In this document: piece after piece, positions 1-64,000 of the stretch
Layout: the number at the start of each line of letters is the position of its first letter
How positions within the stretch are numbered: position 1 is the first letter of the stretch
NCBI GenBank assembly: GCA_015064095.1
Contig: SVSW01000003.1
Location: 4,882 to 68,881 of the forward strand
Source: Oscillospiraceae bacterium
GTDB taxonomy: Bacteria; Bacillota; Clostridia; Oscillospirales; CAG-272
Length of the DNA: 64,000 nt
Direction: 5' to 3'
Made by a program: the position numbers and the translations under genes
The notes under the pieces: model-generated
Seen by the model: only the letters and a program-made list of their open reading frames with translations
Told to the model about the DNA's origin: nothing
Database searches by the model: none

Positions 1-545
1 GCGCGGAGCATTTTTCTGTATTCGGCGTTGTCGGAAACGTCCTCGGCAATAATATCGCAAGCACCGGCAAAGGCTTCTTCTATATTATTAACACCCTTTT
101 CCGCATCAACAAAGCCCTCGGCTTGAGCATCAAGCTCCGGCTCGTACTTCGGCAGCTGGGAAAGCAAAAGCTCCGCAAGCGGCTCAAGCCCTTTCTCACG
201 GGCAACGGACGCACGCGTCTTTCTGTGCGGACGGAACGGTCTGTATATATCGTCGACCTCGGTGATAGTCTTTGCCGCGTCTATCGCCGCCTCGATCTCC
301 GGCGTCAGCTTTTCCTGCGCCGCAATAAGATCGCGGACCTCCTGCTTGCGCTTTTCGATGTTGCGAAGATAATTCAAGCGGTCATCGAGCGAACGCAGCA
401 CGGTATCGTCAAGCGAGCCTGTGACCTCTTTTCTGTATCGTGCGATAAACGGGATTGTGTTTCCGTCATCAATGAGCGCAACGGTCTTTTCGACCTGATC
501 TGCTCGGAGCTTAAATTCCTCTGCAAGTGTTTTGATGATATCCAT
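1..545 (-). CDS. tex: Tex-like transcription accessory protein, N-terminal ~181 codons (rest lies beyond the left edge)
   Basis: My own translation of the minus strand from ATG 545-543 gives MDIIKTLAEEFKLRADQVEKTVALIDDGNTIPFIARYRKEVTGSLDD..., a typical Tex N-terminus. It is absent from the ORF track because it has no in-window stop. Confidence 0.8.
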   Translation of the reverse strand, partial: MDIIKTLAEEFKLRADQVEKTVALIDDGNTIPFIARYRKEVTGSLDDTVLRSLDDRLNYLRNIEKRKQEVRDLIAAQEKLTPEIEAAIDAAKTITEVDDIYRPFRPHRKTRASVAREKGLEPLAELLLSQLPKYEPELDAQAEGFVDAEKGVNNIEEAFAGACDIIAEDVSDNAEYRKMLR

Positions 546-546
546 T

Positions 547-1272
547 TTAATTTTCCTTTATATTTCTGTTGTGTTTCTGGATTTCTTTTATTTCGTTTTC
601 GGTCAGCTCACGCCATTCGCCGCGCGCAAGCGCGGGATCAAGCGTCAGCGGTCCGAAGGTCACTCGTTCAAGATAGGTTATCTCATTTCCAATAGCCTCA
701 AACATACGCTTTATCTGATGATACCGCCCCTCGGAAACGGTTATCCTTCCCGATTTGCCTTCATATTCAAGCGCCGCCGGCTTTGTTAGGGATTTTTCGC
801 CGATATCGACCCCGTCCGCAAGCTTTTCTGCCGAAATTTCGCAAAGCTCGTCGCGGCACTCAAAATAATAGGTCTTCGGCACGTGACTGACGGGCGAAAG
901 CAGAAAATGCGCAAGCTCGCCGTCGTCGGTCAGGAGCATAAGTCCCGTTGTATCTCGGTCAAGACGACCGCACGGAAAAAGCCCGAGCTTTCCGTATTTT
1001 TCGGGTAAAAGCTCCATAACCGTCGGCAAACGGCTGTCATCGGTCGCGCTGATATAGCCCTTTGGCTTGTTGAGCATTATATAGGTAAATTCCCGATATA
1101 GGACCTGCTCTCCGTCAAGCGTTATGATATCTTTTTCGGGATCGATCTTCACATCTGCTTTTTTAGCCGCCGCGCCGTTCACAAATATGCGTTTTGCACG
1201 CACCGCGCGCTGTGTTTCGCTGCGCGAAAGCAAGCCGACCGAGGTAAAAAATTTATCAAGTCTCATATTCAT
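547..1272 (-). CDS. rRNA pseudouridine synthase, RsuA/RluB/RluF family
   Basis: 241 aa. N-terminal S4-like RNA-binding region (MRLDKFF..LLSRSE) and catalytic motif GRLDRDTTGLMLLTDDG. Confidence 0.85.
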   Translation of the reverse strand: MNMRLDKFFTSVGLLSRSETQRAVRAKRIFVNGAAAKKADVKIDPEKDIITLDGEQVLYREFTYIMLNKPKGYISATDDSRLPTVMELLPEKYGKLGLFPCGRLDRDTTGLMLLTDDGELAHFLLSPVSHVPKTYYFECRDELCEISAEKLADGVDIGEKSLTKPAALEYEGKSGRITVSEGRYHQIKRMFEAIGNEITYLERVTFGPLTLDPALARGEWRELTENEIKEIQKHNRNIKEN

Positions 1273-3026
1273 ACCGCCGTCTCTTTCGGATTTATCCCGC
1301 TTTCGTAAAGCTGCTTATAGAAGCCGCCCCGTTCGATCAGCTCGTCATGATTGCCCGACTCAACTATGTTACCGTCACGCATAACGAGTATAAGGTCGGC
1401 ATTTTTAACGGTTGAAAGTCTGTGTGCTACAACGAACGACGTTCTGTCCTTTGTCATATCGTCAAAGCAGCGCGAAATTCTCTGCTCCGTTCTCGTGTCG
1501 ACCGAGCTTGTCGCCTCGTCCAGTATCAGGATCGGGGGATCTTTGAGCATAACGCGCGCGATACATAGCAGCTGACGTTCACCGCCCGAAAGGCTTTCTG
1601 CCCCGCTGACGACCGTATCGTAGCCCTGAGGCAAACGTGAAATAAATCCGTGTGCGTGTGCGTTTTTGGCAGCTGCAACTATCTCCTCATCCGTGGCATC
1701 GGGTTTGCCGATAGCTATATTCTCCCGTACAGTTCCGGGCATTATCCACGTATCTTGGAGCACCATTCCGAAATTCTCTCGCAAGCTGTGGCGCGTCAGC
1801 TCACGGATCTTTTTGCCGTCCACCGAAATATCGCCGGACTTTGTATCGTAAAACCTCATAAGCAGGTTTATAAGAGTAGTCTTTCCGCAACCCGTCGGAC
1901 CGACTATTGCGACCTTCATACCTGATTTTATATCAAGGCTGAAATTTTCGATAAGCGGCTTTTCGGGAACATAAGAAAAGCTGATATTATCAAACGAAAT
2001 ATCACCTTGCGCCACGCCCAAGATCTCATTTTCGCCATCATAGGTTTCGGGTGTTTCATCTATCAATGAGAACACACGCTCTGCTGCCGCCGCAGCACCC
2101 TGAAGCTCCGTGATAACGCCCGATATCTCGTTGAACGGCTTTGTGTACTGATTTGCATAGCTGAGCATACAAGTCAGAGTTCCGACCGTAAACGCAGGAT
2201 TTACGAGCGCCGTCATCGCGCCGACCAGTGCCACGATCGCATAAACGATATTATTTACAAATCGCGTCGTAGGATTTGTCAGTGATGACCAAAACGTTGC
2301 CTTCAACGAAACATTTTGCAGTTTTTTATTAAGAGCATCAAATTCCTCTTGCGTCTTTTTCGCGCGAGAAAATGTGCGGACGGTCTTTTGCCCCCTGATC
2401 ATCTCATCGGCATATGCGGTCTGCTCACCGCGCACGCGCGCCTGCTCCTTGAAAAACTTATATGTTTTCGAGGAAACGACCTTCGCAACTACCATTGAAA
2501 GCGGCGTGAGAACAAGCACAACAAGTGCGATTATAGGCGATTCGATAAACATAATGACAAGTGTTGCAATTATCGTTGCAATACCAGTAAATAGCTGTGT
2601 AAAGCCCGTCAGAAGCCCATCGCCGACCTGCTCTGCATCAGATGTGACCGATGAAACGATATCGCCCGACGCACGTCCGTCAAGATATGAGAACGGCAAG
2701 CTCTGGAGCTTATCAAATGCGGCGCGGCGCAGGGCGCACACCGTGCCTGCGGAGATCCTGTTATTTGCAAGATTCATAATATACTGCGCAATCGCCGCCG
2801 CGCCCGTTGCAATACCGATCTTTATAAGAAGATCAAATATAGCTTTGAAATCAACGCGTCCTGCGTCGATCGCACAGTCGATCGCCTGACCGACGAAAAC
2901 GGGGATCAAAAGCGAACCTGCAACATAAATTATCGCGCAAATAACGGTTACGGCAAAAAGAACAATATACTTCTTTGAGAATCCCATAAGGCGCACGATG
3001 GTCGCTCCGGTGTTAGTCTTTTTCAT
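1269..3026 (-). CDS. ABC exporter, fused permease/ATPase subunit (heterodimer partner 2)
   Basis: TM domain plus Walker A GPTGCGKTT, signature LSGGERQ and Walker B ILILDEATS. Start moved to the internal ATG (MKKTNTG) that gives an ATGA overlap with the upstream gene. Confidence 0.85.
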   Translation of the reverse strand: MKKTNTGATIVRLMGFSKKYIVLFAVTVICAIIYVAGSLLIPVFVGQAIDCAIDAGRVDFKAIFDLLIKIGIATGAAAIAQYIMNLANNRISAGTVCALRRAAFDKLQSLPFSYLDGRASGDIVSSVTSDAEQVGDGLLTGFTQLFTGIATIIATLVIMFIESPIIALVVLVLTPLSMVVAKVVSSKTYKFFKEQARVRGEQTAYADEMIRGQKTVRTFSRAKKTQEEFDALNKKLQNVSLKATFWSSLTNPTTRFVNNIVYAIVALVGAMTALVNPAFTVGTLTCMLSYANQYTKPFNEISGVITELQGAAAAAERVFSLIDETPETYDGENEILGVAQGDISFDNISFSYVPEKPLIENFSLDIKSGMKVAIVGPTGCGKTTLINLLMRFYDTKSGDISVDGKKIRELTRHSLRENFGMVLQDTWIMPGTVRENIAIGKPDATDEEIVAAAKNAHAHGFISRLPQGYDTVVSGAESLSGGERQLLCIARVMLKDPPILILDEATSSVDTRTEQRISRCFDDMTKDRTSFVVAHRLSTVKNADLILVMRDGNIVESGNHDELIERGGFYKQLYESGINPKETAV

Positions 3027-4756
3027 ATAGACGCACCTCCCATCTGCGAGTCGCAGATCTCGCGGTATATCTCGCAAGCTGCGTAAAGCTCTTCATGAGA
3101 GCCGACTCCGACAGGCTCTCCGCCGTCAAGCACGAGTATTTGGTCGCAACCCCGCACACTTACGGCGCGCTGAGAAATAACGAGCACCGAAGGAGCAAAA
3201 TCAAGCTCCGATATGGCGCGAAGCAGATTTGCCTCCGTCAGTTGATCAAGCGCCGATGAGCTATTGTCAAGTATGAGTATCTCGGGGCGGCGCACAAGTG
3301 CGCGCGCGATGGTCAGCCGCTGGCGCTGACCTCCCGAAAGATTTCTTCCGTTCTGCCCCACCTCAATATCGAGCGTGTTTTCCTCACCGGATTTGATCTC
3401 CTTCAACTGTGCTGCATTGAGAGCCGCCATTATTTCCTCGTCCGTCGCATCGGGCTTGCCCCATTTAATATTATCGCGCACCGTGCCGCGGAAAAGCTCA
3501 ACATTTTGCGCAACGTATCCGATCCTCGAACGAAGCTCGGTCTCCCCGTATTCACGTACATTCCGTCCGTTAACAAGTACCTCCCCGCCCGTTGCATCAT
3601 AAAAGCGCGGAATAAGCGCAGCAAGTGTGGTCTTACCCGATCCCGTGCCACCGATAACGCCTAACTTTTGACCTTTTTTGAGTGTAATATTTATGTTTTT
3701 GAGCGCATCGCCAGACGCGCCGGCATATCTGAAATCAACGTCACGAAGCGAAAGCACGGGTGCGTTCGCATCGACCGTATTTGTGCCGGCAACCTTAAGC
3801 ATATCCGCATTTTCGTCCATGACCGCGGAAATTCTTCCGGCGCAAGCGATAGATTTTGTTACCGTGATGATCAGGTTAGCCATTTTGATAAGCTCAACGA
3901 GGATCTGCGTCATGTAATTGTAAAGTGCGATCATCTGTCCCTGTGTGAGAAGTCCCGTGTCAACTCCGTCCGCACTGTAATAAAGGAGCGCGATTATCGC
4001 GATATTTATAATTACATAGGTCAAAGGATTGAGAAGTCCCGAGATGCGGCCCGCAACGATCTGCATTTTCGTCAGGCTTTCGGAGCGCTCGGCAAACTCG
4101 GCATTTTCGTTATCCTCCATGCAAAACGCGCGGAGCACGCGCGCGCCCGCAAGATTTGAGCTGACCTTACCCGTCACCGCATCGAGCTTCGTTCGCGATT
4201 TTCTGTATAGCGGTACTCCCGCAGTCAAAATTATAAAAACCACAACGAGCAAAACGGGGATCGTTACGGCAAAAACCGCAGCCGTGGCAGGGGCTGCCGC
4301 ACCAACGGCAAAAGTCATGATCATCGCACCGAAAACGACAAAGGGCGAGCGCAAAAGTAGGCGCAAAGTGAGATTTATGCCCGTCTGCACCTGGTTTATA
4401 TCGCTTGTCATTCTCGTGATAAGTGTTGGAGTTCCTATTCTGTCAAGCTGAGGAAAAGATAGTGTCTGAATTTTCTCAAAAAGAGCTGAGCGCAGCTCTG
4501 CCGATGCACCGCAAGCGGCTTTTGCGGCAAAATACTGTGCAGTAAGCGCGCAAGCAAGCCCTGCTGCTCCCATAATGATAAGGAGCAAGCACATTTTAAC
4601 TATGTAACTCCTATCTCCGTTCGCAATACCGATATCGGCAATAGACGCAACAACAAGCGGCACGGAAAGCTCGAGCACCGCCTCAAACAGTTTGAATAGC
4701 GGACCGATTATTGCGTGCACGCGGTAATTTTTAAGATATTTCAATACTTTCTTCAT
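3023..4756 (-). CDS. ABC exporter, fused permease/ATPase subunit (heterodimer partner 1)
   Basis: 577 aa. TM domain plus Walker A GGTGSGKTT, LSGGQRQR and ILILDNSSSALD. Confidence 0.85.
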   Translation of the reverse strand: MKKVLKYLKNYRVHAIIGPLFKLFEAVLELSVPLVVASIADIGIANGDRSYIVKMCLLLIIMGAAGLACALTAQYFAAKAACGASAELRSALFEKIQTLSFPQLDRIGTPTLITRMTSDINQVQTGINLTLRLLLRSPFVVFGAMIMTFAVGAAAPATAAVFAVTIPVLLVVVFIILTAGVPLYRKSRTKLDAVTGKVSSNLAGARVLRAFCMEDNENAEFAERSESLTKMQIVAGRISGLLNPLTYVIINIAIIALLYYSADGVDTGLLTQGQMIALYNYMTQILVELIKMANLIITVTKSIACAGRISAVMDENADMLKVAGTNTVDANAPVLSLRDVDFRYAGASGDALKNINITLKKGQKLGVIGGTGSGKTTLAALIPRFYDATGGEVLVNGRNVREYGETELRSRIGYVAQNVELFRGTVRDNIKWGKPDATDEEIMAALNAAQLKEIKSGEENTLDIEVGQNGRNLSGGQRQRLTIARALVRRPEILILDNSSSALDQLTEANLLRAISELDFAPSVLVISQRAVSVRGCDQILVLDGGEPVGVGSHEELYAACEIYREICDSQMGGASI

Positions 4757-4823
4757 CTTGACGTCCCAATTTTACATATTTAGTATATTATACTACATAT
4801 TACCGAATTTTTCAATAGATAAA

Positions 4824-4849
4824 GAAAAAAAGGTCAGCACAGCTGACCC
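4824..4849 (-). terminator. Rho-independent terminator after the 149-aa gene
   Basis: GGTCAGC/GCTGACC stem (4832-4838 / 4842-4848) followed on the minus strand by a T-run (A-run 4824-4831 on plus). Confidence 0.6.
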
Positions 4850-4854
4850 GTTTT

Positions 4855-5304
4855 TCAAAGAAAGACCTTCATCTTTTCGATATTCTTTTCCTCAAATTTA
4901 ACAATATCGCGTGCAAGCGAGATCTCGTCGCAGCCGCCACATTCGTCCTCGGATTCATGGATCTTGCGAAGAAGATCGGTGATATTCATGGTCGAGCCTT
5001 GGATCATCATTTCTGCGATGTGACTTGACGTCGAGTCCGCAAGCGTGTTCATTGTAATTCCCATTTTCGCCATCCATTTGCTGAGGGGGGATTCCTCCTT
5101 TGCCTCCTCACCCTTCTTTTTGATAAGAGCCTGGGCCTTTGCCGCAAATTGCTCATACTCCGCAAGCTGTTCGGACATCTCTGCCTTCAGCTTTTCGTTT
5201 TTGACCTTTGGCATAAGAGTCAAAGTGAGATCCGATCCCATACGAACGTTTTTGTAAATAGCCTCGGAAAGCTCACCGAGACGGCTGATTGTTTCTGTTG
5301 ACAT
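4855..5304 (-). CDS. Hypothetical helical protein
   Basis: 149-aa ORF with its own terminator. No motif recognised; charged and helical in character. Confidence 0.5.
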   Translation of the reverse strand: MSTETISRLGELSEAIYKNVRMGSDLTLTLMPKVKNEKLKAEMSEQLAEYEQFAAKAQALIKKKGEEAKEESPLSKWMAKMGITMNTLADSTSSHIAEMMIQGSTMNITDLLRKIHESEDECGGCDEISLARDIVKFEEKNIEKMKVFL

Positions 5305-5364
5305 AATTCCTCCAAAAAAAGATATGCGGTTTGAAATTATCTTCCCACATATCTCTTTTTTTAT

Positions 5365-6342
5365 TCAGGAATTTCTGATCTTTTGCGCGCGCACATCAAC
5401 GCCGCGGAATACAAGAGGATAATATTCACCGAACATACGGCTCGTTATTCTGTCACTATAACGCTCTCGAAGCTCCTTTTGAGTAAGATTCGTGCTGATA
5501 ACGGTCGGCCTGCCGAGATTCATTCTTGTATTTATCAAATTGTAAAGAGTTGAAACGGTAAACTGGTTGGTCATCTCCGTTCCAAGATCGTCAATGATCA
5601 AAAGATCGCAATCAAAGCAACGCTCGGGCGATTCCTGTATATATGATGCCGTGCGTCCGAATTGCGCAAATTCAAAACCCGAGAACATATTGATCGCGCT
5701 GACATAATAAACATCGTAACCGCGTTCGATAACCGTTTTTGCAAGAGCGCTTGAAAGATGCGTTTTACCAAGTCCCGTGCCGCCCATAAGGAGCAGATTG
5801 GGGGCGCCTTTGCCGCGGAAGGTATGCGCATAATTTTTCATATATTCAAGCACCATCGACATCATCGAATGTGCTTCGGCGTTTGATTTGTAATAATCAA
5901 GCGAAAAGCTCTCAAAGGTCTGCGTGCGGAGAAGATTTGCAATACCCGACGACTCATAGCCGGCGAGTATCAGCTCTCGGCGCATACACTCACACATATA
6001 CCCGTCGCAAAATCCCGAATCCATACACTTTTCACATTCGTATTTTACGTCGGTATAATCCTCGGGATAACCGGCGGCTGCGAGCATTTCCCTTTTCTTT
6101 TTTTGCAAAAGCTCGTTTTCTCGGCGTATCTCTGCCACCTTTTCGGCACAGTTCTCACCTGCAGAAAGCGCTGCCGCCATGACCTTCATACCAACGGACG
6201 AAAGCTCCGCATTTATCTCGGCAAGACCCGGAATATGAGCCTCGGCATCAGCACGTCGCGCGTCTGCTGCGGCGTGGGCGTCCTTGTATTTATTTTCGTA
6301 CGCCTCGCGTATTCGGGCGTAGTTTTCTTTATTGTAGCCCAT
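5365..6342 (-). CDS. dnaI: Replicative helicase loader, DnaI/DnaC family AAA+ ATPase
   Basis: Walker A GGTGLGKTHL and Walker B LLIIDDLGTE. The Cys-rich N-terminal segment CEKCMDSGFCDGYMCEC fits the DnaI zinc module. Sits 2 nt downstream of the DnaD-domain gene. Confidence 0.75.
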   Translation of the reverse strand: MGYNKENYARIREAYENKYKDAHAAADARRADAEAHIPGLAEINAELSSVGMKVMAAALSAGENCAEKVAEIRRENELLQKKKREMLAAAGYPEDYTDVKYECEKCMDSGFCDGYMCECMRRELILAGYESSGIANLLRTQTFESFSLDYYKSNAEAHSMMSMVLEYMKNYAHTFRGKGAPNLLLMGGTGLGKTHLSSALAKTVIERGYDVYYVSAINMFSGFEFAQFGRTASYIQESPERCFDCDLLIIDDLGTEMTNQFTVSTLYNLINTRMNLGRPTVISTNLTQKELRERYSDRITSRMFGEYYPLVFRGVDVRAQKIRNS

Positions 6343-6344
6343 TT

Positions 6345-7295
6345 TTACCCCTTCATCTTTTCCATGCTGCGACGGAGCGCCGCCTCAAAGAAATCGTCTG
6401 TATCAAAGCTGCCCTCCCCGGGAAGCTTTTCGGCGATAGCCGCTTCAATATCCGCAAGAGTTTTTAAGCCCTCTTTGTTAAAGCGTTCAAGCACTGCGTT
6501 TGCATATGCCGGACTCGGCTCATGTATTGCATCGACCGTGATCTCATATGCCTTTTTGATGATATCCATATCATACCCGAATGCATTTACCCACTTGTCG
6601 ATAAACTTTTTTTCTTTAGTTGTCAGCTCGCGGTCGCCCATACCGAAAAGATTGCGTATCTGCCATTCAAGATCTGCGATCTTTCTTGCATTTTCAATAT
6701 GTTTTGAAAGTGCGTCGATAGTCGTCACGCCGTCGTCGTAAAGCCCGAACGCCTTTTTCTCTATGTAGCGGAGCGATTTCTTTCCGATACTGACACAAAA
6801 ATCGCAAAGCGTGAGTATGAACAAGCCGTCAAGCCCAAGATAGTCCTCAAGTCCGAGCACGATGTTGACCTCGTGCGTATTGAATATCTTGCCGACCACA
6901 TTTTGACATTCATTTATAAGCTGTGCTGTGTCCTTGCGCTTTTCGAGCAATTCGGTAAGCTCGTCCGTCGTGTACTGCGGAAGCTCATCGTCACGGGAAA
7001 GCTTGGTCTTTTTTTCGTGCTTTTCTTCTTTTTCGGGCACGGTTAGCGGTTCTTCCTCGGAGCTTTCAAGCACACCTGCTCCGCGCCAAAACGCAAGAGC
7101 TGCGGCGAGCTCCGCCTCGGTGCAGGCGCACGCGCTCGCGGCGGCAGCCGCATCAGCCTCGCAAAGCGAGAGGAGCTCGGGCGACGCACCGAGGCAAAAC
7201 AGCACCTTTATATCCTTTTTCGTTGCGCGGTCAAGCTTGCCGACTGCCGAAGCCGGCAGGACCGAAACCTGCGATCCGTACTTAAATGTTATCAT
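6345..7295 (-). CDS. DnaD-domain replication initiation protein (DnaB/DnaD-like)
   Basis: 316 aa. The C-terminal segment (KEKKFIDKWVNAFGYDMDIIKKAYEITV...AYANAVLERF) resembles a DnaD domain. Position immediately before dnaI. Confidence 0.65.
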   Translation of the reverse strand: MITFKYGSQVSVLPASAVGKLDRATKKDIKVLFCLGASPELLSLCEADAAAAASACACTEAELAAALAFWRGAGVLESSEEEPLTVPEKEEKHEKKTKLSRDDELPQYTTDELTELLEKRKDTAQLINECQNVVGKIFNTHEVNIVLGLEDYLGLDGLFILTLCDFCVSIGKKSLRYIEKKAFGLYDDGVTTIDALSKHIENARKIADLEWQIRNLFGMGDRELTTKEKKFIDKWVNAFGYDMDIIKKAYEITVDAIHEPSPAYANAVLERFNKEGLKTLADIEAAIAEKLPGEGSFDTDDFFEAALRRSMEKMKG

Positions 7296-7972
7296 TTCTT
7301 TTTGTCCTTAATATTTTTCTCTCTTACACCGTAGCAAAGCGTCATAAGCGAGTCTCCGAGATAAACGTCTTCAAAAACCATATTCCGTCCTGTTTTTATC
7401 TCTTTACCCGTAAAGTTCCAAATGCCCTTTATGCCTGCCGCAGAAAGCCTTTCAACTTCGTCGTCGGCAACCTCTTTCGGTAATGCCAGCACTGCAATAT
7501 CTATTCTCTTATCGGAGCAAAAGTCTTTGAGATCCTTCATGTCATATACTTTAACACCGCCGAATTCTTTGCCGATGACCTCGTCAGATATATCGAACAT
7601 GGCAACAACATCAACGCCGCGGCGTTCAAACATACGGGTTCCGACGAGCGCGCGCCCGAGGTTGCCCGCTCCTATTATGATCGCAGAAAAATTATCCGCA
7701 ACGCCGAGTATCTCACTGATCTTTGCAAAAAGATAGTTGACATTGTAGCCGTATCCCTGCTGACCGAAGCCTCCGAAGCAATTAAGATCCTGGCGTATCT
7801 GCGACGCCGTGACATTCATAAGCTTTGAAAGCTCACCGGAGCTGATGCGTGACTGACCGGCACGTATAAGCTCACGCAGGTATCTGTAATACCTTGGAAG
7901 ACGGCGAATAACCGCAGGAGAAACATTTTCCACACGGTCAATTATTTCTTTATTAAAAATGTCTTCGTTCAT
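7292..7972 (-). CDS. rex: Redox-sensing transcriptional repressor Rex
   Basis: PAVIRRLPRYYRYLREL winged-helix N-terminus and Rossmann motif IIIGAGNLGRAL. Start set at ATG 7972 (MNEDIF), which has an upstream GAGGAAAGGG SD. The stop overlaps the dnaD-like start (ATGA). Confidence 0.85.
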   Translation of the reverse strand: MNEDIFNKEIIDRVENVSPAVIRRLPRYYRYLRELIRAGQSRISSGELSKLMNVTASQIRQDLNCFGGFGQQGYGYNVNYLFAKISEILGVADNFSAIIIGAGNLGRALVGTRMFERRGVDVVAMFDISDEVIGKEFGGVKVYDMKDLKDFCSDKRIDIAVLALPKEVADDEVERLSAAGIKGIWNFTGKEIKTGRNMVFEDVYLGDSLMTLCYGVREKNIKDKKK

Positions 7973-8070
7973 GCGTTTGCCCTTTCCTCGGTTTTTGTGC
8001 ACATCATACAAAATCGCGCACCTTCCGACCTTTGATCTTATAATTCGCATTTTACATTTTATTCACCGAG

Positions 8071-8100
8071 TTATCCACAGTTTCAACAGGTTTTTCCACA
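8071..8100 (+). promoter_or_regulatory. Two DnaA-box-like 9-mers
   Basis: TTATCCACA at 8071-8079 is a perfect consensus. TTTTCCACA at 8092-8100 has one mismatch, is in the same orientation and starts 21 bp later. Confidence 0.4.
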
Positions 8101-8248
8101 GAAAAACCGCTGATTTCCCTTACTGTGGGCTCAATTTCTGCCGATTTTTGTCGTTTTCTGTGTTTGTCGGATATTTACTGCCTTATTCACTTTTTGAAAT
8201 TTTAACCAAAAATCGGCTTTTGTTTATTTCAACAAAATTTGTTAAATT

Positions 8249-9247
8249 TCAGTCGTTTGCCGAGGCATTAAGCTCCGTTCCCGAGAAGCATTCTGCCACG
8301 TATTCGAAATATCCCGCCATAGCTACCATCGCGGCATTGTCGCCGCAAAGAGAGATCGGCGGAACTGTCAGATCAGCTCCGTTTTTATCGCAAATCTTGC
8401 CGATAGCGGCGCGCAGATGTGAGTTCGCGGCAACACCGCCCGCAAGCACCATTCGCCGATATCCCGTTCGGGAAAGCGCGATATCGCACTTCTTTGCCAA
8501 CGCATCAACAACGGCTTTTGTATAAGACGCCGCAATATCAGCTGTATTAAGCTCTCCGCCCTTCATCTTCTCGGAGTTGATGTAATTCAAAGCTGCGGTC
8601 TTGATACCGCTGAAAGAAAAATCAAGATTGTCGCCCAAAAGTGCCGGAGACGGCAATTTCAAAGCCGTGGGATCTCCCTCGTATGCAAGCTTATCAAGCG
8701 CCGCGCCGCCGGGATACGGCATACCGATAACGCGCCCTATCTTATCAAACGCCTCGCCTGCCGCGTCATCGCGCGTTGAGCCGATCGTATTAAATGTTCT
8801 GTGGTCGGTAACCTCAAATATCGAGGTGTGGCCGCCCGAAACGATCAAAGCAAGAAAAGGCGGTTCAAGCGTGGGATCGGCAAGATATGCAGCAGCCGCA
8901 TGAGCTTTGACGTGATTGACTGCAACAAGCGGGATATTCCTTGAAAATGCAAGCGATTTTGCAAAGTTCACACCCACGAGCAAAGCGCCGATGAGCCCCG
9001 GATTCGCCGTGACGGCAATGGCCCCGATATCGGATATCGTAACACCTGCACTATCAAGTGCCTCATATGTTATTTTAGATATGGTCTCAATATGCGCACG
9101 GCTTGCGATCTCGGGTACGACACCGCCGTAGAGCCTGTGCACATCGACCTGCGACGCAACGATATTCGAAAGTATCTTGCGCGTTTCCCCGTCGATTACG
9201 GCAACGGACGTTTCATCGCACGAGCTTTCCATTCCAAGTATAAGCAT
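8249..9247 (-). CDS. tsaD: tRNA N6-adenosine threonylcarbamoyltransferase TsaD
   Basis: MLILGMESSCDETSVAV N-terminus; 332 aa Kae1/TsaD architecture. Confidence 0.9.
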   Translation of the reverse strand: MLILGMESSCDETSVAVIDGETRKILSNIVASQVDVHRLYGGVVPEIASRAHIETISKITYEALDSAGVTISDIGAIAVTANPGLIGALLVGVNFAKSLAFSRNIPLVAVNHVKAHAAAAYLADPTLEPPFLALIVSGGHTSIFEVTDHRTFNTIGSTRDDAAGEAFDKIGRVIGMPYPGGAALDKLAYEGDPTALKLPSPALLGDNLDFSFSGIKTAALNYINSEKMKGGELNTADIAASYTKAVVDALAKKCDIALSRTGYRRMVLAGGVAANSHLRAAIGKICDKNGADLTVPPISLCGDNAAMVAMAGYFEYVAECFSGTELNASAND

Positions 9248-9684
9248 TAAAATTTTTTCTCCATTATTATAGCAGCCTCTGTCGGCTTGCGGTAAAAATT
9301 ATTGCGACGTCCGACAGCCGAAAAGCCCATTTTTTCATAAAGAGATCTCGCGGCAACGTTTGATTCGCGAACCTCGAGCGTAACGAAAGAAAGTCCTCTG
9401 TCCTTTGCTTCATCAAGCATGGCGGAAAGCGTCCTTTCACCAAGTCCCATTCGGCGAAAATCTCTGTCGGTTGCAATGTCGGTGATCTGGCCCTCGTCAA
9501 GCACGCAGATCATTCCGCCGTAAGCCGCAAGAACGCCGTCAACAAGCGTAACAAAGCCAAAGGTGTTCGGCTCAAGCAAAAAATTCAACTCGTTTTCATG
9601 CCACGGCTCGGCAAAAACACGGCTCTCAAGCTCCGCAACCGAGGGTATATCTGCTTTTTCGAGCCTTCGTGTTAATATCATCAA
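9247..9684 (-). CDS. rimI: Ribosomal-protein-alanine N-acetyltransferase
   Basis: 145-aa GNAT (RRMGLGERTL acetyl-CoA loop), adjacent to and overlapping tsaD. Confidence 0.75.
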   Translation of the reverse strand: MMILTRRLEKADIPSVAELESRVFAEPWHENELNFLLEPNTFGFVTLVDGVLAAYGGMICVLDEGQITDIATDRDFRRMGLGERTLSAMLDEAKDRGLSFVTLEVRESNVAARSLYEKMGFSAVGRRNNFYRKPTEAAIIMEKKF

Positions 9685-10166
9685 TATCCGAACTCGCCCG
9701 ACAGCGAATCGTCATTTTCGATCCACTCGCTGACATTTATAACGCGGAAATCCTCTTTCGTATCGCGAACAACGACCTTTTCAATGCCGGCATTTATGAT
9801 CTGCCTTTTGCACATCATGCAGCTGCTCGTTCCGGGAACGATCTCGTGCGTTTTGGGATCAACGCACGCCATATAAAGAGTGGAGCCGAGCATCTGCTCG
9901 CGAGAGGCGGCAATGATAGCATTTGCCTCCGAGTGTATGGAACGGCACATCTCGTACCGTTCGCCTCTAGGTATGCCGAGCTTGTCACGCATACAGTGAC
10001 CGAGATCGTTACAATTCTTTCTTCCGCGCGGCGCGCCGTTATATCCTGTTGAAACGATAACGTCGTTTTTGACTATTATCGCGCCGTACATCTTACGAAG
10101 GCAAGTACTGCGCTCCGCAACCGTCTGCGCTATATCAAGATAATAATTTTCCTTTGAAACTCTCAT
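9681..10166 (-). CDS. comEB: dCMP (deoxycytidylate) deaminase
   Basis: Zinc motifs HSEANAI and SSCMMCKRQIINAGI; 161 aa. Confidence 0.8.
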   Translation of the reverse strand: MRVSKENYYLDIAQTVAERSTCLRKMYGAIIVKNDVIVSTGYNGAPRGRKNCNDLGHCMRDKLGIPRGERYEMCRSIHSEANAIIAASREQMLGSTLYMACVDPKTHEIVPGTSSCMMCKRQIINAGIEKVVVRDTKEDFRVINVSEWIENDDSLSGEFGY

Positions 10167-10174
10167 ACTTCACC

Positions 10175-11044
10175 TTAAATTGTTTTTACAAACTCACGCA
10201 AGAACGCGCAAAAATCTTCTCCCAACTCGGGATTTTTCGCGCCCTGCACAACATTAGCAGTCAAAAATCCGAGCTTTGAGCCCATATCGAAGCGTGTGCC
10301 CTCAAAATCAACCGCAGTCATACCGCGAGTATTCGCGATCTTTTTCATAGCATCGGTCAGCTGTATCTCGCCGCCGGCACCCGGCTCAAGATTTTCAATT
10401 ATATCAAACACGTCGGGTGTGAGCAAAACTCTGCCGAGTATTGAGAAGTTCGACATGATCTGCTCTTTTTTGGGCTTTTCGATCATATCGTCGACAAAAT
10501 AGCAATTATCGCCGATAGGCTCGGTCTTAAGCGATGAATATTTTGTTATGAGCTCGTCGGACACGGCTTTAACGCCGCACACAGAGCGTCCGTATTTCTC
10601 GTAAGCGTCCATAAGCTGACGGCAAACGGGCGTTTCGGAGAATATAATATCGTCTCCGTAAAGCACGGCAAAGGGCTCGTTGCCGACGAATGCCTTTGCA
10701 CAGCCGACCGCGTGACCGAGTCCGCGAGTTACCTTTTGACGCATAAAGTAGATATTTGCTTTCTGCGCGCACTCATACATAGCATCAATCTCGGCGGTCT
10801 TGCCTGAGGCGCGAAGCTTCTGCTCATATTCGGGAGAAATATCGAAATAATCCTCCATCATATCCTTATCTCTGTTGGTAATTATAAGTATATCGGTGAT
10901 CCCCGAGGCAACAGCCTCGTCAACAAGATACGATATTGTGGGTCTGTCTACTATCGGCAGCATTTCTTTCGGTACGGCACGCGAGATCGGAAGCATTCTC
11001 GTTCCGAGTCCTGCGGCAGGTATAACGGCTTTTTTTACTGACAT
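10175..11044 (-). CDS. galU: UTP--glucose-1-phosphate uridylyltransferase
   Basis: AVIPAAGLGTRMLPISRAVPKEMLPIVDRP N-terminal motif; 289 aa. Confidence 0.9.
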   Translation of the reverse strand: MSVKKAVIPAAGLGTRMLPISRAVPKEMLPIVDRPTISYLVDEAVASGITDILIITNRDKDMMEDYFDISPEYEQKLRASGKTAEIDAMYECAQKANIYFMRQKVTRGLGHAVGCAKAFVGNEPFAVLYGDDIIFSETPVCRQLMDAYEKYGRSVCGVKAVSDELITKYSSLKTEPIGDNCYFVDDMIEKPKKEQIMSNFSILGRVLLTPDVFDIIENLEPGAGGEIQLTDAMKKIANTRGMTAVDFEGTRFDMGSKLGFLTANVVQGAKNPELGEDFCAFLREFVKTI

Positions 11045-11203
11045 AGTAATCTCCTTTTTTGTATATTTATTTTAGTATACTATACAATCAACAAAAAATC
11101 AAGGACATTTTTCAAATTCTACGCAAATCGCCCCTTGCATAAAACACCGATTTATAGTATAATAGTGTATAACTTGCCGAACAACGGAGGAATATTCGCT
11201 GTT

Positions 11204-11866
11204 ATGCTAAAAAAATTGATGAGGAAAACGGGGCTCGGATCACGATTTATCGATGACCTCGAATTCAGGATCCTGCTTACCGCAGTTTTCTCTTTTGCAT
11301 TTAACATAATTTATGCAATATACAATCAAATACTGGGCTCGATAAGCGACACGCTTTGGTTTACGATAATTTCGAATTATTATATCATACTCGGCGCGAT
11401 GCGCCTCGGAGTGGTCTATTGCCACAGACAAAACAAAGATGCCCCATCACGCGAAAAAGCATCTCCGCTCACGGAGCAATCCATAATGAAATTCTGCGGC
11501 ATTCTTCTTATTGCGCTCGCACTTGAATTCTCGGTAACCGTTTATCTTAGCCTGAAGCTCGGGATCGCAACAAAATATAACACTCTTATTATGATCTCGA
11601 TTGCGGTATATACCGCAGTGCGCATGATCTTTGCATTCAAAAATATGATCCGCGCGCACAAAAACAGATCTGTCCTGCTCTCAATGCTCCGTGACATAAG
11701 CTGTGCCGATGCCGCAGCCTCGGTCTTCACTCTCGTTCGATCGCTCACAGTGTCAATAGACGGAATATTCTTGCCGACCGCGCTGACCCTCTCGATAGGT
11801 CTTGCGGTGCTGTTCTTCGTTCTGTCCCTCGGAATAAACATGCTGCGAAGCTCGAAAAATCCATAA
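11204..11866 (+). CDS. Hypothetical integral membrane protein
   Basis: Multiple hydrophobic spans. Start placed at the internal ATG (MLKKLMRK) downstream of GGAGGA. Confidence 0.55.
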   Translation: MLKKLMRKTGLGSRFIDDLEFRILLTAVFSFAFNIIYAIYNQILGSISDTLWFTIISNYYIILGAMRLGVVYCHRQNKDAPSREKASPLTEQSIMKFCGILLIALALEFSVTVYLSLKLGIATKYNTLIMISIAVYTAVRMIFAFKNMIRAHKNRSVLLSMLRDISCADAAASVFTLVRSLTVSIDGIFLPTALTLSIGLAVLFFVLSLGINMLRSSKNP

Positions 11867-11871
11867 AAAAA

Positions 11872-11893
11872 GAAGCCAAAGGCTTCTTTTTTT
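11872..11893. terminator. Bidirectional terminator hairpin
   Basis: GAAGCC/GGCTTC stem flanked by A-run and T-run, between convergent genes. Confidence 0.55.
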
Positions 11894-11923
11894 ATTTTGC
11901 AAAATCAACAATTTATGAACAAA

Positions 11924-13756
11924 TTATCTTATTTTCATAACGCGCATGGCGTTGAGGACAGCTATGACCATAACCCCCACGTCGCCGAAGGTGGCGGCCC
12001 ACATATTAGCCACACCAAGTGCTCCCAATATAAGAATAACGGCTTTTGTGATCAATATAAACCAAATGTTCTCTTTGACTATCCGCATGGTCTTGCGAGC
12101 AAGAGAGACCGCCATCGGCAGCTTTGAGAGCTTGTCGTCCATGAGGACGACATCGGCAGATTCTATCGCCGCATCGCTTCCGAGTGCCCCCATGGCGATG
12201 CCGACGGTCGCCCGAGCAAGCACGGGCGCATCGTTTATCCCGTCACCGACGAAAGCTGTGCGACGGCCGCCGTCGATCAGCTTTTCGACCTCGGCTACCT
12301 TATCGATCGGCAAAAGCTTCGCTCGCACCTCATCTGCGCCGACACTTGCAGCGACCGCGGTTGCAGCGGCCGCCCCGTCACCCGTCAGCATAACGGTTTT
12401 CATAATGCCCATATTTTTCAGCTTGGCAAGCGAGTCCGCAGCATCAGGCTTTATTTCATCTGCCACTGTGATGTATCCGAGATATTCTCCTTCGCTCGCC
12501 ACATAAACGACAGTTCCGATAGCCTCGGCATCAAAGGTTATACCGATATCCTTCATAAGGCGAGAATTGCCGACAAAATATGTCTTTTCGCCGATAAGAG
12601 CCTTTATTCCGAATCCCGAAAGCTCCTCACAGGTCGTAGCGCAAAGTGAATTGTTGAGATCCGCCTCAACTATTGCGGCGGCTATCGGGTGATTTGAATA
12701 GCTTTCCGCCGCAGCGGCAACGGAGAGCAATTTGCTCTCGGAAATGCCGTGCGGGACGACGCTTTCAACGCGAAAGCGCCCCTTCGTCAGCGTGCCCGTC
12801 TTGTCGAAAACGAAGGTGTCAACGCGCGAGAGCGCCTCTATATAGTTTGAACCTTTTATAAGTATGCCGTGACGCGACGCCGTTCCGATACCGCAGAAAA
12901 ACGATACGGGTACGGATACGACAAGCGCGCACGGACAAGAAATAACAAGGAAAGTCAATGCACGTTCAAGCCATAAAAGCCAAGCCCCGTCAAAAATCGG
13001 CGGTAAAACGGCGAGCAAGACCGCCGCAATAACAACAGAGGGCGTATAATAACGCGCAAAGCGCGTGATGAAATTTTCGTATTTTGTCTTTTTTTCACTC
13101 GCGTCTTCAATTAGAGCCATGATCTTTGACACCGTGCTCTCCGAAAACGCGCTATCAACGCGCACTCGAATAAGACCCGTGAGATTGACAGTGCCGCTGA
13201 AGGCGCGGTCGCCCTCTCCGCGCTCAACGGGCACACTCTCGCCCGTAAGGGCTGCGGTGTCAACGCTGGTTGATCCCGATGTTATCACACCGTCAAGCGG
13301 TATGCGCTCACCTGCACGAACGATAATCGTTTCACCGACACTTACCTCATCGGGAGCGACCTCGATTTCGACACCGTCACGCAAGACCACTGCACGGTCG
13401 GGGCAAATTTCCATAAGCGCGGCTATCGAGCGTCGGCTCTTTCCGACCGCGATGCTCTGAAAAAGCTCTCCGACCTGATAAAACAGCATAACGAAAACCG
13501 CCTCGGGGTATTCACCTATCGCAAATGCGCCAAGCGTGGCAAGGGACATTAAAAACTGCTCATCAAACACCTGGCCGTGAAAAACATTACGCAAAGCAGA
13601 CCATAGCACATCATACCCGACGATCATATACGGAACGGCAAAAAGTGCGATCGAAAAAAGCCCCGGAGAAAAAATCTCGCTAACGGCAGCCGCTATGGCA
13701 AGGAGCGCCGCTGAAATAATAATTAAGGTGAGAGATCTTTTCTGCTTTTTATTCAT
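11924..13756 (-). CDS. Heavy-metal (Cd/Zn/Co-type) translocating P1B-type ATPase
   Basis: SCPCALVVS metal site, DKTGTLT phosphorylation motif and GDGINDAP hinge. Start set at the ATG giving an ATGA overlap with the upstream HMA gene. Confidence 0.85.
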   Translation of the reverse strand: MNKKQKRSLTLIIISAALLAIAAAVSEIFSPGLFSIALFAVPYMIVGYDVLWSALRNVFHGQVFDEQFLMSLATLGAFAIGEYPEAVFVMLFYQVGELFQSIAVGKSRRSIAALMEICPDRAVVLRDGVEIEVAPDEVSVGETIIVRAGERIPLDGVITSGSTSVDTAALTGESVPVERGEGDRAFSGTVNLTGLIRVRVDSAFSESTVSKIMALIEDASEKKTKYENFITRFARYYTPSVVIAAVLLAVLPPIFDGAWLLWLERALTFLVISCPCALVVSVPVSFFCGIGTASRHGILIKGSNYIEALSRVDTFVFDKTGTLTKGRFRVESVVPHGISESKLLSVAAAAESYSNHPIAAAIVEADLNNSLCATTCEELSGFGIKALIGEKTYFVGNSRLMKDIGITFDAEAIGTVVYVASEGEYLGYITVADEIKPDAADSLAKLKNMGIMKTVMLTGDGAAAATAVAASVGADEVRAKLLPIDKVAEVEKLIDGGRRTAFVGDGINDAPVLARATVGIAMGALGSDAAIESADVVLMDDKLSKLPMAVSLARKTMRIVKENIWFILITKAVILILGALGVANMWAATFGDVGVMVIAVLNAMRVMKIR

Positions 13757-13971
13757 AATACTATCTTGCAATCCGGATTTGAGCGCTTTGCCGCCTTGAT
13801 GACACGTGACATAACATCGTCAAATTCGCCGTCCGCCGCCTCAACCGTCAGCTTTTGCATCATAAAATTAACAGATGCCGAAGTAACCCCCTCGGTTTTG
13901 AGAACTGCACGCTCAAGCTTCGCCGCACAGTTGGGGCAATCAAGATCTTTTATCTTAAAAACTTTTTTCAC
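13753..13971 (-). CDS. Stand-alone heavy-metal-associated (HMA) domain protein
   Basis: 72 aa with a CPNC metal-binding motif (DLDCPNCAAKLE). Confidence 0.8.
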   Translation of the reverse strand: MKKVFKIKDLDCPNCAAKLERAVLKTEGVTSASVNFMMQKLTVEAADGEFDDVMSRVIKAAKRSNPDCKIVL

Positions 13972-14329
13972 TGTCGTTTCTCTCCTCTATTAAATGCTCA
14001 AATCCCTGCGCGATGATCGTGCGAACATGATCGTCTGCAAGGAAATAAAATATCGTTTTTCCCTCACGGCGATTGCCGACAAGGTTTGCGTCCTTGAGTA
14101 CACGGAGCTGATGCGATATCGCAGGCTGGGTCATTCCCAGCAGCTCGGCTATCGCACAAACGCACATCTCGGACTCAAAAAGCGCGAAAAGGATCTTTAC
14201 GCGAGTGGTGTCGCCGAATATTTTAAAAAGGTCCGAAAGATCGCAGATAAGTTCGTCTGTCGGAAGTTCGTCCTTTACCCTTTTAAGTATTTCGTCGTGG
14301 CGATGTTCCATATATAAATCTCCATTCAT
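13955..14329 (-). CDS. ArsR/SmtB-family metalloregulator
   Basis: CVCAIAELLGMTQPAISHQLRVLKDANLV HTH with metal-sensing Cys pair. First gene of the HMA / P-type ATPase operon. Confidence 0.85.
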   Translation of the reverse strand: MNGDLYMEHRHDEILKRVKDELPTDELICDLSDLFKIFGDTTRVKILFALFESEMCVCAIAELLGMTQPAISHQLRVLKDANLVGNRREGKTIFYFLADDHVRTIIAQGFEHLIEERNDSEKSF

Positions 14330-14400
14330 ATGTTTATCTGTTCATATGATAGCACGCTTATATGTTTTTGTCAATACCTTAAATCAAAAAAACGAGGATT

Positions 14401-15507
14401 TTAACTCCTCGTTTTTTCATCATCTTCAAGCGCTAAGGCAAGCACTCGTTGCACGGACGCGGCTTCCTTGAAATTCGGTGTCGCCTCCCTGCCCTCGTTT
14501 ACCGCAGACAAAAAGCTGTACATACTGTGCAGATGTCCGCGCAGCCAGCCGATTGGGGCTTTGAAGGACGGGAATATTCCGCCGGGGGCTTCGTAGCGTC
14601 CGCAGCATTCGATTCGCGTATATCCACGGTCACCGCCAAAGCTGCCGCCTGCGGCTTCTGCGTCATAGAAATAAAGCCAATTAAGATCCATCATTGAGAA
14701 TTTCAGCGAGCCCTTCTCACCGTAAACGGCAAAATTCAGCTCATCATTCGCGCCCACGGTCAGCTTGCTGACGTCGACCGTTCCGACAGCACCGCCATCG
14801 GTCTTACAGATCATATAAAACGCTTCGTCGGCATTTGTCCGCCAGATCTCTCCGTTCCGTCCGCGGCGCTCGGGATATGCTATCTGTGAGCTTGCTTTAA
14901 CGGATATTATTTCGCCGCAAAGATATTGCATCATATCGACTGCGTGCGATCCAAGGTCAAAAAGCGTTCCCGCGCCGCAAATATCGCGGTCCTGCTTCCA
15001 ACCGGCGTTCTTTTCGGGATCTGTGGCACTCGCGTGGAGATATTCGCAGCGGAAGCTGATAATTTTTCCTAGCCTGCCGCTAAATATCAGCTCCTTAGCC
15101 TTCATAACCGCCGGCAAAAAGCGATTGTTGAACACTATCTGCGCGGTTATTCCCTTTTCTTCGGCAAGACGTGCAATATCGGCAGCCTGCTCCTCGGTCA
15201 CGCAAAGCGGCTTTTCGCAATATATGTGCTTTCCTGCCGCGATCGCCTTTTTAAGCGTTTCATAATGATATATATTCGGCGTGCAAATATCTATTACATC
15301 AATTTCGGGATCATTTATGATCTCGTCCTCGCTCGCACCCGTAACGCCGAGGAATTCCGCCGCTGCAGCGGTCGTTTCGGGTCTGCTTGCGCAGACTGCG
15401 GCGATCTCCGCCGAAAACGGCAGGTCGCGGTAAAAATATTTGAGATTGTCAACGCACCATGCGTGCGTTTTTCCCATAAAGCCAAAGCCGATAAGTCCTA
15501 TTTTCAT
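14401..15507 (-). CDS. Gfo/Idh/MocA-family NAD(P)-dependent oxidoreductase
   Basis: MKIGLIGFGFMGKTH Rossmann N-terminus and EKP motif (YCEKPL); 368 aa. Confidence 0.85.
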   Translation of the reverse strand: MKIGLIGFGFMGKTHAWCVDNLKYFYRDLPFSAEIAAVCASRPETTAAAAEFLGVTGASEDEIINDPEIDVIDICTPNIYHYETLKKAIAAGKHIYCEKPLCVTEEQAADIARLAEEKGITAQIVFNNRFLPAVMKAKELIFSGRLGKIISFRCEYLHASATDPEKNAGWKQDRDICGAGTLFDLGSHAVDMMQYLCGEIISVKASSQIAYPERRGRNGEIWRTNADEAFYMICKTDGGAVGTVDVSKLTVGANDELNFAVYGEKGSLKFSMMDLNWLYFYDAEAAGGSFGGDRGYTRIECCGRYEAPGGIFPSFKAPIGWLRGHLHSMYSFLSAVNEGREATPNFKEAASVQRVLALALEDDEKTRS

Positions 15508-15519
15508 CTTAATTTCCTC

Positions 15520-15565
15520 TATATCGATATATAGAAATTATAACCTTTCGCAGCCTTTTTGTCAA
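15520..15565 (-). promoter_or_regulatory. Sigma-A-type promoter plus 12-bp palindrome upstream of the oxidoreductase gene
   Basis: On the minus strand: TTGACA (15565-15560), 17 nt, TATAAT (15542-15537). Perfect palindrome TATATCGATATA at 15520-15531 lies between the -10 and the RBS. Confidence 0.6.
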
Positions 15566-15601
15566 GCAGTGTATTTTTTCTAATAATTTTGAAAATCCCT
15601 C

Positions 15602-15630
15602 TTGATTTTTAGAAAAAGATGTGTTATAAT
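15602..15630 (+). promoter_or_regulatory. Sigma-A-type promoter for the leader / tRNA-Ser transcript
   Basis: TTGATT (15602-15607), 17 nt, TATAAT (15625-15630), with TGT immediately upstream of the -10 (extended -10). Confidence 0.65.
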
Positions 15631-15636
15631 ACATAG

Positions 15637-15845
15637 GCTTTGGAAAATTCCAACAACTAAATATGCACAGTACGCATCATGGAGAGATATCTCGCCTATG
15701 GCGAGAATACCCACACCCTGCGCCTGACAAGCTAGCTTGTCGATCTTCGGGTGGGCTATGCGAAGTGGATTCAATGAGCAAAGCTCATTGCTCCTCGTCT
15801 CATAGAGCTCCATAGTTATGATGCACACTTGTGCATCATAATTAT
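15637..15845 (+). ncRNA. Candidate structured leader RNA of unknown class, co-transcribed with tRNA-Ser
   Basis: Lies between a canonical promoter and the tRNA. Has at least five stem-loops (15690-15706, 15710-15755 enclosing 15726-15741, 15773-15789, 15818-15839). Contains a split copy of the tRNA 5' end. No convincing ORF. Confidence 0.35.
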
Positions 15846-15934
15846 GGAGAGATATCGAAGTGGTCATAACGGGGCTGACTCGAAATCAGTTTGGGAGCAA
15901 TCCCACGTGGGTTCGAATCCCACTCTCTCCGCCA
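15846..15934 (+). tRNA. tRNA-Ser (anticodon CGA)
   Basis: Acceptor GGAGAGA/TCTCTCC, anticodon loop CU-CGA-AA, long variable arm TGGGA-GCAA-TCCCA, T-arm GTGGG-TTCGAAT-CCCAC, discriminator G and encoded CCA. Confidence 0.9.
15876..15931 (+). repeat. Left 56-nt direct repeat (att-like), inside the intact tRNA-Ser
   Basis: 55/56 identical to 19566-19621. Runs from the anticodon stem to the discriminator base. Confidence 0.9.
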
Positions 15935-15937
15935 TTT

Positions 15938-15971
15938 AACCGCAATTCTTGATAAAAGGATTGCGGTTTTT
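15938..15971 (+). terminator. Rho-independent terminator after the intact tRNA-Ser
   Basis: AACCGCAAT / ATTGCGGTT stem followed by TTT. Confidence 0.6.
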
Positions 15972-16117
15972 ACTATTTTGTGGTACAATAATCTCAGTAT
16001 AGCCTCATAGTTAGCTTTGGCTTTTGCCAATCTTGATGCAGAAACGCCTTTTTTGAGAAGTGTATCGCTGCCGATTATCTCTATTGTAGCTCTTGGGGCA
16101 AGTCCTTACATTGTATC

Positions 16118-16348
16118 GTGTGTGATGATTCGTTGAGATTTAATACACCGGAAGGTGTTGTTAGCAAAAACGATATACATTCAATTTCCATTACACACCA
16201 TTGGTCTTACGATGAATTGAAACTCAAAACTCTGCACGGAATGTGCTTTACTTCGGAAATTGAAAATGCGTCAATTTTCGTAATCGATAACGGTTACAGA
16301 AAGAGATATCCACTATCCAAATTAGACTACATTCAATTTGGAAACTGA
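16118..16348 (+). CDS. Small hypothetical ORF, possibly a gene remnant
   Basis: 76 codons from a GTG with no clear SD. The only in-frame ATG is at codon 42. Ends 15 nt before the methyltransferase gene. Confidence 0.3.
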   Translation: MCDDSLRFNTPEGVVSKNDIHSISITHHWSYDELKLKTLHGMCFTSEIENASIFVIDNGYRKRYPLSKLDYIQFGN

Positions 16349-16363
16349 CAAAAGGAGACGGCT

Positions 16364-17647
16364 ATGCTCGAAAGAATGAGTGAATTTTTTGAAAAGCGTT
16401 TGAATGGTTATGATGAGCATATGCTGACAAATATTAAGTCGGCGCGGGAGTTTTATACGTTCACGGCGGAGTGTTTACCCAAGGCGAACGGTTGCCGTGT
16501 GCTTGACTTAGGCTGTGGCACGGGGCTGGAGCTTGAATATTATTTTTCGCTGAATTCTACGGCGCGTGTGACGGGCATTGATCTCTCGCAAGGTATGCTC
16601 GATGCGCTCTCGGCAAAGTTTGAGAACAAGGACATCACGCTTGTTTGTGATTCTTATTTTGCTGTACCTTTGGGCGAGAACGTATTTGACTCGGCCGTAT
16701 CGGTAGAGTCCTTGCATCACTTCACGCAGAAAGAAAAAATACCGCTTTACGAGAAGCTTTGTAAAGCGATAAAAAACGGCGGATATTTTATATTGACCGA
16801 CTATTTTGCTCTGTCTGACGAAGAGGAGCAGATGCATCGAGATACACTTATTGCGCTCAAAAATGAGCAAGGCATCACGGATAGCGAGTTCTATCATTAC
16901 GACACACCGCTAACCGTAGCACACGAGGTTGAGGCGCTTATGGCGGCAGGATTTTCCTCTGTTGATGTGCTTAAAAATTGGGGTGCAACCTATACGCTAC
17001 GCGCTTCGAGAAACAAGGTTTTGAACATTACGAACGGTGATTGCTTCAACGATTATTTTCTATCAAAGTTTGGCGGCGAGGCTGTTCCTTTTTGCGAGGC
17101 GATGATGGACGGTGATACGATATCGGACATCTATTCGGGTGAGTTTATCGAATTGCGTTCAAAGGCGCTTGGCGTGAGTGCCAAGGAATACAAGTCAAAG
17201 ATGCACGTGCAAACCGCGCCTCTTGAGAATTACTCCGAGCTTCGTTTGTGGTTCGGCAAGGATACCTTCTGCCAGACAAATCTGCTCACGCTTCTCGCTT
17301 ATTTGAAGCAGATCGAATACGGTGGGCAGGTCTTTCTCAATTACATTGACGACGAAAACTTCGAGGTGCTTGAGGAGAATATCTCTGTAACGCTTGACTC
17401 GTATAAAAGGATTTACGAAGATATCCTTATAACAAAAAAGCACCCGACAAACTTGGGTGTTCTTGATGCCGAGGGAATAGAATTGTATTTTGATTATCTC
17501 TCTGATACCGGAGCGCTTGCGCAACTTGTGAGAGAAAATTCCGACAAGGATGATTTGAATCTTGTCTGCCTTTTGCTTGAAAACTCAAAGGCATACGGAT
17601 TGTCGGATATACAGGCGGAAATGCTGATTAGAAAATATCGTATTTAG
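16364..17647 (+). CDS. Class I SAM-dependent methyltransferase fused to a DUF1835-like C-terminal domain
   Basis: N-terminal half has motif I VLDLGCGTGLE and post-I/II elements (VTGIDLS, GGYFILTDY). The C-terminal ~210 aa (LNITNGDCF..., LRLWFGKDTFCQTNLL) resembles DUF1835 as I recall it. SD AAGGAG lies upstream. Confidence 0.7.
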   Translation: MLERMSEFFEKRLNGYDEHMLTNIKSAREFYTFTAECLPKANGCRVLDLGCGTGLELEYYFSLNSTARVTGIDLSQGMLDALSAKFENKDITLVCDSYFAVPLGENVFDSAVSVESLHHFTQKEKIPLYEKLCKAIKNGGYFILTDYFALSDEEEQMHRDTLIALKNEQGITDSEFYHYDTPLTVAHEVEALMAAGFSSVDVLKNWGATYTLRASRNKVLNITNGDCFNDYFLSKFGGEAVPFCEAMMDGDTISDIYSGEFIELRSKALGVSAKEYKSKMHVQTAPLENYSELRLWFGKDTFCQTNLLTLLAYLKQIEYGGQVFLNYIDDENFEVLEENISVTLDSYKRIYEDILITKKHPTNLGVLDAEGIELYFDYLSDTGALAQLVRENSDKDDLNLVCLLLENSKAYGLSDIQAEMLIRKYRI

Positions 17648-17677
17648 TGACGTCCCAAACTCGTTTTCTATCACTTT
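17646..17677 (+). repeat. Left copy of a 32-nt imperfect direct repeat bracketing the HTH / acidic-protein cassette
   Basis: AGTGACGTCCCAAACTCGTTTTCTATCACTTT; 29/32 identical to 19424-19455. Confidence 0.8.
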
Positions 17678-17745
17678 CCCGAAAAAATGAGAGCTTATCA
17701 CAGAAGGACGGAAAAGTCCAGCGGAATTTGAAAACAAATAAAATT

Positions 17746-17777
17746 GCCGCTGAGGAATCTTACGAAACCTCAGCGGC
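17746..17777. terminator. Bidirectional terminator between convergent islet genes
   Basis: GCCGCTGAGG / CCTCAGCGGC 10-bp stem with a 12-nt loop. TTT follows on plus; AATTTTATTT follows on minus. Confidence 0.6.
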
Positions 17778-17795
17778 TTTGCTATTTGTTATTTA

Positions 17796-17972
17796 TCAAT
17801 CATCTTCCTCGTCTTCTCGACGCCGTCTTTCTTCCTCTTCTTCCTCTTCGCGCTCACGACGATATTCGCTATCGTCCCAGTTATCTACATATTCTCCGCG
17901 TGTCCAACTATATCCGCCTTTATCTATATCTTCGTATTCACCCGAATCGTAATTATAGCACCATTTTGACAT
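17796..17972 (-). CDS. 58-aa aromatic-rich, hyper-acidic mini-protein
   Basis: ATG at 17972 preceded by GGAGGAG (17980-17987), which is embedded in the end of the upstream gene. Sequence: MSKWCYNYDSGEYEDIDKGGYSWTRGEYVDNWDDSEYRREREEEEEEERRRREDEEDD. Confidence 0.5.
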   Translation of the reverse strand: MSKWCYNYDSGEYEDIDKGGYSWTRGEYVDNWDDSEYRREREEEEEEERRRREDEEDD

Positions 17973-17974
17973 AA

Positions 17975-19225
17975 TCAAAGCTCCTCCAAGTGATCTTTCA
18001 AATTTTTGATTTTATTGTAGGATTCATTTAACTCTTCAATTAAATGTTTGATAATTGGATCTTTTGAATTTTTTGTAGTGTGAGCAATATTAGTGATAAG
18101 TCCGTATGGAACAGACTTGAATTCTGCGGACGTATAGCAACCGCAGAAGCTCACAATATTATCAACATCTGAAAATTTCAAATCATCTTGGCAATGTCTG
18201 ATCCACAATGATTGCCCATATTCCGAAGAATACCAATCATCGTTCTTCAAATTTTTTATCAATTTACAAAGTTTATCATATGTAGTTTTATTGTGTTTAA
18301 TAAGCTTTTTGATAGCGGTTTCCGTAAATTGAGACTTTTCCTCTATGATAAGATCTAACAATTCTGTAATAAACGGATATATAAATGTGTGTTTACTGTC
18401 TCTTCCGTCTTTGTATCTAACTCTGTCTCTGATCTCAAATTCGTCGGTGAAATAATCGAGCACTTCATTACTTGACTTTGAAATATGACGAACCATTCTC
18501 TCATTGTATGATTCATAAAAATCAGTCCCATGGAAATTCAAATAATGAATGAAATAGTACATACCGGTAGTTTCACGTGCTCTTAATGATTCCATCATTT
18601 TAAGGTCGTTATGGTCTGCAGCAAGAGCTATCAAATTCAAGCGCAACTCATCTTCTTCATTTAATTTTGCTTGAAGACCGTAATCTGTAAAGCTTCTATG
18701 CCGTCTCTCAATAGATGTACCTGCGCCAAAGTTGATAACGTAATCATTGTCTTTTCTGCTATCAAACCAAATGTACTCTTTATCCATTAAATATTTTAAA
18801 AGCTCGTAATTGCGAAATTCCAAAGCATAATCAAGAATTGTTTTGCAATACTCATCTTGGTTAAGTATGAGTTTATCCTCACGATTGATAAAAGCTTCCC
18901 ATTCGGCAGGATCCTTTGAAAAGGCTATGGCGTAATTCGTTACACGTTTTGCTTGTGGAACACTATATTCTCCAGCGCTCAAAATCTGCTCACACGAAAC
19001 GCCAAGCAAATCCGTAAATATGGGAAGATCGTAGGTTTGTATAGCCTTTGCGCCTTTTGTGATTTGTGAGATACGGTTTGCCATTTTACGTATTTCCTCA
19101 TCGTTCATAACACCGCCAACAGCATTAATATATGCTTTGCAAAACTGTCGTTTGGAAGGATATTTTTTCTCTATCAGCTCCGAAAGATATGTCCCTATTT
19201 TTTGATTATTTTCATGTTTAAACAT
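17975..19225 (-). CDS. XRE-family HTH protein with a large uncharacterised C-terminal region
   Basis: Start at ATG 19225 (MFKHENNQ), 10 nt after GGAGG. Cro/C1-type HTH-like N-terminus (IGTYLSELIEKKYPSKRQFCKAY...LPIFTDLLGVSCEQIL). I could not assign the remaining ~330 aa; some helical-repeat flavour only. Confidence 0.7.
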   Translation of the reverse strand: MFKHENNQKIGTYLSELIEKKYPSKRQFCKAYINAVGGVMNDEEIRKMANRISQITKGAKAIQTYDLPIFTDLLGVSCEQILSAGEYSVPQAKRVTNYAIAFSKDPAEWEAFINREDKLILNQDEYCKTILDYALEFRNYELLKYLMDKEYIWFDSRKDNDYVINFGAGTSIERRHRSFTDYGLQAKLNEEDELRLNLIALAADHNDLKMMESLRARETTGMYYFIHYLNFHGTDFYESYNERMVRHISKSSNEVLDYFTDEFEIRDRVRYKDGRDSKHTFIYPFITELLDLIIEEKSQFTETAIKKLIKHNKTTYDKLCKLIKNLKNDDWYSSEYGQSLWIRHCQDDLKFSDVDNIVSFCGCYTSAEFKSVPYGLITNIAHTTKNSKDPIIKHLIEELNESYNKIKNLKDHLEEL

Positions 19226-19354
19226 GCTCCGAAAACCTCCGTTATTTGTTGGCTCTATTATATCACAAATCAAAATTCAATGATAGTCCACAATTTGCAC
19301 ACACAAAAAGCATATATTATTTTGCCGTGTGCATCGTGTATGCTTTTCGCATAC

Positions 19355-19383
19355 ATTGTAACATATCTTTGAGCTCTCGTCAA
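19355..19383 (-). promoter_or_regulatory. Sigma-A-type promoter for the HTH / acidic-protein operon
   Basis: On the minus strand: TTGACG (19383-19378), 17 nt, TACAAT (19360-19355) with TGT upstream. A second extended -10 (TGATATAAT) lies closer to the RBS. Confidence 0.55.
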
Positions 19384-19423
19384 GTATAAGTTTGAAATTT
19401 GTACAAATAATAAAAGCTGTTTC

Positions 19424-19455
19424 AGTGACGACCAAACCTCGTTTTCTATCACTTT
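19424..19455 (+). repeat. Right copy of the 32-nt imperfect direct repeat
   Basis: AGTGACGACCAAACCTCGTTTTCTATCACTTT; 29/32 identical to 17646-17677, 1778 bp away. Confidence 0.8.
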
Positions 19456-19565
19456 TCTATCAATTTTGCGTTGATTTTGATAGAAGATCTTGAAAAATGG
19501 GGCGAAAACGGGCAAAATTCGGTAGAAAAAGGCACGTAGAGGCACTAAAAGGGATTAAATCCCGA

Positions 19566-19621
19566 TGACTCGAAATCAGTTTGGGAGCAATCCCACGTGG
19601 CTTCGAATCCCACTCTCTCCG
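19566..19621 (+). pseudogene. Displaced 3' fragment of tRNA-Ser (right att-like repeat)
   Basis: Matches 15876-15931 except for G to C at 19601, which disrupts the T-stem. Lacks the first 30 nt of the tRNA and ends GACA instead of GCCA. Confidence 0.85.
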
Positions 19622-19623
19622 AC

Positions 19624-19658
19624 AAAGGGATTAAGTTGAACGCAACTTAATCCCTTTA
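19624..19658 (+). terminator. Hairpin after the tRNA fragment (probable original tRNA-Ser terminator)
   Basis: AAAGGGATTAAGTTG / CAACTTAATCCCTTT 15-bp stem with loop AACGC. Confidence 0.5.
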
Positions 19659-19660
19659 CT

Positions 19661-19688
19661 TTTTCACTATTCACTTTTCACTATTCAC
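19661..19688 (+). repeat. Tandem 2 x 14-nt repeat
   Basis: TTTTCACTATTCAC occurs twice in perfect tandem. Confidence 0.8.
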
Positions 19689-19784
19689 TAAAATTTCGAT
19701 TCAGTTGAGGTAAATATCGGAAAGGTGTTCCACGCTGTTCTGTGAACCTCTGCCAAAAAACGGGAAGCTACCGTATCTCAACCT

Positions 19785-20537
19785 TCATTTACTTTTATCG
19801 GCAACGATGAATTGCGTTTTGGAAAACCGTTTTTTCGTGGAATCGGGAAAATCAAAGTCGCTGATAACGCAATCCACTCTGTCAAAATCAAAAAGTATAT
19901 GCTGCTCGGAATGCTCAAGCTTGTCATGGTCAACCAAATAATACACTTTATCTGCGTTTTTTGACATGACCTCATGCATCAGCATATAGTCGCTATCCCA
20001 AATTTTTCCGTCAGCGGTTACTCCGCCTGTGGAAAAGAATAGCTTATCGGCATGAAAATGCAAAAGATTACTGACCGTGATGTCCCCCAAAAGCATGTGC
20101 GGTTCTTCAAAAACGGGGCCTCCCAGGCAAATAACGCGAACTCCGTACTGACTTAAATAGGACACCAATGCCATATTGTTCGTTATGATCGTAACGTCCT
20201 TGATCGCCGCGATGTATTCTCCCATTATCTGCGTTGTGGTCGTGCTGTCAATAAATACCGTGTCGCCGGGGTTTATCATTTCGCATGCAATTCTTGCAAG
20301 GCGTCTTTTTTCCACGCGCATTTTATTATAGCGGTAGACTAACGGCACGCTCTTTTGCTCAACAACCTCCGCTCCCCCGTACGTGCGCTTTATCTGTCCT
20401 CGCTTTTCGAGCAGATTGAGATCTCGGTTAATGGTGGCGCTGCTGTAATGAAGGATGTCCATCAACTGCTTGACGGTTACGTAGCCTCGCGCGTTTAAAA
20501 TTTCAAGCAAGCTATCCAATCTCTCTTTTTGATACAT
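19785..20537 (-). CDS. DeoR/GlpR-family transcriptional regulator
   Basis: N-terminal HTH (RLDSLLEILNARGYVTVKQLMDILHYSSATINRDLNLLE) plus a sugar-phosphate-binding C-terminal domain; 250 aa. Confidence 0.85.
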   Translation of the reverse strand: MYQKERLDSLLEILNARGYVTVKQLMDILHYSSATINRDLNLLEKRGQIKRTYGGAEVVEQKSVPLVYRYNKMRVEKRRLARIACEMINPGDTVFIDSTTTTQIMGEYIAAIKDVTIITNNMALVSYLSQYGVRVICLGGPVFEEPHMLLGDITVSNLLHFHADKLFFSTGGVTADGKIWDSDYMLMHEVMSKNADKVYYLVDHDKLEHSEQHILFDFDRVDCVISDFDFPDSTKKRFSKTQFIVADKSK

Positions 20538-20592
20538 ATTTCTTCCTCTTTTTTGATAATTTTTGAGAAAATCTCTTTATTTTGGACATATA

Positions 20593-20644
20593 TTGAATAT
20601 TTTTGAAAATTCTGCTATAATTATATCAACATTTGCAAAAATGT
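20593..20644 (+). promoter_or_regulatory. Promoter and palindromic candidate operator upstream of the dehydrogenase-aldolase pair
   Basis: TTGAAT (20593-20598), 17 nt, TATAAT (20616-20621). Inverted repeat ACATTT-GCAA-AAATGT at 20629-20644. Confidence 0.5.
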
Positions 20645-20674
20645 CAATAGATTTCATAATATTGGAGGAAACTC

Positions 20675-21718
20675 ATGAAATTACTTGTCATTCACAGATC
20701 CGAAGAAGTGTTTGAACTCATGAAGGAGTTTTGTGAAAATTCAACCGAGCAGTGCTTCCGTGAGCTTGAGCTGGACTACGTAAAGGACACGGCTCCCCTG
20801 CGATTCGGAGCCATCGTTGAATATTGCATGAAGATGGAAAAGGAAGGGCCTGAATGGTTGGAGCCCGACCCGCTCGTGCTTGAAAAGGTTGCCGACGCCG
20901 ACATTATTTTGACCGAGCACGGCGGAATTAACAAAAAGGTCATCGACAGCGCAAAAAATCTGAAAATGATTGCCACCCTTCGCAGCGCAGCCGAAAATAT
21001 AAATGTCAAATATGCAAAGGAAAAAGGCATTTGCGTCAGTGTATCGCCCTCCAGACTCGGAGCTGCGGTTGCCGATATGACGGTTGCCATGATCCTCTCG
21101 GAATGCAGAGGCCTTCTGCGCCGCAACCTGAGATATAACAACGGTGAATGGGTCGAGGAGAAATACGACGATGCCAGCCACTGCGTTCTTTCTAACTTGA
21201 AGATCGGTCTTGTGGGCTACGGCGGAATTGCACGCATCGTTGCAAAGAGATTGATCCACGGCTTTGACTGTGAGGTATGTGCATACGAAAACATCACACC
21301 GCCCGAGGTTCTCGAGGCTGACGGTGTAAAGAAAGTTTCCCTTGAGGAGCTTTGCAAGACATGTGATGTCATTTCCTTGCACGCAAGACTGGTTCCCGAA
21401 AACACAGGTATGTTTGGATACGAACAGTTTGCCATGATGAAACCCAACGCGATCCTTATCAACACGGCAAGAGCCGCATTGGTAGACGAGGACGCTATGA
21501 TAGACGCACTGCAAACAGGCAAGATCAGAGGCGCCGCCCTTGACGTTTACCACCACGAGCCTCTGCCTAAGGACTACCCGCTTCTTAAAATGGACAACGT
21601 TACGATGATGCCCCACTCTGCAGGCATGACGGGCGACGTTTACAAAAACACAATAAAGATCATCACCAAGGATATTGCGAAATTCCTTAAGGGTGAAGAG
21701 CTTGGCTTTAATCTGTAA
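20675..21718 (+). CDS. D-isomer-specific 2-hydroxyacid dehydrogenase family protein
   Basis: NAD-binding GLVGYGGIARIVAKRL, a catalytic-region NTARAALVDE...HSAG pattern, and an N-terminal ~60-aa extension. Confidence 0.8.
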   Translation: MKLLVIHRSEEVFELMKEFCENSTEQCFRELELDYVKDTAPLRFGAIVEYCMKMEKEGPEWLEPDPLVLEKVADADIILTEHGGINKKVIDSAKNLKMIATLRSAAENINVKYAKEKGICVSVSPSRLGAAVADMTVAMILSECRGLLRRNLRYNNGEWVEEKYDDASHCVLSNLKIGLVGYGGIARIVAKRLIHGFDCEVCAYENITPPEVLEADGVKKVSLEELCKTCDVISLHARLVPENTGMFGYEQFAMMKPNAILINTARAALVDEDAMIDALQTGKIRGAALDVYHHEPLPKDYPLLKMDNVTMMPHSAGMTGDVYKNTIKIITKDIAKFLKGEELGFNL

Positions 21719-21761
21719 TAAAAAACAAAAAATATAAAATTTAAACAATAAGGAGAAAAAA

Positions 21762-22403
21762 ATGAAATTCGACAAGCAAGCTATCCGCGACGTTCTTACC
21801 GTTGCAAAAAGATTGGACGTAAAAGGTGTTTTGTCCGCGTATGAAGGAAACATCTCCGTTCTCAAAGACGGTCTCGTTTACATAACGCCCAGCGGAAAGA
21901 ACAAGGCGTTCCTTACCGAAAAGGACATCGCGATCTTAGATATGAACGGCAACCAGGTTGGCGGAAGATACCCTGCCAGCTCTGAGTACAAGCTCCACCT
22001 GCACGCATACCAGGTTCGCCCTGACGTGTTCGGCGTAGTACACGCACACCCCGGTTATCTCACGGCGTTCGCGCTGTGCGGCAAGCCCGTTGAGTGCGAC
22101 GCTTATCCCGAAATTCTTGCGGTCTACAACAAAATTGAGGTTGCCGCATACGGAAGACCCGGAACGGACGACATTTACGCAGGGGTTGCTCCGATCCTTG
22201 AGAAGGAAAACATATTCTTGCTTGAAAATCACGGTGCCGTGACAGTAGGAAGCACTGTTTTCGAGGCAATGAACCTCATCGAAACAGCAGAGTCGTCGGC
22301 AAGAATCGTTGCTCTGGCAAATCAGATCGGAACTCCGAAGTATCTGCCCCAGGAAGAGCTTAACGATCTTTACGCAATTCACGAAAAGAGAATGGGAAGA
22401 TAA
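21762..22403 (+). CDS. Class II aldolase/adducin-family protein (fuculose-phosphate-aldolase-like)
   Basis: 213 aa with His-rich metal motif (VVHAHPGYLTAF; LHLHAY). Confidence 0.8.
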   Translation: MKFDKQAIRDVLTVAKRLDVKGVLSAYEGNISVLKDGLVYITPSGKNKAFLTEKDIAILDMNGNQVGGRYPASSEYKLHLHAYQVRPDVFGVVHAHPGYLTAFALCGKPVECDAYPEILAVYNKIEVAAYGRPGTDDIYAGVAPILEKENIFLLENHGAVTVGSTVFEAMNLIETAESSARIVALANQIGTPKYLPQEELNDLYAIHEKRMGR

Positions 22404-22418
22404 CAAAACAAAAATAAC

Positions 22419-22455
22419 GGGAGCAGTCCTAATCGGACTGCTCCCATTATTTTTT
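22419..22455. terminator. Bidirectional terminator
   Basis: 11-bp stem GGGAGCAGTCC / GGACTGCTCCC followed by a T-rich tail, between convergent genes. Confidence 0.65.
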
Positions 22456-22468
22456 AAAGAATTTCTGC

Positions 22469-23971
22469 TCAATCCATATAATAAATTTTTGCGTTTTTAT
22501 CACCGAATGTATTTTCTATTATACTGTCGGTCTTTTCGAAAAATGCGTGGATCGGGGGTTCTTCAACATTATTTGCGCCGTACTGTCCGAGGGTCATGCC
22601 GTATTTTTGAATATACGTGTTGTCATGCATCTTAGGCAGGCTCTCCGTATTTTTGGCAACAAGGTGTACAAGTCGGTACGCGCCGCGATCGAAGATATTA
22701 TCATGAACATAATACTCGGACGCGGTGTTCTCATAGCTCCAGCCCTTGATGTGTGCCGGAGTATAGGTATTATGTCTTTGCTGTCCCCAACCGTATCCTG
22801 CAAGGCGAAGTATATTCCCTGCTATCTCGCAGTTCTTTATATAACTTTCCTGATCGCCGTTGTTTTTTTCAAGGAAGTATTCGATCGAATATACGCACTT
22901 CTCGACAAGATTATCAAGATAACGAATATTTTCCAATGTATACTTTTTGCCTCTTGTTGTGATCTGATGTGTCATTCCGGCATCATATATCTGGTAAATA
23001 TAGCAGTCTTTTACAAGATAGTCCTCACATCCTCCGTATATCTCAATTCCGTTACCGAAACGCGTAACACTTCCGCGACGTCCCTGAGGATAGTTCGGAT
23101 CTGTTCCTGCGTACGTCTGGACTGTGCCGCCAACCCAGCCTATCTCGCAGTTGGTAACGTGCAAGCCGACCACGTGACCACCTCCGCCTATTGCGTGGCA
23201 GCCGATGTATTTTATGCAAAGGTTATCTATTCTTACGTTCGCATTATTCGTAATTCTTATCATGTTGCGGCGCGGAAGTGCCTCGATCTCGGAAAACACC
23301 TCACCGGGATTGCCCTTATCGCAACGAAGATAAAGTTCGCCAAACGACTCGTAGTCGAGCACTGGTATCGGAAAATCCTCGCCCTTTGACGGCTTTGTAT
23401 CGGTGCGGGCAACGTAGCAGCAGAAAAGATCGAGATCCTCCGTCATTTCATCTGCCATTACAAAGTCCTTTTCCTCATTGTCGCGGCATACGAATTTTCC
23501 TCCGCGATACGACGGAATAAGCTTGCGAGAATGCAACTCGCTATCATTAAATACAAGTGTGCCGCTATCAAGGATCAAATCGCGCAGCTTCCAAATATTG
23601 TGCTCTGCATCGTAAAGCTCCCAAAGCGCAGGATCTGCAAGGCTTTTATCCCAGCCGTAAAATTTCGGCTTTTCTCCCTCGCCGTATGCACAATACGTAA
23701 CACCCGGTTTGGTTGTGATCATTCCGCGGAAAAGGTCGCCTCGGCGGAATTTAACTCCATCGCCTTCTTCAAGTTCTGCCTCTGTTACTTTTGAAAGCGT
23801 TTTCCATGCGGTCTGCGGTGTTTTTCCGTCATTTGCGTCATTACCGTCATTGCTGACGTAATATACAGTACCCGCGATCTCCATTTCGTCCTTTGCGGCA
23901 CGGATCGCAGCCTTTTTCGCCTCTGCGAGCGCCTCTATTTCGCAAAGAAATTCTTTGGTTGCCTTTATCAT
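22469..23971 (-). CDS. Right-handed parallel beta-helix (pectate-lyase-fold) protein, no signal peptide
   Basis: N-terminal YYVSNDGNDANDGKTPQTAWKTL motif typical of beta-helix-repeat proteins. Start at ATG after GGGAGGA. No hydrophobic leader. Confidence 0.65.
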   Translation of the reverse strand: MIKATKEFLCEIEALAEAKKAAIRAAKDEMEIAGTVYYVSNDGNDANDGKTPQTAWKTLSKVTEAELEEGDGVKFRRGDLFRGMITTKPGVTYCAYGEGEKPKFYGWDKSLADPALWELYDAEHNIWKLRDLILDSGTLVFNDSELHSRKLIPSYRGGKFVCRDNEEKDFVMADEMTEDLDLFCCYVARTDTKPSKGEDFPIPVLDYESFGELYLRCDKGNPGEVFSEIEALPRRNMIRITNNANVRIDNLCIKYIGCHAIGGGGHVVGLHVTNCEIGWVGGTVQTYAGTDPNYPQGRRGSVTRFGNGIEIYGGCEDYLVKDCYIYQIYDAGMTHQITTRGKKYTLENIRYLDNLVEKCVYSIEYFLEKNNGDQESYIKNCEIAGNILRLAGYGWGQQRHNTYTPAHIKGWSYENTASEYYVHDNIFDRGAYRLVHLVAKNTESLPKMHDNTYIQKYGMTLGQYGANNVEEPPIHAFFEKTDSIIENTFGDKNAKIYYMD

Positions 23972-24080
23972 GATATTTCCTCCCAACAGTTAACCTTAAC
24001 GTTAATTGTACCATGTTAAAGAAGAAAAGTCAAGAACAATCCGCCATAATATCTTAAATAAAATAATTTACAAAATGCTC

Positions 24081-24109
24081 TTGATATTTTGCGCAAAAAA
24101 AGGTATACT
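24081..24109 (+). promoter_or_regulatory. Sigma-A-type promoter upstream of gpmI
   Basis: TTGATA (24081-24086), 17 nt, TATACT (24104-24109). Confidence 0.55.
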
Positions 24110-24139
24110 ATAAGTTAATATTTACATTTGGAGGAACTT

Positions 24140-25795
24140 ATGGCAAAATCTCTTGAAAAACTCGGCGGCTTTCACGGTGTTGAGGGCCCCGTTCTCACTA
24201 TTGTAATGGACGGCGTGGGACTCGCCTCGGACAATGCGGGCAACGCGGTAAAGCGTGCCTATACGCCGACGCTCGATTCCCTGCTCGAAAAATATCCTTG
24301 GGTAAAGCTCAAGGCTCACGGTACTGCGGTCGGTCTGCCCTCTGATGACGATATGGGCAACTCCGAGGTCGGTCACAACGCACTCGGTGCAGGACAGGTA
24401 TTTGCACAGGGCGCAAAGCTCGTATCAAATTCCATTGAATCCGGCAAAATGTTCGAATCCGGCACCTGGAAGGCTTTGATCTCAAACGTTAATAACGGCG
24501 GCACGCTCCACTTTATCGGACTTTTCTCGGACGGAAACGTTCATTCTCACATAGATCACCTGACAGCCATGCTCAAGCAGGCAAAGGCTGAGGGCATCAA
24601 CACCGTTCGCGTTCACATTCTGCTTGACGGCCGCGACGTTGATCCCACCTCGGCACTTAATTACGTTCTCCCCTTCGAAAGCTTCCTTTCGGAGCTGCGC
24701 TCACCCGATTTTGATATACGCATCGCATCGGGCGGCGGACGCATGAACATCACTATGGACCGCTATGAAGCAAACTGGGGCATGGTTGAAGCCGGTTGGA
24801 AAACTCATGTTCTCGGAGAAGGACGTACCTTTGCATCTGCCGAGGAGGCTATCAACACCTACCGTTCGGAAAATCCGGGACTTCTCGACCAGGATCTTCC
24901 TCCTTTCGTTATTGCAGACGAAGAAAAGCCCGTCGGCACTATCGAGGACGGCGACAGCGTTATTTTCTTCAACTTCCGCGGCGACCGTTCCATTGAGATC
25001 TCCAAGGCGTTTGACGGTGACGCATCTTTCTCGGCGTTTGACCGCGTTCGCGTTCCGAACGTGATGTATTCCGGTATGCTTGAGTATGACGGCGACCTTC
25101 ATATTCCTCACAATTTCCTTGTAAATCCTCCGCAGATAACCAACACTATGAGCGAATATCTTTGCGCAACGGGCGTAAACGAGCTTGCTATCTCCGAAAC
25201 GCAGAAATACGGTCACGTCACCTATTTCTGGAACGGAAACAACTCCGGAAAATTCTCTGAGGAGCTTGAAACTTATATTGAGATACCCTCCGATGTCGTC
25301 CCCTTCGAGCAAAGACCGTGGATGAAGTGTGCCGACATCACGGACGCACTCATCGATGCTCTCAGGAGCGGTAAATACCGCTATTTGCGCGTTAACTTCC
25401 CGAATGGCGACATGGTCGGTCACACCGGCAACATTCAAGCAACCATCTGCTCTATGGAAGCCCTTGATCTTCAGCTTGCAAGAATTCTTGCAGTTATAGA
25501 CGAGCTGCACGGCGCGGCTATCATCACTGCCGACCACGGAAACGCCGACGAAATGTACGAAATGGACAAGAAGTCCGGCGCTCCGAAGCAGGACAAATCG
25601 GGCAACTATAAAGCCAAGACGAGCCACACCTTAAATCCCGTTCCCTGCATTATTTACGACAACTTTACGTCAGACAAATATACTGTTAAGAACGGAGACG
25701 GATACGGCCTTTCAAATGTTGCGGCAACAACCGTTAACTTGCTTGGATATAAAGCTCCGAAGATGTGGGACGCATCTGTGATCGAGGTAAAATAA
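24140..25795 (+). CDS. gpmI: 2,3-bisphosphoglycerate-independent phosphoglycerate mutase
   Basis: ~550 aa. Metal/phospho-Ser region (SDDDMGNSEVGHNALGAG) and C-terminal ADHGNAD motif. Start at ATG after GGAGGA. Confidence 0.85.
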   Translation: MAKSLEKLGGFHGVEGPVLTIVMDGVGLASDNAGNAVKRAYTPTLDSLLEKYPWVKLKAHGTAVGLPSDDDMGNSEVGHNALGAGQVFAQGAKLVSNSIESGKMFESGTWKALISNVNNGGTLHFIGLFSDGNVHSHIDHLTAMLKQAKAEGINTVRVHILLDGRDVDPTSALNYVLPFESFLSELRSPDFDIRIASGGGRMNITMDRYEANWGMVEAGWKTHVLGEGRTFASAEEAINTYRSENPGLLDQDLPPFVIADEEKPVGTIEDGDSVIFFNFRGDRSIEISKAFDGDASFSAFDRVRVPNVMYSGMLEYDGDLHIPHNFLVNPPQITNTMSEYLCATGVNELAISETQKYGHVTYFWNGNNSGKFSEELETYIEIPSDVVPFEQRPWMKCADITDALIDALRSGKYRYLRVNFPNGDMVGHTGNIQATICSMEALDLQLARILAVIDELHGAAIITADHGNADEMYEMDKKSGAPKQDKSGNYKAKTSHTLNPVPCIIYDNFTSDKYTVKNGDGYGLSNVAATTVNLLGYKAPKMWDASVIEVK

Positions 25796-26499
25796 TGGTA
25801 TATATCACCGAGCTGCATTGCCATTCCGGCGAGGTCAGTAACTGTGCATCTGCGACGGCGCAGGAGATAATCGATGCGTACTGCGCCGCCGGTTACACCT
25901 CACTTGTACTGACAAATCATTTCAGCCGTTATACTTTCGCCGGAACACGCGGAAAGTTTACGGGCGACCCTGAAAATCATGATGAACGCGTTGATTTTTT
26001 CATGAGTGGTTATCAAAAAATGAAAGCTCTCGCCGGTGATCGCTTAAACATACTTTTCGGGCTTGAGCTGCGTTCAAACCGCGATGGGAATGATTACTTG
26101 ATATACGGCGTTGATGAGGATTTTTTGCGAGACCGCCCCAATATTATGGATACCTCTATGACCGCACTGCACGAGGACATCAATGCCGCGGGCGGTCTGC
26201 TCTTTAAAGCCCACCCGTTCAGGAATTCTGAAAAAATTTGCCCACCCGAAATGCTTGACGGAATTGAAGTCTTTAACGGCAGCGGGCACGATTCAAGAAA
26301 TGATATTGCACTGCTTTGGGCTAAAAGATACGGACTTCTTATGAGCTCCGGCAGCGATTTTCACAGTTCCGGGAACAACATAAACGGCGGAATTATCACG
26401 GACATGCCTATAACGAACGAAAAACAACTTGTTAATATTTTAAAAGCTCAAAATCTTGATCTGCTCCATGCAGGTGAATATCCTAAAGAAAAAATTTAA
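25795..26499 (+). CDS. PHP-domain (polymerase/histidinol-phosphatase-like) metal-dependent phosphoesterase
   Basis: ELHCHSGEVSNC N-terminal His motif, with later H/D motifs (KAHPFR, SGSDFH). The start overlaps the gpmI stop by 1 nt. Confidence 0.7.
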   Translation: MVYITELHCHSGEVSNCASATAQEIIDAYCAAGYTSLVLTNHFSRYTFAGTRGKFTGDPENHDERVDFFMSGYQKMKALAGDRLNILFGLELRSNRDGNDYLIYGVDEDFLRDRPNIMDTSMTALHEDINAAGGLLFKAHPFRNSEKICPPEMLDGIEVFNGSGHDSRNDIALLWAKRYGLLMSSGSDFHSSGNNINGGIITDMPITNEKQLVNILKAQNLDLLHAGEYPKEKI

Positions 26500-26506
26500 A
26501 AAATCA

Positions 26507-26535
26507 GGCGGAGCCAAGAGGCTCCGCCGTTTTTT
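26507..26535. terminator. Bidirectional terminator
   Basis: GGCGGAGCC / GGCTCCGCC stem, loop AAGA, T-run downstream and A-run upstream. Confidence 0.65.
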
Positions 26536-27673
26536 ATATATCCATTTTAATCTGTGCCGTTTGTGTTGCTCTGTGCTTTTCTACAAGTGCATTGATACGC
26601 TTGACGGGATTCAGAAGCTCGCTTATCGTTTCGTCGTGATTAAGCGTGTCGATTATATATGCGACATATTTGCACATATTGACCTCTACATACCAATCAC
26701 ACGCAAGAACATCGGGGCGAACGTAAACCAGATTTGTGGTAAAGACCTTGTCGATGATGCCGTCCTCATGTGCCTTGGTAAATTTAGCGGGGCCGTCTGT
26801 GAAAAGTCCGAAGGTTGCAAACGCGAAAACTCTCTTTACGCCCTTTTGCTTGAGCTGGTATGCAACGTCAATGAGTGAATCTCCGGAGGAGATCATATCG
26901 TCTGCTATAATAACGTCCTTGCCGGTCAGATCAGGGCCGAGATACTCGTGCGCAACTATCGGATTTCTGCCGTTGACTATTCTTGAATAATCGCGGCGCT
27001 TATAGAACATACCGATATCAACACCTATAACCGAAGAATAATACATGCTTCTGTCCATTGCGCCCTCATCGGGAGAGATTATGATAAGATCTTCCTTGTC
27101 GAGCATTATATCAGGTACGGCACGTACGAGCGCCTTATACATTTGGTAAGTAGGACGGACGCTGTCAAAGCCGCAAAACGGGATCGCGTTTTGAACTCTC
27201 GGGTCGTGTGCGTCAAAGGTGATTATGTTCTCAACCCCAATAGACTCAAGCTCCTGAAGCATAACGGCGCAGTCAAGCGACTCTCTTGCCGTTCTCTTAT
27301 GCTGACGTCCCTCGTAAAGCATGGGCATTATGAGCGAAACGCGGCGGGCTTTACCGGCTATCGCAGATATAACTCTCTTTATATCAGCGAAATGATCGTC
27401 GGGACTCATGGGAACGGTTATTCCGTGCATTTTGTACGTAACACCGTAATTGAAAACATCTGCGATGATATAAACATCGTGTCCGCGGAGCGACTGATGA
27501 AGCAATGCTTTACCCTCTCCCGAACCGAAGCGAGGGCATTCGGCCTCCGTTATAAAGCTTATGTTTTCCCCGTTGCCTCTCCACTCTTTTAAGTAGTAAT
27601 CCACCTGCGAAATAAACTGCTCGCAGCCTCTCATTGCGATAACGCTGAGCTCACCGTAAAGCGCTTCCTTCAT
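26534..27673 (-). CDS. prs: Ribose-phosphate pyrophosphokinase (long form)
   Basis: PRPP-binding loop VIIADDMISSGDSL and the overall Prs layout; 379 aa. Confidence 0.8.
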   Translation of the reverse strand: MKEALYGELSVIAMRGCEQFISQVDYYLKEWRGNGENISFITEAECPRFGSGEGKALLHQSLRGHDVYIIADVFNYGVTYKMHGITVPMSPDDHFADIKRVISAIAGKARRVSLIMPMLYEGRQHKRTARESLDCAVMLQELESIGVENIITFDAHDPRVQNAIPFCGFDSVRPTYQMYKALVRAVPDIMLDKEDLIIISPDEGAMDRSMYYSSVIGVDIGMFYKRRDYSRIVNGRNPIVAHEYLGPDLTGKDVIIADDMISSGDSLIDVAYQLKQKGVKRVFAFATFGLFTDGPAKFTKAHEDGIIDKVFTTNLVYVRPDVLACDWYVEVNMCKYVAYIIDTLNHDETISELLNPVKRINALVEKHRATQTAQIKMDI

Positions 27674-27774
27674 ATTTCCTCCGGATATTTAAATGTCTTG
27701 TATTTTTAAATACACTATATTATAGCATACTTTTACGTCTTTGAAAAGGCTTTTTCGAAATTTTTAATTTTTTG

Positions 27775-28743
27775 TCATATCCAGCCGAGATTTGTCAGCA
27801 AAAACAGTCCCAAAAACAGAGTAAATGTACAAATGACGGTGGAAAGCAAAAGGATTTGACCTGCTACCTCGGCATCACTTTTCATGCTCTTTGCCATAAT
27901 ATAGCTGCTGACGGCGGACGGCGTGCCAAACGTGACGAATATGACGGCAAGCTCCGTGCCCGAAAAGCCGAACACAAGATGTGCAACGGGAACTGCGATA
28001 AACGGCAGAACGAGCGTTTTATATATTGCGCACGGCAAGGAATATTTGAGCTTTCCGCGAAGTGCCGTGAACGAAAATCCCGCCCCCAGCGCGATAAGCA
28101 CGAGTGCCTCCGTACAAACGGACAAGGCATCAAGCGTTTCCGTAACGAATCCGATCTCGGACGGTATCTTAATACCGAACGCAAGGAACAAAACACCGAG
28201 AAGCGACGAAATTATCAAAGGATTCGTGGCAACTGACTTTATTATTGACATGCCGAGCTGTCCCAAGGTCTTTTTGCTGTCCTTTGGCGCAAAAATATTA
28301 AGCTCCACTACCGTATAAACATTAAAAAGCGTTACAGCATAAGGCAATAGCATCGAGACCATAAAGCGCCCCTCAGCACCCGCTATGCTGCCGATAAGCG
28401 GCAAGCCGAGCACGGCGAGATTTGAACGGTAGCAGTTCTGTATCACAGCACCGCGCACGCCGTTATCCTTGATGATAAGCGGAACGCAAAGAACGCCGAC
28501 AAGAAACGCAACGGTTACCGCCACGCAAACGAAAACCGTCATGTCAACCGTGTTGAGCGTTCCCGAGCCCGAAATTATGCTTAAAAATATCTGGCACGGC
28601 AGGGCGATCTTGAAAACGAATTTTTCCGCGTCCTCGTAGAATTGCTTTGAAAGGAATTTCGTTTTATTCAAGATATATCCGAGCACCACCAAAAGAAAGA
28701 TCGGTAAAACCGCATTTGCACTTAAAAGAAAATTATTCCACAT
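27775..28743 (-). CDS. AEC (auxin efflux carrier) family transporter
   Basis: 322 aa with ~10 hydrophobic spans. N-terminus (LSANAVLPIFLLVVLGYIL) is typical of the family. Confidence 0.7.
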   Translation of the reverse strand: MWNNFLLSANAVLPIFLLVVLGYILNKTKFLSKQFYEDAEKFVFKIALPCQIFLSIISGSGTLNTVDMTVFVCVAVTVAFLVGVLCVPLIIKDNGVRGAVIQNCYRSNLAVLGLPLIGSIAGAEGRFMVSMLLPYAVTLFNVYTVVELNIFAPKDSKKTLGQLGMSIIKSVATNPLIISSLLGVLFLAFGIKIPSEIGFVTETLDALSVCTEALVLIALGAGFSFTALRGKLKYSLPCAIYKTLVLPFIAVPVAHLVFGFSGTELAVIFVTFGTPSAVSSYIMAKSMKSDAEVAGQILLLSTVICTFTLFLGLFLLTNLGWI

Positions 28744-28752
28744 ATGATTTCC

Positions 28753-31146
28753 TTATTTAAACTCTACAACTGTTACGCCGCCGTCGCCTTCTCCGTACTG
28801 ACCTATGCGGAACGACTTTACGCGTCCGTCCGTGCGAAGAAGCTTCCAAAGCGCATTTTTGAGCGCACCCGTTCCCTTTCCGTGGATCAGGTGAACGCTG
28901 TGAAGTCCTGCCACAATGGCATCATCAAAATACTTATCGACGAGCAGCCATGCTTCGTCTCCGTTTTTGCCGCGCAGGTCGATCTCGCTCTTTATCTGCC
29001 GAACTCTGCTCGCGCTGAAATCAGAGGTTGTTACTTTCTTTTTGTCTTTCGTAATAACGTTTATTTCATCGTCGTTGAGCAGCTTGAGATTTTTTTCGCT
29101 TGTGCGCATATCGATGAGCCCTGCGCGCACCATGAGGTTTCCGCGCTTATCTGGCAGTGAGGTGACCACTGCGCGCTTATTTATATTGCGGATCAAAACG
29201 TTATCGCCCTTTCGCAAGGCTCGCGGCAAAACATAATTTTCGTCCTCGTTTCTTTGAACGGGATCGATCTTATCCTCGTTTTCGCGCAAATGCTTTCTTA
29301 TATTGCGGCGCTTTTCGTCAAGCTCGTCGGCAAGGCGTTCCGAATCTTTCGCCTTTTTGAGCTTGTCAAGCTGATCGAAAACGAATTCGCTTGACGCGCG
29401 TGCGGTATTAAGCAGCTCGGTGGACTTTTTCTGGGCGTCCTCAAGCGTTTTTTCAGCCTCGGCTATCTTTGCGGCATATTTTTTATCTGCCTCCGCCTTT
29501 TCGCGTTCAAGCTCGGCTCGTATCTCAGCTGCCTCCGCGCGGTGCTTTTCCATCTCAACTCGGCTCGCCTCAAGCTTGGCTATAACGTCTTCAAAATCAC
29601 GGTCCTCCGAGGAAACTATACCCTTTGCCCGAGTGACTATATTTTCGGGCAATCCGAGCTTTTCGGAGATCGCAAACGCGTTGGATTTTCCCGGTGTTCC
29701 GATTATGAGCTTATATGTCGGCTTTAAGGTATCTATATCAAATTCACACGACGCATTCCGCACGCCTGCGGTATTGAGCGCATATGCTTTAAGCTCGGCA
29801 TAGTGCGTGGTGGCGGCACAAATAACGCCCGCTTCTCTCACTTGCTCGATTATTGCGACTGCAAGTGCTGCTCCCTCGATCGGGTCTGTTCCTGCTCCAA
29901 GCTCATCGAAAAGAACGAGAGTTTTATCTGTCAGATCGTCAAGTATCGAAACGATATTTACCATATGTGAGCTGAAAGTTGAAAGCGAATGCTCAATGCT
30001 CTGCTCATCACCGATATCGGCAAGCATACGGTCAAAAATGCAGACCGACGAGCCGTCCTCGGCAGGAATTTGCAGGCCTGCCTGCGCCATCAGCGACAAA
30101 AGTCCCAAGGTTTTGAGCGTAACCGTCTTGCCGCCCGTATTGGGTCCTGTGACGATCACCGTGTCATATTCTCCGCCGATAGCTATATCGACCGGCACGA
30201 CCTTCTTTTTATCGATCAGCGGGTGACGCGCACGGCGCAGCTCCACTCGGCGCTCGCGGTTTATCGAAGGTGCGGTTGCATTCATACGGAACGCAAGCTC
30301 TCCGCAAGCGAATATGAATGCAAGCTCTGTTATATTGCGATAATTGAGCAGCAGCACGGAAGAACACTCCGCAACATCGGCTGACATTTCGGAGAGTATG
30401 CGCTCTATCTCGTGTGCCTCTTTTGATTCAAGCTCTCGCAGCTCATTATTTGCCTCAACGACGGCGACAGGCTCAACAAAAAGCGTGGCCCCCGATGACG
30501 ATGTGTCATGAACAAGACCGCGGATCTCATTTCTGCACTCGACCTTAACGGGTATTACGTATCTGCCGTTTCGCATCGTGACGATGTTTTCCTGCAAATA
30601 TTTTGAATATTCATTATTTTGCGTATACCGCTGGAGCATATCTCGTATTTTGATATTTATCACGCGTATCTTGCGGCGAATGTCCGCAAGTGCTACCGAT
30701 GCCTCGTCGGCTATCATTTCCTCGGAGATTATCGCGCGAGTGATCTTATCCTCAAGGGATTTATTTGGGATCAAGCGTTCGAATATTTCATCAAGCGAGG
30801 TGTCAAAAAGTCGGTTTGTGCGGATATATTCGAGCAAGCGGCGGCAAACGCGCAGATTGTCCGCAACATCGAGCAGCTCGCGCGGCGTGAGCGTTGCGCC
30901 CTTGACCGCACGCTCGCAGGCATCGGATATATCAATTATCTCACCGAATGACGGCGTGCCCTTGATCCCGATAAGCTTTGCCGCATCTTGTGTGTGACTT
31001 TGGCGAAGAATTATCTCTTCTTCCCTGTCCGTCGGCAAAAGTGCGCGGCAAAGGCCGCGAGCCCCCTCGGTTAGCGCACATTCGGCGAGCAGCTCGCGTA
31101 TTTTATCAAATTCAAGCGTTTTAAGTGTTTTTTCAGAAATCTTCAT
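28753..31146 (-). CDS. mutS2: Endonuclease MutS2
   Basis: 797 aa. Walker A GPNTGGKT, DELGAGTDP, long coiled-coil, and C-terminal Smr domain (DLRGKNGDEA...HLIHGKGTGALK). Confidence 0.9.
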   Translation of the reverse strand: MKISEKTLKTLEFDKIRELLAECALTEGARGLCRALLPTDREEEIILRQSHTQDAAKLIGIKGTPSFGEIIDISDACERAVKGATLTPRELLDVADNLRVCRRLLEYIRTNRLFDTSLDEIFERLIPNKSLEDKITRAIISEEMIADEASVALADIRRKIRVINIKIRDMLQRYTQNNEYSKYLQENIVTMRNGRYVIPVKVECRNEIRGLVHDTSSSGATLFVEPVAVVEANNELRELESKEAHEIERILSEMSADVAECSSVLLLNYRNITELAFIFACGELAFRMNATAPSINRERRVELRRARHPLIDKKKVVPVDIAIGGEYDTVIVTGPNTGGKTVTLKTLGLLSLMAQAGLQIPAEDGSSVCIFDRMLADIGDEQSIEHSLSTFSSHMVNIVSILDDLTDKTLVLFDELGAGTDPIEGAALAVAIIEQVREAGVICAATTHYAELKAYALNTAGVRNASCEFDIDTLKPTYKLIIGTPGKSNAFAISEKLGLPENIVTRAKGIVSSEDRDFEDVIAKLEASRVEMEKHRAEAAEIRAELEREKAEADKKYAAKIAEAEKTLEDAQKKSTELLNTARASSEFVFDQLDKLKKAKDSERLADELDEKRRNIRKHLRENEDKIDPVQRNEDENYVLPRALRKGDNVLIRNINKRAVVTSLPDKRGNLMVRAGLIDMRTSEKNLKLLNDDEINVITKDKKKVTTSDFSASRVRQIKSEIDLRGKNGDEAWLLVDKYFDDAIVAGLHSVHLIHGKGTGALKNALWKLLRTDGRVKSFRIGQYGEGDGGVTVVEFK

Positions 31147-31940
31147 TATCCAAACAAAAGTTTATAAAATTCAAGTGATTCAAAGCCGTGTCCTATATGG
31201 CTCAAAACGTAGGTTTCGGCGACCGCGGCAAACGACGGTAATTCCTCGTCCGTGAGAGTGAACGAAAGAAAACGCGAAATTGGTGCTGAGAGCACAAATC
31301 TAACAGCCTCGGTGACCGACGGGGACATCGGGCACATTATGACCGCCTCGCGTATATCCTCGCTCTTTTCGGCATCTCGCTTTGCGTTTAAAGAGGCTTT
31401 ATGCATACAGTCCTCGCAGAGCATGCGCCCGTTCATGACGTCCATATACATAAACTGTGACTGCGGCTTTTTGCATATCTTACAGCCCTCGATATACGGC
31501 ATATAACCCGAAATTCCCGCAGCATAAAGCTCGTATGCCGCTTTGACTTGGCGTATCGGTCGAATGTCACGCGCGAGTGCGTAATATGCGTTGAGCGTGA
31601 GCTTTAAAATATCGTCGGCCTCCTCGTCCTCGCCCGAAAATTCATATGCCAGATCGGCAATATACGCGGCGACGGACATTTTTTCAACGCTTTTTGAGAT
31701 GCCCATAAAGGCATCTATCACGGTTGCCTCGCGCAGCCAATAAAACCCGCCCTTTTCGTATAGCTCCATTTCGGAATATGTAAAAAGCTGTGTTCCCGAA
31801 AGCGCGCGGCTTTTTATCGAATGTGCGCCCTTTGCCATAACGGTTATCCTGCCGCGCTCGGAGGTCAGAACCGTTAAAAGCTTATCGTTATCGTTTCGGT
31901 CTGTGTCCCGCAGGACAAGACCCCGTATACTGACAGTCAC
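31146..31940 (-). CDS. recO: DNA repair protein RecO
   Basis: OB-fold N-terminus (IRGLVLRDTDRNDNDKLLTVLTSERGRITVMAKG) and Cys-rich zinc motif (CKICKK...CEDC). GTG start gives a GTGA overlap with the era stop. Confidence 0.8.
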   Translation of the reverse strand: MTVSIRGLVLRDTDRNDNDKLLTVLTSERGRITVMAKGAHSIKSRALSGTQLFTYSEMELYEKGGFYWLREATVIDAFMGISKSVEKMSVAAYIADLAYEFSGEDEEADDILKLTLNAYYALARDIRPIRQVKAAYELYAAGISGYMPYIEGCKICKKPQSQFMYMDVMNGRMLCEDCMHKASLNAKRDAEKSEDIREAVIMCPMSPSVTEAVRFVLSAPISRFLSFTLTDEELPSFAAVAETYVLSHIGHGFESLEFYKLLFG

Positions 31941-32821
31941 TCTTCTCTGTATCCGAAATTGCTGACGAGGTGTGCTGAATCTCGCCAATTTTCCTTGATC
32001 TTGACCCAAAGATTGAGATATACCTTTATGCCGAAGATCTTTTCCATATCCTGTCGCGCATAGCTGCCGACACGCTTTAAAGTTTCGCCGTTCTTGCCGA
32101 CGATAATGCCCTTATGCGATGCCTTTTCACAGAAAATTTCGGCTCGTATGCGCAGCATTGTTTTTTCGTCCGTAAATTCCTCGATCACAACGGCGATCCC
32201 GTGAGGAACTTCCTTATCAAGTGCGCGGAGCAGCTTTTCGCGTACGATCTCAGCGGCGATCTGGCGCTCGGGCTGATCGGTCACGATATCGTCGGGGAAA
32301 AACCAATCGGACTCTCCGAGGAATTTTGAACATTCCGAAAGCACCGCCGCCACCTGCTCGCCTTTTTTGGCGCAGATCGGCACGAAAGCATCAAAGCCGT
32401 GAAGTACTGCGTATTCTTTTATCGTATCGGCGATCTCATTTGCGTCCGAAAGATCGGTCTTGTTTATTGCGAGCACTGACGGAACATCGTTATTTTTCAA
32501 GTAATCAATAACATTTTTTTCAACATCACCCGCCGGGCGTCCCGCCTCAACGACAAGCACTATGGCATCTGCGTCCTGCATCGTGGTGTTCGCACTCTTG
32601 ACCATATAATCGCCGAGCGCGTTGCGCGGCGAAAAGATACCGGGTGTGTCGATGAAAACGAACTGATCTTCGCCCTTTGTGTGTATTCCGACGATCCTGT
32701 TTCGCGTGGTCTGCGGTTTGTTTGAAACTATTGCGACCTTCTCGCCGAGAATTGCATTAAGAAGCGTTGATTTGCCGACGTTCGGTCTGCCAACTATTGC
32801 TATAAATCCTGTTCTTTTCAT
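31937..32821 (-). CDS. era: GTPase Era
   Basis: G1 GRPNVGKST and G3 DTPG, with a KH-type C-terminal domain. Start at the internal ATG (MKRTGF). Confidence 0.9.
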   Translation of the reverse strand: MKRTGFIAIVGRPNVGKSTLLNAILGEKVAIVSNKPQTTRNRIVGIHTKGEDQFVFIDTPGIFSPRNALGDYMVKSANTTMQDADAIVLVVEAGRPAGDVEKNVIDYLKNNDVPSVLAINKTDLSDANEIADTIKEYAVLHGFDAFVPICAKKGEQVAAVLSECSKFLGESDWFFPDDIVTDQPERQIAAEIVREKLLRALDKEVPHGIAVVIEEFTDEKTMLRIRAEIFCEKASHKGIIVGKNGETLKRVGSYARQDMEKIFGIKVYLNLWVKIKENWRDSAHLVSNFGYREE

Positions 32822-32822
32822 A

Positions 32823-33323
32823 TCAGTCTCTTTCTTTATCAAAATATTCAAGGTCTTTTGCGAGAACTTTTATTATTATCTTTTGGCGACCGATCATTTC
32901 TTTTTCGTCCGTCTCGCACGTTACGTGATCGTATCCCAGCAGGTGAAGCATTGAATGAACCGTTAAAAATGCTGCTTCATGCTCAAAGCTATGCCCGAGC
33001 TCTGCTGCTTGCTCGGCTATCCTTTCGGTTGAAAGCACGATATCTCCGAGCACCTTTTCTTCGTCTGATGCAAAGTCGATCCCGTCCGCCTCAAAATCTA
33101 TTTGGGGAAACGAAAGCACGTCGGTCGGTGCGTCGATATTTCTGTACTCCGCGTTTATCTTTTTTATGCCCTCATTATCCGTGAAGGTCACTGAAATTTC
33201 ACAAAGCCCGCCGACGCGCTCGCACATCAAGGTTGCTATAACGGCGCGGCGAATGAGCATTTGTAAATTATAATCTACTAAAACCCTTGACTGTCTGTTC
33301 TCAAAATATATTTTAGCGTTCAT
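32823..33323 (-). CDS. ybeY: rRNA maturation endoribonuclease YbeY
   Basis: HSMLHLLGYDH zinc motif. Confidence 0.9.
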   Translation of the reverse strand: MNAKIYFENRQSRVLVDYNLQMLIRRAVIATLMCERVGGLCEISVTFTDNEGIKKINAEYRNIDAPTDVLSFPQIDFEADGIDFASDEEKVLGDIVLSTERIAEQAAELGHSFEHEAAFLTVHSMLHLLGYDHVTCETDEKEMIGRQKIIIKVLAKDLEYFDKERD

Positions 33324-34329
33324 TTTTCTTTTTATCCTTTGCGGCGGCACGCTCCTGGCGCAGTCTTGCCTGCTCCTTTTCGTATTTATCATATGCCACT
33401 ATTATTTTTTGGACGAGCTTATGGCGCACAACGTCGCGCTCCGTGAAATAGTGCGTTGCAATATCGTCAATGCCCGAAATTATCTTGATCGCCGCGGCAA
33501 GACCGCTTTTTTGACCGTCCGGAAGGTCGGTCTGCGTCAAATCTCCCGTTATAACTGCCTTTGAGTTGTTTCCAAGACGGGTGAGAAACATTTTCATCTG
33601 CTCGGGTGTCGCATTTTGAGCCTCGTCAAAGATGATAAACGAATCATCGAGCGTGCGTCCTCGCATATATGCCAGCGGAGCTATTTCTATCGTTTGCTTT
33701 TCGAGATTGTGCTGATAATTATCTGCCCCCATAAACTCAAAAAGCGCATCGTAAAGCGGACGGAGATATGGGTCTATCTTGCTTTGCAGATCGCCCGGCA
33801 AAAATCCCAGCTTCTCCCCTGCCTCGATTGCCGGCCGCGTCAAAATTATCCTTGACACCTGCTTGTCCCGCAGGGCTTTGACCGCCATCGCAACAGCGAG
33901 GAAGGTCTTGCCCGTTCCGGCAGGACCAACGCCGAAAACGACCGTGTTTTTGCGTATTGTATCAACGTAGAGCTTCTGCCCGACGGTTCTTGCCTTTATC
34001 GGGCGGCCGCGAGATGTGATGCATATACAGTCGTCACCGAACGATGAAAGCTCATCTGCCTTGCCGTCAATAACCATATCTATTACATATTTGACAGTCT
34101 GCTCTGTCAACACCTCGCTGTATGCGGACATCTCCGCAAGCGAGGTAAGAGCCTGCGCCGCCTCGGCGACCGCTTCTGCATCCTCGCCCGATACCGAGAT
34201 CCCCTCGGCGTTGTTCGAAACGAGCACCCGCCATTCCTTTTCTATCATTCGTGCATTGACATCGTAGCTTCCGAATATCTTTGCAACGGTTTCGGCATTG
34301 TCAAGCGTTATAAATCTGCGCTCCATCAA
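33313..34329 (-). CDS. phoH: PhoH-family ATPase
   Basis: Walker A GPAGTGKTFLAVA and FIIFDEAQN; 338 aa. Confidence 0.85.
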   Translation of the reverse strand: MMERRFITLDNAETVAKIFGSYDVNARMIEKEWRVLVSNNAEGISVSGEDAEAVAEAAQALTSLAEMSAYSEVLTEQTVKYVIDMVIDGKADELSSFGDDCICITSRGRPIKARTVGQKLYVDTIRKNTVVFGVGPAGTGKTFLAVAMAVKALRDKQVSRIILTRPAIEAGEKLGFLPGDLQSKIDPYLRPLYDALFEFMGADNYQHNLEKQTIEIAPLAYMRGRTLDDSFIIFDEAQNATPEQMKMFLTRLGNNSKAVITGDLTQTDLPDGQKSGLAAAIKIISGIDDIATHYFTERDVVRHKLVQKIIVAYDKYEKEQARLRQERAAAKDKKKNER

Positions 34330-35495
34330 TAACTCCCTTTAAATTCTATAATTTTAGCGATATTTTCAAGACAGGTCAGCTCCGATACGATGATACACGC
34401 GTTATCCGTAAAAAACACGGTGTCGTTTCTTTTAAGTATCTGTTCTGCGCCGAGCGCGGCGATCTTTTTTTCAAGCTCCGAGGCAGCGAGAGCCTTTGCC
34501 TCGTCCCGAGTTCTTTTTGAAACAACTGTTTTATACTCCACATATATATCGCTCTGCCGTTCAAGCGGCAATGAGCTGCCTAAAAAATCGAATTTTTCCC
34601 CTTCTACTATTTTATCACATGTTGACCCCAAATTTCCATAGTTTCTCGAAACTTTTATCGAATTTCCGAAAAAAATTATATAATTTTCTCGAAATACGCG
34701 TCCCGTTTCGACTTTTTCCTCATATTCAAACGGAATTTCCACGGTTACGGTTCGAAAAGTGCGAGCGATCACCCTCCCCGATGCGTGTGTCAAATGCAGT
34801 CCCGGGGTCTTTTCTCCGTATGCTCCGCTGATGAGCAGCTCTCCTGCGCGTACGATGTCACCGACCTCGACTACACGCAGTCCGCTGTACGTTATCATCT
34901 CAACGATCTCACCGTCATATGACGCAACGACGTTTGACGGCAGGCTCGGCTCTTTTTTCGGCGGAGTTTTCTTTTCCTCTACCTCGACATATGCAACAGT
35001 GCCCTTCATATTGACCGAGATCCAGCCGATATTCTCAGAATTGCGCAAAAACAGATTCTCAACGGCGTCGGCGGAAAAAGCGCGAAGATCCGTTCCGCGA
35101 GCAAATCCGCATTCGGCAAGTCCCGCTTCGACCGCCGCCGCGTCAAAGCCTTCATATCCCGAAATGCGTATATCCCAAACGTAATTTTGCGAGATCGCGA
35201 TGAGCGCGGCGGCAAACACCGTTCCGATGACAAGTCCGCCGCGCGAAAAAAAGCGAGCAATATAACGTGGCGCGCCCGAAAGCTCGCCGAGCTCGGCGAG
35301 CACGCCGTATTCACGGCAACGCGCGGCTATACGCCGCGCGACCGCGGGCGCGCCAACTACATATGTTTTACCGTCGAACGAGCCCATTTTGTAATAAGAA
35401 AATCTGTATTTCATACAGATATTAAGCAAGGTCGCACCGTGCTCGGCGTCAACTGACACTCGGCGCGAGCCGAAGATCAAAGCAAACAATTTCAT
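34326..35495 (-). CDS. yqfD: Sporulation protein YqfD
   Basis: 389 aa. Characteristic N-terminus (VSVDAEHGATLLNICMKYRF) and position between yqfC and phoH. Confidence 0.75.
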   Translation of the reverse strand: MKLFALIFGSRRVSVDAEHGATLLNICMKYRFSYYKMGSFDGKTYVVGAPAVARRIAARCREYGVLAELGELSGAPRYIARFFSRGGLVIGTVFAAALIAISQNYVWDIRISGYEGFDAAAVEAGLAECGFARGTDLRAFSADAVENLFLRNSENIGWISVNMKGTVAYVEVEEKKTPPKKEPSLPSNVVASYDGEIVEMITYSGLRVVEVGDIVRAGELLISGAYGEKTPGLHLTHASGRVIARTFRTVTVEIPFEYEEKVETGRVFRENYIIFFGNSIKVSRNYGNLGSTCDKIVEGEKFDFLGSSLPLERQSDIYVEYKTVVSKRTRDEAKALAASELEKKIAALGAEQILKRNDTVFFTDNACIIVSELTCLENIAKIIEFKGSY

Positions 35496-35497
35496 TT

Positions 35498-35782
35498 TCA
35501 GTCCTCAAATTCCATTATATTGACACGGCCGCTTATCAACACCTCACCGCCCGTGTAACTGTCGCAGGTAAGGTCCTTTCCTCCGATGGAGAGCTTTGAA
35601 TCCCGAAGGCGCAGGCGGATAAGGCTCGGCGAATAATCAATTATTCCGCGGCAGCCGCCCACGGCAAGACTGCTTCGTCCGCGAAGCTCAAGACGACAGC
35701 CACCGAGTATTATCTCCGGCTGAATATCATATTTTTCGCTGATTTTTGCGGCAAAAGAGCCGGTCTTTCTCTTTTTTGTCAT
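35498..35782 (-). CDS. yqfC: Sporulation protein YqfC (YabP family)
   Basis: 94 aa from the internal ATG. YabP-like pattern (LELRGRSSLAVGGCRGIIDYS...LISGRVNIMEF). Confidence 0.7.
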   Translation of the reverse strand: MTKKRKTGSFAAKISEKYDIQPEIILGGCRLELRGRSSLAVGGCRGIIDYSPSLIRLRLRDSKLSIGGKDLTCDSYTGGEVLISGRVNIMEFED

Positions 35783-35839
35783 ACTGCACTCCGAAAAAAG
35801 ATATATTTTAATAAAATTTATGATAACGGGAGAAAAACA

Positions 35840-36781
35840 ATGACCGAGGCAGAAAAGAAAAGGAAAAACGCCCCGTGGGGACGCGCGTTTCTTGCGCTTG
35901 CTTTCTTTTTCCTCACGGGTCTTTTTATAAAAAATTCCGGGCTTGCCACAGAATATGTCCGCTCGGCTCTGACTCTTTGCGTTCATACCGTTATCCCTTC
36001 TGTTTTTCCGTCTGCTGTGATCGCGGGAATATTTATAGCACTCGGAGGCGGCGAATTCATCTCACATCTGTGTGCGCGCCCGATGAGATCGCTTTTCGGG
36101 CTTTCGGGGGCGGGGGCGACCGTTCTTTTGTTCGGCTGGTTTTGCGGATTCCCTGTGGGCGCCGTTACCGGTGCGGCGCTCGTTCGGCGCGGTGAGCTTT
36201 CCGAAGACGAGCTTTCCCGTTTGATGGTCTTCTCAAATCTTCCGAGCCCGGCATTCGTTATTTCCGCAGTTGGCGAAGGAATGCTAGGCGACCGCCGAAC
36301 GGGTATCGTTCTTTACCTTATTTTGCTTTCCATATCGTTTTTAACGGGCATTATTATGCGCTTTTTTTCAAAAAGTCAAGAAAAATTCGAGCCCAAATCG
36401 GAAATGCGCCGTGGGCTTGCCGGTGCCGTTGCGTCATCGGTCTCCTCGGCCGCATTTTCAATGCTTTCGCTCTGTGCCTCCGTTGTTTTCTTTTCGGTGC
36501 TTGCAAAAACGCTTTTATCCGTCATCGGTCCCTTTTCATCTGATCTTTTGGTTGCCGCCATCGGTTGTGTTTTCGAGATCTCCGGCGGCTGTGCATCTGC
36601 TGCGGCGCTTGGCGGAAAGTGTGCCGCCGCGCTCTGTGCTTTTGCGCTCGGCTGGTCCGGCTTCGGGGTTCATTTTCAGATAATTTCAGCGGCGGAATAC
36701 ATGAAAAAGCTGCCCATTTATTTTTTCGTTAAATTTATCGTCGGCATAATTGCCGCAGCTGCCGCCGTCGTCACTATATGA
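35840..36781 (+). CDS. Nucleoside-recognition (Gate) domain membrane protein, YlbJ-like
   Basis: 313-aa polytopic membrane protein. N-terminal region resembles sporulation membrane protein YlbJ. Confidence 0.5.
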   Translation: MTEAEKKRKNAPWGRAFLALAFFFLTGLFIKNSGLATEYVRSALTLCVHTVIPSVFPSAVIAGIFIALGGGEFISHLCARPMRSLFGLSGAGATVLLFGWFCGFPVGAVTGAALVRRGELSEDELSRLMVFSNLPSPAFVISAVGEGMLGDRRTGIVLYLILLSISFLTGIIMRFFSKSQEKFEPKSEMRRGLAGAVASSVSSAAFSMLSLCASVVFFSVLAKTLLSVIGPFSSDLLVAAIGCVFEISGGCASAAALGGKCAAALCAFALGWSGFGVHFQIISAAEYMKKLPIYFFVKFIVGIIAAAAAVVTI

Positions 36782-36838
36782 CTTTTTACGACATATAATG
36801 ATAATGAGATCTTTCTCTCTGGAAAGGAGGTACTCATT

Positions 36839-37075
36839 ATGGACGAATGTACGGCGGCTCTCGCTTCCCTTACCTTTGCTATCAAAGCTCAGCACGCACT
36901 CGCCGATGCCGGAATCTCGGCAAAAGTGACAAAGCTCCCGCCCGATGTGGCAAAGCGCGGCTGTGAATACGGGATCTCTTACCCCTGCGAAAAGCAAAGC
37001 GAGGTCAAAGCAAATCTTCGTGCAAACGGGATCGGCGTTCGCCGCTTTTTGAAGGGGGGCGGCGAAATCATTTGA
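36839..37075 (+). CDS. DUF3343-type small protein (putative S/Se carrier-like)
   Basis: 78 aa. Precedes and overlaps a class V aminotransferase gene, the usual context for this family. Confidence 0.55.
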   Translation: MDECTAALASLTFAIKAQHALADAGISAKVTKLPPDVAKRGCEYGISYPCEKQSEVKANLRANGIGVRRFLKGGGEII

Positions 37076-38208
37076 TATATCTTGATAATGCCGCGACCAC
37101 ATATCCAAAGCCAAAAAGCGTTTATGATAAAACGCTCGAGCATATGAAGCTTCGCGGCGGAAACCCCGGTCGCGGCTCTCACGCGCTTTCTCTTGCCGCA
37201 GCCGAAACGGTTTACGATTGCAGGCACGAGATCGCTTCACTTTTCGGGATCGACAGTCCCGAATCCGTGATCTTTACACTTAATACGACCCATGCGCTCA
37301 ACACGGTCATAAAAGGGGTGCTTCGGCGCGGGGATCATGTTCTGATCTCCGATCTTGAGCACAATTCGGTTTACAGACCCATATACCGCCTCGCGCAAGA
37401 GGGTTTTATAAAATATTCCGTTTTTCATTCCTTTGCAGGCAAAGAGCATACGGACGCCGATATAATTTCGGACATTCTCTCACATCTGACGCTTCGTACT
37501 CGGCTCATAGTTTGCACGCACGCATCAAATATTTGCTCTGCCACGCTCCCGATAAAAAAGATCGGCGAGCTTTGTCGCCATCGCGGCATATTTTTCTGCG
37601 TTGATGCGGCACAGTCCGCAGGTCATATGCCGATAAACCTGCCTGACAGCGGCATTGATGCACTTTGTGCGCCCGGTCACAAGGGGCTTTACGGCCCGCA
37701 AGGATCGGGCATCATGATACTCGGTAAGGATATTCAACTCTCAACCCTGACCGAAGGCGGAAACGGCATAAATTCGCTTGAAGGGCTTATGCCCGAGGTC
37801 ACACCCGAGCGATACGAGGCAGGCACGCTCCCTGCTCCCGCAATATCCGGCCTTCTGGCAGGCGTGCGTGAGATAAGATCGCTCACTCCCGACAGAATAC
37901 ACACTCATGAATGTGAGCTTTTCCGCTATGCGCGCGATCGCCTGTCGGACATCGGTGCTACCGTTTACGCGCCCGAATGTGAGGGCTCTGTCATTCTTTT
38001 CGGACTTGACGGTGTGAGCGCAGACGTGCTCGGCGAGCATCTCAACTCCTGCGGCATTTGCGTTCGCAGCGGCTATCATTGCGCCGCGCTCGCACACAGA
38101 GCGCTCGGCACGCCGCCCGGCGGTGCGGTTCGTGCGAGCTTTGGAATATATAATACGAAAAAGGATATTGACGCACTTGTTGACGTAACAGAAAAAGCTC
38201 TGCGCTGA
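37072..38208 (+). CDS. Class V aminotransferase / cysteine desulfurase family protein
   Basis: IYLDNAATTYPKP N-terminus and HKGLYGPQGSG PLP-lysine region. Apparent TTG start overlaps the upstream stop. Confidence 0.8.
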   Translation: MIYLDNAATTYPKPKSVYDKTLEHMKLRGGNPGRGSHALSLAAAETVYDCRHEIASLFGIDSPESVIFTLNTTHALNTVIKGVLRRGDHVLISDLEHNSVYRPIYRLAQEGFIKYSVFHSFAGKEHTDADIISDILSHLTLRTRLIVCTHASNICSATLPIKKIGELCRHRGIFFCVDAAQSAGHMPINLPDSGIDALCAPGHKGLYGPQGSGIMILGKDIQLSTLTEGGNGINSLEGLMPEVTPERYEAGTLPAPAISGLLAGVREIRSLTPDRIHTHECELFRYARDRLSDIGATVYAPECEGSVILFGLDGVSADVLGEHLNSCGICVRSGYHCAALAHRALGTPPGGAVRASFGIYNTKKDIDALVDVTEKALR

Positions 38209-38224
38209 TGCGCAGAGCTTTTTA
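38196..38224. terminator. Bidirectional terminator
   Basis: AGCTCTGCG / CGCAGAGCT stem spanning the stop codon, followed by TTTTT. Confidence 0.6.
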
Positions 38225-38225
38225 T

Positions 38226-38816
38226 TTATTTATCTTTTCCAAACCACTTTTTCTTCGGCTCGCGGTCGCTTTCCGGATATTCAGCCACCATGAGCTTTGT
38301 AAAATGAATGTTTTTTATACCTAGCCAATAAGCAAGACCTGCCGTTATTACCGACGGTATTATTATGACAAAATATGACCACCAAAATTCATATATCGGC
38401 ACGCCGCCTATCTCTATCCCTCTCAAAAAGCCCTGATACATTCCCACAAAGAAAAACGCAATTCTCCGAACTATCGATGCATCATACTGCGTGAACATAC
38501 ATATAACGGTGTATATTATCGCTATTATAAAATTCGGTATGTTGGCAACGAGCGCCATCAAAAAGCCGATATACGGTCTTCTCTTTATCTTTCCGTAATC
38601 GATCGCTATCTTATCCTTTGCGCCGATCTCCCACGTCATTATATATATAAGAAACAAATACATCAAAACCGAAAAGGTGGACGCAAGTATCAAAAGCACT
38701 CTGTTCTTCTCTCCGGATGCCGCCAGCGACAACACCATTCCAAGCAGGCTTACGGCAAACTGATTTACAAACATTTTAACCGAGCCGTATCCGTACCGTG
38801 CGAAAAAATTTCTCAT
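38226..38816 (-). CDS. Hypothetical integral membrane protein
   Basis: 196 aa with ~5 hydrophobic spans. No motif recognised. Confidence 0.5.
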   Translation of the reverse strand: MRNFFARYGYGSVKMFVNQFAVSLLGMVLSLAASGEKNRVLLILASTFSVLMYLFLIYIMTWEIGAKDKIAIDYGKIKRRPYIGFLMALVANIPNFIIAIIYTVICMFTQYDASIVRRIAFFFVGMYQGFLRGIEIGGVPIYEFWWSYFVIIIPSVITAGLAYWLGIKNIHFTKLMVAEYPESDREPKKKWFGKDK

Positions 38817-38832
38817 ATATGTTCCCTTCCTG

Positions 38833-38861
38833 TTGATTTTTTTTGCTTTTTATATTATAAT
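38833..38861 (+). promoter_or_regulatory. Sigma-A-type promoter upstream of the recombinase gene
   Basis: TTGATT (38833-38838), 17 nt, TATAAT (38856-38861). Confidence 0.5.
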
Positions 38862-38907
38862 ATAAAATAGGTTAATTTTGCAACAATAAAATTTAAAAAT
38901 TTACATT

Positions 38908-39927
38908 TTGGAGATTATTTTGTCCGATATTATCAATCTTTCCGAATTTCCGCCTCTTGTGCGTGATTTCGCCAATTACAAATCAGGCATTCAGGGCTGC
39001 TCACCAAAAACCGTAAATGAATATTTGCTCGATCTGCGCACGTTTTTGCGTTTTCTTATCGCAAAAGACAAAAAGATCTCCCCGGATTCAGAGGAATTCC
39101 TCGAAATCGACATTTCGGGGGCAGATCTTCCGTTTTTCGCCTCTATCCGTGCCGAGAACATATACGAATTTTTGATGTATACGGGAAACGTTCGCAAAAA
39201 CATGTGGGCGGCGAAAGCAAGAAAGCTGTCGGCGATCAAGGGCTTTTACAAATATCTCACCTTGAAGCGTTGCCTTATCGAAGAAAATCCTGCGGCAAAC
39301 ATTGAATCGCCAAAGGCTAAAAAGTCGTTGCCGAAATTTCTCACACTTGAGGAAAGCCTGCATTTGCTCGATACTGTGCGATCTGACACTCGCTCACGGA
39401 ATAATGTTCGCGATTATACCATAATCACCTTGTTTTTGAACTGCGGTATGCGTGTTTCAGAGCTTGTAGGGATAAATCTTACCGATCTCGATTCGTCCCT
39501 GCGCTCGCTTCGCGTGGTCGGTAAGGGCAACAAGGAGCGCATCATTTACTTAAACGATGCCTGCCGCGCCGCGATCGAGGAATATCTTTCCATTCGCCTC
39601 GGCGAAAAGCATAAGACCCTTTCGCAAAAGGCTCTGTTTCTCTCGGAGCAGAACAACCGCATGGGGGTCAAATCCGTTCAGTGGACTGTCTATAAATACC
39701 TTGATATGGCGGGATTCGGCTCGCGCCACCTCTCGGTCCACAAGCTGCGCCACACGGCGGCAACACTTATGTATCAATCGGGGGCTGTTGATGTTCGTGT
39801 ACTTAAAGACATTCTCGGTCACGAGCAGCTCAATACCACCCAAATTTACACTCATGTTTCAAACAAAAATATGGAGGACGCCATGCAAATGAATCCTCTT
39901 TCAAAAATAAAGCCTAATGGAGACTAA
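38908..39927 (+). CDS. Tyrosine site-specific recombinase, XerC/XerD-like
   Basis: N-terminal SAM-like core-binding domain, and C-terminal catalytic residues in HKLRHTAATLMYQ...LGHEQLNTTQIYTHV. The start is uncertain (TTG at 38908 or 38920). Confidence 0.8.
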   Translation: MEIILSDIINLSEFPPLVRDFANYKSGIQGCSPKTVNEYLLDLRTFLRFLIAKDKKISPDSEEFLEIDISGADLPFFASIRAENIYEFLMYTGNVRKNMWAAKARKLSAIKGFYKYLTLKRCLIEENPAANIESPKAKKSLPKFLTLEESLHLLDTVRSDTRSRNNVRDYTIITLFLNCGMRVSELVGINLTDLDSSLRSLRVVGKGNKERIIYLNDACRAAIEEYLSIRLGEKHKTLSQKALFLSEQNNRMGVKSVQWTVYKYLDMAGFGSRHLSVHKLRHTAATLMYQSGAVDVRVLKDILGHEQLNTTQIYTHVSNKNMEDAMQMNPLSKIKPNGD

Positions 39928-39928
39928 A

Positions 39929-41548
39929 ATGGATCTTAAAGATTTCAGCCTGCTTTACCCCGATTTTGAAACGCAAAAGCGACATATGTCGGGCGAAGCA
40001 GTACCTAACATTGATACTTTTGAGCTTGAGGAGCTTGGGCTTGTCGAAATATTCGACATGAAAAACCGCGAGCTTTGCGAGTTTTTGACGATGGATAAAA
40101 AATCAATGGAATACAGGCTTGAAACATTCTCCGATATGCTTGAATGTCCCGAGATCGCTGTAACGCTCAATAAGCTTGTGCCGATACTCAGCGATATTAT
40201 GGAGCTTCGCCGCCTCGACCTCGATGCCGGCGATGCAACCGCATATCTTTCAAGCATCACCGAGATCGAGCTTTATATTTCGAGCATCGATACGCTTTAT
40301 CGCGGACTTTCGGAGGCAAGGGACAAAATACGCGGTCGAGCGCTGACTGCTCTTTGCGAATACGTTTCATCTCTCGTTGAAAGCGACTACTACCGAGAGC
40401 TTAATGCAAAGCTCCGTGAGCTGACCTGTCGCGTGCGCGAGATCAAGAGCGTGACGATCGGCGTTAATCTCGATGCTCAGCTCCGCCCTGCCGAGGCAGG
40501 CGTGCTTTCCATCAATTCCGAGCAGTTCCGTTCGGGTGATATGCTCGAAAAAATACTTCGCCTGAATTTCAAGGACGATGAATACACCTGCATCGCTCAG
40601 CTCGTGCCTTTTGGCAAAAAGCAAAGTGAGAATGAAAAGACCGCGCTTTCGCTTGCATTTAATTCCGCGATCGGTGATGTCTACAAATCCTCTCTGCGTT
40701 CTTGGAAAAAGATAGTTCAGACCTATGTGCTCGAAAACACCGAGTTTCTTTTAAATCTCATGCCCGAGATCGAATTTTTCGTCAAGGGTGCGGAGCTTCT
40801 CTCAAAGCTCAGTAACCGCGGTTGTAAGCTCTGCCGCCCCGAGATATTTCCCGCCGAGGAGTGCGCATATTCGGCAATAGGCCTTTATAATCCTGCCGTT
40901 GCGCTTAAAAGCGACGGCGAGATAATCACAAACGATCTCGTTTTCGACGAAAATGCAACAATATATGTCCTGACAGGTCCGAACCGCGGCGGAAAATCCG
41001 TTATCACCTGCGCTTGCGGACTTTCGCAGGTCATGGCTCAGCTCGGCATGTTCGTTTGCGCGGATTCTATTACCCTCTCCCCCGTTGATGCTATATTCAC
41101 GCATTTCCCGACGGGTGCTGAGGACACGATCGACAAGGGTCGTCTGGGTGAGGAATGTGATCGCCTCCGCGATATTTTTGAGTGCATTACTCCCTACTCC
41201 CTCATTCTTCTCGACGAATCGTTCTCGTCGACCGGTGCGTTTGAGGCGTCATATATTGCCGACGAGGTGCTCCGCGCGATAAGCTATATGAAATGCCGCT
41301 GCATTTTCTCAACGCATCTTCATCAGCTCGTGGCAGAGCTTGAAGCTATCAATGCCGATGCCGAGAAAAACGGATATGCCTTGATCGACACGCTCGTTGC
41401 GGGCATTGAGACCGGCCAGAGATCTTTTAAGATCCACCGCCAAAAGCCCGACGGAAAAAGCTATGCCCGCGATATCGCTATCAAATACGGTATCTCGTAC
41501 GATAATATCATAAATAATTTTAATGAAAGGAGAAATAAAAATGGATAA
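39929..41548 (+). CDS. MutS-family ATPase paralog lacking the mismatch-binding N-terminal domain
   Basis: Walker A GPNRGGKSV, and LILLDESFSSTG in place of the usual DE..GTS. No MutS domain I recognisable. ATG lies 1 nt after the recombinase stop (alternative ATG at 39917). Confidence 0.7.
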   Translation: MDLKDFSLLYPDFETQKRHMSGEAVPNIDTFELEELGLVEIFDMKNRELCEFLTMDKKSMEYRLETFSDMLECPEIAVTLNKLVPILSDIMELRRLDLDAGDATAYLSSITEIELYISSIDTLYRGLSEARDKIRGRALTALCEYVSSLVESDYYRELNAKLRELTCRVREIKSVTIGVNLDAQLRPAEAGVLSINSEQFRSGDMLEKILRLNFKDDEYTCIAQLVPFGKKQSENEKTALSLAFNSAIGDVYKSSLRSWKKIVQTYVLENTEFLLNLMPEIEFFVKGAELLSKLSNRGCKLCRPEIFPAEECAYSAIGLYNPAVALKSDGEIITNDLVFDENATIYVLTGPNRGGKSVITCACGLSQVMAQLGMFVCADSITLSPVDAIFTHFPTGAEDTIDKGRLGEECDRLRDIFECITPYSLILLDESFSSTGAFEASYIADEVLRAISYMKCRCIFSTHLHQLVAELEAINADAEKNGYALIDTLVAGIETGQRSFKIHRQKPDGKSYARDIAIKYGISYDNIINNFNERRNKNG

Positions 41549-42020
41549 GCTTCTTACCTTGCTTGAAAACGATGCGACCCTTACCGCAGAGCAGCTCTCC
41601 GTTATGCTCTCAAAAGAGGTCGGTGAAATAAAGGAAATAATAGAAAAATACGAAAACGAGGGGGTGCTCCTCGGATACAAGGCACTCGTTGACTGGGATA
41701 AGACCGATCGAGAGTATGTTTCGGCGCTCATTGAGGTCAAGATCCAGCCTCAGCGCGATTTCGGCTTTGACAGGGTTGCCGAAAAGATATACAATTATCC
41801 CGAGGTCACGAGCCTTATGCTCATGTCAGGCGGCTTTGATCTCGCCGTTATGATCGAGGGCAAAACAATGCGCGAGGTCGCATCTTTCGTTGCCCAAAAG
41901 CTTTCTCCCATTGAATTTGTCACAGCAACTTCAACTCATTTCGTTCTCAAAAAATATAAAGATAAGGGTGTTATATACAAAGCTCCCGAGGTTGATGAAA
42001 GAGGTTACGGCGGTTTATGA
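41541..42020 (+). CDS. Lrp/AsnC-family transcriptional regulator
   Basis: N-terminal HTH (LLENDATLTAEQLSVMLSK) plus an RAM/ACT-like C-terminal domain. SD AAGGAG upstream. Confidence 0.75.
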   Translation: MDKLLTLLENDATLTAEQLSVMLSKEVGEIKEIIEKYENEGVLLGYKALVDWDKTDREYVSALIEVKIQPQRDFGFDRVAEKIYNYPEVTSLMLMSGGFDLAVMIEGKTMREVASFVAQKLSPIEFVTATSTHFVLKKYKDKGVIYKAPEVDERGYGGL

Positions 42021-43188
42021 TTGACTATTCCTCGCTTCTTTCCCCAACCCTTTCGGGGCTTGCTCCGTCCGGTATCCGAAAGTTTTTCGATCTGCTCGAA
42101 AACATGCATGACGTAACTGCTCTCACCGTCGGTCAGCCCGACTTCGTTACCCCTTGGCATATTCGCGAGGCGGGTATTCGGTCGCTTGAGGGCGGAAAAC
42201 TTATTACACATCAAACTCCGGCACGTTTGAGTTGCGCCGCGCGATATCCGATTATCTTGTGCGCCGCTTTAATATGCCTAAATATAACCCCAACAATGAA
42301 GTTATCGTAACTGTCGGCGGCAGTGAAGCTATCGACATGGCTATGCGCACCGTGCTGTGCCCCGGCGATGAGGTCATTATCCCAAATCCCGCTTTCGTTT
42401 GCTATGAACCGCTTGCGAAAATGACGGGAGCAACACCTGTTATCCTTGAAACCCGTGTAGAAGATAATTTCAAGCTCACGCCCGATGCGCTGAAAAAAGC
42501 AATTACGCCCAGAACAAAAATGCTCGTTCTTCCGTTTCCGAACAACCCGACCGGTGCTGTAATGACGGAAAGCGAGCTGCGCGAGATAGCGGACATCGTT
42601 CGCGATACTAATATTTTCGTGCTTTCCGATGAGATATACGCCGAGCTGACTTTCGGCCGCCGCCACGTTTCTATCACGAGCATTGAGGGAATGTACGAGC
42701 GCACGATCCTCGTCAGCGGATTTTCAAAGGCATATGCTATGACAGGTTGGCGTCTTGGATATCTTTGCGCTCCGGAACCTATCGCAAAGCAGATACTAAA
42801 GCTCCATCAGTACGCCATTATGTGCGCGCCCACGGTTTCCCAATTTGCGGCTATCGAGGCTATGGACAACGGCGATGAGGACGTGCAGATGATGGTTGAG
42901 GAATACGACCGCAGAAGAAGATATATTCACAACGGCTTGAATACCATCGGTATTCCGACCTTTGAGCCTGAGGGCGCTTTCTATATTTGGCCCGATATAC
43001 GTTCATTCGGCCTCTCCTCGGAGGAATTTTGCAATCGCTTGCTCTATGAGCACAAATGCGCAATAGTCCCCGGAAACGCCTTTGGCGAGTGCGGCGAGGG
43101 CTTCGCCAGAATTTCTTATGCTTATTCCGTCAAGCACATTACCAACGCGCTTGAAAAAATGGAAGCGTTTGTGAAAACGCTTAAATAA
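42017..43188 (+). pseudogene. Class I/II PLP-dependent aminotransferase interrupted by a 1-nt frameshift
   Basis: Two ORFs (42017-42310 and 42232-43188) in different frames join into one standard aminotransferase (..LEGGK|TYYTSNSGTFELRRAISDYL.., SGFSKAYAMTGWRLGY) if one A is added to the A4 run at 42196-42199. Confidence 0.75.
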
Positions 43189-43216
43189 AAAAAGCAGGCT
43201 TTGCCTGCTTTTTTTA
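43189..43216. terminator. Bidirectional terminator
   Basis: AGCAGGC / GCCTGCT stem flanked by A-run and T-run. Confidence 0.65.
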
Positions 43217-44533
43217 TTCTTTTTCTTTGAGTGCGAGCCTCACTGTATATTCCTTGCCGTCGCGAAGATATTTAACCTCGACTATATCGCTCGCCTTTTT
43301 CGTGCCGAGGATACCGACAACGGTATCGTACGGATCGTTCAACGCGTCGTTTTTAAGCTCCTTGCCGTCAAACGCCGTCACTATATCGTACATTTTGAGC
43401 TTGCCCTCTGCGTCCGAGCCCTCAACCGTTCCGAGGATCATAAATCCGCTTTTTTCGGCATGACAAACGTAGCGGCTCTCCTCTTCGGTGAGATCATATC
43501 TCGCATAAAAGGTGTTCCCTTTGATATAATAGCCCGATTCATCAAGATAAACTCGAGTTGCGCCGCGATCCTTGATAAAATAGTAAGCATCTGCCTCAAC
43601 GCTGACACCGGTGACGCCGAGCTGAGGCTTTGCCATATCGTTATCTATCGCATCAAAGAAGAAATCCTTATGCTCGCTTATCGGAATAGCAAAATTAATG
43701 CCCTCATATCCGTCCTTCAGCTTTTGCGTTATGATGCCGATAACCTCGCCGCTTTCGTTGATCAAGGGTCCGCCCGAGTTGCCGCGGTTTACGGGCACAT
43801 CGATCTGTATCATTGAGGTAACTCCGCCATCGTACGTAACAGTATCACGGTCAAGATGGGAAACGTGGCCAACCGATACCGTCCACGCAAGATCCGTGCT
43901 GTAAGGAGTTCCGATCGCAACAACTCGATCGCCCGTGCGGACATCTTTATAATCTCCTATTTTTGCCGCCTTGAATTTTTCACCCTCATCGGGATTTGTG
44001 CGTAAAAGCGCAATATCGTTCTTTGTATCCTCTGCTATTACCTTCGCACTGTATTCTTTGCCGTTGTAATTTATCACCGTTATGCTTTCCGCTTCGTTGA
44101 CAACGTGGCTGTTTGTTGCGATATATCCGTTTTCGGTCAGAATTATTCCCGTGCCGACACCGTATTTGGTCTCGCCGTCCTCGATCTTTTTGACCTCTAT
44201 TGCAACGGTGTAAGGAGAGCACGCCTCCGCAATATCGGCAACAGAAGCACTGTTCAACTCCGAAACGACCTCATCATCGTCATTTGACAGCACAAAAGCA
44301 AGAGTTCCGACAGTTGCTATAAGTGCGATCGCCAAAACGGCGCATATGATCGACAGGAAAATGACAGGAGAAAATTTCGGTTTTTGCTTTTCGGGCTCGC
44401 ATTTTTTCTCGTCGCTCCAGCTATAAACGTATTCGGTATCGATCTTTTCCGCAGCTTCTTCAACCGCGGGACATTCTTTAATTTCCTCGGGCTCTGTGTT
44501 TTCTTCGCCTATTATATCCTTGTTTTCTTCCAT
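43214..44533 (-). CDS. Membrane-anchored HtrA/DegP-family serine protease with PDZ domain
   Basis: Catalytic His (ATNSHVV), Asp (DIALLR) and Ser (GNSGGPLIN). N-terminal TM span and a C-terminal PDZ-like region. Confidence 0.85.
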   Translation of the reverse strand: MEENKDIIGEENTEPEEIKECPAVEEAAEKIDTEYVYSWSDEKKCEPEKQKPKFSPVIFLSIICAVLAIALIATVGTLAFVLSNDDDEVVSELNSASVADIAEACSPYTVAIEVKKIEDGETKYGVGTGIILTENGYIATNSHVVNEAESITVINYNGKEYSAKVIAEDTKNDIALLRTNPDEGEKFKAAKIGDYKDVRTGDRVVAIGTPYSTDLAWTVSVGHVSHLDRDTVTYDGGVTSMIQIDVPVNRGNSGGPLINESGEVIGIITQKLKDGYEGINFAIPISEHKDFFFDAIDNDMAKPQLGVTGVSVEADAYYFIKDRGATRVYLDESGYYIKGNTFYARYDLTEEESRYVCHAEKSGFMILGTVEGSDAEGKLKMYDIVTAFDGKELKNDALNDPYDTVVGILGTKKASDIVEVKYLRDGKEYTVRLALKEKE

Positions 44534-44578
44534 TATAACTGTTCCTTTACAGATCTTACTACTATTATAGTATTAGCC

Positions 44579-44600
44579 AAAAAAGCGGCAAATGCCGCTT
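44579..44600 (-). terminator. Rho-independent terminator after the response-regulator gene
   Basis: AGCGGCA / TGCCGCT stem followed by a T-run on the minus strand. Confidence 0.6.
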
Positions 44601-45293
44601 TTATGCAAGAAGTTCAAATTTGTAACCTACTCCCCAAACGGTTTTGAGTATCCACTTGTCCGAAACGCCCTCAAGCTTCTCGCGCAAGCGCTTGACGTGA
44701 ACGTCAACCGTTCTCGAGTCACCGAGGTAATCAAAGCCCCACACCTTGTCAAGCAGCTGATCGCGAGTAAAAACTCGGTTGCAGTTCGAGGCAAGGAAAT
44801 AAAGCAGTTCAAGCTCCTTCGGCGGAATATCAACAGATCTTCCGTTGAGCTTCAACTCATATTTTTGAAGACTTATCTCAATATTTTCGTATTTTATTAC
44901 CTCTTCGTCGTTCTGACTTCCGTGCGCCTGATAGCGGCGGAGCACAGCCTTTACGCGTGCCGAAAGCTCCTTTGTATCAAAAGGTTTGACAACGAAATCG
45001 TCTGCCCCCAGCTCAAGTCCGAGCACCTTGTCAAAAACATCGCTCTTCGCGGTGATCATTATTATCGGCTTTGAGGACATCTCGCGTATCTCGCGACAGA
45101 CCTGCCAGCCGTCCTTTTTGGGGAGCATTATATCAAGCAAAACGATGTCCGGCTCGTATGCCTTAAATGCACTGATGCCCTCCAGCCCGTCATTAACGGT
45201 TTTAACCTCGTATCCCTCGTTTTCGAAATACGTTTTGAGCATATCGCAAATATTAACATCTCCGTCTATGATGAGAATTTTTGTATCAAGCAC
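44601..45293 (-). CDS. OmpR-family response regulator (no adjacent histidine kinase)
   Basis: Receiver domain (ILIIDGD..., VLLDIMLPKKDG) plus a winged-helix output domain (..TVWGVGYKF). Confidence 0.85.
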   Translation of the reverse strand: MLDTKILIIDGDVNICDMLKTYFENEGYEVKTVNDGLEGISAFKAYEPDIVLLDIMLPKKDGWQVCREIREMSSKPIIMITAKSDVFDKVLGLELGADDFVVKPFDTKELSARVKAVLRRYQAHGSQNDEEVIKYENIEISLQKYELKLNGRSVDIPPKELELLYFLASNCNRVFTRDQLLDKVWGFDYLGDSRTVDVHVKRLREKLEGVSDKWILKTVWGVGYKFELLA

Positions 45294-45481
45294 TTTAAAC
45301 CTCCAAAGATATCACATATTGTAATTTTAATGCACATATGGGAATTTTTTGTGATGTAAATATGAAAATTAATTCACACAGTATTATACCACGAAATATC
45401 GGATTTGAAAAGAGGTTTTTTGATTTTTTGTGAACAAATTTGAAAATTCGGTCAAAATTACTTCAAAATTCACCGGAAGTC

Positions 45482-45510
45482 TTGAAAATGTATTTAAAAT
45501 GTAATATAAT
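45482..45510 (+). promoter_or_regulatory. Sigma-A-type promoter upstream of ychF
   Basis: TTGAAA (45482-45487), 17 nt, TATAAT (45505-45510), embedded in the inverted repeat ATGTAAT-ATA-ATTACAT. Confidence 0.55.
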
Positions 45511-45543
45511 TACATTGTATGCGAATTTTGAAAGGATATAAAT

Positions 45544-46638
45544 ATGAAACTTGGTATTGTAGGACTTCCGAATGTAGGTAAATCAACGCTTTTTAATGCT
45601 CTGACCAATGCGGGGGCAGAATCCGCCAACTACCCTTTTTGCACAATTGAGCCGAATGTCGGCGTTGTGACCGTTCCCGACAGCCGTCTTGATGTGCTTG
45701 CAAAGATGTACGATCCAAAAAAGTACACGCCCGCGATCATTCAGTTCGTTGATATTGCGGGGCTTGTCAAGGGTGCATCTCAGGGTGAGGGGCTCGGAAA
45801 TAAATTTCTCTCCAACATTCGTGAATGTGACGCGATCGTTCACGTCGTTCGTTGCTTTGAGGACGACAACATAATTCACGTCGACGGTTCGGTCGACCCT
45901 ATGCGAGATCTTGAAACCATCAATATGGAGCTTATTTTCTCCGACATGGAGATGGTTGAGCGACGTATCGACAGAACAAAAAAGGCAATGAAGGGCGATA
46001 AGACCCTTGCCTCCGAGCTTGCGCTTTTTGAGCGCATATACAAAACTCTTGAGGACGGCAAATGCGTTCGCACGATGGACTTTACCGAGGACGAGCTTGC
46101 AGCGCTTTTCGATACTCCTCTGCTCACGATGAAGCCCGTTATTTATGTTGCAAATGTCAGCGAGGACGATGCCTCGGGCGAGCCGACGGGCAATCCCGCT
46201 TATATGGCACTCAAGGCTTTCGCCGAAACTGAAAAGAGCGGCGTTATCGCCGTTTGTGCAGGCATTGAGGCAGAGATCGCCGAACTTGAGGGTGAGGAAA
46301 AGCAGATGTTCCTTGAGGATATGGGCATTGAGGAAAGCGGCCTTGACAAGCTGATAAAGGCAAGCTATTCTCTGCTCGGTCTTATAAGCTATCTCACAGC
46401 AGGCCCCGAGGAGGTCCGCGCTTGGACCATAACCAAGGGCACAAAAGCACCGCAAGCGGCAGGAAAGATACACTCAGACTTTGAGCGCGGATTTATCCGT
46501 GCCGAGATCGTTGCTTTTGACGATCTGGTTGCCTGCGGCTCTATGACCGCGGCAAAGGAAAAGGGTCTTGTTCGCAGCGAAGGCAAGGAATATGTTATGA
46601 AGGACGGAGATATCACTCTGTTTAGGTTCAACGTATGA
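45544..46638 (+). CDS. ychF: Redox-regulated ribosome-binding ATPase YchF
   Basis: MKLGIVGLPNVGKSTLFNALT G1 motif; 364 aa with a TGS-like C-terminus. Confidence 0.9.
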   Translation: MKLGIVGLPNVGKSTLFNALTNAGAESANYPFCTIEPNVGVVTVPDSRLDVLAKMYDPKKYTPAIIQFVDIAGLVKGASQGEGLGNKFLSNIRECDAIVHVVRCFEDDNIIHVDGSVDPMRDLETINMELIFSDMEMVERRIDRTKKAMKGDKTLASELALFERIYKTLEDGKCVRTMDFTEDELAALFDTPLLTMKPVIYVANVSEDDASGEPTGNPAYMALKAFAETEKSGVIAVCAGIEAEIAELEGEEKQMFLEDMGIEESGLDKLIKASYSLLGLISYLTAGPEEVRAWTITKGTKAPQAAGKIHSDFERGFIRAEIVAFDDLVACGSMTAAKEKGLVRSEGKEYVMKDGDITLFRFNV

Positions 46639-47276
46639 GAATGAGAAGAAAGAAGCACGGTGCTGAGCGCATTGCCGCTTGCTCCGAGCTGCTTATAGAA
46701 AAGGGTGAGCGCGTTATTGATGCGTTCCCCGACAAAGATAAGCCGCTTTGCCTTGAGATCGGCTGCGGCAAGGGGGGATTTGCATGCGGTGTTGCCGCGG
46801 CGCACCCCGAGATCAATCTTGTTGCGCTTGAGCGCGTTGCCGATGTTGCGTGTCTCGCGCTTGAAAAGGCAAAGTCCCGCGCCGATGAACGCCCCGACAA
46901 TCTGCGCTTTATGATCGCAGATGCGCGTGAGCTTACAGAGCTTTTTGAGGAGCACACGATCGACCGCATTTATCTTAATTTCAGCGATCCGTGGCCAAAA
47001 AAAGGCTATGCGAAGCGCCGTCTTACACATGCGGATTTCCTTAAAGCATACAGAAAAATACTCGTTCCCGGCGGTGCGCTCATACAAAAGACGGACAACG
47101 AAAATCTTTTCGATTTCTCGCTTGAACAGTTCGAGGCGGAAGGACTGCGCGTTGAATATCTCACGCGCGATCTGCATCATTCCGAGTTCGCCGACGGAAA
47201 TGTTATGACCGAATACGAAAAGAATTTTTCGTCGCAGGGCATGCCGATATATTCGGCGAAGGTGATCTTCGAATGA
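46635..47276 (+). CDS. trmB: tRNA (guanine-N7)-methyltransferase
   Basis: LEIGCGKGGF SAM motif and FSDPWPKK motif; 213 aa. Confidence 0.85.
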   Translation: MRMRRKKHGAERIAACSELLIEKGERVIDAFPDKDKPLCLEIGCGKGGFACGVAAAHPEINLVALERVADVACLALEKAKSRADERPDNLRFMIADARELTELFEEHTIDRIYLNFSDPWPKKGYAKRRLTHADFLKAYRKILVPGGALIQKTDNENLFDFSLEQFEAEGLRVEYLTRDLHHSEFADGNVMTEYEKNFSSQGMPIYSAKVIFE

Positions 47277-48184
47277 TTGAAAAAAACGAGATCGGCGGCG
47301 TGCTTATCGTCAACAAGCACGCAGGCTGCACATCACACGACATAGTTAACCGAGTGCGCCGTCTTTACGGTACAAAGCGCGTCGGACACACGGGCACGCT
47401 CGACCCGATGGCAACGGGGGTTCTCGTTGTGCTTGTAGGCCGTGCGGCAAAGGCTGAAGAATATCTGCAAGCGGGGAAAAAGAGATATCGCGCGACGCTC
47501 CGCCTCGGCATTACGACCGACACCGAGGACACAACTGGAAACGTGCTGACGAAAACGGACAGCTTGCCCTCTTGCGATCGAGTTTTTGAGGTCTGCCGCG
47601 AATTTGTCGGTAAGATCGAGCAGATACCGCCCATGTACAGCGCTCTAAAGGTCGGCGGCAAAAAGCTCGTCGATATCGCTCGCTCCGGCGGCGAGATTGA
47701 AAGAAAACCGCGCCCAATAGAGATATATTCTCTGACTTGCACACCGACTGACAACAACTCCGAATATATACTCGATGTTTCATGCTCCGGCGGAACATAT
47801 ATTCGCACGCTTTGCGCCGATATCGGTGCACGTCTCGGCTGTGGGGGTGCTATGGCTTCCCTGCTCAGAACCGAGACCTGCGGATTTTCGATCGAGCAAA
47901 GCCATACGGTCGAGGAACTGACAGAAATGAGCGAAGAAGATCGCGCAGCACTGCTGATACCGACGGAATCGCTGTTCGCGGAGACTGCGGTCGTTGATCT
48001 TCCCGAATTTTTTGAAAAGCTCTGCCGCAGCGGTTGCGAGATCTATCAAAAAAAGATAGGCACGCGCTACGATATCGGCACGCGCGTACGGCTTTACGGC
48101 AAGGACGGATTTTTTGCCCTCGGCGAGGTCTTTGAGTACGAAAACGGTACGGCGATAAAAGCCATTAAAACTTTCATAATATAA
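47273..48184 (+). CDS. truB: tRNA pseudouridine(55) synthase
   Basis: GHTGTLDPMATGVL catalytic Asp motif; 303 aa. Confidence 0.9.
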   Translation: MIEKNEIGGVLIVNKHAGCTSHDIVNRVRRLYGTKRVGHTGTLDPMATGVLVVLVGRAAKAEEYLQAGKKRYRATLRLGITTDTEDTTGNVLTKTDSLPSCDRVFEVCREFVGKIEQIPPMYSALKVGGKKLVDIARSGGEIERKPRPIEIYSLTCTPTDNNSEYILDVSCSGGTYIRTLCADIGARLGCGGAMASLLRTETCGFSIEQSHTVEELTEMSEEDRAALLIPTESLFAETAVVDLPEFFEKLCRSGCEIYQKKIGTRYDIGTRVRLYGKDGFFALGEVFEYENGTAIKAIKTFII

Positions 48185-48188
48185 AAAA

Positions 48189-48212
48189 GGACGGCGGCGC
48201 CGTCCTTTTTTT
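48189..48212. terminator. Bidirectional terminator
   Basis: GGACGGC / GCCGTCC stem followed by a T-run, between truB and sigF. Confidence 0.6.
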
Positions 48213-48939
48213 ATATCAATTCGCTCCGTAAAAATTCCACAATCTTCTTTTCCTCACGGGAGATCTTTACTTGTGAGAGGCCAAGCTCTCGCGCGGTCTC
48301 GGCTTGCGTGAGTTCGCGGAAATATCGCAAAAGAACTATCTTTTTGCGCATCTGCGGCAGCTTGCCGATCGCCTGCGCCAGTGCAACGCGGTCACGAACG
48401 CGCTCGATCTCGTTATCCGGATCGGCGATTCTGCTTTCAAGGCTCATGCCCTCCCCCTCTCCGACAGTCTCCGATAGAGAGGACACGGGTGTTACTGCGT
48501 CTATCGCCATCGCCGCTTCCTCGGAGGTGATGCCGCAAATTTTGGAGAGCTCTATGATGCCGGGCTCGCGCCCCTCCTCATTCATAATGCGAGTTCTTGC
48601 GGCGAGCAGCTCAGCCCCCAGCTTTTTTTGCGCTCGCCCAACTTTTATAAGTCCGTCATCACGCAATGTTCTGCGTATTTCTCCCATTATCATGGGAACG
48701 GCGTAGGTTGAAAAAGCGAAGCCCCGTTCTGCATCAAAGCTCCTCACCGCCTTGACAAGACCGATAGTGCCTATCTGTATCAGATCCTCAAGCTCTGTGC
48801 CACGTCCGCAAAAACGCTGTGCGATCGATCTGACAAGCCCTATATTGAGCTCAACGAGCTCTTCCTCGGCTTCCGTATCTCCTTCTTGCGCGCGCAGCAC
48901 AAGCTCTGCGTTTTGACTGTATTTGTCCGTTTCGGTCAT
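48211..48939 (-). CDS. sigF: Sporulation sigma factor SigF
   Basis: Sigma-70 regions 2-4 (DLIQIGTIGLVKAVRSFD..., TQAETARELGLSQVKISR). Third gene after spoIIAA-spoIIAB. Start at the ATG giving an ATGA overlap; the longer tracked ORF is an Arg-rich artefact. Confidence 0.85.
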   Translation of the reverse strand: MTETDKYSQNAELVLRAQEGDTEAEEELVELNIGLVRSIAQRFCGRGTELEDLIQIGTIGLVKAVRSFDAERGFAFSTYAVPMIMGEIRRTLRDDGLIKVGRAQKKLGAELLAARTRIMNEEGREPGIIELSKICGITSEEAAMAIDAVTPVSSLSETVGEGEGMSLESRIADPDNEIERVRDRVALAQAIGKLPQMRKKIVLLRYFRELTQAETARELGLSQVKISREEKKIVEFLRSELI

Positions 48940-49391
48940 TCTTTTCTCCCGAGCTTTTTTATAAGCGTGACCGTTGTGCCCACGCCCGTCTTCGAGCGCA
49001 CGCGCACCCCGTCCGTAAAGCTTTCCATGACGGTAAAGCCCATTCCGGAGCGTTCGCCTGCCGCGTCCGTTGTGAAAAGAGGCTCTCGAGCCGCCTTTAC
49101 GTCGGGTATACCGCAGCCGCGGTCGCGTATCTCTATTTTGACGGTGTCGTCGCGGTAAAGGGTCACGGTTATGTAGATAAGCCCCGAGGTTTCGCGGTAC
49201 GCGTGGACTATGCAATTGGTTACTGCTTCCGAGACCGCGCATTTTATATCGGCGATATCAACGGCATCGGGGTCAAGCTGTGAGCAAAACGCCGCGACCG
49301 CCGCGCGCGCCATGCCCTCATTTGCCGAAAACGACGGCAAGCACAGCTTCATCTTGTTCTTTATTTTTTCATCGGTAAATACGTTTCTCAT
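48936..49391 (-). CDS. spoIIAB: Anti-sigma F factor (serine kinase) SpoIIAB
   Basis: HATPase_c motifs (EAVTNCIVHAY, DRGCGI, GMGFTVM); 151 aa. Confidence 0.85.
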   Translation of the reverse strand: MRNVFTDEKIKNKMKLCLPSFSANEGMARAAVAAFCSQLDPDAVDIADIKCAVSEAVTNCIVHAYRETSGLIYITVTLYRDDTVKIEIRDRGCGIPDVKAAREPLFTTDAAGERSGMGFTVMESFTDGVRVRSKTGVGTTVTLIKKLGRKE

Positions 49392-49720
49392 TTCTTTTTC
49401 CTTTCGGTTTTAATTATTCTTTCCATGCCTGCAAGTGAGAGTATTTTTGACACGCGAGGGCTTGGGTCGACCATAACGAGCTCGCCGCCGAGCTTTTTGG
49501 CGAGCGAAAAGCGCCCCATTATAAATCCTATCCCCGAGCTGTCCATAAATTCGATCGAAGAAAGCTCGATCGCCACTATCTTGGGGCGCAGACGGTATAT
49601 AAGCGCGTCCGCTTCCTCTCGAAGCGAAAGCGCGCTGTGGTGGTCGATCTCTCCCGAAAGACTTAAATTCAATCTTTCGCCGTCCACAGTATAATTCAGC
49701 TTTGCCGTGGTTTTTATCAT
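49388..49720 (-). CDS. spoIIAA: Anti-sigma F factor antagonist SpoIIAA (STAS domain)
   Basis: STAS motif FMDSSGIGFIMGR. Start at the internal ATG 49720. Confidence 0.8.
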   Translation of the reverse strand: MIKTTAKLNYTVDGERLNLSLSGEIDHHSALSLREEADALIYRLRPKIVAIELSSIEFMDSSGIGFIMGRFSLAKKLGGELVMVDPSPRVSKILSLAGMERIIKTERKKK

Positions 49721-49808
49721 TTTTTTCGTCCTTCCTTTTTGTTTTATTTGATTATATAACATTGCCTTTGCAAAATCCGTCGCAATATGGGGGCAAAAAA
49801 TAAAAGAA

Positions 49809-49857
49809 TAAAAAAACAAGCAATTCAAAAGACGAAAAGTCTTAAAAATTGCTTGTT
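49809..49857 (-). terminator. Terminator after murE
   Basis: ACAAGCAATT / AATTGCTTGT outer stem with an inner AAGAC/GTCTT stem, followed by a T-run on the minus strand. Confidence 0.55.
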
Positions 49858-49892
49858 TTTCTTTAAAGAGGTGCAAAAAAGCACAAATTTAT

Positions 49893-51362
49893 TTATCTTT
49901 TATTTTCGGAAAGCAGTATATCCCGTTCGCAAAACGGCTCGTGCCGACCTGCTATCAGTTGATAATTTTCATGCCCCTTGCCGGCGAGAAGAACTATATC
50001 TCCGGGCTCGGTGACCGACATTGCATATTCGATCGCTTTTTTGCGATCGGTGATCGCCACGTATTTTTCCTTGTCCTTATACTGTTCCGCGATCTCGGCT
50101 ATTATATTTTCCGGCGGTTCGTTATCGGGATTGTCCGATGTCAAAATTGAGAGGTCGGCAAGCTCTGCGGCGACCGAGCCAAGCTCCGCGCGGCGGCCGA
50201 ACGTGCGTCCTCCTACTGAGCCGAAAAGGCAAACAAGTCGGCGCGGCCGATATTTGCGCAGAACCGTGAGTGCGGAGCGCAAGCTGTTACCGTTATGGGC
50301 ATAATCTATTATGTAATCAACGCCGTCGATCGAAACAGTCTCAAATCGACCCTTGATCGAGATTTTCGGCAGCTCGCGCGCAAGACTGTCTTGCGGAACC
50401 GAAAGCAGCTCACAGACGGCGGCTGCCGCCGTGGCGTTTGACACGCTGAAATCTCCCGGAAAATGTATCAGTGCCTTGATCTTACCCGTCGGGGTTTTCA
50501 GATCAAAGGTTGATCCGAGTCCTGATCCATCTCGTATCAAAGCTATATTTTCCGCGCAAAAATCTGCATTTTTTGCGCATGAGAAATACTTTACCGCAGC
50601 TCCTGCGTGCCGTGCCGTTTGCGCAAATTCCTCACCTGTCGGGTCGTCCGCGTTTATGAGTGCCGTGCCGTCAAGATGCTCCGAAAACAGCTTCTTTTTG
50701 CACATTTTATAGTGCTCCATATCGGGGTGCTCCGCACCGCCTATATGGTCGCGTGAAAAGTTTGTGAATACGCAAACGTCAAATACGAGTCCGCGAATAC
50801 GCTCCATATAAAGCGCTTGAGAGGACACCTCAAGCACGGCGGCACTGACGCCGCACTTGACCATTCTTGCAAGATAATCGTATATATCGCAGCCCTCAGG
50901 CGTTGTGTTGACCGTATCAAAATGAAAGCCCGCAAAATCCACTCCGTTTGAGCCGATATATCCCGTTTTGATACCGCCGGCATCGAGCATCGCTTTGATC
51001 ATCAATGCAGTGGTCGTCTTCCCTTTTGTACCCGTTATTCCGATCAGCCTCAATTTTCTCTCCGGGTGACCGAAAAATTCTGCCGCAAGCAGACCGAGTG
51101 ACGATCGGGTATCCTCGGAATACAGTATTTGCACGTCCTTCGGTAAATTTTCAGGCTCCCGTTCGCAAACGAACGCGCGGCAGCCTCGGTCATATGCCGA
51201 GCGTGCGTATCTATGCCCGTCCGACAGCGTGCCGCACACGCACACGAAAAGATCGCCGGGCTTTGCGCGGCGAGAATCGTAGCATATGCCTGTAATCTCG
51301 GCATCAAGCAGCGGAACGGCAATATCCGTTTCTGAATTTCTTATAAGATCTGTCAGTTTCAT
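49893..51362 (-). CDS. murE: UDP-N-acetylmuramoyl-L-alanyl-D-glutamate--diamino-acid ligase MurE
   Basis: GITGTKGKTT P-loop and Mur ligase middle and C-terminal domains; 489 aa. Has DNPD where DAP-type enzymes have DNPR. Confidence 0.85.
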   Translation of the reverse strand: MKLTDLIRNSETDIAVPLLDAEITGICYDSRRAKPGDLFVCVCGTLSDGHRYARSAYDRGCRAFVCEREPENLPKDVQILYSEDTRSSLGLLAAEFFGHPERKLRLIGITGTKGKTTTALMIKAMLDAGGIKTGYIGSNGVDFAGFHFDTVNTTPEGCDIYDYLARMVKCGVSAAVLEVSSQALYMERIRGLVFDVCVFTNFSRDHIGGAEHPDMEHYKMCKKKLFSEHLDGTALINADDPTGEEFAQTARHAGAAVKYFSCAKNADFCAENIALIRDGSGLGSTFDLKTPTGKIKALIHFPGDFSVSNATAAAAVCELLSVPQDSLARELPKISIKGRFETVSIDGVDYIIDYAHNGNSLRSALTVLRKYRPRRLVCLFGSVGGRTFGRRAELGSVAAELADLSILTSDNPDNEPPENIIAEIAEQYKDKEKYVAITDRKKAIEYAMSVTEPGDIVLLAGKGHENYQLIAGRHEPFCERDILLSENKR

Positions 51363-51364
51363 CG

Positions 51365-51679
51365 TTAAAATTTAAAATCCTCGTGCCACAAAATGCAGCG
51401 TTCTGCGAGTGCCTCTCGGTTTTCATCAATAAATATGCGATACTCGGCACTTGCCGCCAAAAGCGGCATTTTATCGGTATTTTTTATTATATCCTCAATG
51501 TAAAGCATGAAAAGCTCGGGTGAGTTGATTTTTATACATTTTCTAAACGGTGTCAGCATATCAAAAAATGAAAATCCGGTGTCAAACACGAAAACAGGCA
51601 CGGAGCAAAGTGAATAAAGCTTTTTTGACAGCCCTCGGTCCGCCCCGAGCAAGATCGGTATCATTCCTTCTCTTTCCAT
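51365..51679 (-). CDS. Hypothetical 104-aa protein coupled to murE
   Basis: ORF ends 2 nt before the murE start. No motif recognised. Confidence 0.4.
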   Translation of the reverse strand: MEREGMIPILLGADRGLSKKLYSLCSVPVFVFDTGFSFFDMLTPFRKCIKINSPELFMLYIEDIIKNTDKMPLLAASAEYRIFIDENREALAERCILWHEDFKF

Positions 51680-51739
51680 GCGATCACCGCCTTTCCAAGA
51701 TCAATTATATCATATATTCAAAAAAAAATAAACAGAATA

Positions 51740-51768
51740 TTGAAATATCTGTTAAAATATATTATAAT
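51740..51768 (+). promoter_or_regulatory. Sigma-A-type promoter upstream of the GNAT gene
   Basis: TTGAAA (51740-51745), 17 nt, TATAAT (51763-51768). Confidence 0.55.
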
Positions 51769-51797
51769 AAAAACACAAATAGACTACCGAGGGCAAA

Positions 51798-52367
51798 ATG
51801 AAACGCGAGCTTATATACAGAACTTTTTCAAATATACCTACACTGAAAACAGACCGTCTTGTGCTTCGTAAAATGAAGGTGACCGACACCGACGATATGT
51901 TTCAATATGCAAAGCTTCAAAAGACCACGAAATATCTTACATGGCGTCCGCACAAGAATCGCGAATATACCAAAGAATATCTTGAATACCTCACAGGACG
52001 TTATAAAACGGGGGACTTTTACGATTGGGCTATCACGCTTGACGGCAAGATGATCGGCACTTGCGGATTTACCCGATTTGAGCCGCAAAACGATCTCGCC
52101 GAGATCGGATACGTAGTCAATCCCGAATACTGGGGGCAAGGTGTCGCCACGGAGGCCGCAAAAAAGGTCATTGAGTTTGGATTTCGGGTGCTCGGCGTGC
52201 ACCGCATCGAGGCAAAATACATGGCGGGCAACACTGCCTCTCGCCGCGTGATGGAAAAGCTCGGAATGAGATATGAGGGCGAATTCACCGACGCTATCAA
52301 GGTCTACGGAGAATATAAAACAGTCGGCGTTTACTCGATCATATCAAATATTTTTTGCGGTGAATAA
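51798..52367 (+). CDS. GNAT-family N-acetyltransferase (RimJ/RimL-like)
   Basis: 189 aa. Acetyl-CoA loop WGQGVATEAAK and a RimJ-like N-terminus (LKTDRLVLRKM). Confidence 0.8.
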   Translation: MKRELIYRTFSNIPTLKTDRLVLRKMKVTDTDDMFQYAKLQKTTKYLTWRPHKNREYTKEYLEYLTGRYKTGDFYDWAITLDGKMIGTCGFTRFEPQNDLAEIGYVVNPEYWGQGVATEAAKKVIEFGFRVLGVHRIEAKYMAGNTASRRVMEKLGMRYEGEFTDAIKVYGEYKTVGVYSIISNIFCGE

Positions 52368-52386
52368 TAAAAAATATAAAATCCTC

Positions 52387-52415
52387 TTGAAATTGAATAA
52401 AATATAAGTTATAAT
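52387..52415 (+). promoter_or_regulatory. Sigma-A-type promoter upstream of ireB
   Basis: TTGAAA (52387-52392), 17 nt, TATAAT (52410-52415). Confidence 0.55.
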
Positions 52416-52460
52416 ATTATTAAAGATATTATCGCGCATTGCGCGGTATGGAGGTTTATT

Positions 52461-52721
52461 ATGCCGGCTATTAACAAAAACGGAAAAACACAGACCTTTG
52501 CCGCCTATCACGACGGAAACGACGAAATGAAGGAGATACTCGGAACTGTTTATGCGGCTCTGAGTGAAAAGGGTTATAATCCCGTTAACCAGATCGTCGG
52601 TTATCTTCTTTCCGAGGACCCCACCTACATCACAAATCACAAAAATGCGCGCGCGCTGATACGTCACATTGACCGTGACGAGCTTTTGAACGCGCTCGTT
52701 CGCAATTACCTCGGAGTTTAA
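52461..52721 (+). CDS. ireB: IreB-family regulatory phosphoprotein (UPF0297)
   Basis: 86 aa. [27 protein letters not shown] is the conserved core of the family. Confidence 0.8.
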
Positions 52722-53645
52722 ATGCAAAAATTCATAGATCTTCGTTCGGGGCGTGAATTCTCTCCCCGTTCCCCTTCTGTGCTCTGTCTTGGAACGTTTG
52801 ACGGCGTTCACCTCGGGCACGCGGCGCTTCTCGCCGAAACCGTGCGCCAAAAAGACGCGCTCTCAAAGCTTTACCCCGACATTGTCGGCGGTGCGTGGTG
52901 CTTTTCGCAACCGCCCGCCGATTTTCTCTTGCAGGGACACGCCGAGCACATTTTAACGCTTGAAGATAAGCTGCAGCTTTTTTATGAGGCTGGGCTTGAT
53001 ATCGCCGTTGTCGGTGATTTCCCTTCAATGAAGAATATAAAAAAAGACGATTTCGTTAATGATATATTGATCCGCGATTGCCGCTGTGTCAAAAGCATTT
53101 GCGGACCCGATTTCCGTTTCGGTCACCGCGCCGAGGGCACGCCCCGCGATCTTTCCCTTCTGGGAAATATCACGGTCGATGCCGTTCTTTATGAAGGTGA
53201 GGCCGTTAGCTCAAGCCGCATACGCAGGCTTATTCGAAGCGGAGAGATTGAAAAAGCCAATGCTTTGCTGGGTCGCCCTTATTTTATAACATTACCGATA
53301 GAGCACGGAAAGGCTCTTGGAAGAAAGCTCGGCGCACCGACTGCCAATCAGCTGATACCCGAGCACCTTGCCGTTCCGAAGCACGGGGTGTATGTAACCC
53401 TTGCAACTGTCGGCGGTACGGCGTATACTGCGGTGACAAATGTCGGAACCAACCCGACGGTCGGCGGCGGTGCCGTAAAAGCGGAGACCCATATAATCGG
53501 ATTTGACGGCGACATCTACGGCGAAGCCGTGAAGATAGAATTCTTGTCGTTTATAAGACCCGAAAAAAAGTTTTCGGACAAGTCTGATCTTTCAAAAGCT
53601 ATAAGATCGGATATTGAAGCTGCTCAAAAATATTTTGATATTTAA
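52722..53645 (+). CDS. ribF: Bifunctional riboflavin kinase / FMN adenylyltransferase
   Basis: LGTFDGVHLGH nucleotidyltransferase motif and a C-terminal riboflavin kinase domain (PTANQ..., GVY). Confidence 0.9.
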   Translation: MQKFIDLRSGREFSPRSPSVLCLGTFDGVHLGHAALLAETVRQKDALSKLYPDIVGGAWCFSQPPADFLLQGHAEHILTLEDKLQLFYEAGLDIAVVGDFPSMKNIKKDDFVNDILIRDCRCVKSICGPDFRFGHRAEGTPRDLSLLGNITVDAVLYEGEAVSSSRIRRLIRSGEIEKANALLGRPYFITLPIEHGKALGRKLGAPTANQLIPEHLAVPKHGVYVTLATVGGTAYTAVTNVGTNPTVGGGAVKAETHIIGFDGDIYGEAVKIEFLSFIRPEKKFSDKSDLSKAIRSDIEAAQKYFDI

Positions 53646-53660
53646 TTCGGAGGACGGAAA

Positions 53661-54953
53661 ATGAGGGCGTTTAAAAAATTTTTAATACGCTTTTTGTCCG
53701 TCCTTTTTATTCTTACCGCCATTCCGTTTTTTGCCGGTGCAAATGAGTTGCCGCCGCCGAATGGCGCTGAAACCGTCCTGCTTTACAGTATTGACGGGCA
53801 AAAAACGGTATTTTCTAAAAACTCAAAAGCAAACATATCCCCTTCTGCCTTGACGAAGATCGTTTCGGGGCTTATACTTTGCGAGGAGCTTGACGGTCGG
53901 CTTGACGAGGAGATAAGGATAAGCTCCGAAATGCTGAAAAATTCCGAGGGGCGCTCCTTCGGACTGAATATCGGCGATGCTCTGACTGTTCGCGATCTTC
54001 TCAGGATCGCCGTTTGCGGCTCGTATAACGATGCTTTTTGCGCACTTGCGGTATACTCTGCCGGCAGCTATGATGCTTTCATTTCAAAAATGAACGAAAA
54101 GGCGAGGTCTTTGGGCGCAAGTGACAGCTTTTTTGAAAGCCCCACGGGAATCGGCGACGAAAAAATGAACACGACCGCCGAGGATATGCTTATATTCTGT
54201 CTTGCCGCTGCCGAAAACAAGCTGTTTATGGACATATCGTCTGCTTACAGCTGCACCGTTACGGTAAACAGATCGGTAAAAAACATCGTAAACCGAAATG
54301 CGCTGCACGACATTTACGGAGAATATCGCAACGACCATGCTCTGGGCTTTGCATCGGGCATGACGGATCTTGGCGGCTACTGCCTTGCAACGCTGGGCAG
54401 CTACGGCGGTGCTCGATATATCTGCATCATCATGGGCGCTGAGGAAAACCGCGAATATGAGCTTGCTTTATCACTTCTCTTATATGCTTCGGAAAACTAT
54501 TCGGTTTCAACGCTGAAAAAAGCCGGTGAGGGCGTCGGATCAATACCCGTCACTCTTACAGATCTGCCAACGGAGCTCCCGCTTGTGCTCGGCAAGGACA
54601 TAAACATACTGCTCGAAGCCAACAGCGAGGACAGCGTTGAAAAAACATATCGGCTCGTGCTTATGCGCGACACTCTCGAAGCCCCCGTTGATAAGGGCGA
54701 GGTCGTCGGTTACATGATAGTGCACAGCGGAGGAGAGATCCTTGCGTGCGTACCCGTTATCACGGCAAAAGGGGGCGAAAGAAGCGGTTTTCTCGGTCTT
54801 ATTGAGGGAATGAAGGCTTTTATCGGCGGTCGGATAGCCATTTCTGCACTCGTTTTCGCCGTAATATTTACGGTCATAGCGATAATCGCTTATTATTCGC
54901 ACATAAAGAAAAAGCGCCGCACCCCCGTTTATGCGCGCGGCAGATACCGTTAA
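53661..54953 (+). CDS. PBP5/DacF-like D,D-carboxypeptidase homolog with degenerate active-site motifs
   Basis: Signal peptide, S11-peptidase-like fold and C-terminal TM anchor. Has PSALTK where family members have xASxTK, SYN (SxN kept), and ASG where KTG is expected. Confidence 0.7.
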   Translation: MRAFKKFLIRFLSVLFILTAIPFFAGANELPPPNGAETVLLYSIDGQKTVFSKNSKANISPSALTKIVSGLILCEELDGRLDEEIRISSEMLKNSEGRSFGLNIGDALTVRDLLRIAVCGSYNDAFCALAVYSAGSYDAFISKMNEKARSLGASDSFFESPTGIGDEKMNTTAEDMLIFCLAAAENKLFMDISSAYSCTVTVNRSVKNIVNRNALHDIYGEYRNDHALGFASGMTDLGGYCLATLGSYGGARYICIIMGAEENREYELALSLLLYASENYSVSTLKKAGEGVGSIPVTLTDLPTELPLVLGKDINILLEANSEDSVEKTYRLVLMRDTLEAPVDKGEVVGYMIVHSGGEILACVPVITAKGGERSGFLGLIEGMKAFIGGRIAISALVFAVIFTVIAIIAYYSHIKKKRRTPVYARGRYR

Positions 54954-55001
54954 ATTAAATAAATTTTTTAAAATATACTTATAAAATGTGAGGAACAGAA
55001 A

Positions 55002-55745
55002 ATGATTTTTGACGAAAAAAATGCAAAAAAGATCCGCCTTGTCGCTTTCGACCTTGACGGCACACTGACACAGCACAAAAGCCCTCTCGGCGCTGAAAAT
55101 CGTGCCGCACTTGAGGCACTCGCAAAAGATAAAAAGCTGGTTATGGTCGGCGCAGGTCAGTGCGTGAGAATTTTCAAGCAGATGGGCGAATTCCCGATAG
55201 ATATTATCGGAAACTACGGTATGCAGTTTGCTCCGTACGATTACGAAAAGGGCACGCTCGGTGAGGTCACCAATCTCGCAGTTGACTGCGACCGTGAAAA
55301 GACCGAGGCAAGAGTGACAGAGATCCGCGAAAAGTGCGGATACACCGAATTTGCCGGCGATAATGTTGAGTTCCATGCATCGGGCTGCATCACACTTCCG
55401 ATACTCGGTACGGCAGCCAAGATCGAGGACAAGCTTGCATACGACCCCGACAGAAAGAAACGTCGCGCAAATTACGATTACGTTTGCTCTATGTTCCCCG
55501 AATACACAACGTTTGTCGGCGGCTCGTCTTCCTTTGACATTGTGCCGAAGCCCTATGAAAAGGCTCAGGCTCTGCGCGATTACTGCGCAAAATACGGCTA
55601 CTCGACCGATGAGGTCGTTTTCGTCGGCGACGACTACGGCATCGGCGGTAATGACGAGCCTGTTTTCGTTTCCGAAATTCAATTTTTGCGCATAGACGAC
55701 TACCGCACGTTCCCTCAGATCGTCGATTGCCTCATAACTAAATGA
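55002..55745 (+). CDS. HAD-superfamily hydrolase (Cof/IIB-like)
   Basis: FDLDGTLT motif I and GDDYGIGGND motif IV; 247 aa. Confidence 0.8.
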   Translation: MIFDEKNAKKIRLVAFDLDGTLTQHKSPLGAENRAALEALAKDKKLVMVGAGQCVRIFKQMGEFPIDIIGNYGMQFAPYDYEKGTLGEVTNLAVDCDREKTEARVTEIREKCGYTEFAGDNVEFHASGCITLPILGTAAKIEDKLAYDPDRKKRRANYDYVCSMFPEYTTFVGGSSSFDIVPKPYEKAQALRDYCAKYGYSTDEVVFVGDDYGIGGNDEPVFVSEIQFLRIDDYRTFPQIVDCLITK

Positions 55746-58213
55746 AGCAAAAATTCAATGTCACGGGCATGACCTGCGCGGCATGCTCGGCGCGCGTTGA
55801 AAAATGCGTCGCGGCACTTGACGGAATTGAGTCCGTCAGCGTCAATCTCTTGACGAACTCTATGCAAACGGAATTTTCCGAAGAAAAGCTGAGTGAAACG
55901 GAGATAATCGCCGCGGTTGAAAAGGCCGGATACGGCGCTTCGATCGCAGAAAAAGAAGGAAAAAGGTCAAAAGAAAAAAAGCCCGAAATATCCGATAGCT
56001 TTTCGGTCAAAGCGCGGCTCATCGTTTCGTTTGCATTTATGCTGCCGCTTATGTATGTCTCGATGGGACATATGATCGGGCTTCCCTTGCCTTCGTTTTT
56101 GGCGGGACACTCAAATGCCGTCAGCTTTGCTTTCACTCAGCTTTTGCTTTCCTTGCCCGTGATACTTGTCAATTTTAAATTCTTCAAAAACGGCTTCGCT
56201 TCCCTTTTCCGCGGCGCACCCAACATGGATACGCTGATAGCCGTCGGCTCTTCCGCTTCAATGCTTTACGGCATTTTCGCCATTTACAGAATGAGCTACG
56301 GTCTTGGGATCGGAGATATGGCTCTTGTTGCAAGCTATCATGAAAATCTCTATTTTGAGTCCGCCGTGATGATACTTGCACTTATAACTCTTGGCAAATT
56401 TCTTGAGGATAGAAGCAAGAAAAAGACGGGCGCGGCACTTTCTGCCCTGATAGATATGTCCCCGAAAACGGCGACTGTCATTCGAGGGGACAAGGAGATC
56501 GAGATCGCAGCTGACGGTGTACTTGTCGGCGATACCGTTCTCATTCGCCCCGGTTCGGCTGTACCCGTTGACGGTACGGTTATCGAGGGTTACACCGATA
56601 TCGACGAATCGGCGATCACGGGCGAAAGCCTGCCCGTTCACAAGGCAATCGGCGACAGTGTTACCGGTGCAACTATAAACAAAACGGGATTTATTAAGAT
56701 CCTCGCTACGCGAGTGGGTGATGACACCGCTTTTGCAAAGATAATTCGCCTCGTTGAGGACGCAAATGCAACAAAAGCGCCGATATCTCGGCTTGCGGAC
56801 AAGATCGCCGGAATTTTCGTGCCGACGGTCATGGGGATAGCGTTTGTTACCTTTATTATCTGGTTCTCTCTCGGCTCGGGATTTGAATTTGCACTTACGA
56901 GCGCCGTCAGCGTGCTCGTTATCTCCTGCCCCTGCGCGCTCGGGCTTGCAACTCCCGTGGCAATCATGGCGGGCACAGGCAAGGGCGCGGAACACGGCAT
57001 TTTGATAAAATCCGGAGAAGCTCTTGAACGCGCACGCGACGTTGACACCGTGGTGCTTGACAAAACAGGCACAATAACCGAGGGGCGACCCGAGGTGACG
57101 GATATCATTCCTTTCGAATGTGAAAAAAGCGAGCTGCTTTCGATTGCTTTGACGGTTGAAAAAAAGAGCGAGCACCCTATTGCACACGCTATATTGGAAT
57201 ATGCCGCCAAAGAAAAAGAGCTTCAATGCAAAGATTTCGCCGCTATACCGGGGCGCGGAGTTTCCGCAGTTATTGACGGAGATATTTGCCTCGGAGGTGC
57301 AAAAAAGCTGCTCGAAGAAAACGGTATTTCGACTGCCGAATTTGACCCGCAGCTCGCCTCTCTTGCAAATGCGGGCAAAACGCCCCTCTTCTTTTCAAGA
57401 GGCGGACGAGTGATCGGAATAATCGCCGTTGCGGACAAAATAAAAAGCACCTCACCGGGAGCGATAAATAAGCTGAAAGAACTCGGCATTGATGTTATAA
57501 TGCTGACGGGCGACAACAAAAATACTGCCGAGGGCATCGCAAAAAAGCTCGGAATCACCAGAGCTTTTTCGGAGCTTTTGCCCGAAGATAAGGAAAAGTC
57601 CGTTTCGGCGCTTCGCGCTGAGGGCAAATGCGTCGCTATGGTCGGTGACGGCATAAATGACGCGCCTGCGCTCGTATCGTCCGATGTGGGAATTGCGATC
57701 GGCGCCGGCACGGACGTTGCCATCGAAAGCGCCGACATCGTGCTCGTCAAGAGCGATCTTTCAGATGTGGCAACAGCAATTAGCCTTTCGCGCGCAGTCA
57801 TTCGCAATATAAAGCAAAATCTTTTCTGGGCGTTTTTCTATAACTGCCTTGGAATTCCGCTTGCCGCGGGTGTTTTTTACCCCGTTCTCGGCTGGCAGCT
57901 TTCCCCGATGTTCGGTGCGGCAGCGATGAGCATATCCAGTCTTTTCGTAGTGTCAAACGCCCTGCGCTTGCGCCGCTTCAAAAACATCAAAAAAGCACAA
58001 AAAGGAGATAAACAAATGACTTTAAAGATCAACGGTATGATGTGCATGCACTGTGTTGCACATGTCAAAAAAGCACTTGAATCGGTCGATGGAGTTCTCT
58101 CTGTCGAGGTCGATCTCAAATCAGGCACTGCAAAAGTTACGGGTGCTGCCCCGGCCGATGCGTTGCGCGCGGCTGTGATCAATGCCGGATATGAAGTCGT
58201 TTCGGTGAACTGA
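55742..58213 (+). CDS. copA: Copper-translocating P1B-type ATPase with N- and C-terminal HMA domains
   Basis: GMTCAACSARVE N-terminal HMA, CPCALGLATP, DKTGTITEG, GDGINDAP, and an in-frame C-terminal HMA (INGMMCMHCVAHV). Confidence 0.9.
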   Translation: MKQKFNVTGMTCAACSARVEKCVAALDGIESVSVNLLTNSMQTEFSEEKLSETEIIAAVEKAGYGASIAEKEGKRSKEKKPEISDSFSVKARLIVSFAFMLPLMYVSMGHMIGLPLPSFLAGHSNAVSFAFTQLLLSLPVILVNFKFFKNGFASLFRGAPNMDTLIAVGSSASMLYGIFAIYRMSYGLGIGDMALVASYHENLYFESAVMILALITLGKFLEDRSKKKTGAALSALIDMSPKTATVIRGDKEIEIAADGVLVGDTVLIRPGSAVPVDGTVIEGYTDIDESAITGESLPVHKAIGDSVTGATINKTGFIKILATRVGDDTAFAKIIRLVEDANATKAPISRLADKIAGIFVPTVMGIAFVTFIIWFSLGSGFEFALTSAVSVLVISCPCALGLATPVAIMAGTGKGAEHGILIKSGEALERARDVDTVVLDKTGTITEGRPEVTDIIPFECEKSELLSIALTVEKKSEHPIAHAILEYAAKEKELQCKDFAAIPGRGVSAVIDGDICLGGAKKLLEENGISTAEFDPQLASLANAGKTPLFFSRGGRVIGIIAVADKIKSTSPGAINKLKELGIDVIMLTGDNKNTAEGIAKKLGITRAFSELLPEDKEKSVSALRAEGKCVAMVGDGINDAPALVSSDVGIAIGAGTDVAIESADIVLVKSDLSDVATAISLSRAVIRNIKQNLFWAFFYNCLGIPLAAGVFYPVLGWQLSPMFGAAAMSISSLFVVSNALRLRRFKNIKKAQKGDKQMTLKINGMMCMHCVAHVKKALESVDGVLSVEVDLKSGTAKVTGAAPADALRAAVINAGYEVVSVN

Positions 58214-58214
58214 T

Positions 58215-59138
58215 ATGGAATTTTTATACTTTCTTGAAAGCATCAGAAATCCCGTACTGACCGCGATCATGAGCGTTATCACGTATCTCGGTGATGAGGT
58301 CGCGTTTCTTGCGCTTGCGCTCGGAATTTTCTGGTGCGTCAATAAAAAACGCGGATATTATCTTTTAAGCGTCGGATTTTGCGGAGTTATCATAAATCAA
58401 GTTTTGAAGCTCTGCTTCCGTGTGCCTCGCCCATGGGTGATCGACCCCGAATTTTCGGCGGTTGAATCCGCCGTTCCTGCTGCAACGGGATATTCATTCC
58501 CAAGCGGACACACCCAGAACGTCACATGCACCTTTGGGGGTGTTGCAAGATTTTCAAAAGCGCTTTGGATACGGATAGCTTCCATCGCCGTGATCGTTCT
58601 CGTTGCATTTTCGAGAATGTATCTCGGTGTACATACACCGCTTGACGTTTGTGTTTCGCTCGTCATCGGCGTGGGGCTCGTGTTCGCGCTCTATCCGCTT
58701 TTTGAGTACGCAAACAAGCGTGAAAACGTTTATTACTGGATCTTTGGCTCATTTTTCATCATCTCGCTCGGATTTCTTGCGTTTGCCTTGATCTTCCCGC
58801 AATTCGTTCCGCTTGATGCCGCACATTCGGCGTCGGCTCTAAAAAACGCTTGCACTATCCTCGGTGCAACTGCCGGTATGCTTATAGCTTACCCCGTTGA
58901 CCGTTATTTTGTGAAATTTGAAGAAAAAGCCTCGGTCCTCGGTCAGATCTTAAAGCTTGCCGTCGGTCTTGCCGTCGTTCTTCTTATAAAAAGCGGACTT
59001 AAAGAGGTCTTTACACTCGGAGGAGTTGAGGAGCATTTTATGCTTCGCGCTCTGCGCTATTTTCTCATTGTGGTCTTTGCAGGCTGCATATATCCGATGA
59101 CCTTCAAGCTGTTCGCTAAAATAGGCACAAAAAAATAA
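58215..59138 (+). CDS. PAP2-family membrane phosphatase
   Basis: PSGH and SRMYLGVHTPLD motifs. Polytopic, 307 aa. Confidence 0.8.
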   Translation: MEFLYFLESIRNPVLTAIMSVITYLGDEVAFLALALGIFWCVNKKRGYYLLSVGFCGVIINQVLKLCFRVPRPWVIDPEFSAVESAVPAATGYSFPSGHTQNVTCTFGGVARFSKALWIRIASIAVIVLVAFSRMYLGVHTPLDVCVSLVIGVGLVFALYPLFEYANKRENVYYWIFGSFFIISLGFLAFALIFPQFVPLDAAHSASALKNACTILGATAGMLIAYPVDRYFVKFEEKASVLGQILKLAVGLAVVLLIKSGLKEVFTLGGVEEHFMLRALRYFLIVVFAGCIYPMTFKLFAKIGTKK

Positions 59139-59148
59139 AGATAACAAA

Positions 59149-59183
59149 GCACCCCTCGCACAGCGAGGGGTGCTTTGTTTTTT
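59149..59183. terminator. Terminator hairpin between PAP2 gene and EEP gene
   Basis: GCACCCCTCG / CGAGGGGTGC 10-bp stem followed by TTTGTTTTTT. Confidence 0.65.
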
Positions 59184-59185
59184 AA

Positions 59186-62095
59186 TTAAGGAATAAGCTG
59201 AATTGATTTGATATAAATTGCATCGCCCGTCAGGAGTCCTGTGTGTAGTCCTCTTCCGTAGACACCTATATTGGTAAGATTACCCGATACCGCGGAAACA
59301 TCAATGTCGACCGTTTGCCATACTCCGTTATTACCAACGGGTATTGCGACCTTCGTTCCGTTCCTAAGAGAGTCCTTGTCCGTATCCGTGGCTGCGCTGA
59401 AGAAAAGATCGGTTCCGTATTCCGTTTCGTTTTTGAATGTGATGCTGATCTTAGAGTAGCCGGAAAGATCGGTCGTGTATTTATCGGCATAATTGAATGC
59501 CATATTGACGTAGTTCGTCTCGTCCGTCGCTGCAATGCGAAGAACGTTGCCCTTTTTTTCGTCTTCGACGATCTTGGCATCTACATACTGAGCTCCGTGC
59601 ACGGGATCTGGCGCGGTCACGAGCGAACGCATGTCTTCGCTGTCGAATACCACATGTGTTGCGGATTGTGTACCGCCCACAGCATTCTCTATTATGCGGT
59701 CATTCTTCGTTTTCGGGTTTACGTAATAATCTGCTTTATTTTCCTTTTCGTACTCCTGACCTCTGCGAATTATAACATTTGTCATAACGGGCACGTGGTC
59801 GGAAACATCGTATCCTGATCCGAGAGCTGCATAGGGATAGTATTCGCCGTTGCAGATCTGACCGTTGAGGGCCTCATATCCGTACGTGTCTGCTCCGTTT
59901 ACGAATATATAGTCGATTCTCGCGCCGAAACGAGATGTTCCCCATCTTGGATCGGTGGAATTACCAAAATCGCGGGAAGTTCCGTAGTCAGATCCTTTTT
60001 CGTATGAATCTTTAAACTTTGCAACCTTCGTCATGTGTGTATAATGAGGCTTAAACACCGACTCGTAAACCGGCATATTAAAATCTCCTGCGATAAGGGC
60101 CGGGGCGTTTCCGTTGGCCTCGGAAAGCGATTGAAGGTGTGCTGTAACGCATTGAAGATTGTCAAGGAGATATGCGTGACGTGACTTTCCACCTTGATAT
60201 GTGTGAGTAGAAGAGTAGATAGAAACAAGGCCGGTCTTTTTATCGCGCAAGACCACCCAAGTGAAATCTCCAAGGTCATCATTAGTAACCAGTCTGCCGT
60301 CCGGTTTGTTATAAAGAAGATCTATATCGGTGTGATCGTACGTTCCGCTCTTTGAAACAAAGCGCGTTCCGCTTGAAACAAGCTCGAATTTTTCGGTGCT
60401 GTAAAGCACGAAGTTATGCGCATCAAACGCATTGCCTTTTGCTAATGAATCCCAGTTACGGTGCATATATTCTATCGTGTTCAATTCATATGGCACTCCG
60501 CGGCGGTTGCCGTAGTTGACCCATTCATAACCCGGGAGCTGAGGCGAGGTGTATCTTCCGCCCTCTCCGTTCAGCGTTACCGCTCTGCCCCAATAGTCTT
60601 TACCCGAATACTCTTGGAAAAGAATGACATCGGGCTTTGCATAATCGAGCGCCATCTGAATATACTTAAGCCTTTTTTCGTAGGTATAATCCGAAGCATC
60701 TTGATCCCCATAGTATCTATATCCGTCTTCCGCCTCCGTTGTAAGCACGTTGAGGGTCATAACTCTTGTGACCGAGGTGTCGTTCTCGACATATTTTATA
60801 TCTGCATATTTTTCAAGTGCTTCTATTTGTTTTGCACTATACCCCAGATCATTCTGACCGTGCTCTGCAAGCGCATGGATAGCAAGATCCTTCATATTGC
60901 GGGTGTTTTGAGCGCTGAAATTGCCAAAGAGGTATATTATATTGCCGTTCTTTGTGTATTTTACATACGGTGCTGCACTGTAATCGGTGCCAAAACATTT
61001 TTCGTTTATTCCGGTTATCGATGCTGAGAAGGTTGTATCACCGTATTTATTGGTCCCCGTTGAGGTGACAGGTATGTTCAAATAATCCTTGCCCTCTTCA
61101 AGCTCTAAATACTTGATCGCATCAAAATTGAGCACGGGAAAGTCCCGAATCTTTGAGGTCTTGGCGATCAACATACCGTATGAGATCTCGGTATCTTTAT
61201 CCTTTACCTCATTAAGCGAAGCTATCGCATGCCTCGGCATCGTGGCTGTGAAGCTTATGCCGGGGGCTGCGGGGTCAAGGCTGAGAGTAGCGTTGCTCTC
61301 GATCATCGGCTTGTAATATACCAAATCAACGTCTGAATGTGTTACGGAATCGACGCATGTAAATCCGTAACATTCATGGTTTGGAATGGTAGAAAAAGTC
61401 CTAAATACAGGATTAGAAGTTCTTGCGATCAGTGTTCCGGCATAAAACCTAAATTGTGTAGCTTCGTTGTCGCTGAAAAAGGGCAAAGAAACATTGGGCG
61501 CATGGAAGACACCGCCGTAGAAATTGAATTTTCCACCGTCAGCACAACCGTTCAAAATACGTCCGCCATCGGTTTTAGCAGTTATCTCATATTTGCCCGC
61601 ATAAATATTGATAGTCGGATTTGATTGACCGTTGGTATTTATCAAATTATTCACGACAGTCATATCAGCATAATACGAATTGAGTGTACCGTTGTCAGCA
61701 TCAAATGAAATTGCGTAATCAGCAGTGTCGGCAAGTGTGAGCGTGACCTTGCTTTCTTTTCGATCACGTTCTCCAAGATTGAGAACTCCGCCCTTGATGC
61801 TGAATATGCAGGTATCAGATGTTATATTTATGCTTTTGAATGTAACATTTTCTTCTATAACGAAGGCCGCATTCAAGATCGTGTGATCTGCGCCGTCTAT
61901 CGTTATATTTTTGTTTATCGTTTGAGCTTTTGTGAGTTTTATATCCTCGAGCAGAGTTACCCTCCCACCGGCAGGCACTGTTGCCAGCGCGTCCGCAAAA
62001 GACGTTGCGGTAACGCCGCCGTCAATCGATGCACTTCCCTTTGTATCTTGATCGAGAATCCCCGCTGAAGACGAGGCAAGCTGTTTCTTTTTCAT
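59186..62095 (-). CDS. 969-aa multidomain protein: beta-helix-like N-terminus, endonuclease/exonuclease/phosphatase (EEP) domain, beta-sandwich-like C-terminus
   Basis: EEP motifs (VMTLNVL, DVILFQEY, LIAGDFNMP, SDHVPV). SD GGGAGA before the ATG. No hydrophobic signal peptide (MKKKQLASSSAGILDQD). Confidence 0.75.
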   Translation of the reverse strand: MKKKQLASSSAGILDQDTKGSASIDGGVTATSFADALATVPAGGRVTLLEDIKLTKAQTINKNITIDGADHTILNAAFVIEENVTFKSINITSDTCIFSIKGGVLNLGERDRKESKVTLTLADTADYAISFDADNGTLNSYYADMTVVNNLINTNGQSNPTINIYAGKYEITAKTDGGRILNGCADGGKFNFYGGVFHAPNVSLPFFSDNEATQFRFYAGTLIARTSNPVFRTFSTIPNHECYGFTCVDSVTHSDVDLVYYKPMIESNATLSLDPAAPGISFTATMPRHAIASLNEVKDKDTEISYGMLIAKTSKIRDFPVLNFDAIKYLELEEGKDYLNIPVTSTGTNKYGDTTFSASITGINEKCFGTDYSAAPYVKYTKNGNIIYLFGNFSAQNTRNMKDLAIHALAEHGQNDLGYSAKQIEALEKYADIKYVENDTSVTRVMTLNVLTTEAEDGYRYYGDQDASDYTYEKRLKYIQMALDYAKPDVILFQEYSGKDYWGRAVTLNGEGGRYTSPQLPGYEWVNYGNRRGVPYELNTIEYMHRNWDSLAKGNAFDAHNFVLYSTEKFELVSSGTRFVSKSGTYDHTDIDLLYNKPDGRLVTNDDLGDFTWVVLRDKKTGLVSIYSSTHTYQGGKSRHAYLLDNLQCVTAHLQSLSEANGNAPALIAGDFNMPVYESVFKPHYTHMTKVAKFKDSYEKGSDYGTSRDFGNSTDPRWGTSRFGARIDYIFVNGADTYGYEALNGQICNGEYYPYAALGSGYDVSDHVPVMTNVIIRRGQEYEKENKADYYVNPKTKNDRIIENAVGGTQSATHVVFDSEDMRSLVTAPDPVHGAQYVDAKIVEDEKKGNVLRIAATDETNYVNMAFNYADKYTTDLSGYSKISITFKNETEYGTDLFFSAATDTDKDSLRNGTKVAIPVGNNGVWQTVDIDVSAVSGNLTNIGVYGRGLHTGLLTGDAIYIKSIQLIP

Positions 62096-62133
62096 GATTT
62101 TTCTCCCACATAAATCAAAAATTTACTATATAC

Positions 62134-62163
62134 ATAGTACCATAAACTGCCTGATTTTGTCAA
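62134..62163 (-). promoter_or_regulatory. Sigma-A-type promoter for the complete EEP gene
   Basis: On the minus strand: TTGACA (62163-62158), 18 nt, TACTAT (62139-62134). Confidence 0.5.
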
Positions 62164-62220
62164 CCTAAAAGCAAGTTTCTCTATACCGAAAATGTATATT
62201 ATTTTTTAGTATGTTTACAC

Positions 62221-62260
62221 AAAATAAAAGGCTTCCTTCTCTGTGGAAGGAAGCCTTTTT
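62221..62260. terminator. Terminator hairpin after the upstream EEP paralog
   Basis: AAGGCTTCCTTC / GAAGGAAGCCTT 12-bp stem flanked by A-rich and T-rich runs. Confidence 0.6.
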
Positions 62261-62271
62261 TATGGGTTTTG

Positions 62272-64000
62272 TTAATTTGTCAGTTCAATGGAAGCAATAT
62301 AGATCGCATCGCCTGTTAGGAGCCCTGTGTGTTCTCCCCTTCCGTAGACGCCTATATTGGCAAGATCACCCGACACCTCGGAAACGTCAATATCTATCGT
62401 TTGCCATACGCCGTTATTAAAGGGTATTGCAACCTTCGTTCCGTTCCTGAGAGAGTCCTTTGCCGTATCCGTGGCCGCGCTGAAGAAAAGATCTGTTCCG
62501 TATTCCGTTTCGGTCTTGAATGTAATGCTGATCTTAGAATAGTCCGAAAGATCGGTCGTATACTTACCGCCGTAATTGAATGCCATATTGATATGGTTCG
62601 TTTCATCTGTTGCGGCAATACGAAGAACATTGCCCTTTTCTCCGTCTTCTACGATCTTTGCATCTACATACTGAGCACCGTGTACAGGATCGGGCGCGAT
62701 CACGCGCGAACGCATCTCCTCGCTGTCGAATACCACATATGTTGCGGATTGAGCGCCGCCCACGGCATTTTCTATTATGCGATCATTCTTTGTTTTCGGA
62801 TTTACATAATAATCCGCTTTGTTTTCCTTTTGGTATTCCTGACCCTTGCGAATTATAACGTTCGTTATTGCCGGTACGTGGTCGGAAGGATCGTATCCGG
62901 TACCGAGCTCTGCATAATGATAGTATTCGCCGTTGCAGATCTGACCGTTAAGGGCCTCGTATCCGTACACATCTGCTCCGTTTACAAATATATAATCGAT
63001 TCTCGTGCCGAAACGGGACGTGCCCCACCTTGGCCAGGGGTAATTGCCCAAATCGCGTGAGGTTCCGTAGTCAGACCCTTTCTCGTTTGAATCTTTAAAC
63101 TTTGCAACCTTCGTTATATGCTCATAATGCGGCAAAAGCGACGAACCGTAAACCGGCATATTAAAATCTCCGGCAACGAGAACGGGAGCGTTTCCGTTAG
63201 CCTCTGAGAGCGATTGAAGGTGTGCCGTAAGGCACTGGAGATTATCAAGCAGATATGCGTGACGTGATCTTTTGCCCTCTGAATATGTGTGGATTGAGGA
63301 ATAGATGGAAACAAGACCGGTTTTCTTATCGCGCAAGACGACCCATGTATAATCTCCGAGGTCATCATTGATAACCAACCTTCCGTCTGGTTTGTTATAA
63401 AGAAGATCTATATCGGTGTGGTCTTTCGTTCCGCTCTTTGAAACGAACCGCGTTCCGCTTGAAATAAGCTCGAATTTTTCGGTGCTGTAAAGAACGAAGT
63501 TGTGCGCATCAAAAGCATTGCCTTTTTCCAACGAACCGTAGTTACGGTGCATGTATTCTATCGTGTTCAGTTCATAAGGCACACCGCGGCGATTGCAGTA
63601 GTTGACCCATACATAACCCGGAAGCTGGGGCGAAGTGTATATGCCATCCTTTCCGTTAAGCGTTACGGCCTTACCCCAATAATCTATGCCCGAATACTCT
63701 TGGAAAAGAATGACATCGGGCTTTGCATAATCGAGCACTATCTTAATATATCCAAGCCTTTTTTCGTAGGTATAATCCGAAGCGTCTTGATCCGCATAGT
63801 ACCTATATCCGTTCTTTGCCTCCGTTGTAAGTACGTTGAGAGTCATAACTCTTGTGACCGAGGTCTCGTTCTTGACAAATTTTATACCTGCGTATTTTTC
63901 AAGCACTTCGATCTCTTTTTCGTTATATAGCTGATCGTTCTCGCCGTACTCTGCAAGTGCGTGGATAGCAAGATCCTTCATATTGCGGGTGTTTGCAGCG
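62272..64000 (-). CDS. Second EEP-domain paralog (C-terminal ~575 codons; the 5' part lies beyond the right edge)
   Basis: Collinear with 59186-60910 at protein and DNA level, with the same EEP motifs. The reading frame stays open to the window end. Confidence 0.75.
   Translation of the reverse strand, partial: AANTRNMKDLAIHALAEYGENDQLYNEKEIEVLEKYAGIKFVKNETSVTRVMTLNVLTTEAKNGYRYYADQDASDYTYEKRLGYIKIVLDYAKPDVILFQEYSGIDYWGKAVTLNGKDGIYTSPQLPGYVWVNYCNRRGVPYELNTIEYMHRNYGSLEKGNAFDAHNFVLYSTEKFELISSGTRFVSKSGTKDHTDIDLLYNKPDGRLVINDDLGDYTWVVLRDKKTGLVSIYSSIHTYSEGKRSRHAYLLDNLQCLTAHLQSLSEANGNAPVLVAGDFNMPVYGSSLLPHYEHITKVAKFKDSNEKGSDYGTSRDLGNYPWPRWGTSRFGTRIDYIFVNGADVYGYEALNGQICNGEYYHYAELGTGYDPSDHVPAITNVIIRKGQEYQKENKADYYVNPKTKNDRIIENAVGGAQSATYVVFDSEEMRSRVIAPDPVHGAQYVDAKIVEDGEKGNVLRIAATDETNHINMAFNYGGKYTTDLSDYSKISITFKTETEYGTDLFFSAATDTAKDSLRNGTKVAIPFNNGVWQTIDIDVSEVSGDLANIGVYGRGEHTGLLTGDAIYIASIELTN

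Follow-up and report, generated by a model that had tools for sequence, protein, structure and literature searches.

The tRNA-Ser(CGA) locus and its islet

The 64-kb stretch of DNA analyzed here, hereafter the window, contains a tRNA-Ser(CGA) gene, the only tRNA that ARAGORN detected in it (Rfam tRNA, 54.7 bits), and an islet of 3,690 bp (15935-19624) situated at the 3′ end of this gene. The features of the tRNA, the islet borders, and the left half of the islet are as follows, with those of a cassette nested in the right half listed further below.

15846-15934, + strand: tRNA-Ser(CGA)
15876-15934, + strand: attL repeat copy, the 3′ 59 nt of the tRNA (repeat family D1)
15935-16000, + strand: left (P′) arm, with a terminator hairpin at 15938-15968; positions 15954-15996 form a conserved motif of 43 nt
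16364-17647, + strand: first cargo gene, encoding a protein of 427 aa whose N-terminal domain is a class I SAM methyltransferase (Pfam Methyltransf_25/11, E 1e-16)
19421-19565, + strand: right (P) arm, with repeated TTTTCTATCA / TGATAGAA motifs, starting with the right inner repeat, DR35b
19566-19624, + strand: attR, a partial tRNA-Ser copy corresponding to tRNA positions 31-89, with substitutions C19601 and A19622
19624-19657, + strand: the tRNA gene's own terminator, in host DNA (terminator scan), directly 3′ of the tRNA in the empty site

The original prediction placed the tRNA at these coordinates and described a 56-nt core, identical at 55 of 56 positions, that was shared with a downstream copy; both were borne out, and a repeat finder extended the match to 59 nt (57/59 identical). 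A match of this quality at a distance of 3.7 kb is far beyond what chance would give, and all other repeats in the 8-kb region were 35 nt or shorter. The finer reading of the copies also held. Specifically, identity starts inside the anticodon stem, at tRNA position 31, with the first 30 nt missing from the downstream copy, and the two mismatches (G15911/C19601 and C15932/A19622) break the T-stem of that copy at the pair adjoining the loop (G15911 being tRNA position 66) and change its end from GCCA to GACA. Each copy is followed by a terminator-like hairpin of its own in the terminator scan, as had been proposed. The leader 5′ of the tRNA had no Rfam match.

Four ORFs lie between the repeats, and scans against Pfam, NCBIfam, PADLOC, and PHROGs agreed with the initial view that none encodes a recombinase or transposase. 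One of them (16118-16348), which relatives do not conserve, is probably no gene. The islet has three credible genes only. The sole tyrosine recombinase in the window is of the Xer type (38908-39927) and is located 19 kb from the islet. Additionally, the integrases of related loci, used as tblastn queries, revealed no match or remnant in the window's islet. The AT-richness noted for the right half was confirmed, with 12 G+C in 18001-18060 and 32 in 20821-20880; the G+C content was 43% in the left part (15935-17642) and 36% in the right part (17643-19565), against 47.7% in the window. Homologues of the 427-aa protein showed 60-97% identity, and the methyltransferase domain is fused elsewhere to many different C-terminal domains; the C-terminal half in the window (~210 aa) matched no family. 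The conserved motif in the P′ arm holds a predicted extended -10 promoter (TGgTACAAT, 15981-15989) pointing toward the cargo gene.

If an element had integrated here, an empty site should read from tRNA-Ser directly into the flank at 19622 and beyond, and this arrangement was present in two metagenome contigs, independent of each other, that come from a close relative (L150 and L151), supporting the integrated-element reading. These contigs had 91-93% overall identity to the window, reaching 99-100% in patches, and encoded, in order, an oxidoreductase, tRNA-Ser, the terminator at 19625 onward, and DeoR. Their junction reads ...CTCTCTCCGCCA|AAGGGATTAAGTTGAACGCAACTTAATCCC, lacking the 3,690 bp of the islet, including the P′ motif, and the repeat boundaries coincide with the indel. 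Since the 59 nt of attL match the empty-site tRNA of L150 without a difference, and partial copies carry the variable arm of their own host, the repeats do not mark the crossover point or the element-derived copy. Along the empty-site contig, identity to the window was 99% up to 15573, 80% across 15574-15873, and 92-94% across 19625-19824, returning to 99-100% thereafter; given this mosaic, the occupied allele was possibly gained by homologous recombination and not by integration. Alternatively, the relative could have precisely lost the islet instead of never having had one. Exact-protein look-ups of the flanking genes recovered same-strain contigs only (L083 and L084, 99.98% identity), in which the islet was present, and a metagenome scan with DeoR gave a single match (46%). 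Among species-representative genomes, 15 loci with DeoR relatives (45-54% identity) had no tRNA nearby.

Islets and integrases at the same tRNA in other genomes

Partial copies of tRNA-Ser(CGA) in four unrelated genomes (L030, L040, L050, and L067) start at tRNA position 31/32, and those in L087 and L090 also start at position 31. This recurrence of the same start identifies it as an att boundary. The arms were likewise conserved while flanking different cargo in different genomes. The P′ motif recurred at 92-98% identity beside tRNA-Ser or partial copies of it (L087, L090, L152, and L154), and the P arm, which in each case lies immediately 5′ of a partial copy of tRNA-Ser, was 84-93% identical in L087, L090, and L157, and 71% identical in L156. 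In L154, the P′ motif was followed by a 216-aa version of the methyltransferase. L087 contained a tandem array, consisting of the tRNA, an islet, a partial copy (positions 9-89), another islet, and a second partial copy (positions 31-82).

Several of these loci encode or retain parts of the recombination machinery. A 397-aa tyrosine integrase is located directly 3′ of tRNA-Ser(CGA) in L046, and residues 344-380 of this protein are matched in L154 (1934-2047; 54% identity, E 5e-9). The last ~17 codons of the integrase gene are retained in L087 and L090, alongside an excisionase-like ORF in L087, and these remnants occupy matching positions in the sister islets. The interior adjoining the partial copy in L040 encoded two HTH_17 genes, ParA, and a ParB-like gene, and looks like an integrative conjugative element (ICE) or an integrative mobilizable element (IME).

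A nested two-gene cassette

The islet is itself composite, a point missed in the original prediction, in that a 1.78-kb AT-rich cassette is nested between two 35-nt repeats that are identical at 31 of 35 positions (repeat finder). Its features are listed below.

17643-17677, + strand: DR35a, the left inner 35-nt repeat, overlapping the methyltransferase stop codon (repeat family D3)
17678-19420, - strand: nested cassette (36% GC), absent between the methyltransferase and the P arm in L156 and L157
17733-17790, - strand: cassette terminator hairpin
17796-17972, - strand: gene for a small acidic protein, which is conserved
17975-19225, - strand: gene for a 416-aa XRE-HTH/ankyrin-like protein, with its start codon at 19225
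19337-19355: operator-like palindrome within the cassette, at the promoter
TTGACG 19383-19378 and TACAAT 19360-19355, - strand: predicted cassette promoter (promoter scan)
19421-19455, + strand: DR35b, the right inner 35-nt repeat (repeat family D3)

In L156 and L157, the methyltransferase is followed by a single DR35 and then the P arm, representing the unoccupied inner site. The conserved cassette block was found in other contexts in ~55 genomes, and pairwise comparisons placed the limits of these blocks at the promoter (about -140) and shortly past the small gene (~+140 to +190). The direct repeats around the cassette differ in sequence between loci (the window, L090, L101, L107, L128, and L130), and conserved terminal repeats like those of an IS were rejected, the inner ends having no common motif on inspection. 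Carriage by phages or plasmids was likewise rejected, with no homologue in INPHARED phages, PLSDB plasmids, or IMG/VR.

The 416-aa family comprised 228 clusters at 50% identity (E <= 1e-30), none of the members being annotated among the searches made here. The AlphaFold2 model (pLDDT 78.8) matched PDB folds through its N-terminal XRE HTH alone. We considered a cryptic recombinase or transposase as the identity of this protein and rejected it for now, since Pfam, PDB sequences, and PHROGs gave no match and only XRE HTH folds matched the model. Like the RRNPP regulators (PlcR, PrgX, ComR, and Rgg), which are paired with a small downstream gene, it combines an N-terminal XRE HTH with a body of helical repeats, and its gene is followed immediately by a small ORF. 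The best whole-chain Foldseek matches were ComR and PrgX, although these were not significant (E ~0.1, TM 0.13-0.18). The repeats of the 416-aa protein, however, look ankyrin-like and not TPR. The small protein is acidic, ends in ..DDW, and has no signal sequence, and an RRNPP regulator-peptide pair, which joins an HTH plus TPR sensor to the gene of a secreted or exported signalling pro-peptide, was rejected for the cassette, since the HTH alone matched confidently and the small protein has no signal peptide. The predicted cassette promoter looks autoregulated. Members of the 416-aa family occupy variable regions, sometimes beside Wadjet, GmrSD, or type I R-M defence systems.

The cassette would, on one speculative reading to which we assign a low probability, represent a new kind of mobile unit that has no recognizable recombinase and inserts by reciprocal recombination at short sites. 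The insertion sites of such a unit may often be whole terminator hairpins, giving rise to the flanking direct repeats of 17-59 nt, and the recombination may be catalyzed by the 416-aa protein or by some host function. Alternatively, the cassette could be an uncharacterized defence or regulatory module.

Origin of the islet and known types of element

The islet is real, and the kind of element to which it belongs is already known. CIMEs (cis-mobilizable elements) and their tandem accretion at att sites, defined in PMC5704250, are known for the ICESt1-related elements of Streptococcus thermophilus. The islet resembles them in that it too is bounded on its two sides by repeats (attL and attR) that stem from the target gene's 3′ end, and in that it is devoid of integrase, excisionase, and transfer genes (profile scans, tblastn, and the fold of the 416-aa protein). 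The relatives of the islet likewise exhibit tandem arrays beside the target gene and decayed integrase genes. It differs in its host, an uncultured lineage of gut Clostridia, in its target, tRNA-Ser(CGA), and in being very small (3.7 kb) and mosaic with a nested cassette. With tRNA-linked islands and prophages (P4-like, or with Tn916/ICE-type integrases), the islet shares insertion at a tRNA 3′ end, a regenerated tRNA, an empty site, a repeat that starts in the anticodon arm, and AT-rich composition; unlike them, it has no integrase gene beside the tRNA, and a promoter-bearing arm and cargo are what remain. Phage satellites (PICI/P4-like) carry their own integrase, repressor, replication, and capsid-hijacking genes, which the islet does not. 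Specifically, no PHROG family was found for the 416-aa and small proteins, and the methyltransferase matched two methyltransferase PHROGs without satellite function. Finally, IMEX, which use the host XerCD at dif, require dif-like 28-bp sites, whereas the repeats flanking the islet are tRNA sequence; the dyad in DR35, read from the sequence, is limited to 5 bp (AGTGA/TCACT).

We regard the islet as probably a decayed, CIME-like remnant of a tyrosine-integrase element that targeted tRNA-Ser. The attP of this element, with a copy of approximately tRNA positions 31-89, would have recombined with the tRNA gene, regenerating an intact tRNA at attL and leaving the partial copy at attR. Deletion of the integrase/excisionase module and most other genes would have followed, so that both att repeats, both arms, and some cargo were left over, which is the CIME state. 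The unit comprising the P′ arm, methyltransferase gene, DR35, P arm, and attR, which is found alone in other genomes, carries the cassette inserted at its DR35. The islet is unable to move on its own and is probably passed on as part of the chromosome; gain or loss may occur when its flanks recombine homologously between strains, or through the integrase of a related element. The initial proposal was that an integrated element had either lost its integrase or uses one supplied in trans; the integrated element stands, and of the two options we favor loss by decay over mobilization in trans, because of the integrase and excisionase remnants at the corresponding place in the sister islets. We infer the former integrase from these sister islets only, since the window's own islet retains no remnant of it; how the element integrated, which deletions followed, and how the islet spreads today are likewise our reconstruction.

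The strongest competing explanation, which we consider unlikely, is that the islet is an active integrase-less satellite, with att sites and arms maintained by regular excision, transfer, and re-integration by the integrase of a helper element from the same community, which would make it a case of true cis- or trans-mobilization and no dead remnant. Such activity would be consistent with the 84-98% conservation of both arms across islets with different cargo in different genomes, and with the presence/absence polymorphism with exact boundaries, while accretion would be expected to produce the tandem arrays, and integrase-bearing elements do occur at the same tRNA. However, attR has drifted (2 of 59 positions in the window; in L087, 52 nt with 2 substitutions and a 3′ end that has diverged; and a degenerate copy in L157), and the integrase pseudogene stumps in sister islets indicate decay. 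Moreover, there was no helper integrase within the window and no excised circle or attP junction in the viral contig collection searched. Cassette identity between genomes (75-88% nt) was also comparable to that of housekeeping genes of the same loci (69-77% nt), and thus there was no sign of recent transfer.

Much less probable is an origin without any site-specific recombinase, in which linear or circular DNA bearing part of tRNA-Ser came in through homologous recombination of the RecA (Campbell) type with the tRNA gene, duplicating the 59 nt, with DR35 arising likewise. The left edge of identity was constant (31/32) in at least six unrelated genomes with different interiors, pointing to a defined attP core and not random homology, and integrase/excisionase remnants, together with one full integrase, are present at the same tRNA. 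The islet does lie in a patch where the haplotype diverges, between stretches of near-identical DNA, as would fit such entry, and the single DR35 of L157 corresponds to positions 1-13 of DR35a joined to positions 14-35 of DR35b of the window, as a reciprocal crossover within the repeat predicts; this chimeric pattern, however, consists of four variable sites, and ancestral polymorphism fits it equally well. A degenerate tandem array, of which the downstream copy would be what is left of a second tRNA, with ordinary host DNA in between, has nothing in its favor except the repeat itself and is excluded, given that the copy lacks its 5′ half (positions 1-30), that four unrelated genomes share the start of the partial copy, that L150 and L151 have one tRNA and no intervening DNA, and that the interior deviates in composition and occurs in other genomic contexts.

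The existence of empty and differently filled sites contradicts the possibility that all relatives carry the same content. The islet is a clean, fully bounded case, with occupied and empty alleles, of the small integrase-less islets at a tRNA hotspot. It shows how such islets persist and are reshuffled in uncultured gut Clostridia. The intermediate stages can be seen side by side, in loci with a full integrase, in others with stumps of one or with none at all, and in tandem arrays and nested cassettes. While the principle is already known, the case is useful for annotating genomic islands that are overlooked by integrase-based detectors. The nested cassette could matter more, in that it comprises a compact protein family and repeat-flanked insertions that are not explained by any encoded enzyme.

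The tRNA-Ser(CGA) islet and its empty site in a close relative

ARAGORN identified tRNA-Ser(CGA) as the sole tRNA gene in the window, with Rfam support of 54.7 bits, and a repeat finder recovered a 59-nt direct repeat of its 3′ part, 57/59 identical and spaced by 3,690 nt.

Features of the islet and its borders
15846-15934 (+), tRNA-Ser(CGA)
15876-15934, attL repeat copy, within the tRNA gene
15938-15968, terminator-like hairpin after the tRNA (terminator scan)
15954-15996, 43-nt motif just past the tRNA: terminator tail and extended -10 promoter
16364-17647 (+), 427-aa protein, class I SAM methyltransferase domain at the N-terminus (Methyltransf_25/11, E about 1e-16)
17643-17677, DR35a, left copy of an inner 35-nt direct repeat
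17796-17972 (-), 58-aa highly acidic protein, start 2 nt past the 416-aa gene stop
17975-19225 (-), 416-aa protein, no significant Pfam, NCBIfam, PADLOC or PHROG match
19337-19355, palindrome TGTATGC-N5-GCATACA
19421-19455, DR35b, right copy of the inner repeat
19566-19624, attR repeat copy, a partial tRNA
19624-19657, terminator-like hairpin after the partial copy (terminator scan)

The downstream copy lacked the first 30 nt, the match starting within the anticodon stem, at tRNA position 31. The two mismatches were G15911/C19601, at tRNA position 66 in the T-stem pair bordering the loop, and C15932/A19622, which turns GCCA into GACA. GC content was 43% in the left part of the interval and 36% in the right, against 47.7% for the whole window. 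The original prediction had described this tRNA, the repeat, the partial copy, a hairpin after each copy and a fall in G+C, all of which were fully borne out; its counts of 12 G+C in 18001-18060 and 32 in 20821-20880 were exact on recount.

A scan of species-representative genomes and metagenomes returned no close relatives, and exact look-ups of flanking proteins returned same-strain, islet-occupied contigs only. When the DeoR regulator right of attR served as protein query, a 98% identical variant, P0121, was recovered on contigs from two different ENA assemblies (L150 and L151). Samples with this strain are JGI 3300031555 and 3300024270, and those with the relative are ERZ28593489 and ERZ27316163. 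In both relative contigs, only ~600 nt separated the genes for DeoR and a GFO/IDH/MocA oxidoreductase, and tRNA-Ser(CGA) lay in that gap. By BLAST, L150 39-2876 corresponded to window 22409-19566 and L150 2818-4893 to window 15934-13874; the two matches overlapped by 59 nt, which is the repeat. The insertion thus spans 15935-19624 (3,690 bp) and takes in the methyltransferase gene, the composition of which is near that of the host. The empty-site junction in L150 reads ...CTCTCTCCGCCA|AAGGGATTAAGTTGAACGCAACTTAATCCCTTT; the attB junction sequence is the tRNA followed by AAGGGATTAAG, and a predicted attP junction would read ...GGGATTAAATCCCGA, the 59-nt core, and TTTAACCGCAATTC. An empty site with the tRNA directly joined to the downstream flank had been predicted, and the L150/L151 junction matched it exactly. 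The hairpin at 19624-19657 is the native terminator of the tRNA gene, and that at 15938-15968 belongs to the islet.

We also observed two occurrences of AAAGGGATTAA, which flank the attR partial tRNA on its immediate 5′ side (19549-19559) and 3′ side (19624-19634). The 5′ copy lies in the P arm, the right islet end before attR, and recurs in the P arms of two related loci (L087 and L157); the 3′ copy is part of the host terminator and is also in the empty site. The pair could be either a chance occurrence or the trace of an earlier imprecise excision.

Identity to L150 was mosaic, at 99% over window 15374-15573, 80% over 15574-15873, 92-94% over 19625-19824 and 99-100% over 19825-20024, placing the occupied allele in a short divergent haplotype with near-identical DNA on both sides. 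Homologous recombination between strains through the flanks is therefore a plausible route of gain or loss for an islet that lacks an integrase, and either the empty or the occupied allele may be ancestral in this lineage. Over the whole of 13874-22409, blocks of 97-100% identity (e.g., 20725-21724) alternated with blocks of 80-90%, an alternation that suggests this population often undergoes homologous recombination.

Recombinases, sister islets and other elements at the same tRNA

No recombinase or transposase was found in the islet, and tblastn with six tyrosine recombinases from related loci returned no match there. In a survey that combined scans of the larger ORFs with Pfam annotation already available for same-strain contigs over 9.5-30.5 kb, the sole recombinase in the window was a Xer-type protein with Phage_integrase and SAM_1 domains (38908-39927, +), scoring 223 bits for XerC and 209 bits for XerD, both under the equivalog cut-offs. 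Its gene overlaps the start of that for a MutS domain V protein (39917-41548, +). The C-terminal half (~210 aa) of the 427-aa methyltransferase had no family match. Its methyltransferase domain is very common in gut Clostridia, either standalone (~235 aa) or with many C-terminal fusion partners, including GNAT acetyltransferase, kinase-like, HD, nitroreductase, APH and EEP nuclease domains, a pattern reminiscent of small-molecule-modifying enzymes. A 76-aa ORF (16118-16348) was not kept in relatives, homology in three loci (L155, L156 and L157) starting at about 16348-16351, and is probably not a gene.

A 34-nt tRNA core was found in 67 species-representative genomes, four of which (L030, L040, L050 and L067) had a partial copy rather than a complete tRNA at the core match. 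These partial copies started alike, with GACTCGAAAT at tRNA position 32, and were preceded by unrelated DNA; that genomes with no relation to one another share this left edge points to a defined attP core. Beside the partial copy in L040 were two HTH_17 genes, ParA and a ParB-like gene, and this interior looks like an integrative conjugative or integrative mobilisable element (ICE or IME). In another genome, L046, a 397-aa tyrosine integrase gene lay immediately 3′ of tRNA-Ser(CGA), oriented toward it. Together, the partial copies, the L040 interior and the L046 integrase mark tRNA-Ser(CGA) as a gene that tyrosine-integrase elements have repeatedly targeted in Clostridia. Separately, copies of the tRNA 5′ half (positions 1-43) occurred upstream of tRNA-Ser(CGA) in L021, L024, L029 and L062, and short copies of its 3′ end (19-33 nt) downstream in L039, L047, L077, L094 and L156, which suggests further, different att types at this gene.

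In two loci, L087 and L090, the 416-aa protein had homologues 89-91% identical to it. Their genes lay in a block that runs from the partial tRNA copy through a 185-nt P arm and the promoter to the 416-aa and small genes; the block was 85-88% identical in DNA to window 17643/17714-19626. The host DNA past the partial copy encoded DeoR in the window, a chromate transporter and Rnf genes in L087, and an RNase_T-domain gene in L090. Each partial copy had the variable arm of a different tRNA-Ser. For the two cases in which the resident tRNA can be seen as well, the window and L087, the copy matched the tRNA of its own genome. L087 was a tandem array: the tRNA, a DUF2971 gene with a 257-aa gene, a copy of tRNA positions 9-89, a cyclase gene with the small and 416-aa genes, and a copy of positions 31-82. 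In L087, L090, L152 and L154 the 43-nt motif recurred, 92-98% identical, behind the tRNA or a partial copy, and pointed at differing cargo (methyltransferase, cyclase or RNase_T-domain gene), the L152 contig ending just beyond it.

Between cargo and cassette, L154 retained 38 C-terminal codons of an integrase, including the catalytic-tyrosine motif LGHSDIGTTGNIYSHL, and this stump was 54% identical to residues 344-380 of the L046 integrase (E 5e-9). In L087 and L090 this gene survived as its final ~17 codons, and L087 also had an excisionase-like ORF. The sister islets appear to be successive decay stages of one element family, with the window islet the most reduced. Elements that retain att sites, have lost integration and transfer genes, and grow by tandem accretion are termed cis-mobilisable elements (CIMEs) in the ICE/IME literature (PMC5704250). 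The window islet is like a CIME in that its att sites are present, integration and transfer genes are absent, and its relative L087 has tandem units. The proposal that an element had integrated at tRNA-Ser is supported, the empty site having been found in a relative as foreseen, and the islet falls within a class already described: CIME-like, decayed, and sited at a tRNA gene that serves as an integration hotspot.

Two further regions drew our attention. Downstream of the cassette, L090 contained a type I restriction-modification locus (13892-21254) with several hsdS genes and, at 20325-21143, split tyrosine-recombinase ORFs; it looks like a phase-variable shufflon. In the window, a ~200-nt leader (15640-15845), kept in L150, L087 and L154, separates a strong promoter (15602-15630, TTGATT-17-TATAAT with TG) from the tRNA. 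RNAalifold predicted 57 pairs in it, 12 with compensatory double changes, and the helix had two allelic types, A in the window and L087 and B in L150 and L154. The leader and the tRNA both start with GGAGAGATATC, and a 20-bp hairpin (15808-15849) that closes the leader overlaps the tRNA 5′ end. An Rfam search of the leader returned no family.

The nested two-gene cassette

The inner repeat DR35, with copies 31/35 identical, encloses the AT-rich cassette of the 416-aa and small acidic protein genes. In two relatives, L156 and L157, the methyltransferase gene (85% and 97% identical in DNA to the window, respectively) was followed by just one DR35, then by the P arm and a partial tRNA copy, without the cassette. 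L157 1104-2432 corresponded to window 16349-17677, and L157 2398-2567 to window 19421-19587. Segment 17678-19420 is accordingly a nested insertion, or was lost by nested deletion in those relatives. The single DR35 of L157 joins positions 1-13 of DR35a to positions 14-35 of DR35b, a pattern over only four variable sites that fits a reciprocal crossover within the repeat and ancestral polymorphism equally well. L090 had the same cassette and repeats beside different neighbouring cargo. Between genomes the cassette had diverged (75-88% nt) about as much as housekeeping genes at the same loci (69-77% nt), which gave no sign of recent long-range transfer.

The 416-aa family comprised 779 matches, all of ~410-430 aa, in a word-indexed search, and 228 clusters at 50% identity (E <= 1e-30) in an exhaustive search; neither protein search returned a functionally annotated member. 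The AlphaFold2 model (pLDDT 78.8, pTM 0.69) had confident PDB matches only for an XRE-type HTH (C.BclI, C.AhdI and ClgR; probability about 1, TM about 0.7 on target). Whole-chain likeness to RRNPP regulators was not significant (E about 0.1), and sequence profiles gave a weak ankyrin-repeat signal. Upstream of the gene were a conserved promoter and the palindrome at 19337-19355, which is probably the operator of the 416-aa protein itself. The small acidic protein had the conserved pattern MSKWCYNYDSGEYEYIDKDGFSIDRGEYVYNWDDSEYRREEEE...DDW, and a more distant variant read ...DGDF...SDNMAMDMDSGELH..SGW.DDD..

Searches of phage, plasmid and IMG/VR collections returned no cassette homologues. Among 55 species-representative genomes, the conserved block started near -140 and ended between about +140 and +190, counted from the gene. 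The cassette lay beside Wadjet JetC/JetD in L128, beside GmrSD, WYL and AAA genes in L094, beside the type I restriction-modification system in L090, and, in L107, in the midst of ordinary redox genes. Five loci of the family (L087, L090, L094, L100 and L108) adjoined a tRNA-Ser(CGA) gene or partial copy, and a few more distant members adjoined other tRNA genes. Close bracketing by direct repeats of locus-specific sequence was seen at a minority of loci, most having none.

Direct repeats closely bracketing the cassette at other family loci
L101, 9736-9757 / 11413-11434, 22 nt
L107, 2418-2470 / 4095-4147, 53 nt, terminator hairpin and TTGAC
L128, 9819-9860 / 11623-11664, 42 nt, perfect palindromic terminator
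L130, 9791-9807 / 11541-11557, 17 nt

These repeats were unrelated to each other and to DR35, and two of the four were complete terminator hairpins. Such locus-specific repeats are the basis of a novel but improbable reading, in which the cassette may be a new type of mobile unit; what novelty remains in this islet lies in the nested two-gene cassette, its function and its route of insertion.

Follow-up and report, generated by a model that had tools for sequence, protein, structure and literature searches.

In Streptomyces, many XRE regulators form pairs with small DUF397 proteins (WhiJ/BldB-like pairs, e.g., Scr1/Scr2), which were once proposed to be toxin-antitoxin (TA) systems and behave as regulators (PMC10364602, PMC6262351, PMC10294661). 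The locus described here resembles these pairs in that an XRE HTH regulator is followed by a small co-transcribed protein. It differs in that it belongs to another phylum, that its 58-aa protein has neither DUF397 nor any other Pfam match, and that its regulator carries ankyrin-like repeats and a new C-terminal domain; small proteins of this type also pair with nucleases, relaxases and other genes. In acr-aca operons, a small protein is co-transcribed with an HTH Acr-associated marker gene (PMC7648647). The locus is similar in having a small protein co-transcribed with an HTH protein (some Acrs are acidic DNA mimics), a variable cargo beside a conserved regulator, and a linkage to mobile elements. 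Aca proteins repress their own operon through an inverted repeat at its promoter. In the present locus, however, the two genes stand in the opposite order, the regulator is a 416-aa protein with sensor-like domains instead of a minimal HTH, and many copies of the cassette lie in plain chromosomal settings; only the regulatory logic is alike.

Receptors of the RRNPP type (ComR, PrgX, PlcR, AimR) resemble the 416-aa regulator in placing an XRE HTH at the N-terminus, ahead of a large domain of helical repeats, and in having a small ORF just behind their gene. Here, by contrast, an alpha/beta domain comes after repeats that are ankyrin-like, the small protein is no precursor of a secreted peptide, and the fold matches are not significant. 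DNA mimics provide another point of reference, and one of them, ArdA, is located on conjugative elements (PMC2731889). Like Ocr, ArdA and small phage inhibitors, the mini-protein is small, strongly acidic and mobile, being found near relaxases and on viral contigs, but its build, a predicted aromatic beta-hairpin with an E/R helix, differs from theirs, and it has no sequence or fold similarity to Ocr or ArdA. Nucleases are also known to be encoded with dedicated inhibitors, as in barnase-barstar and colicin HNH DNase-Im9. A comparable arrangement occurs in sister loci, where the mini-protein gene lies immediately behind an RNase III-like or HNH gene, whereas the upstream gene in the window encodes a probable transcription factor, and no homology to barstar or Im proteins was found. 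The cassette matches no known defence, TA or RRNPP family.

Structure of the operon

The window is the whole stretch of DNA that was analysed, 64 kb in length. Within it, the cassette forms a bicistronic operon on the minus strand (19383–17731), which runs from a promoter through a 416-aa gene and a coupled 58-aa gene to a terminator. Its features are as follows.

19355..19383, minus strand: promoter P1, TTGACG, 17-nt spacer, TACAAT, with a TG extension (consensus scan, 10/12 matches)
19338..19354, no strand: operator-like palindrome O1, GTATGC-GAAAA-GCATAC, immediately 3′ of the −10 box, with the core TATGC-N5-GCATA at 19339–19353
19294..19316, minus strand: second conserved block TATATGCTTTTTGTGTGTGCAAA, half-site-like, one mismatch from the usual GTATGCAAA
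19257..19265, minus strand: candidate second promoter P2, extended −10 box TGATATAAT, read from the sequence
19240–19236, minus strand: Shine-Dalgarno sequence (SD) of gene 1, GGAGG, from the sequence
17975..19225, minus strand: gene 1, 416 aa, ATG at 19225 and stop at 17977–17975 (ORF and translation)
17987–17981, minus strand: SD of gene 2, GGAGGAG, within the last codons of gene 1
17796..17972, minus strand: gene 2, 58-aa hyper-acidic mini-protein of class A, ATG at 17972 and stop at 17798–17796
17731..17777, minus strand: intrinsic terminator, GCCGCTGAGG, 12-nt loop, CCTCAGCGGC, then a T-rich tract (inverted repeat I3)

The operon, its promoter and the coupled translation are real. In these respects the preliminary description, which had been made from the same DNA, was accurate: it had proposed a compact minus-strand two-gene unit, and both ORFs lie where it placed them; it had proposed coupled translation, and GGAGGAG lies inside the end of gene 1 with the gene 2 ATG following the gene 1 stop after a 2-nt gap; and its promoter, TTGACG-17-TACAAT, is present at 19383–19355. 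The AT-rich composition that it had noted is also evident, with a GC content of 0.30–0.39 in the operon against approximately 0.50 in the flanks. The terminator stem comprises 10 bp, is GC-rich and is followed by a T-tract. The gene pair has been kept together in many genomes, which goes beyond chance co-occurrence.

Promoter region and putative operators

The palindrome adjoins the −10 box, so that the start of transcription would fall within it. Its core, TATGC-N5-GCATA, has a single exact match within the 64-kb window. Among homologous loci, the exact core occurs once per locus, 105–140 nt 5′ of the start codon, at 48 loci whose proteins are as little as about 35% identical, and variants of the palindrome retain its symmetry (e.g., TATGG-N5-CCATA in locus L058). 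A symmetric operator at the regulated promoter is what would be expected of an XRE HTH, and the palindrome is a putative binding site. A TAnAAT hexamer adjoins it in 19 of 43 non-redundant upstream regions of homologous loci, 15 of which also have a −35 box. The second conserved block recurs as TAT[GA]C[AG]A at a fixed offset of 51–54 nt from the palindrome in 28/43 upstream regions. At the position equivalent to P2, most homologous loci have a TATAAT-like box, and P2 is a possible second promoter.

Hairpins had also been proposed in the 5′ untranslated leader, and this proposal did not hold. Folding of the leader RNA was compared with shuffled sequences (z = −1.12; 33 of 200 shuffles fold equally well), and a scan of the leader against Rfam returned no family match; an RNA-structure reading was rejected on these two grounds. 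At the promoter, the palindromes are conserved as DNA, and the “hairpins” are better read as putative DNA operators.

The gene 1 protein

The predicted structure of the gene 1 protein (AF2; pLDDT 82, pTM 0.74) comprises an XRE-type HTH domain up to approximately residue 90 (helices to 82), ankyrin-like helical repeats at about residues 91–262, and an alpha/beta domain (263–416) that terminates in a long helix. The HTH helices (7–21, 25–35, 42–56, 64–74 and 78–82) are modelled with a pLDDT of around 90. Locally, this domain matches C.BclI, BldD, ClgR, lambda cI and ImmR in Foldseek (probability 0.91–0.99, target-normalised TM 0.60–0.74), with E-values of only about 1 because the query was the whole chain. 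No Pfam HTH profile (HTH_3, HTH_31 and similar) matches the gene 1 protein at E ≤ 1, or any of 43 relatives at E ≤ 0.01, which is probably due to an insertion in the HTH domain. The Cro/C1-type HTH that had been recognised at the N-terminus is thus XRE-type at the fold level (Foldseek probability 0.94–0.99), though without a Pfam HTH match at E ≤ 1. Within the regulator family, no segment varies less than the HTH, which is also the one basic region of the large protein (pI 8.6). The gene 1 product is probably a transcription factor that acts as a dimer.

The remaining ~330 aa had been described as unassignable, which proved only partly correct. The gene 1 protein itself scores 15.4 bits against Pfam Ank_2, for which the cutoff is 27.3, and Ank_2 is found at E ≤ 0.01 in 33 of the 43 relatives (best 8.3e-07); in the precomputed Pfam column, Ank-family domains appear for 5 of 120 listed homologues. 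The alpha/beta domain that follows the repeats is unassigned. No TPR profile from Pfam was detected in the gene 1 protein or its 43 relatives.

Gene 1 has 1006 homologues at E ≤ 0.001, and the regulator family comprises at least 500 clusters at 50% identity; its genome matches are restricted to Clostridia or Erysipelotrichia. Scans of Pfam, NCBIfam, PHROGs and PADLOC assigned no significant named family to either protein. The best match of the gene 1 protein in PADLOC-DB v2 is PDC-M69A (E 0.014, over 37 residues of the HTH), while the 58-aa protein has no match there. That no recognised defence system is present, as had been suggested, agrees with these PADLOC-DB v2 results. No toxin or antitoxin family was found for either protein in Pfam, NCBIfam or PADLOC, and the HTH sits on the large protein. 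A PDB profile search by sequence returned nothing for the regulator family, and whole-chain Foldseek against the PDB gave, beyond the local HTH matches, only weak matches to the RRNPP proteins ComR, PrgX and PlcR (E 0.08–2, TM ≤ 0.28). A literature search found no paper on either the regulator or the mini-protein family.

The acidic mini-protein

The mini-protein has the two-part composition noted in the preliminary description: nine W/Y/F residues lie among the first 37, and 24 of its 58 residues are D or E, giving a net charge of −14.5 and a pI of 4.2. Class A follows the pattern WCxNYDSGEY...NWDDSEY, then an E/R-rich helix. The AF2 model (pLDDT 89.9) places strands at residues 2–7 and 12–17 and a helix at 35–56, so that a beta-hairpin domain with a charged helix is predicted. 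High negative charge on a confidently predicted folded scaffold is a property of DNA mimics. No hydrophobic stretch or signal segment is visible in the sequence.

On sequence grounds the mini-protein is a real gene. Its median dN/dS is ~0.08, synonymous sites being saturated while the protein is nearly unchanged, and it is found behind gene 1 at 16 genome loci; the small ORF is thus both conserved and under purifying selection. The family includes 772 homologous clusters at 90% identity, and single variants occur on more than 100 assembled contigs. Residues 1–37 are 80–90% identical across unrelated upstream partners. In the window copy, codon 59 is TGA, where close relatives have TGG (W) ahead of the stop, and this copy therefore lacks the usual C-terminal Trp.

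Fold searches gave best E-values of 3.3 (Foldseek against the PDB) and 2.0 (BFVD), and a PDB profile search with the family gave no match (best E 4.4). Searched against Pfam, the PDB and BFVD, the mini-protein resembles neither Ocr nor ArdA nor any other solved mimic or inhibitor, whether in sequence or in fold. A second class of acidic mini-protein, class B, was compared with class A using hhalign, which returned a probability of 27% over 22 columns and so did not establish homology between the two classes. A DxDxDG-like or IDxDG motif appears to be common to the two classes. No natural fusion of the large and small proteins was found among longer homologues.

Partners and neighbourhoods across genomes

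The slot downstream of the regulator is occupied by the class A mini-protein at 16 loci and by a class B acidic mini-protein at 14, by a lipoprotein at five and by a zinc-ribbon membrane protein at five (two of them also with class B). No recognised cargo follows the regulator at 13 loci, and some of these genes keep the operator. An acidic mini-protein is linked to the regulator at 30 genome loci and absent from 22 of 52 informative regulator loci. The gene pair had been regarded as a candidate system; the pair is indeed conserved (16 class A loci), but each gene is also found with other partners.

Elsewhere, the mini-protein lies behind at least eight unrelated gene families, including RNase III-like, HNH, relaxase and UzuA genes. 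Further upstream partners are a 381-aa protein and lipoprotein operon, a GNAT gene and several uncharacterised proteins. The RNase III-like partner has intact catalytic motifs and two dsRBDs, and nucleic-acid binding or cutting characterises most identifiable partners (HTH, RNase III, HNH and relaxases). BLAST of the gene 1 protein against three of these alternative partners (the RNase III-like and 381-aa proteins and the lipoprotein) detected no similarity. In every homologous locus examined, the mini-protein gene is the last gene ahead of a hairpin terminator. One mini-protein locus, L090, has its own promoter-like sequence.

The neighbours of the mini-protein include relaxases, prophage tail and lysis genes, and the defence genes UzuA and PDC-M38, and some loci lie within defence islands or mobile-element hotspots. 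The mini-protein is also found on four IMG/VR contigs. Whether the pair lies in defence islands or on phages had been proposed as a check; the mini-protein occurs in the settings just named, and tblastn of both proteins returned no match among INPHARED phages or PLSDB plasmids. IMG/VR contains no close relative of the large protein; one distant relative was reached through the mini-protein (L081, hhalign probability 84%). Many cassettes are flanked by housekeeping genes in plain chromosomal settings. Both genes occur in Clostridia sampled from the gut of humans, mice, chickens and ruminants, and the carrier of the cassette is a gut or rumen Clostridia genome. Genomes with the regulator include those of Acetatifactor muris DSM 23669 (L031) and Thomasclavelia saccharogumia DSM 17460 (L064). 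Its repeated occurrence as the final gene behind RNase III-like, HNH and relaxase genes, and its presence both on viral contigs and within defence islands, identify the mini-protein as a functional, portable module belonging to mobile elements.

Proposed function and alternatives

The reading that we favour, tentatively and with rather less than even confidence, is that of an autoregulated sensor-regulator with a portable acidic cargo, whose most likely activity would be that of a nucleic-acid-mimic inhibitor. The gene 1 protein would bind TATGC-N5-GCATA at its own −10 box, and also the phased half-site ~52 nt downstream of the palindrome; binding at its own promoter would make the operon autoregulated. 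The ankyrin-like repeats, as protein-interaction repeats, and the C-terminal domain would form the signal-receiving part. Gene 2 would supply the output or cargo: a cytoplasmic mini-protein folded into an aromatic/acidic beta-hairpin plus a charged E/R helix. This mini-protein may act as a polyanionic, nucleic-acid-mimicking binder and inhibitor of a nucleic-acid-binding protein. Its target could be one common to host bacteria and mobile elements (e.g., a defence nuclease) or the protein encoded directly upstream. Some regulators without recognised cargo keep the operator, so the regulator probably has a role beyond cargo control. Both the DNA-mimic and the antitoxin ideas of the preliminary description are plausible. 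Several observations sit uneasily with the sensor-regulator and cargo reading. A 416-aa sensor-regulator is unusual for a 58-aa cargo, and the tight coupling fits a direct complex of the two proteins equally well. The 381-aa protein and lipoprotein operon, the GNAT gene and several uncharacterised proteins fall outside the nucleic-acid theme. The mini-protein has no similarity to known mimics, neither protein has a match by tblastn among INPHARED phages or PLSDB plasmids, and many cassettes lie in housekeeping settings.

The tight translational coupling (a 2-nt gap here and an ATGA start/stop overlap at some homologous loci) implies stoichiometric co-production, which would suit a partner-switching pair of the WhiJ/BldB XRE-DUF397 or SinR/SinI type, in which the mini-protein binds the ankyrin repeats or the basic HTH and toggles DNA binding in a feedback loop, the real targets lying elsewhere in the genome. 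Adjacency of the two genes is held across regulators of 35% to 90% identity, ankyrin repeats are protein-binding modules, the basic HTH (pI 8.6) could attract a partner with a charge of −14.5, and regulators without recognised cargo would have targets of their own. Streptomyces XRE regulators, moreover, commonly precede small DUF397 co-regulators (PMC10364602, PMC6262351, PMC10294661). Nevertheless, we consider partner switching doubtful: the folded domain is near-invariant whether it stands behind the regulator or an RNase III-like, HNH or relaxase gene, and is thus not tuned to the regulator; 22 of the 52 informative regulator loci have no acidic mini-protein; Pfam detects no DUF397 or SinI similarity; and the 64-kb window contains no second copy of the operator. 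The same variety of upstream partners, with at least eight unrelated families, a consistently terminal position and a strong SD of its own, would also fit a mini-protein (e.g., a Ca2+-binding or other small accessory protein, as the DxDxDG-like or IDxDG motif in classes A and B might suggest) that inserts at operon ends and borrows their transcription, with no functional link to the regulator; the promoter-like sequence at L090 points the same way. Such hitchhiking is decidedly unlikely given a linkage to the regulator that is recurrent and deep (30 genome loci), the occupation of the same slot by two acidic classes and the overlap of start and stop codons, while no conserved flanking element was found to explain cassette-like insertion.

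A TA, immunity or abortive-infection module, in which the upstream gene encodes a harmful effector and the mini-protein an antitoxin or an immunity protein like barstar or Im9, would account for the effector-then-inhibitor order at loci where the mini-protein directly follows a small HNH gene or an RNase III-like gene with intact catalytic motifs. Some of the loci are in defence islands or mobile-element hotspots, and type II TA systems are typically HTH operons under their own control. For the cassette this is very unlikely: no toxin or enzymatic domain can be recognised in the large protein, which also has no significant PADLOC match, the HTH is on the large protein instead of the small one, regulators without a recognised partner keep the operator, which is unexpected for a toxin without its antitoxin, and a single invariant mini-domain would probably not be able to neutralise several unrelated effectors in a specific way. 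RRNPP quorum sensing, with an HTH-plus-repeat receptor and a pro-peptide gene immediately downstream, is suggested by the HTH, the ~300-aa helical repeat domain, the small downstream ORF and the identity of the best whole-chain Foldseek matches (ComR, PrgX and PlcR). It is close to excluded, as those matches are not significant (E 0.08–2, TM ≤ 0.28), the repeats are ankyrin-like and not TPR, and the mini-protein, which is also found behind non-receptor genes, has no hydrophobic or signal segment, a net charge of −14.5 and a predicted folded domain.

A bolder extension of the sensor-regulator and cargo reading, which we regard as unlikely, would join class A and class B in a new family of broad nucleic-acid-mimic anti-defence or immunity factors. 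These would be shuffled as terminal cargo between the nuclease, relaxase and regulator operons that mobile elements of gut Clostridia carry. In that case the HTH-ankyrin protein would represent a new class of sensor-regulator that releases its cargo on a specific cue, the two together forming a counter-defence or defence module without a described relative. The regulator and the mini-protein represent two large families without a name, a Pfam model or a structural relative. Should the mini-protein turn out to mimic nucleic acids or to inhibit nucleases, the known anti-defence and immunity proteins would gain a new scaffold of very small size, and a set of unannotated operons in gut Firmicutes would be accounted for. 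The regulator lends itself to a clean test, as it combines an invariant operator, a fixed architecture and ankyrin repeats; to our knowledge, such repeats are uncommon in bacterial transcription factors. The cassette, at ~1.8 kb, is short enough for direct synthesis and testing.

Mobility and insertion site

The cassette is self-contained, horizontally mobile and bicistronic. The following features lie around it in the window.

17643..17677, no strand: left copy of the 35-nt direct repeat D3, which brackets the cassette (89% identity, spacing 1778 nt)
19421..19455, no strand: right copy of the 35-nt direct repeat D3
19566..19624, plus strand: 59-nt duplicate (97%) of the 3′ end of tRNA-Ser(CGA), the source tRNA being at 15846–15934; the cassette lies in a 3.69-kb insertion whose far end is marked by this duplicate

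The same partial tRNA copy adjoins the cassette in L001 and L010. The tRNA-islet setting that had been proposed therefore applies to the window and a few close loci. As a family trait it was rejected by a tRNA scan of 54 loci, in which only L046 and L060 have a tRNA within ~300 nt 5′ of the regulator gene; a tRNA lies ~450 nt 3′ of the mini-protein gene in L023, and a tRNA-Ser is ~3.5 kb away in L001. An integron-like cassette was also considered and rejected: the mini-protein gene is followed by no conserved 3′ recombination element, only by unrelated terminators. Direct repeats specific to the locus also flank the cassette in L022 (53 nt), L016 (22 nt) and L048 (17 nt), compared with a maximum of 13 nt in the cross-locus null.

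Organization of the cassette

That the locus is a conserved, mobile, bicistronic cassette is firmly supported. Its features in the window, from the promoter to the terminator, are as follows:

19383–19355, minus strand: promoter P1, TTGACG-17-TACAAT (consensus scan)
19265–19257, minus strand: second −10-like box, TGATATAAT, after the second leader motif (sequence)
19240–19236, minus strand: Shine-Dalgarno (SD) sequence of gene 1, GGAGG (sequence)
19225 (ATG) to 17977–17975 (stop), minus strand: gene 1, 416-aa ORF (ORF and translation)
17987–17981, minus strand: SD sequence of gene 2, GGAGGAG, inside the last codons of gene 1 (sequence)
17972 (ATG) to 17798–17796 (stop), minus strand: gene 2, 58-aa ORF (ORF and translation)
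17777–17731, minus strand: terminator hairpin, 10 bp, GC-rich, with a T-tract (sequence and inverted repeat)

The start codon of the 58-aa gene lies 2 nt beyond the stop of the 416-aa gene. The GC content of the cassette is 0.30–0.39, against ~0.50 in its flanks. The preliminary description of this operon had correctly placed the promoter, both ORFs, the SD overlap, the 2-nt gap and the acidic mini-protein.

An XRE-type regulator with ankyrin-like repeats

It is equally well supported that the 416-aa protein is a regulator composed of an XRE-type HTH, predicted ankyrin-like repeats and a new domain, associated with an invariant promoter-proximal palindrome. The window protein itself matched no curated family in Pfam, NCBIfam, PHROGs or PADLOC. 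A word-indexed search returned 1006 homologues (E ≤ 0.001); among the matches listed, those of full length are mostly about 411–451 aa, a few are truncated (310–370 aa), and none carries an informative name. An exhaustive profile search recovered 500 clusters at 50% identity (E ≤ 1e-3), 232 of them at E ≤ 1e-30, with full-length members of about 390–470 aa aligned end to end and about a dozen shorter fragments among the matches listed. All but two of 55 regulator loci are titled as Clostridia (Oscillospiraceae, Acutalibacteraceae, Ruminococcaceae, Lachnospiraceae) or Erysipelotrichia, the two MAG titles out of line being Muribaculum sp. (L038) and “bacterium” (L043). Two of the 55 are from cultured strains, Acetatifactor muris DSM 23669 and Thomasclavelia saccharogumia DSM 17460.

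In the AF2 model (pLDDT 82.4, pTM 0.74), residues up to 82 form a helical N-terminal domain, residues ~97–260 helical repeats, and residues 263–416 an alpha/beta C-terminal part that closes in a long helix. In whole-chain Foldseek searches nothing was significant, the best matches being ComR and PrgX (E 0.08–0.3, TM ≤ 0.26). The N-terminal domain, which contains the HTH as the most invariant segment of the protein, gave local matches to C.BclI, BldD, ClgR, lambda cI and ImmR (probability 0.91–0.99), and the earlier assignment to the XRE-HTH type therefore holds at the fold level. The 330 residues that had been left as unknown can be assigned in part: ankyrin-like repeats account for one portion, with Pfam Ank_2 matched at E ≤ 0.01 by 33 of 43 relatives, while the rest is a domain still without assignment. 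The segment FGAGTSI (residues 166–172, window 18710–18730) is identical across the 43 aligned relatives and falls within the sole low-confidence loop of the model (residues 156–180, pLDDT below 50); this loop might bind a ligand or a partner.

A conserved palindrome at the promoter

The palindrome TATGC-N5-GCATA occurs at 19339–19353, its sole exact copy in 64 kb. In 48 homologous loci there is one exact copy each, placed 105–140 nt ahead of the start codon; among the proteins encoded there, identity to the window protein falls to about 35%. Variant palindromes stay symmetric (e.g., TATGG-N5-CCATA in L058). Of 43 non-redundant upstream regions, 19 have a TAnAAT box directly next to the palindrome, and 15 of these also have a −35 box; transcription would then start within the left arm. 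A second leader motif, TAT[GA]C[AG]A, lies at a fixed offset of 51–54 nt from the palindrome, or ~five helical turns (28/43 regions). We infer from this arrangement that a dimer of the regulator binds the palindrome and autoregulates the operon.

The leader hairpins proposed in the preliminary description did not hold up as RNA structure. The leader folded no better than shuffled sequence (z = −1.12), no Rfam family was found in it, and the conserved element is instead a DNA palindrome at the promoter, on which grounds a structured-RNA reading was discarded.

The mini-protein

The product of gene 2 is, on firm support, a genuine, hyper-acidic protein that is predicted to fold. It contains 24 D/E among 58 residues (net charge −14.5, pI 4.2), and nine W, Y or F within residues 1–37. 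Its family comprises 772 homologous clusters, all of them without a name. Across 19 loci, synonymous sites in the first 37 codons were saturated in 142 of 171 pairs, and the median dN/dS for pairs with measurable dS was 0.08. The small ORF is accordingly conserved and under purifying selection, and by these sequence measures it is a real gene. The AF2 model is confident (pLDDT 89.9), with beta-strands at residues 2–7 and 12–17, further short strands to residue 32, and a continuous charged helix at 35–56. It had no match in fold searches of PDB and BFVD, nor did the sequence in a profile search of PDB. Most relatives end in DDW (close ones in EDDW); in the window copy, TGA (17796–17798) replaces TGG, so that the common C-terminal tryptophan is missing.

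Exchange of partners

Downstream of the regulator, a census of 52 informative genome loci found this mini-protein (class A) at 16 and a second acidic type (class B; FDYDDGDF...AIDSDGNMMMR...DMDSGD.HF.SSW) at 14. Five loci carry a 286-aa lipoprotein at +15 to +18 nt, five a zinc-ribbon membrane protein (two with class B as well), and 13 have no recognized cargo. The operon had been presented as a two-gene system; the pair is indeed recurrent (16/52) but not exclusive, as both genes have other partners. Classes A and B have an N-terminal motif in common, but their homology was not established (hhalign probability 27%).

Among 80 sampled metagenome loci, a sample in which one human-gut lineage is dominant, the class A mini-protein came after a 353-aa RNase III-like protein carrying two dsRBDs in 62 and after the regulator in 8, with partners classified by BLAST against a handful of references. 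About 45 of the RNase III-like loci apparently represent one lineage, with at least eight lineages overall, as counted by eye from flanking sequence. In this second module (L065–L069, L080, L082 and many of L089–L163), the RNase III-like protein is 353–380 aa long with intact catalytic motifs, and the mini-protein follows ~20 nt downstream. The module is common in human-gut metagenome contigs and also present in Butyrivibrio sp. AE3009, where its neighbours are Macro, ADP-ribosylglycohydrolase, HipA-like and PDC-M38 genes. PADLOC gave no match to it.

Class A also ends an operon of a 381-aa protein and a lipoprotein in >100 contigs. This 267- to 286-aa lipoprotein, which has no Pfam family, sits between the 381-aa protein and the mini-protein at L070–L072 and L075–L076, and directly after the HTH-ankyrin regulator in Lachnospiraceae (L026, L029, L030, L038, L039). 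Further class A copies lie behind relaxases (Mob_Pre and, by eye, MobA-type), behind a small HNH gene, and behind UzuA plus a 162-aa gene; at one locus the mini-protein has its own promoter-like sequence. It is present on four IMG/VR contigs. On one of these (L081) the gene before it encodes a 369-aa protein distantly related to the regulator (hhalign probability 84%, E 7e-6) and adjoins holin-like genes, and at L077 the regulator/mini-protein pair adjoins prophage tail and lysis genes. Class B is promiscuous as well, its commonest variants lying behind an 87- to 103-aa ORF (a faint HNH_4 match at two loci) in a region next to the gap gene. This variable region (L164–L169, around 4001) carries mobile-element or defence genes that differ with the sample (ParA/ParB, HsdM or AAA_15/21). 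The L164 island additionally contains an RNase III-like gene, behind which lies a 55-aa ORF identified as a class A mini-protein.

It seems that a few lead genes exchange cargo genes among themselves. In every case the mini-protein gene comes last before a terminator, and its folded domain is 80–90% identical across all upstream partners. No conserved recombination element flanking it was found in the loci compared.

Possible functions

The cassette is similar in logic to XRE-DUF397 pairs (PMC10364602, PMC6262351, PMC10294661) and acr-aca operons (PMC7648647), and in composition the mini-protein recalls ArdA (PMC2731889) and other DNA mimics. The cassette belongs to none of these systems; profile and fold searches found their defining domains or folds absent from its proteins. 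We regard it as a putatively autoregulated XRE regulator accompanied by a small partner, made of two undescribed families.

Tentatively, the regulator may autoregulate through the palindrome and deliver the mini-protein as its cargo, which could act as a polyanionic binder or inhibitor of some nucleic-acid-binding protein. Three observations favour this mechanism as the most likely one: the regulator's fixed slot holds variable cargo; the mini-protein is constant whatever its upstream partner, which implies that its target is not tied to the gene upstream; and most of its identifiable partners bind or cut nucleic acids, on mobile elements and in defence islands. The mini-protein has a small but appreciable chance of being a portable inhibitor of a new kind. 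A WhiJ/BldB-like partner switch, with the mini-protein binding the ankyrin or HTH part of the regulator, is the main rival, less probable yet appreciable; translational coupling of the two genes and the existence of regulators without recognized cargo are consistent with it, and the mini-protein's lack of preference for any one partner speaks against it. A pure hitchhiker role for the mini-protein is quite doubtful. A toxin-antitoxin or immunity module appears improbable, and would fit the window locus less well than the contexts with RNase III and HNH genes. RRNPP quorum sensing is nearly excluded, given that the small protein is predicted to be a folded, non-secreted and highly charged domain.

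Insertion context and mobility

The cassette forms part of an islet with the following features:

15846–15934: tRNA-Ser(CGA) (tRNA call)
16118–17647, plus strand: left half of the islet, a 76-aa ORF, then a 427-aa protein
17643–17677 and 19421–19455: 35-nt direct repeat, 89% identity, bracketing the cassette exactly (repeat search)
19566–19624: second copy of the 3′ 59 nt of tRNA-Ser(CGA), 97% identity (repeat search)

The tRNA-Ser repeats enclose a 3.69-kb insertion that looks decayed or trans-mobilized, as the ORF listing shows no integrase ORF within it. The N-terminal ~160 residues of the 427-aa protein match SAM-methyltransferase profiles (E about 1e-16), and the protein also matches PADLOC mad2 (E 2.7e-14); its C-terminal ~220 aa had no family match in profile searches. 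The 427-aa protein is missing from the other cassette loci examined.

Locus-specific direct repeats also surround the cassettes of L022 (53 nt), L016 (22 nt) and L048 (17 nt), against a maximum of 13 nt in cross-locus comparisons, and the L022 repeat comprises the entire terminator hairpin and the −35 box. Such repeats suggest a duplicative insertion mechanism. At L004, ~100 nt of inverted, REP-like GC-rich repeats lie on either side of the cassette (5594–5691 and 7488–7582), as three consecutive arm pairs with 90–96% complementarity in a MITE-like arrangement. Neither cassette protein had a match among sequenced phages and plasmids.

Close relatives of the cassette at L001 and L010 (about 85–88% DNA identity) also abut a partial tRNA-Ser copy, in neighbourhoods that differ. 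More distant copies sit among unrelated housekeeping genes, in most cases with no tRNA nearby. At L001, three such tRNA-Ser copies follow one another, separated by different cargo. In the window, the genes flanking the insertion look, by eye, like ordinary metabolic and regulatory genes, and just past the partial tRNA copy, upstream of a DeoR-family gene (19785–20537), TTTTCACTATTCAC is perfectly duplicated in tandem (19661–19688).
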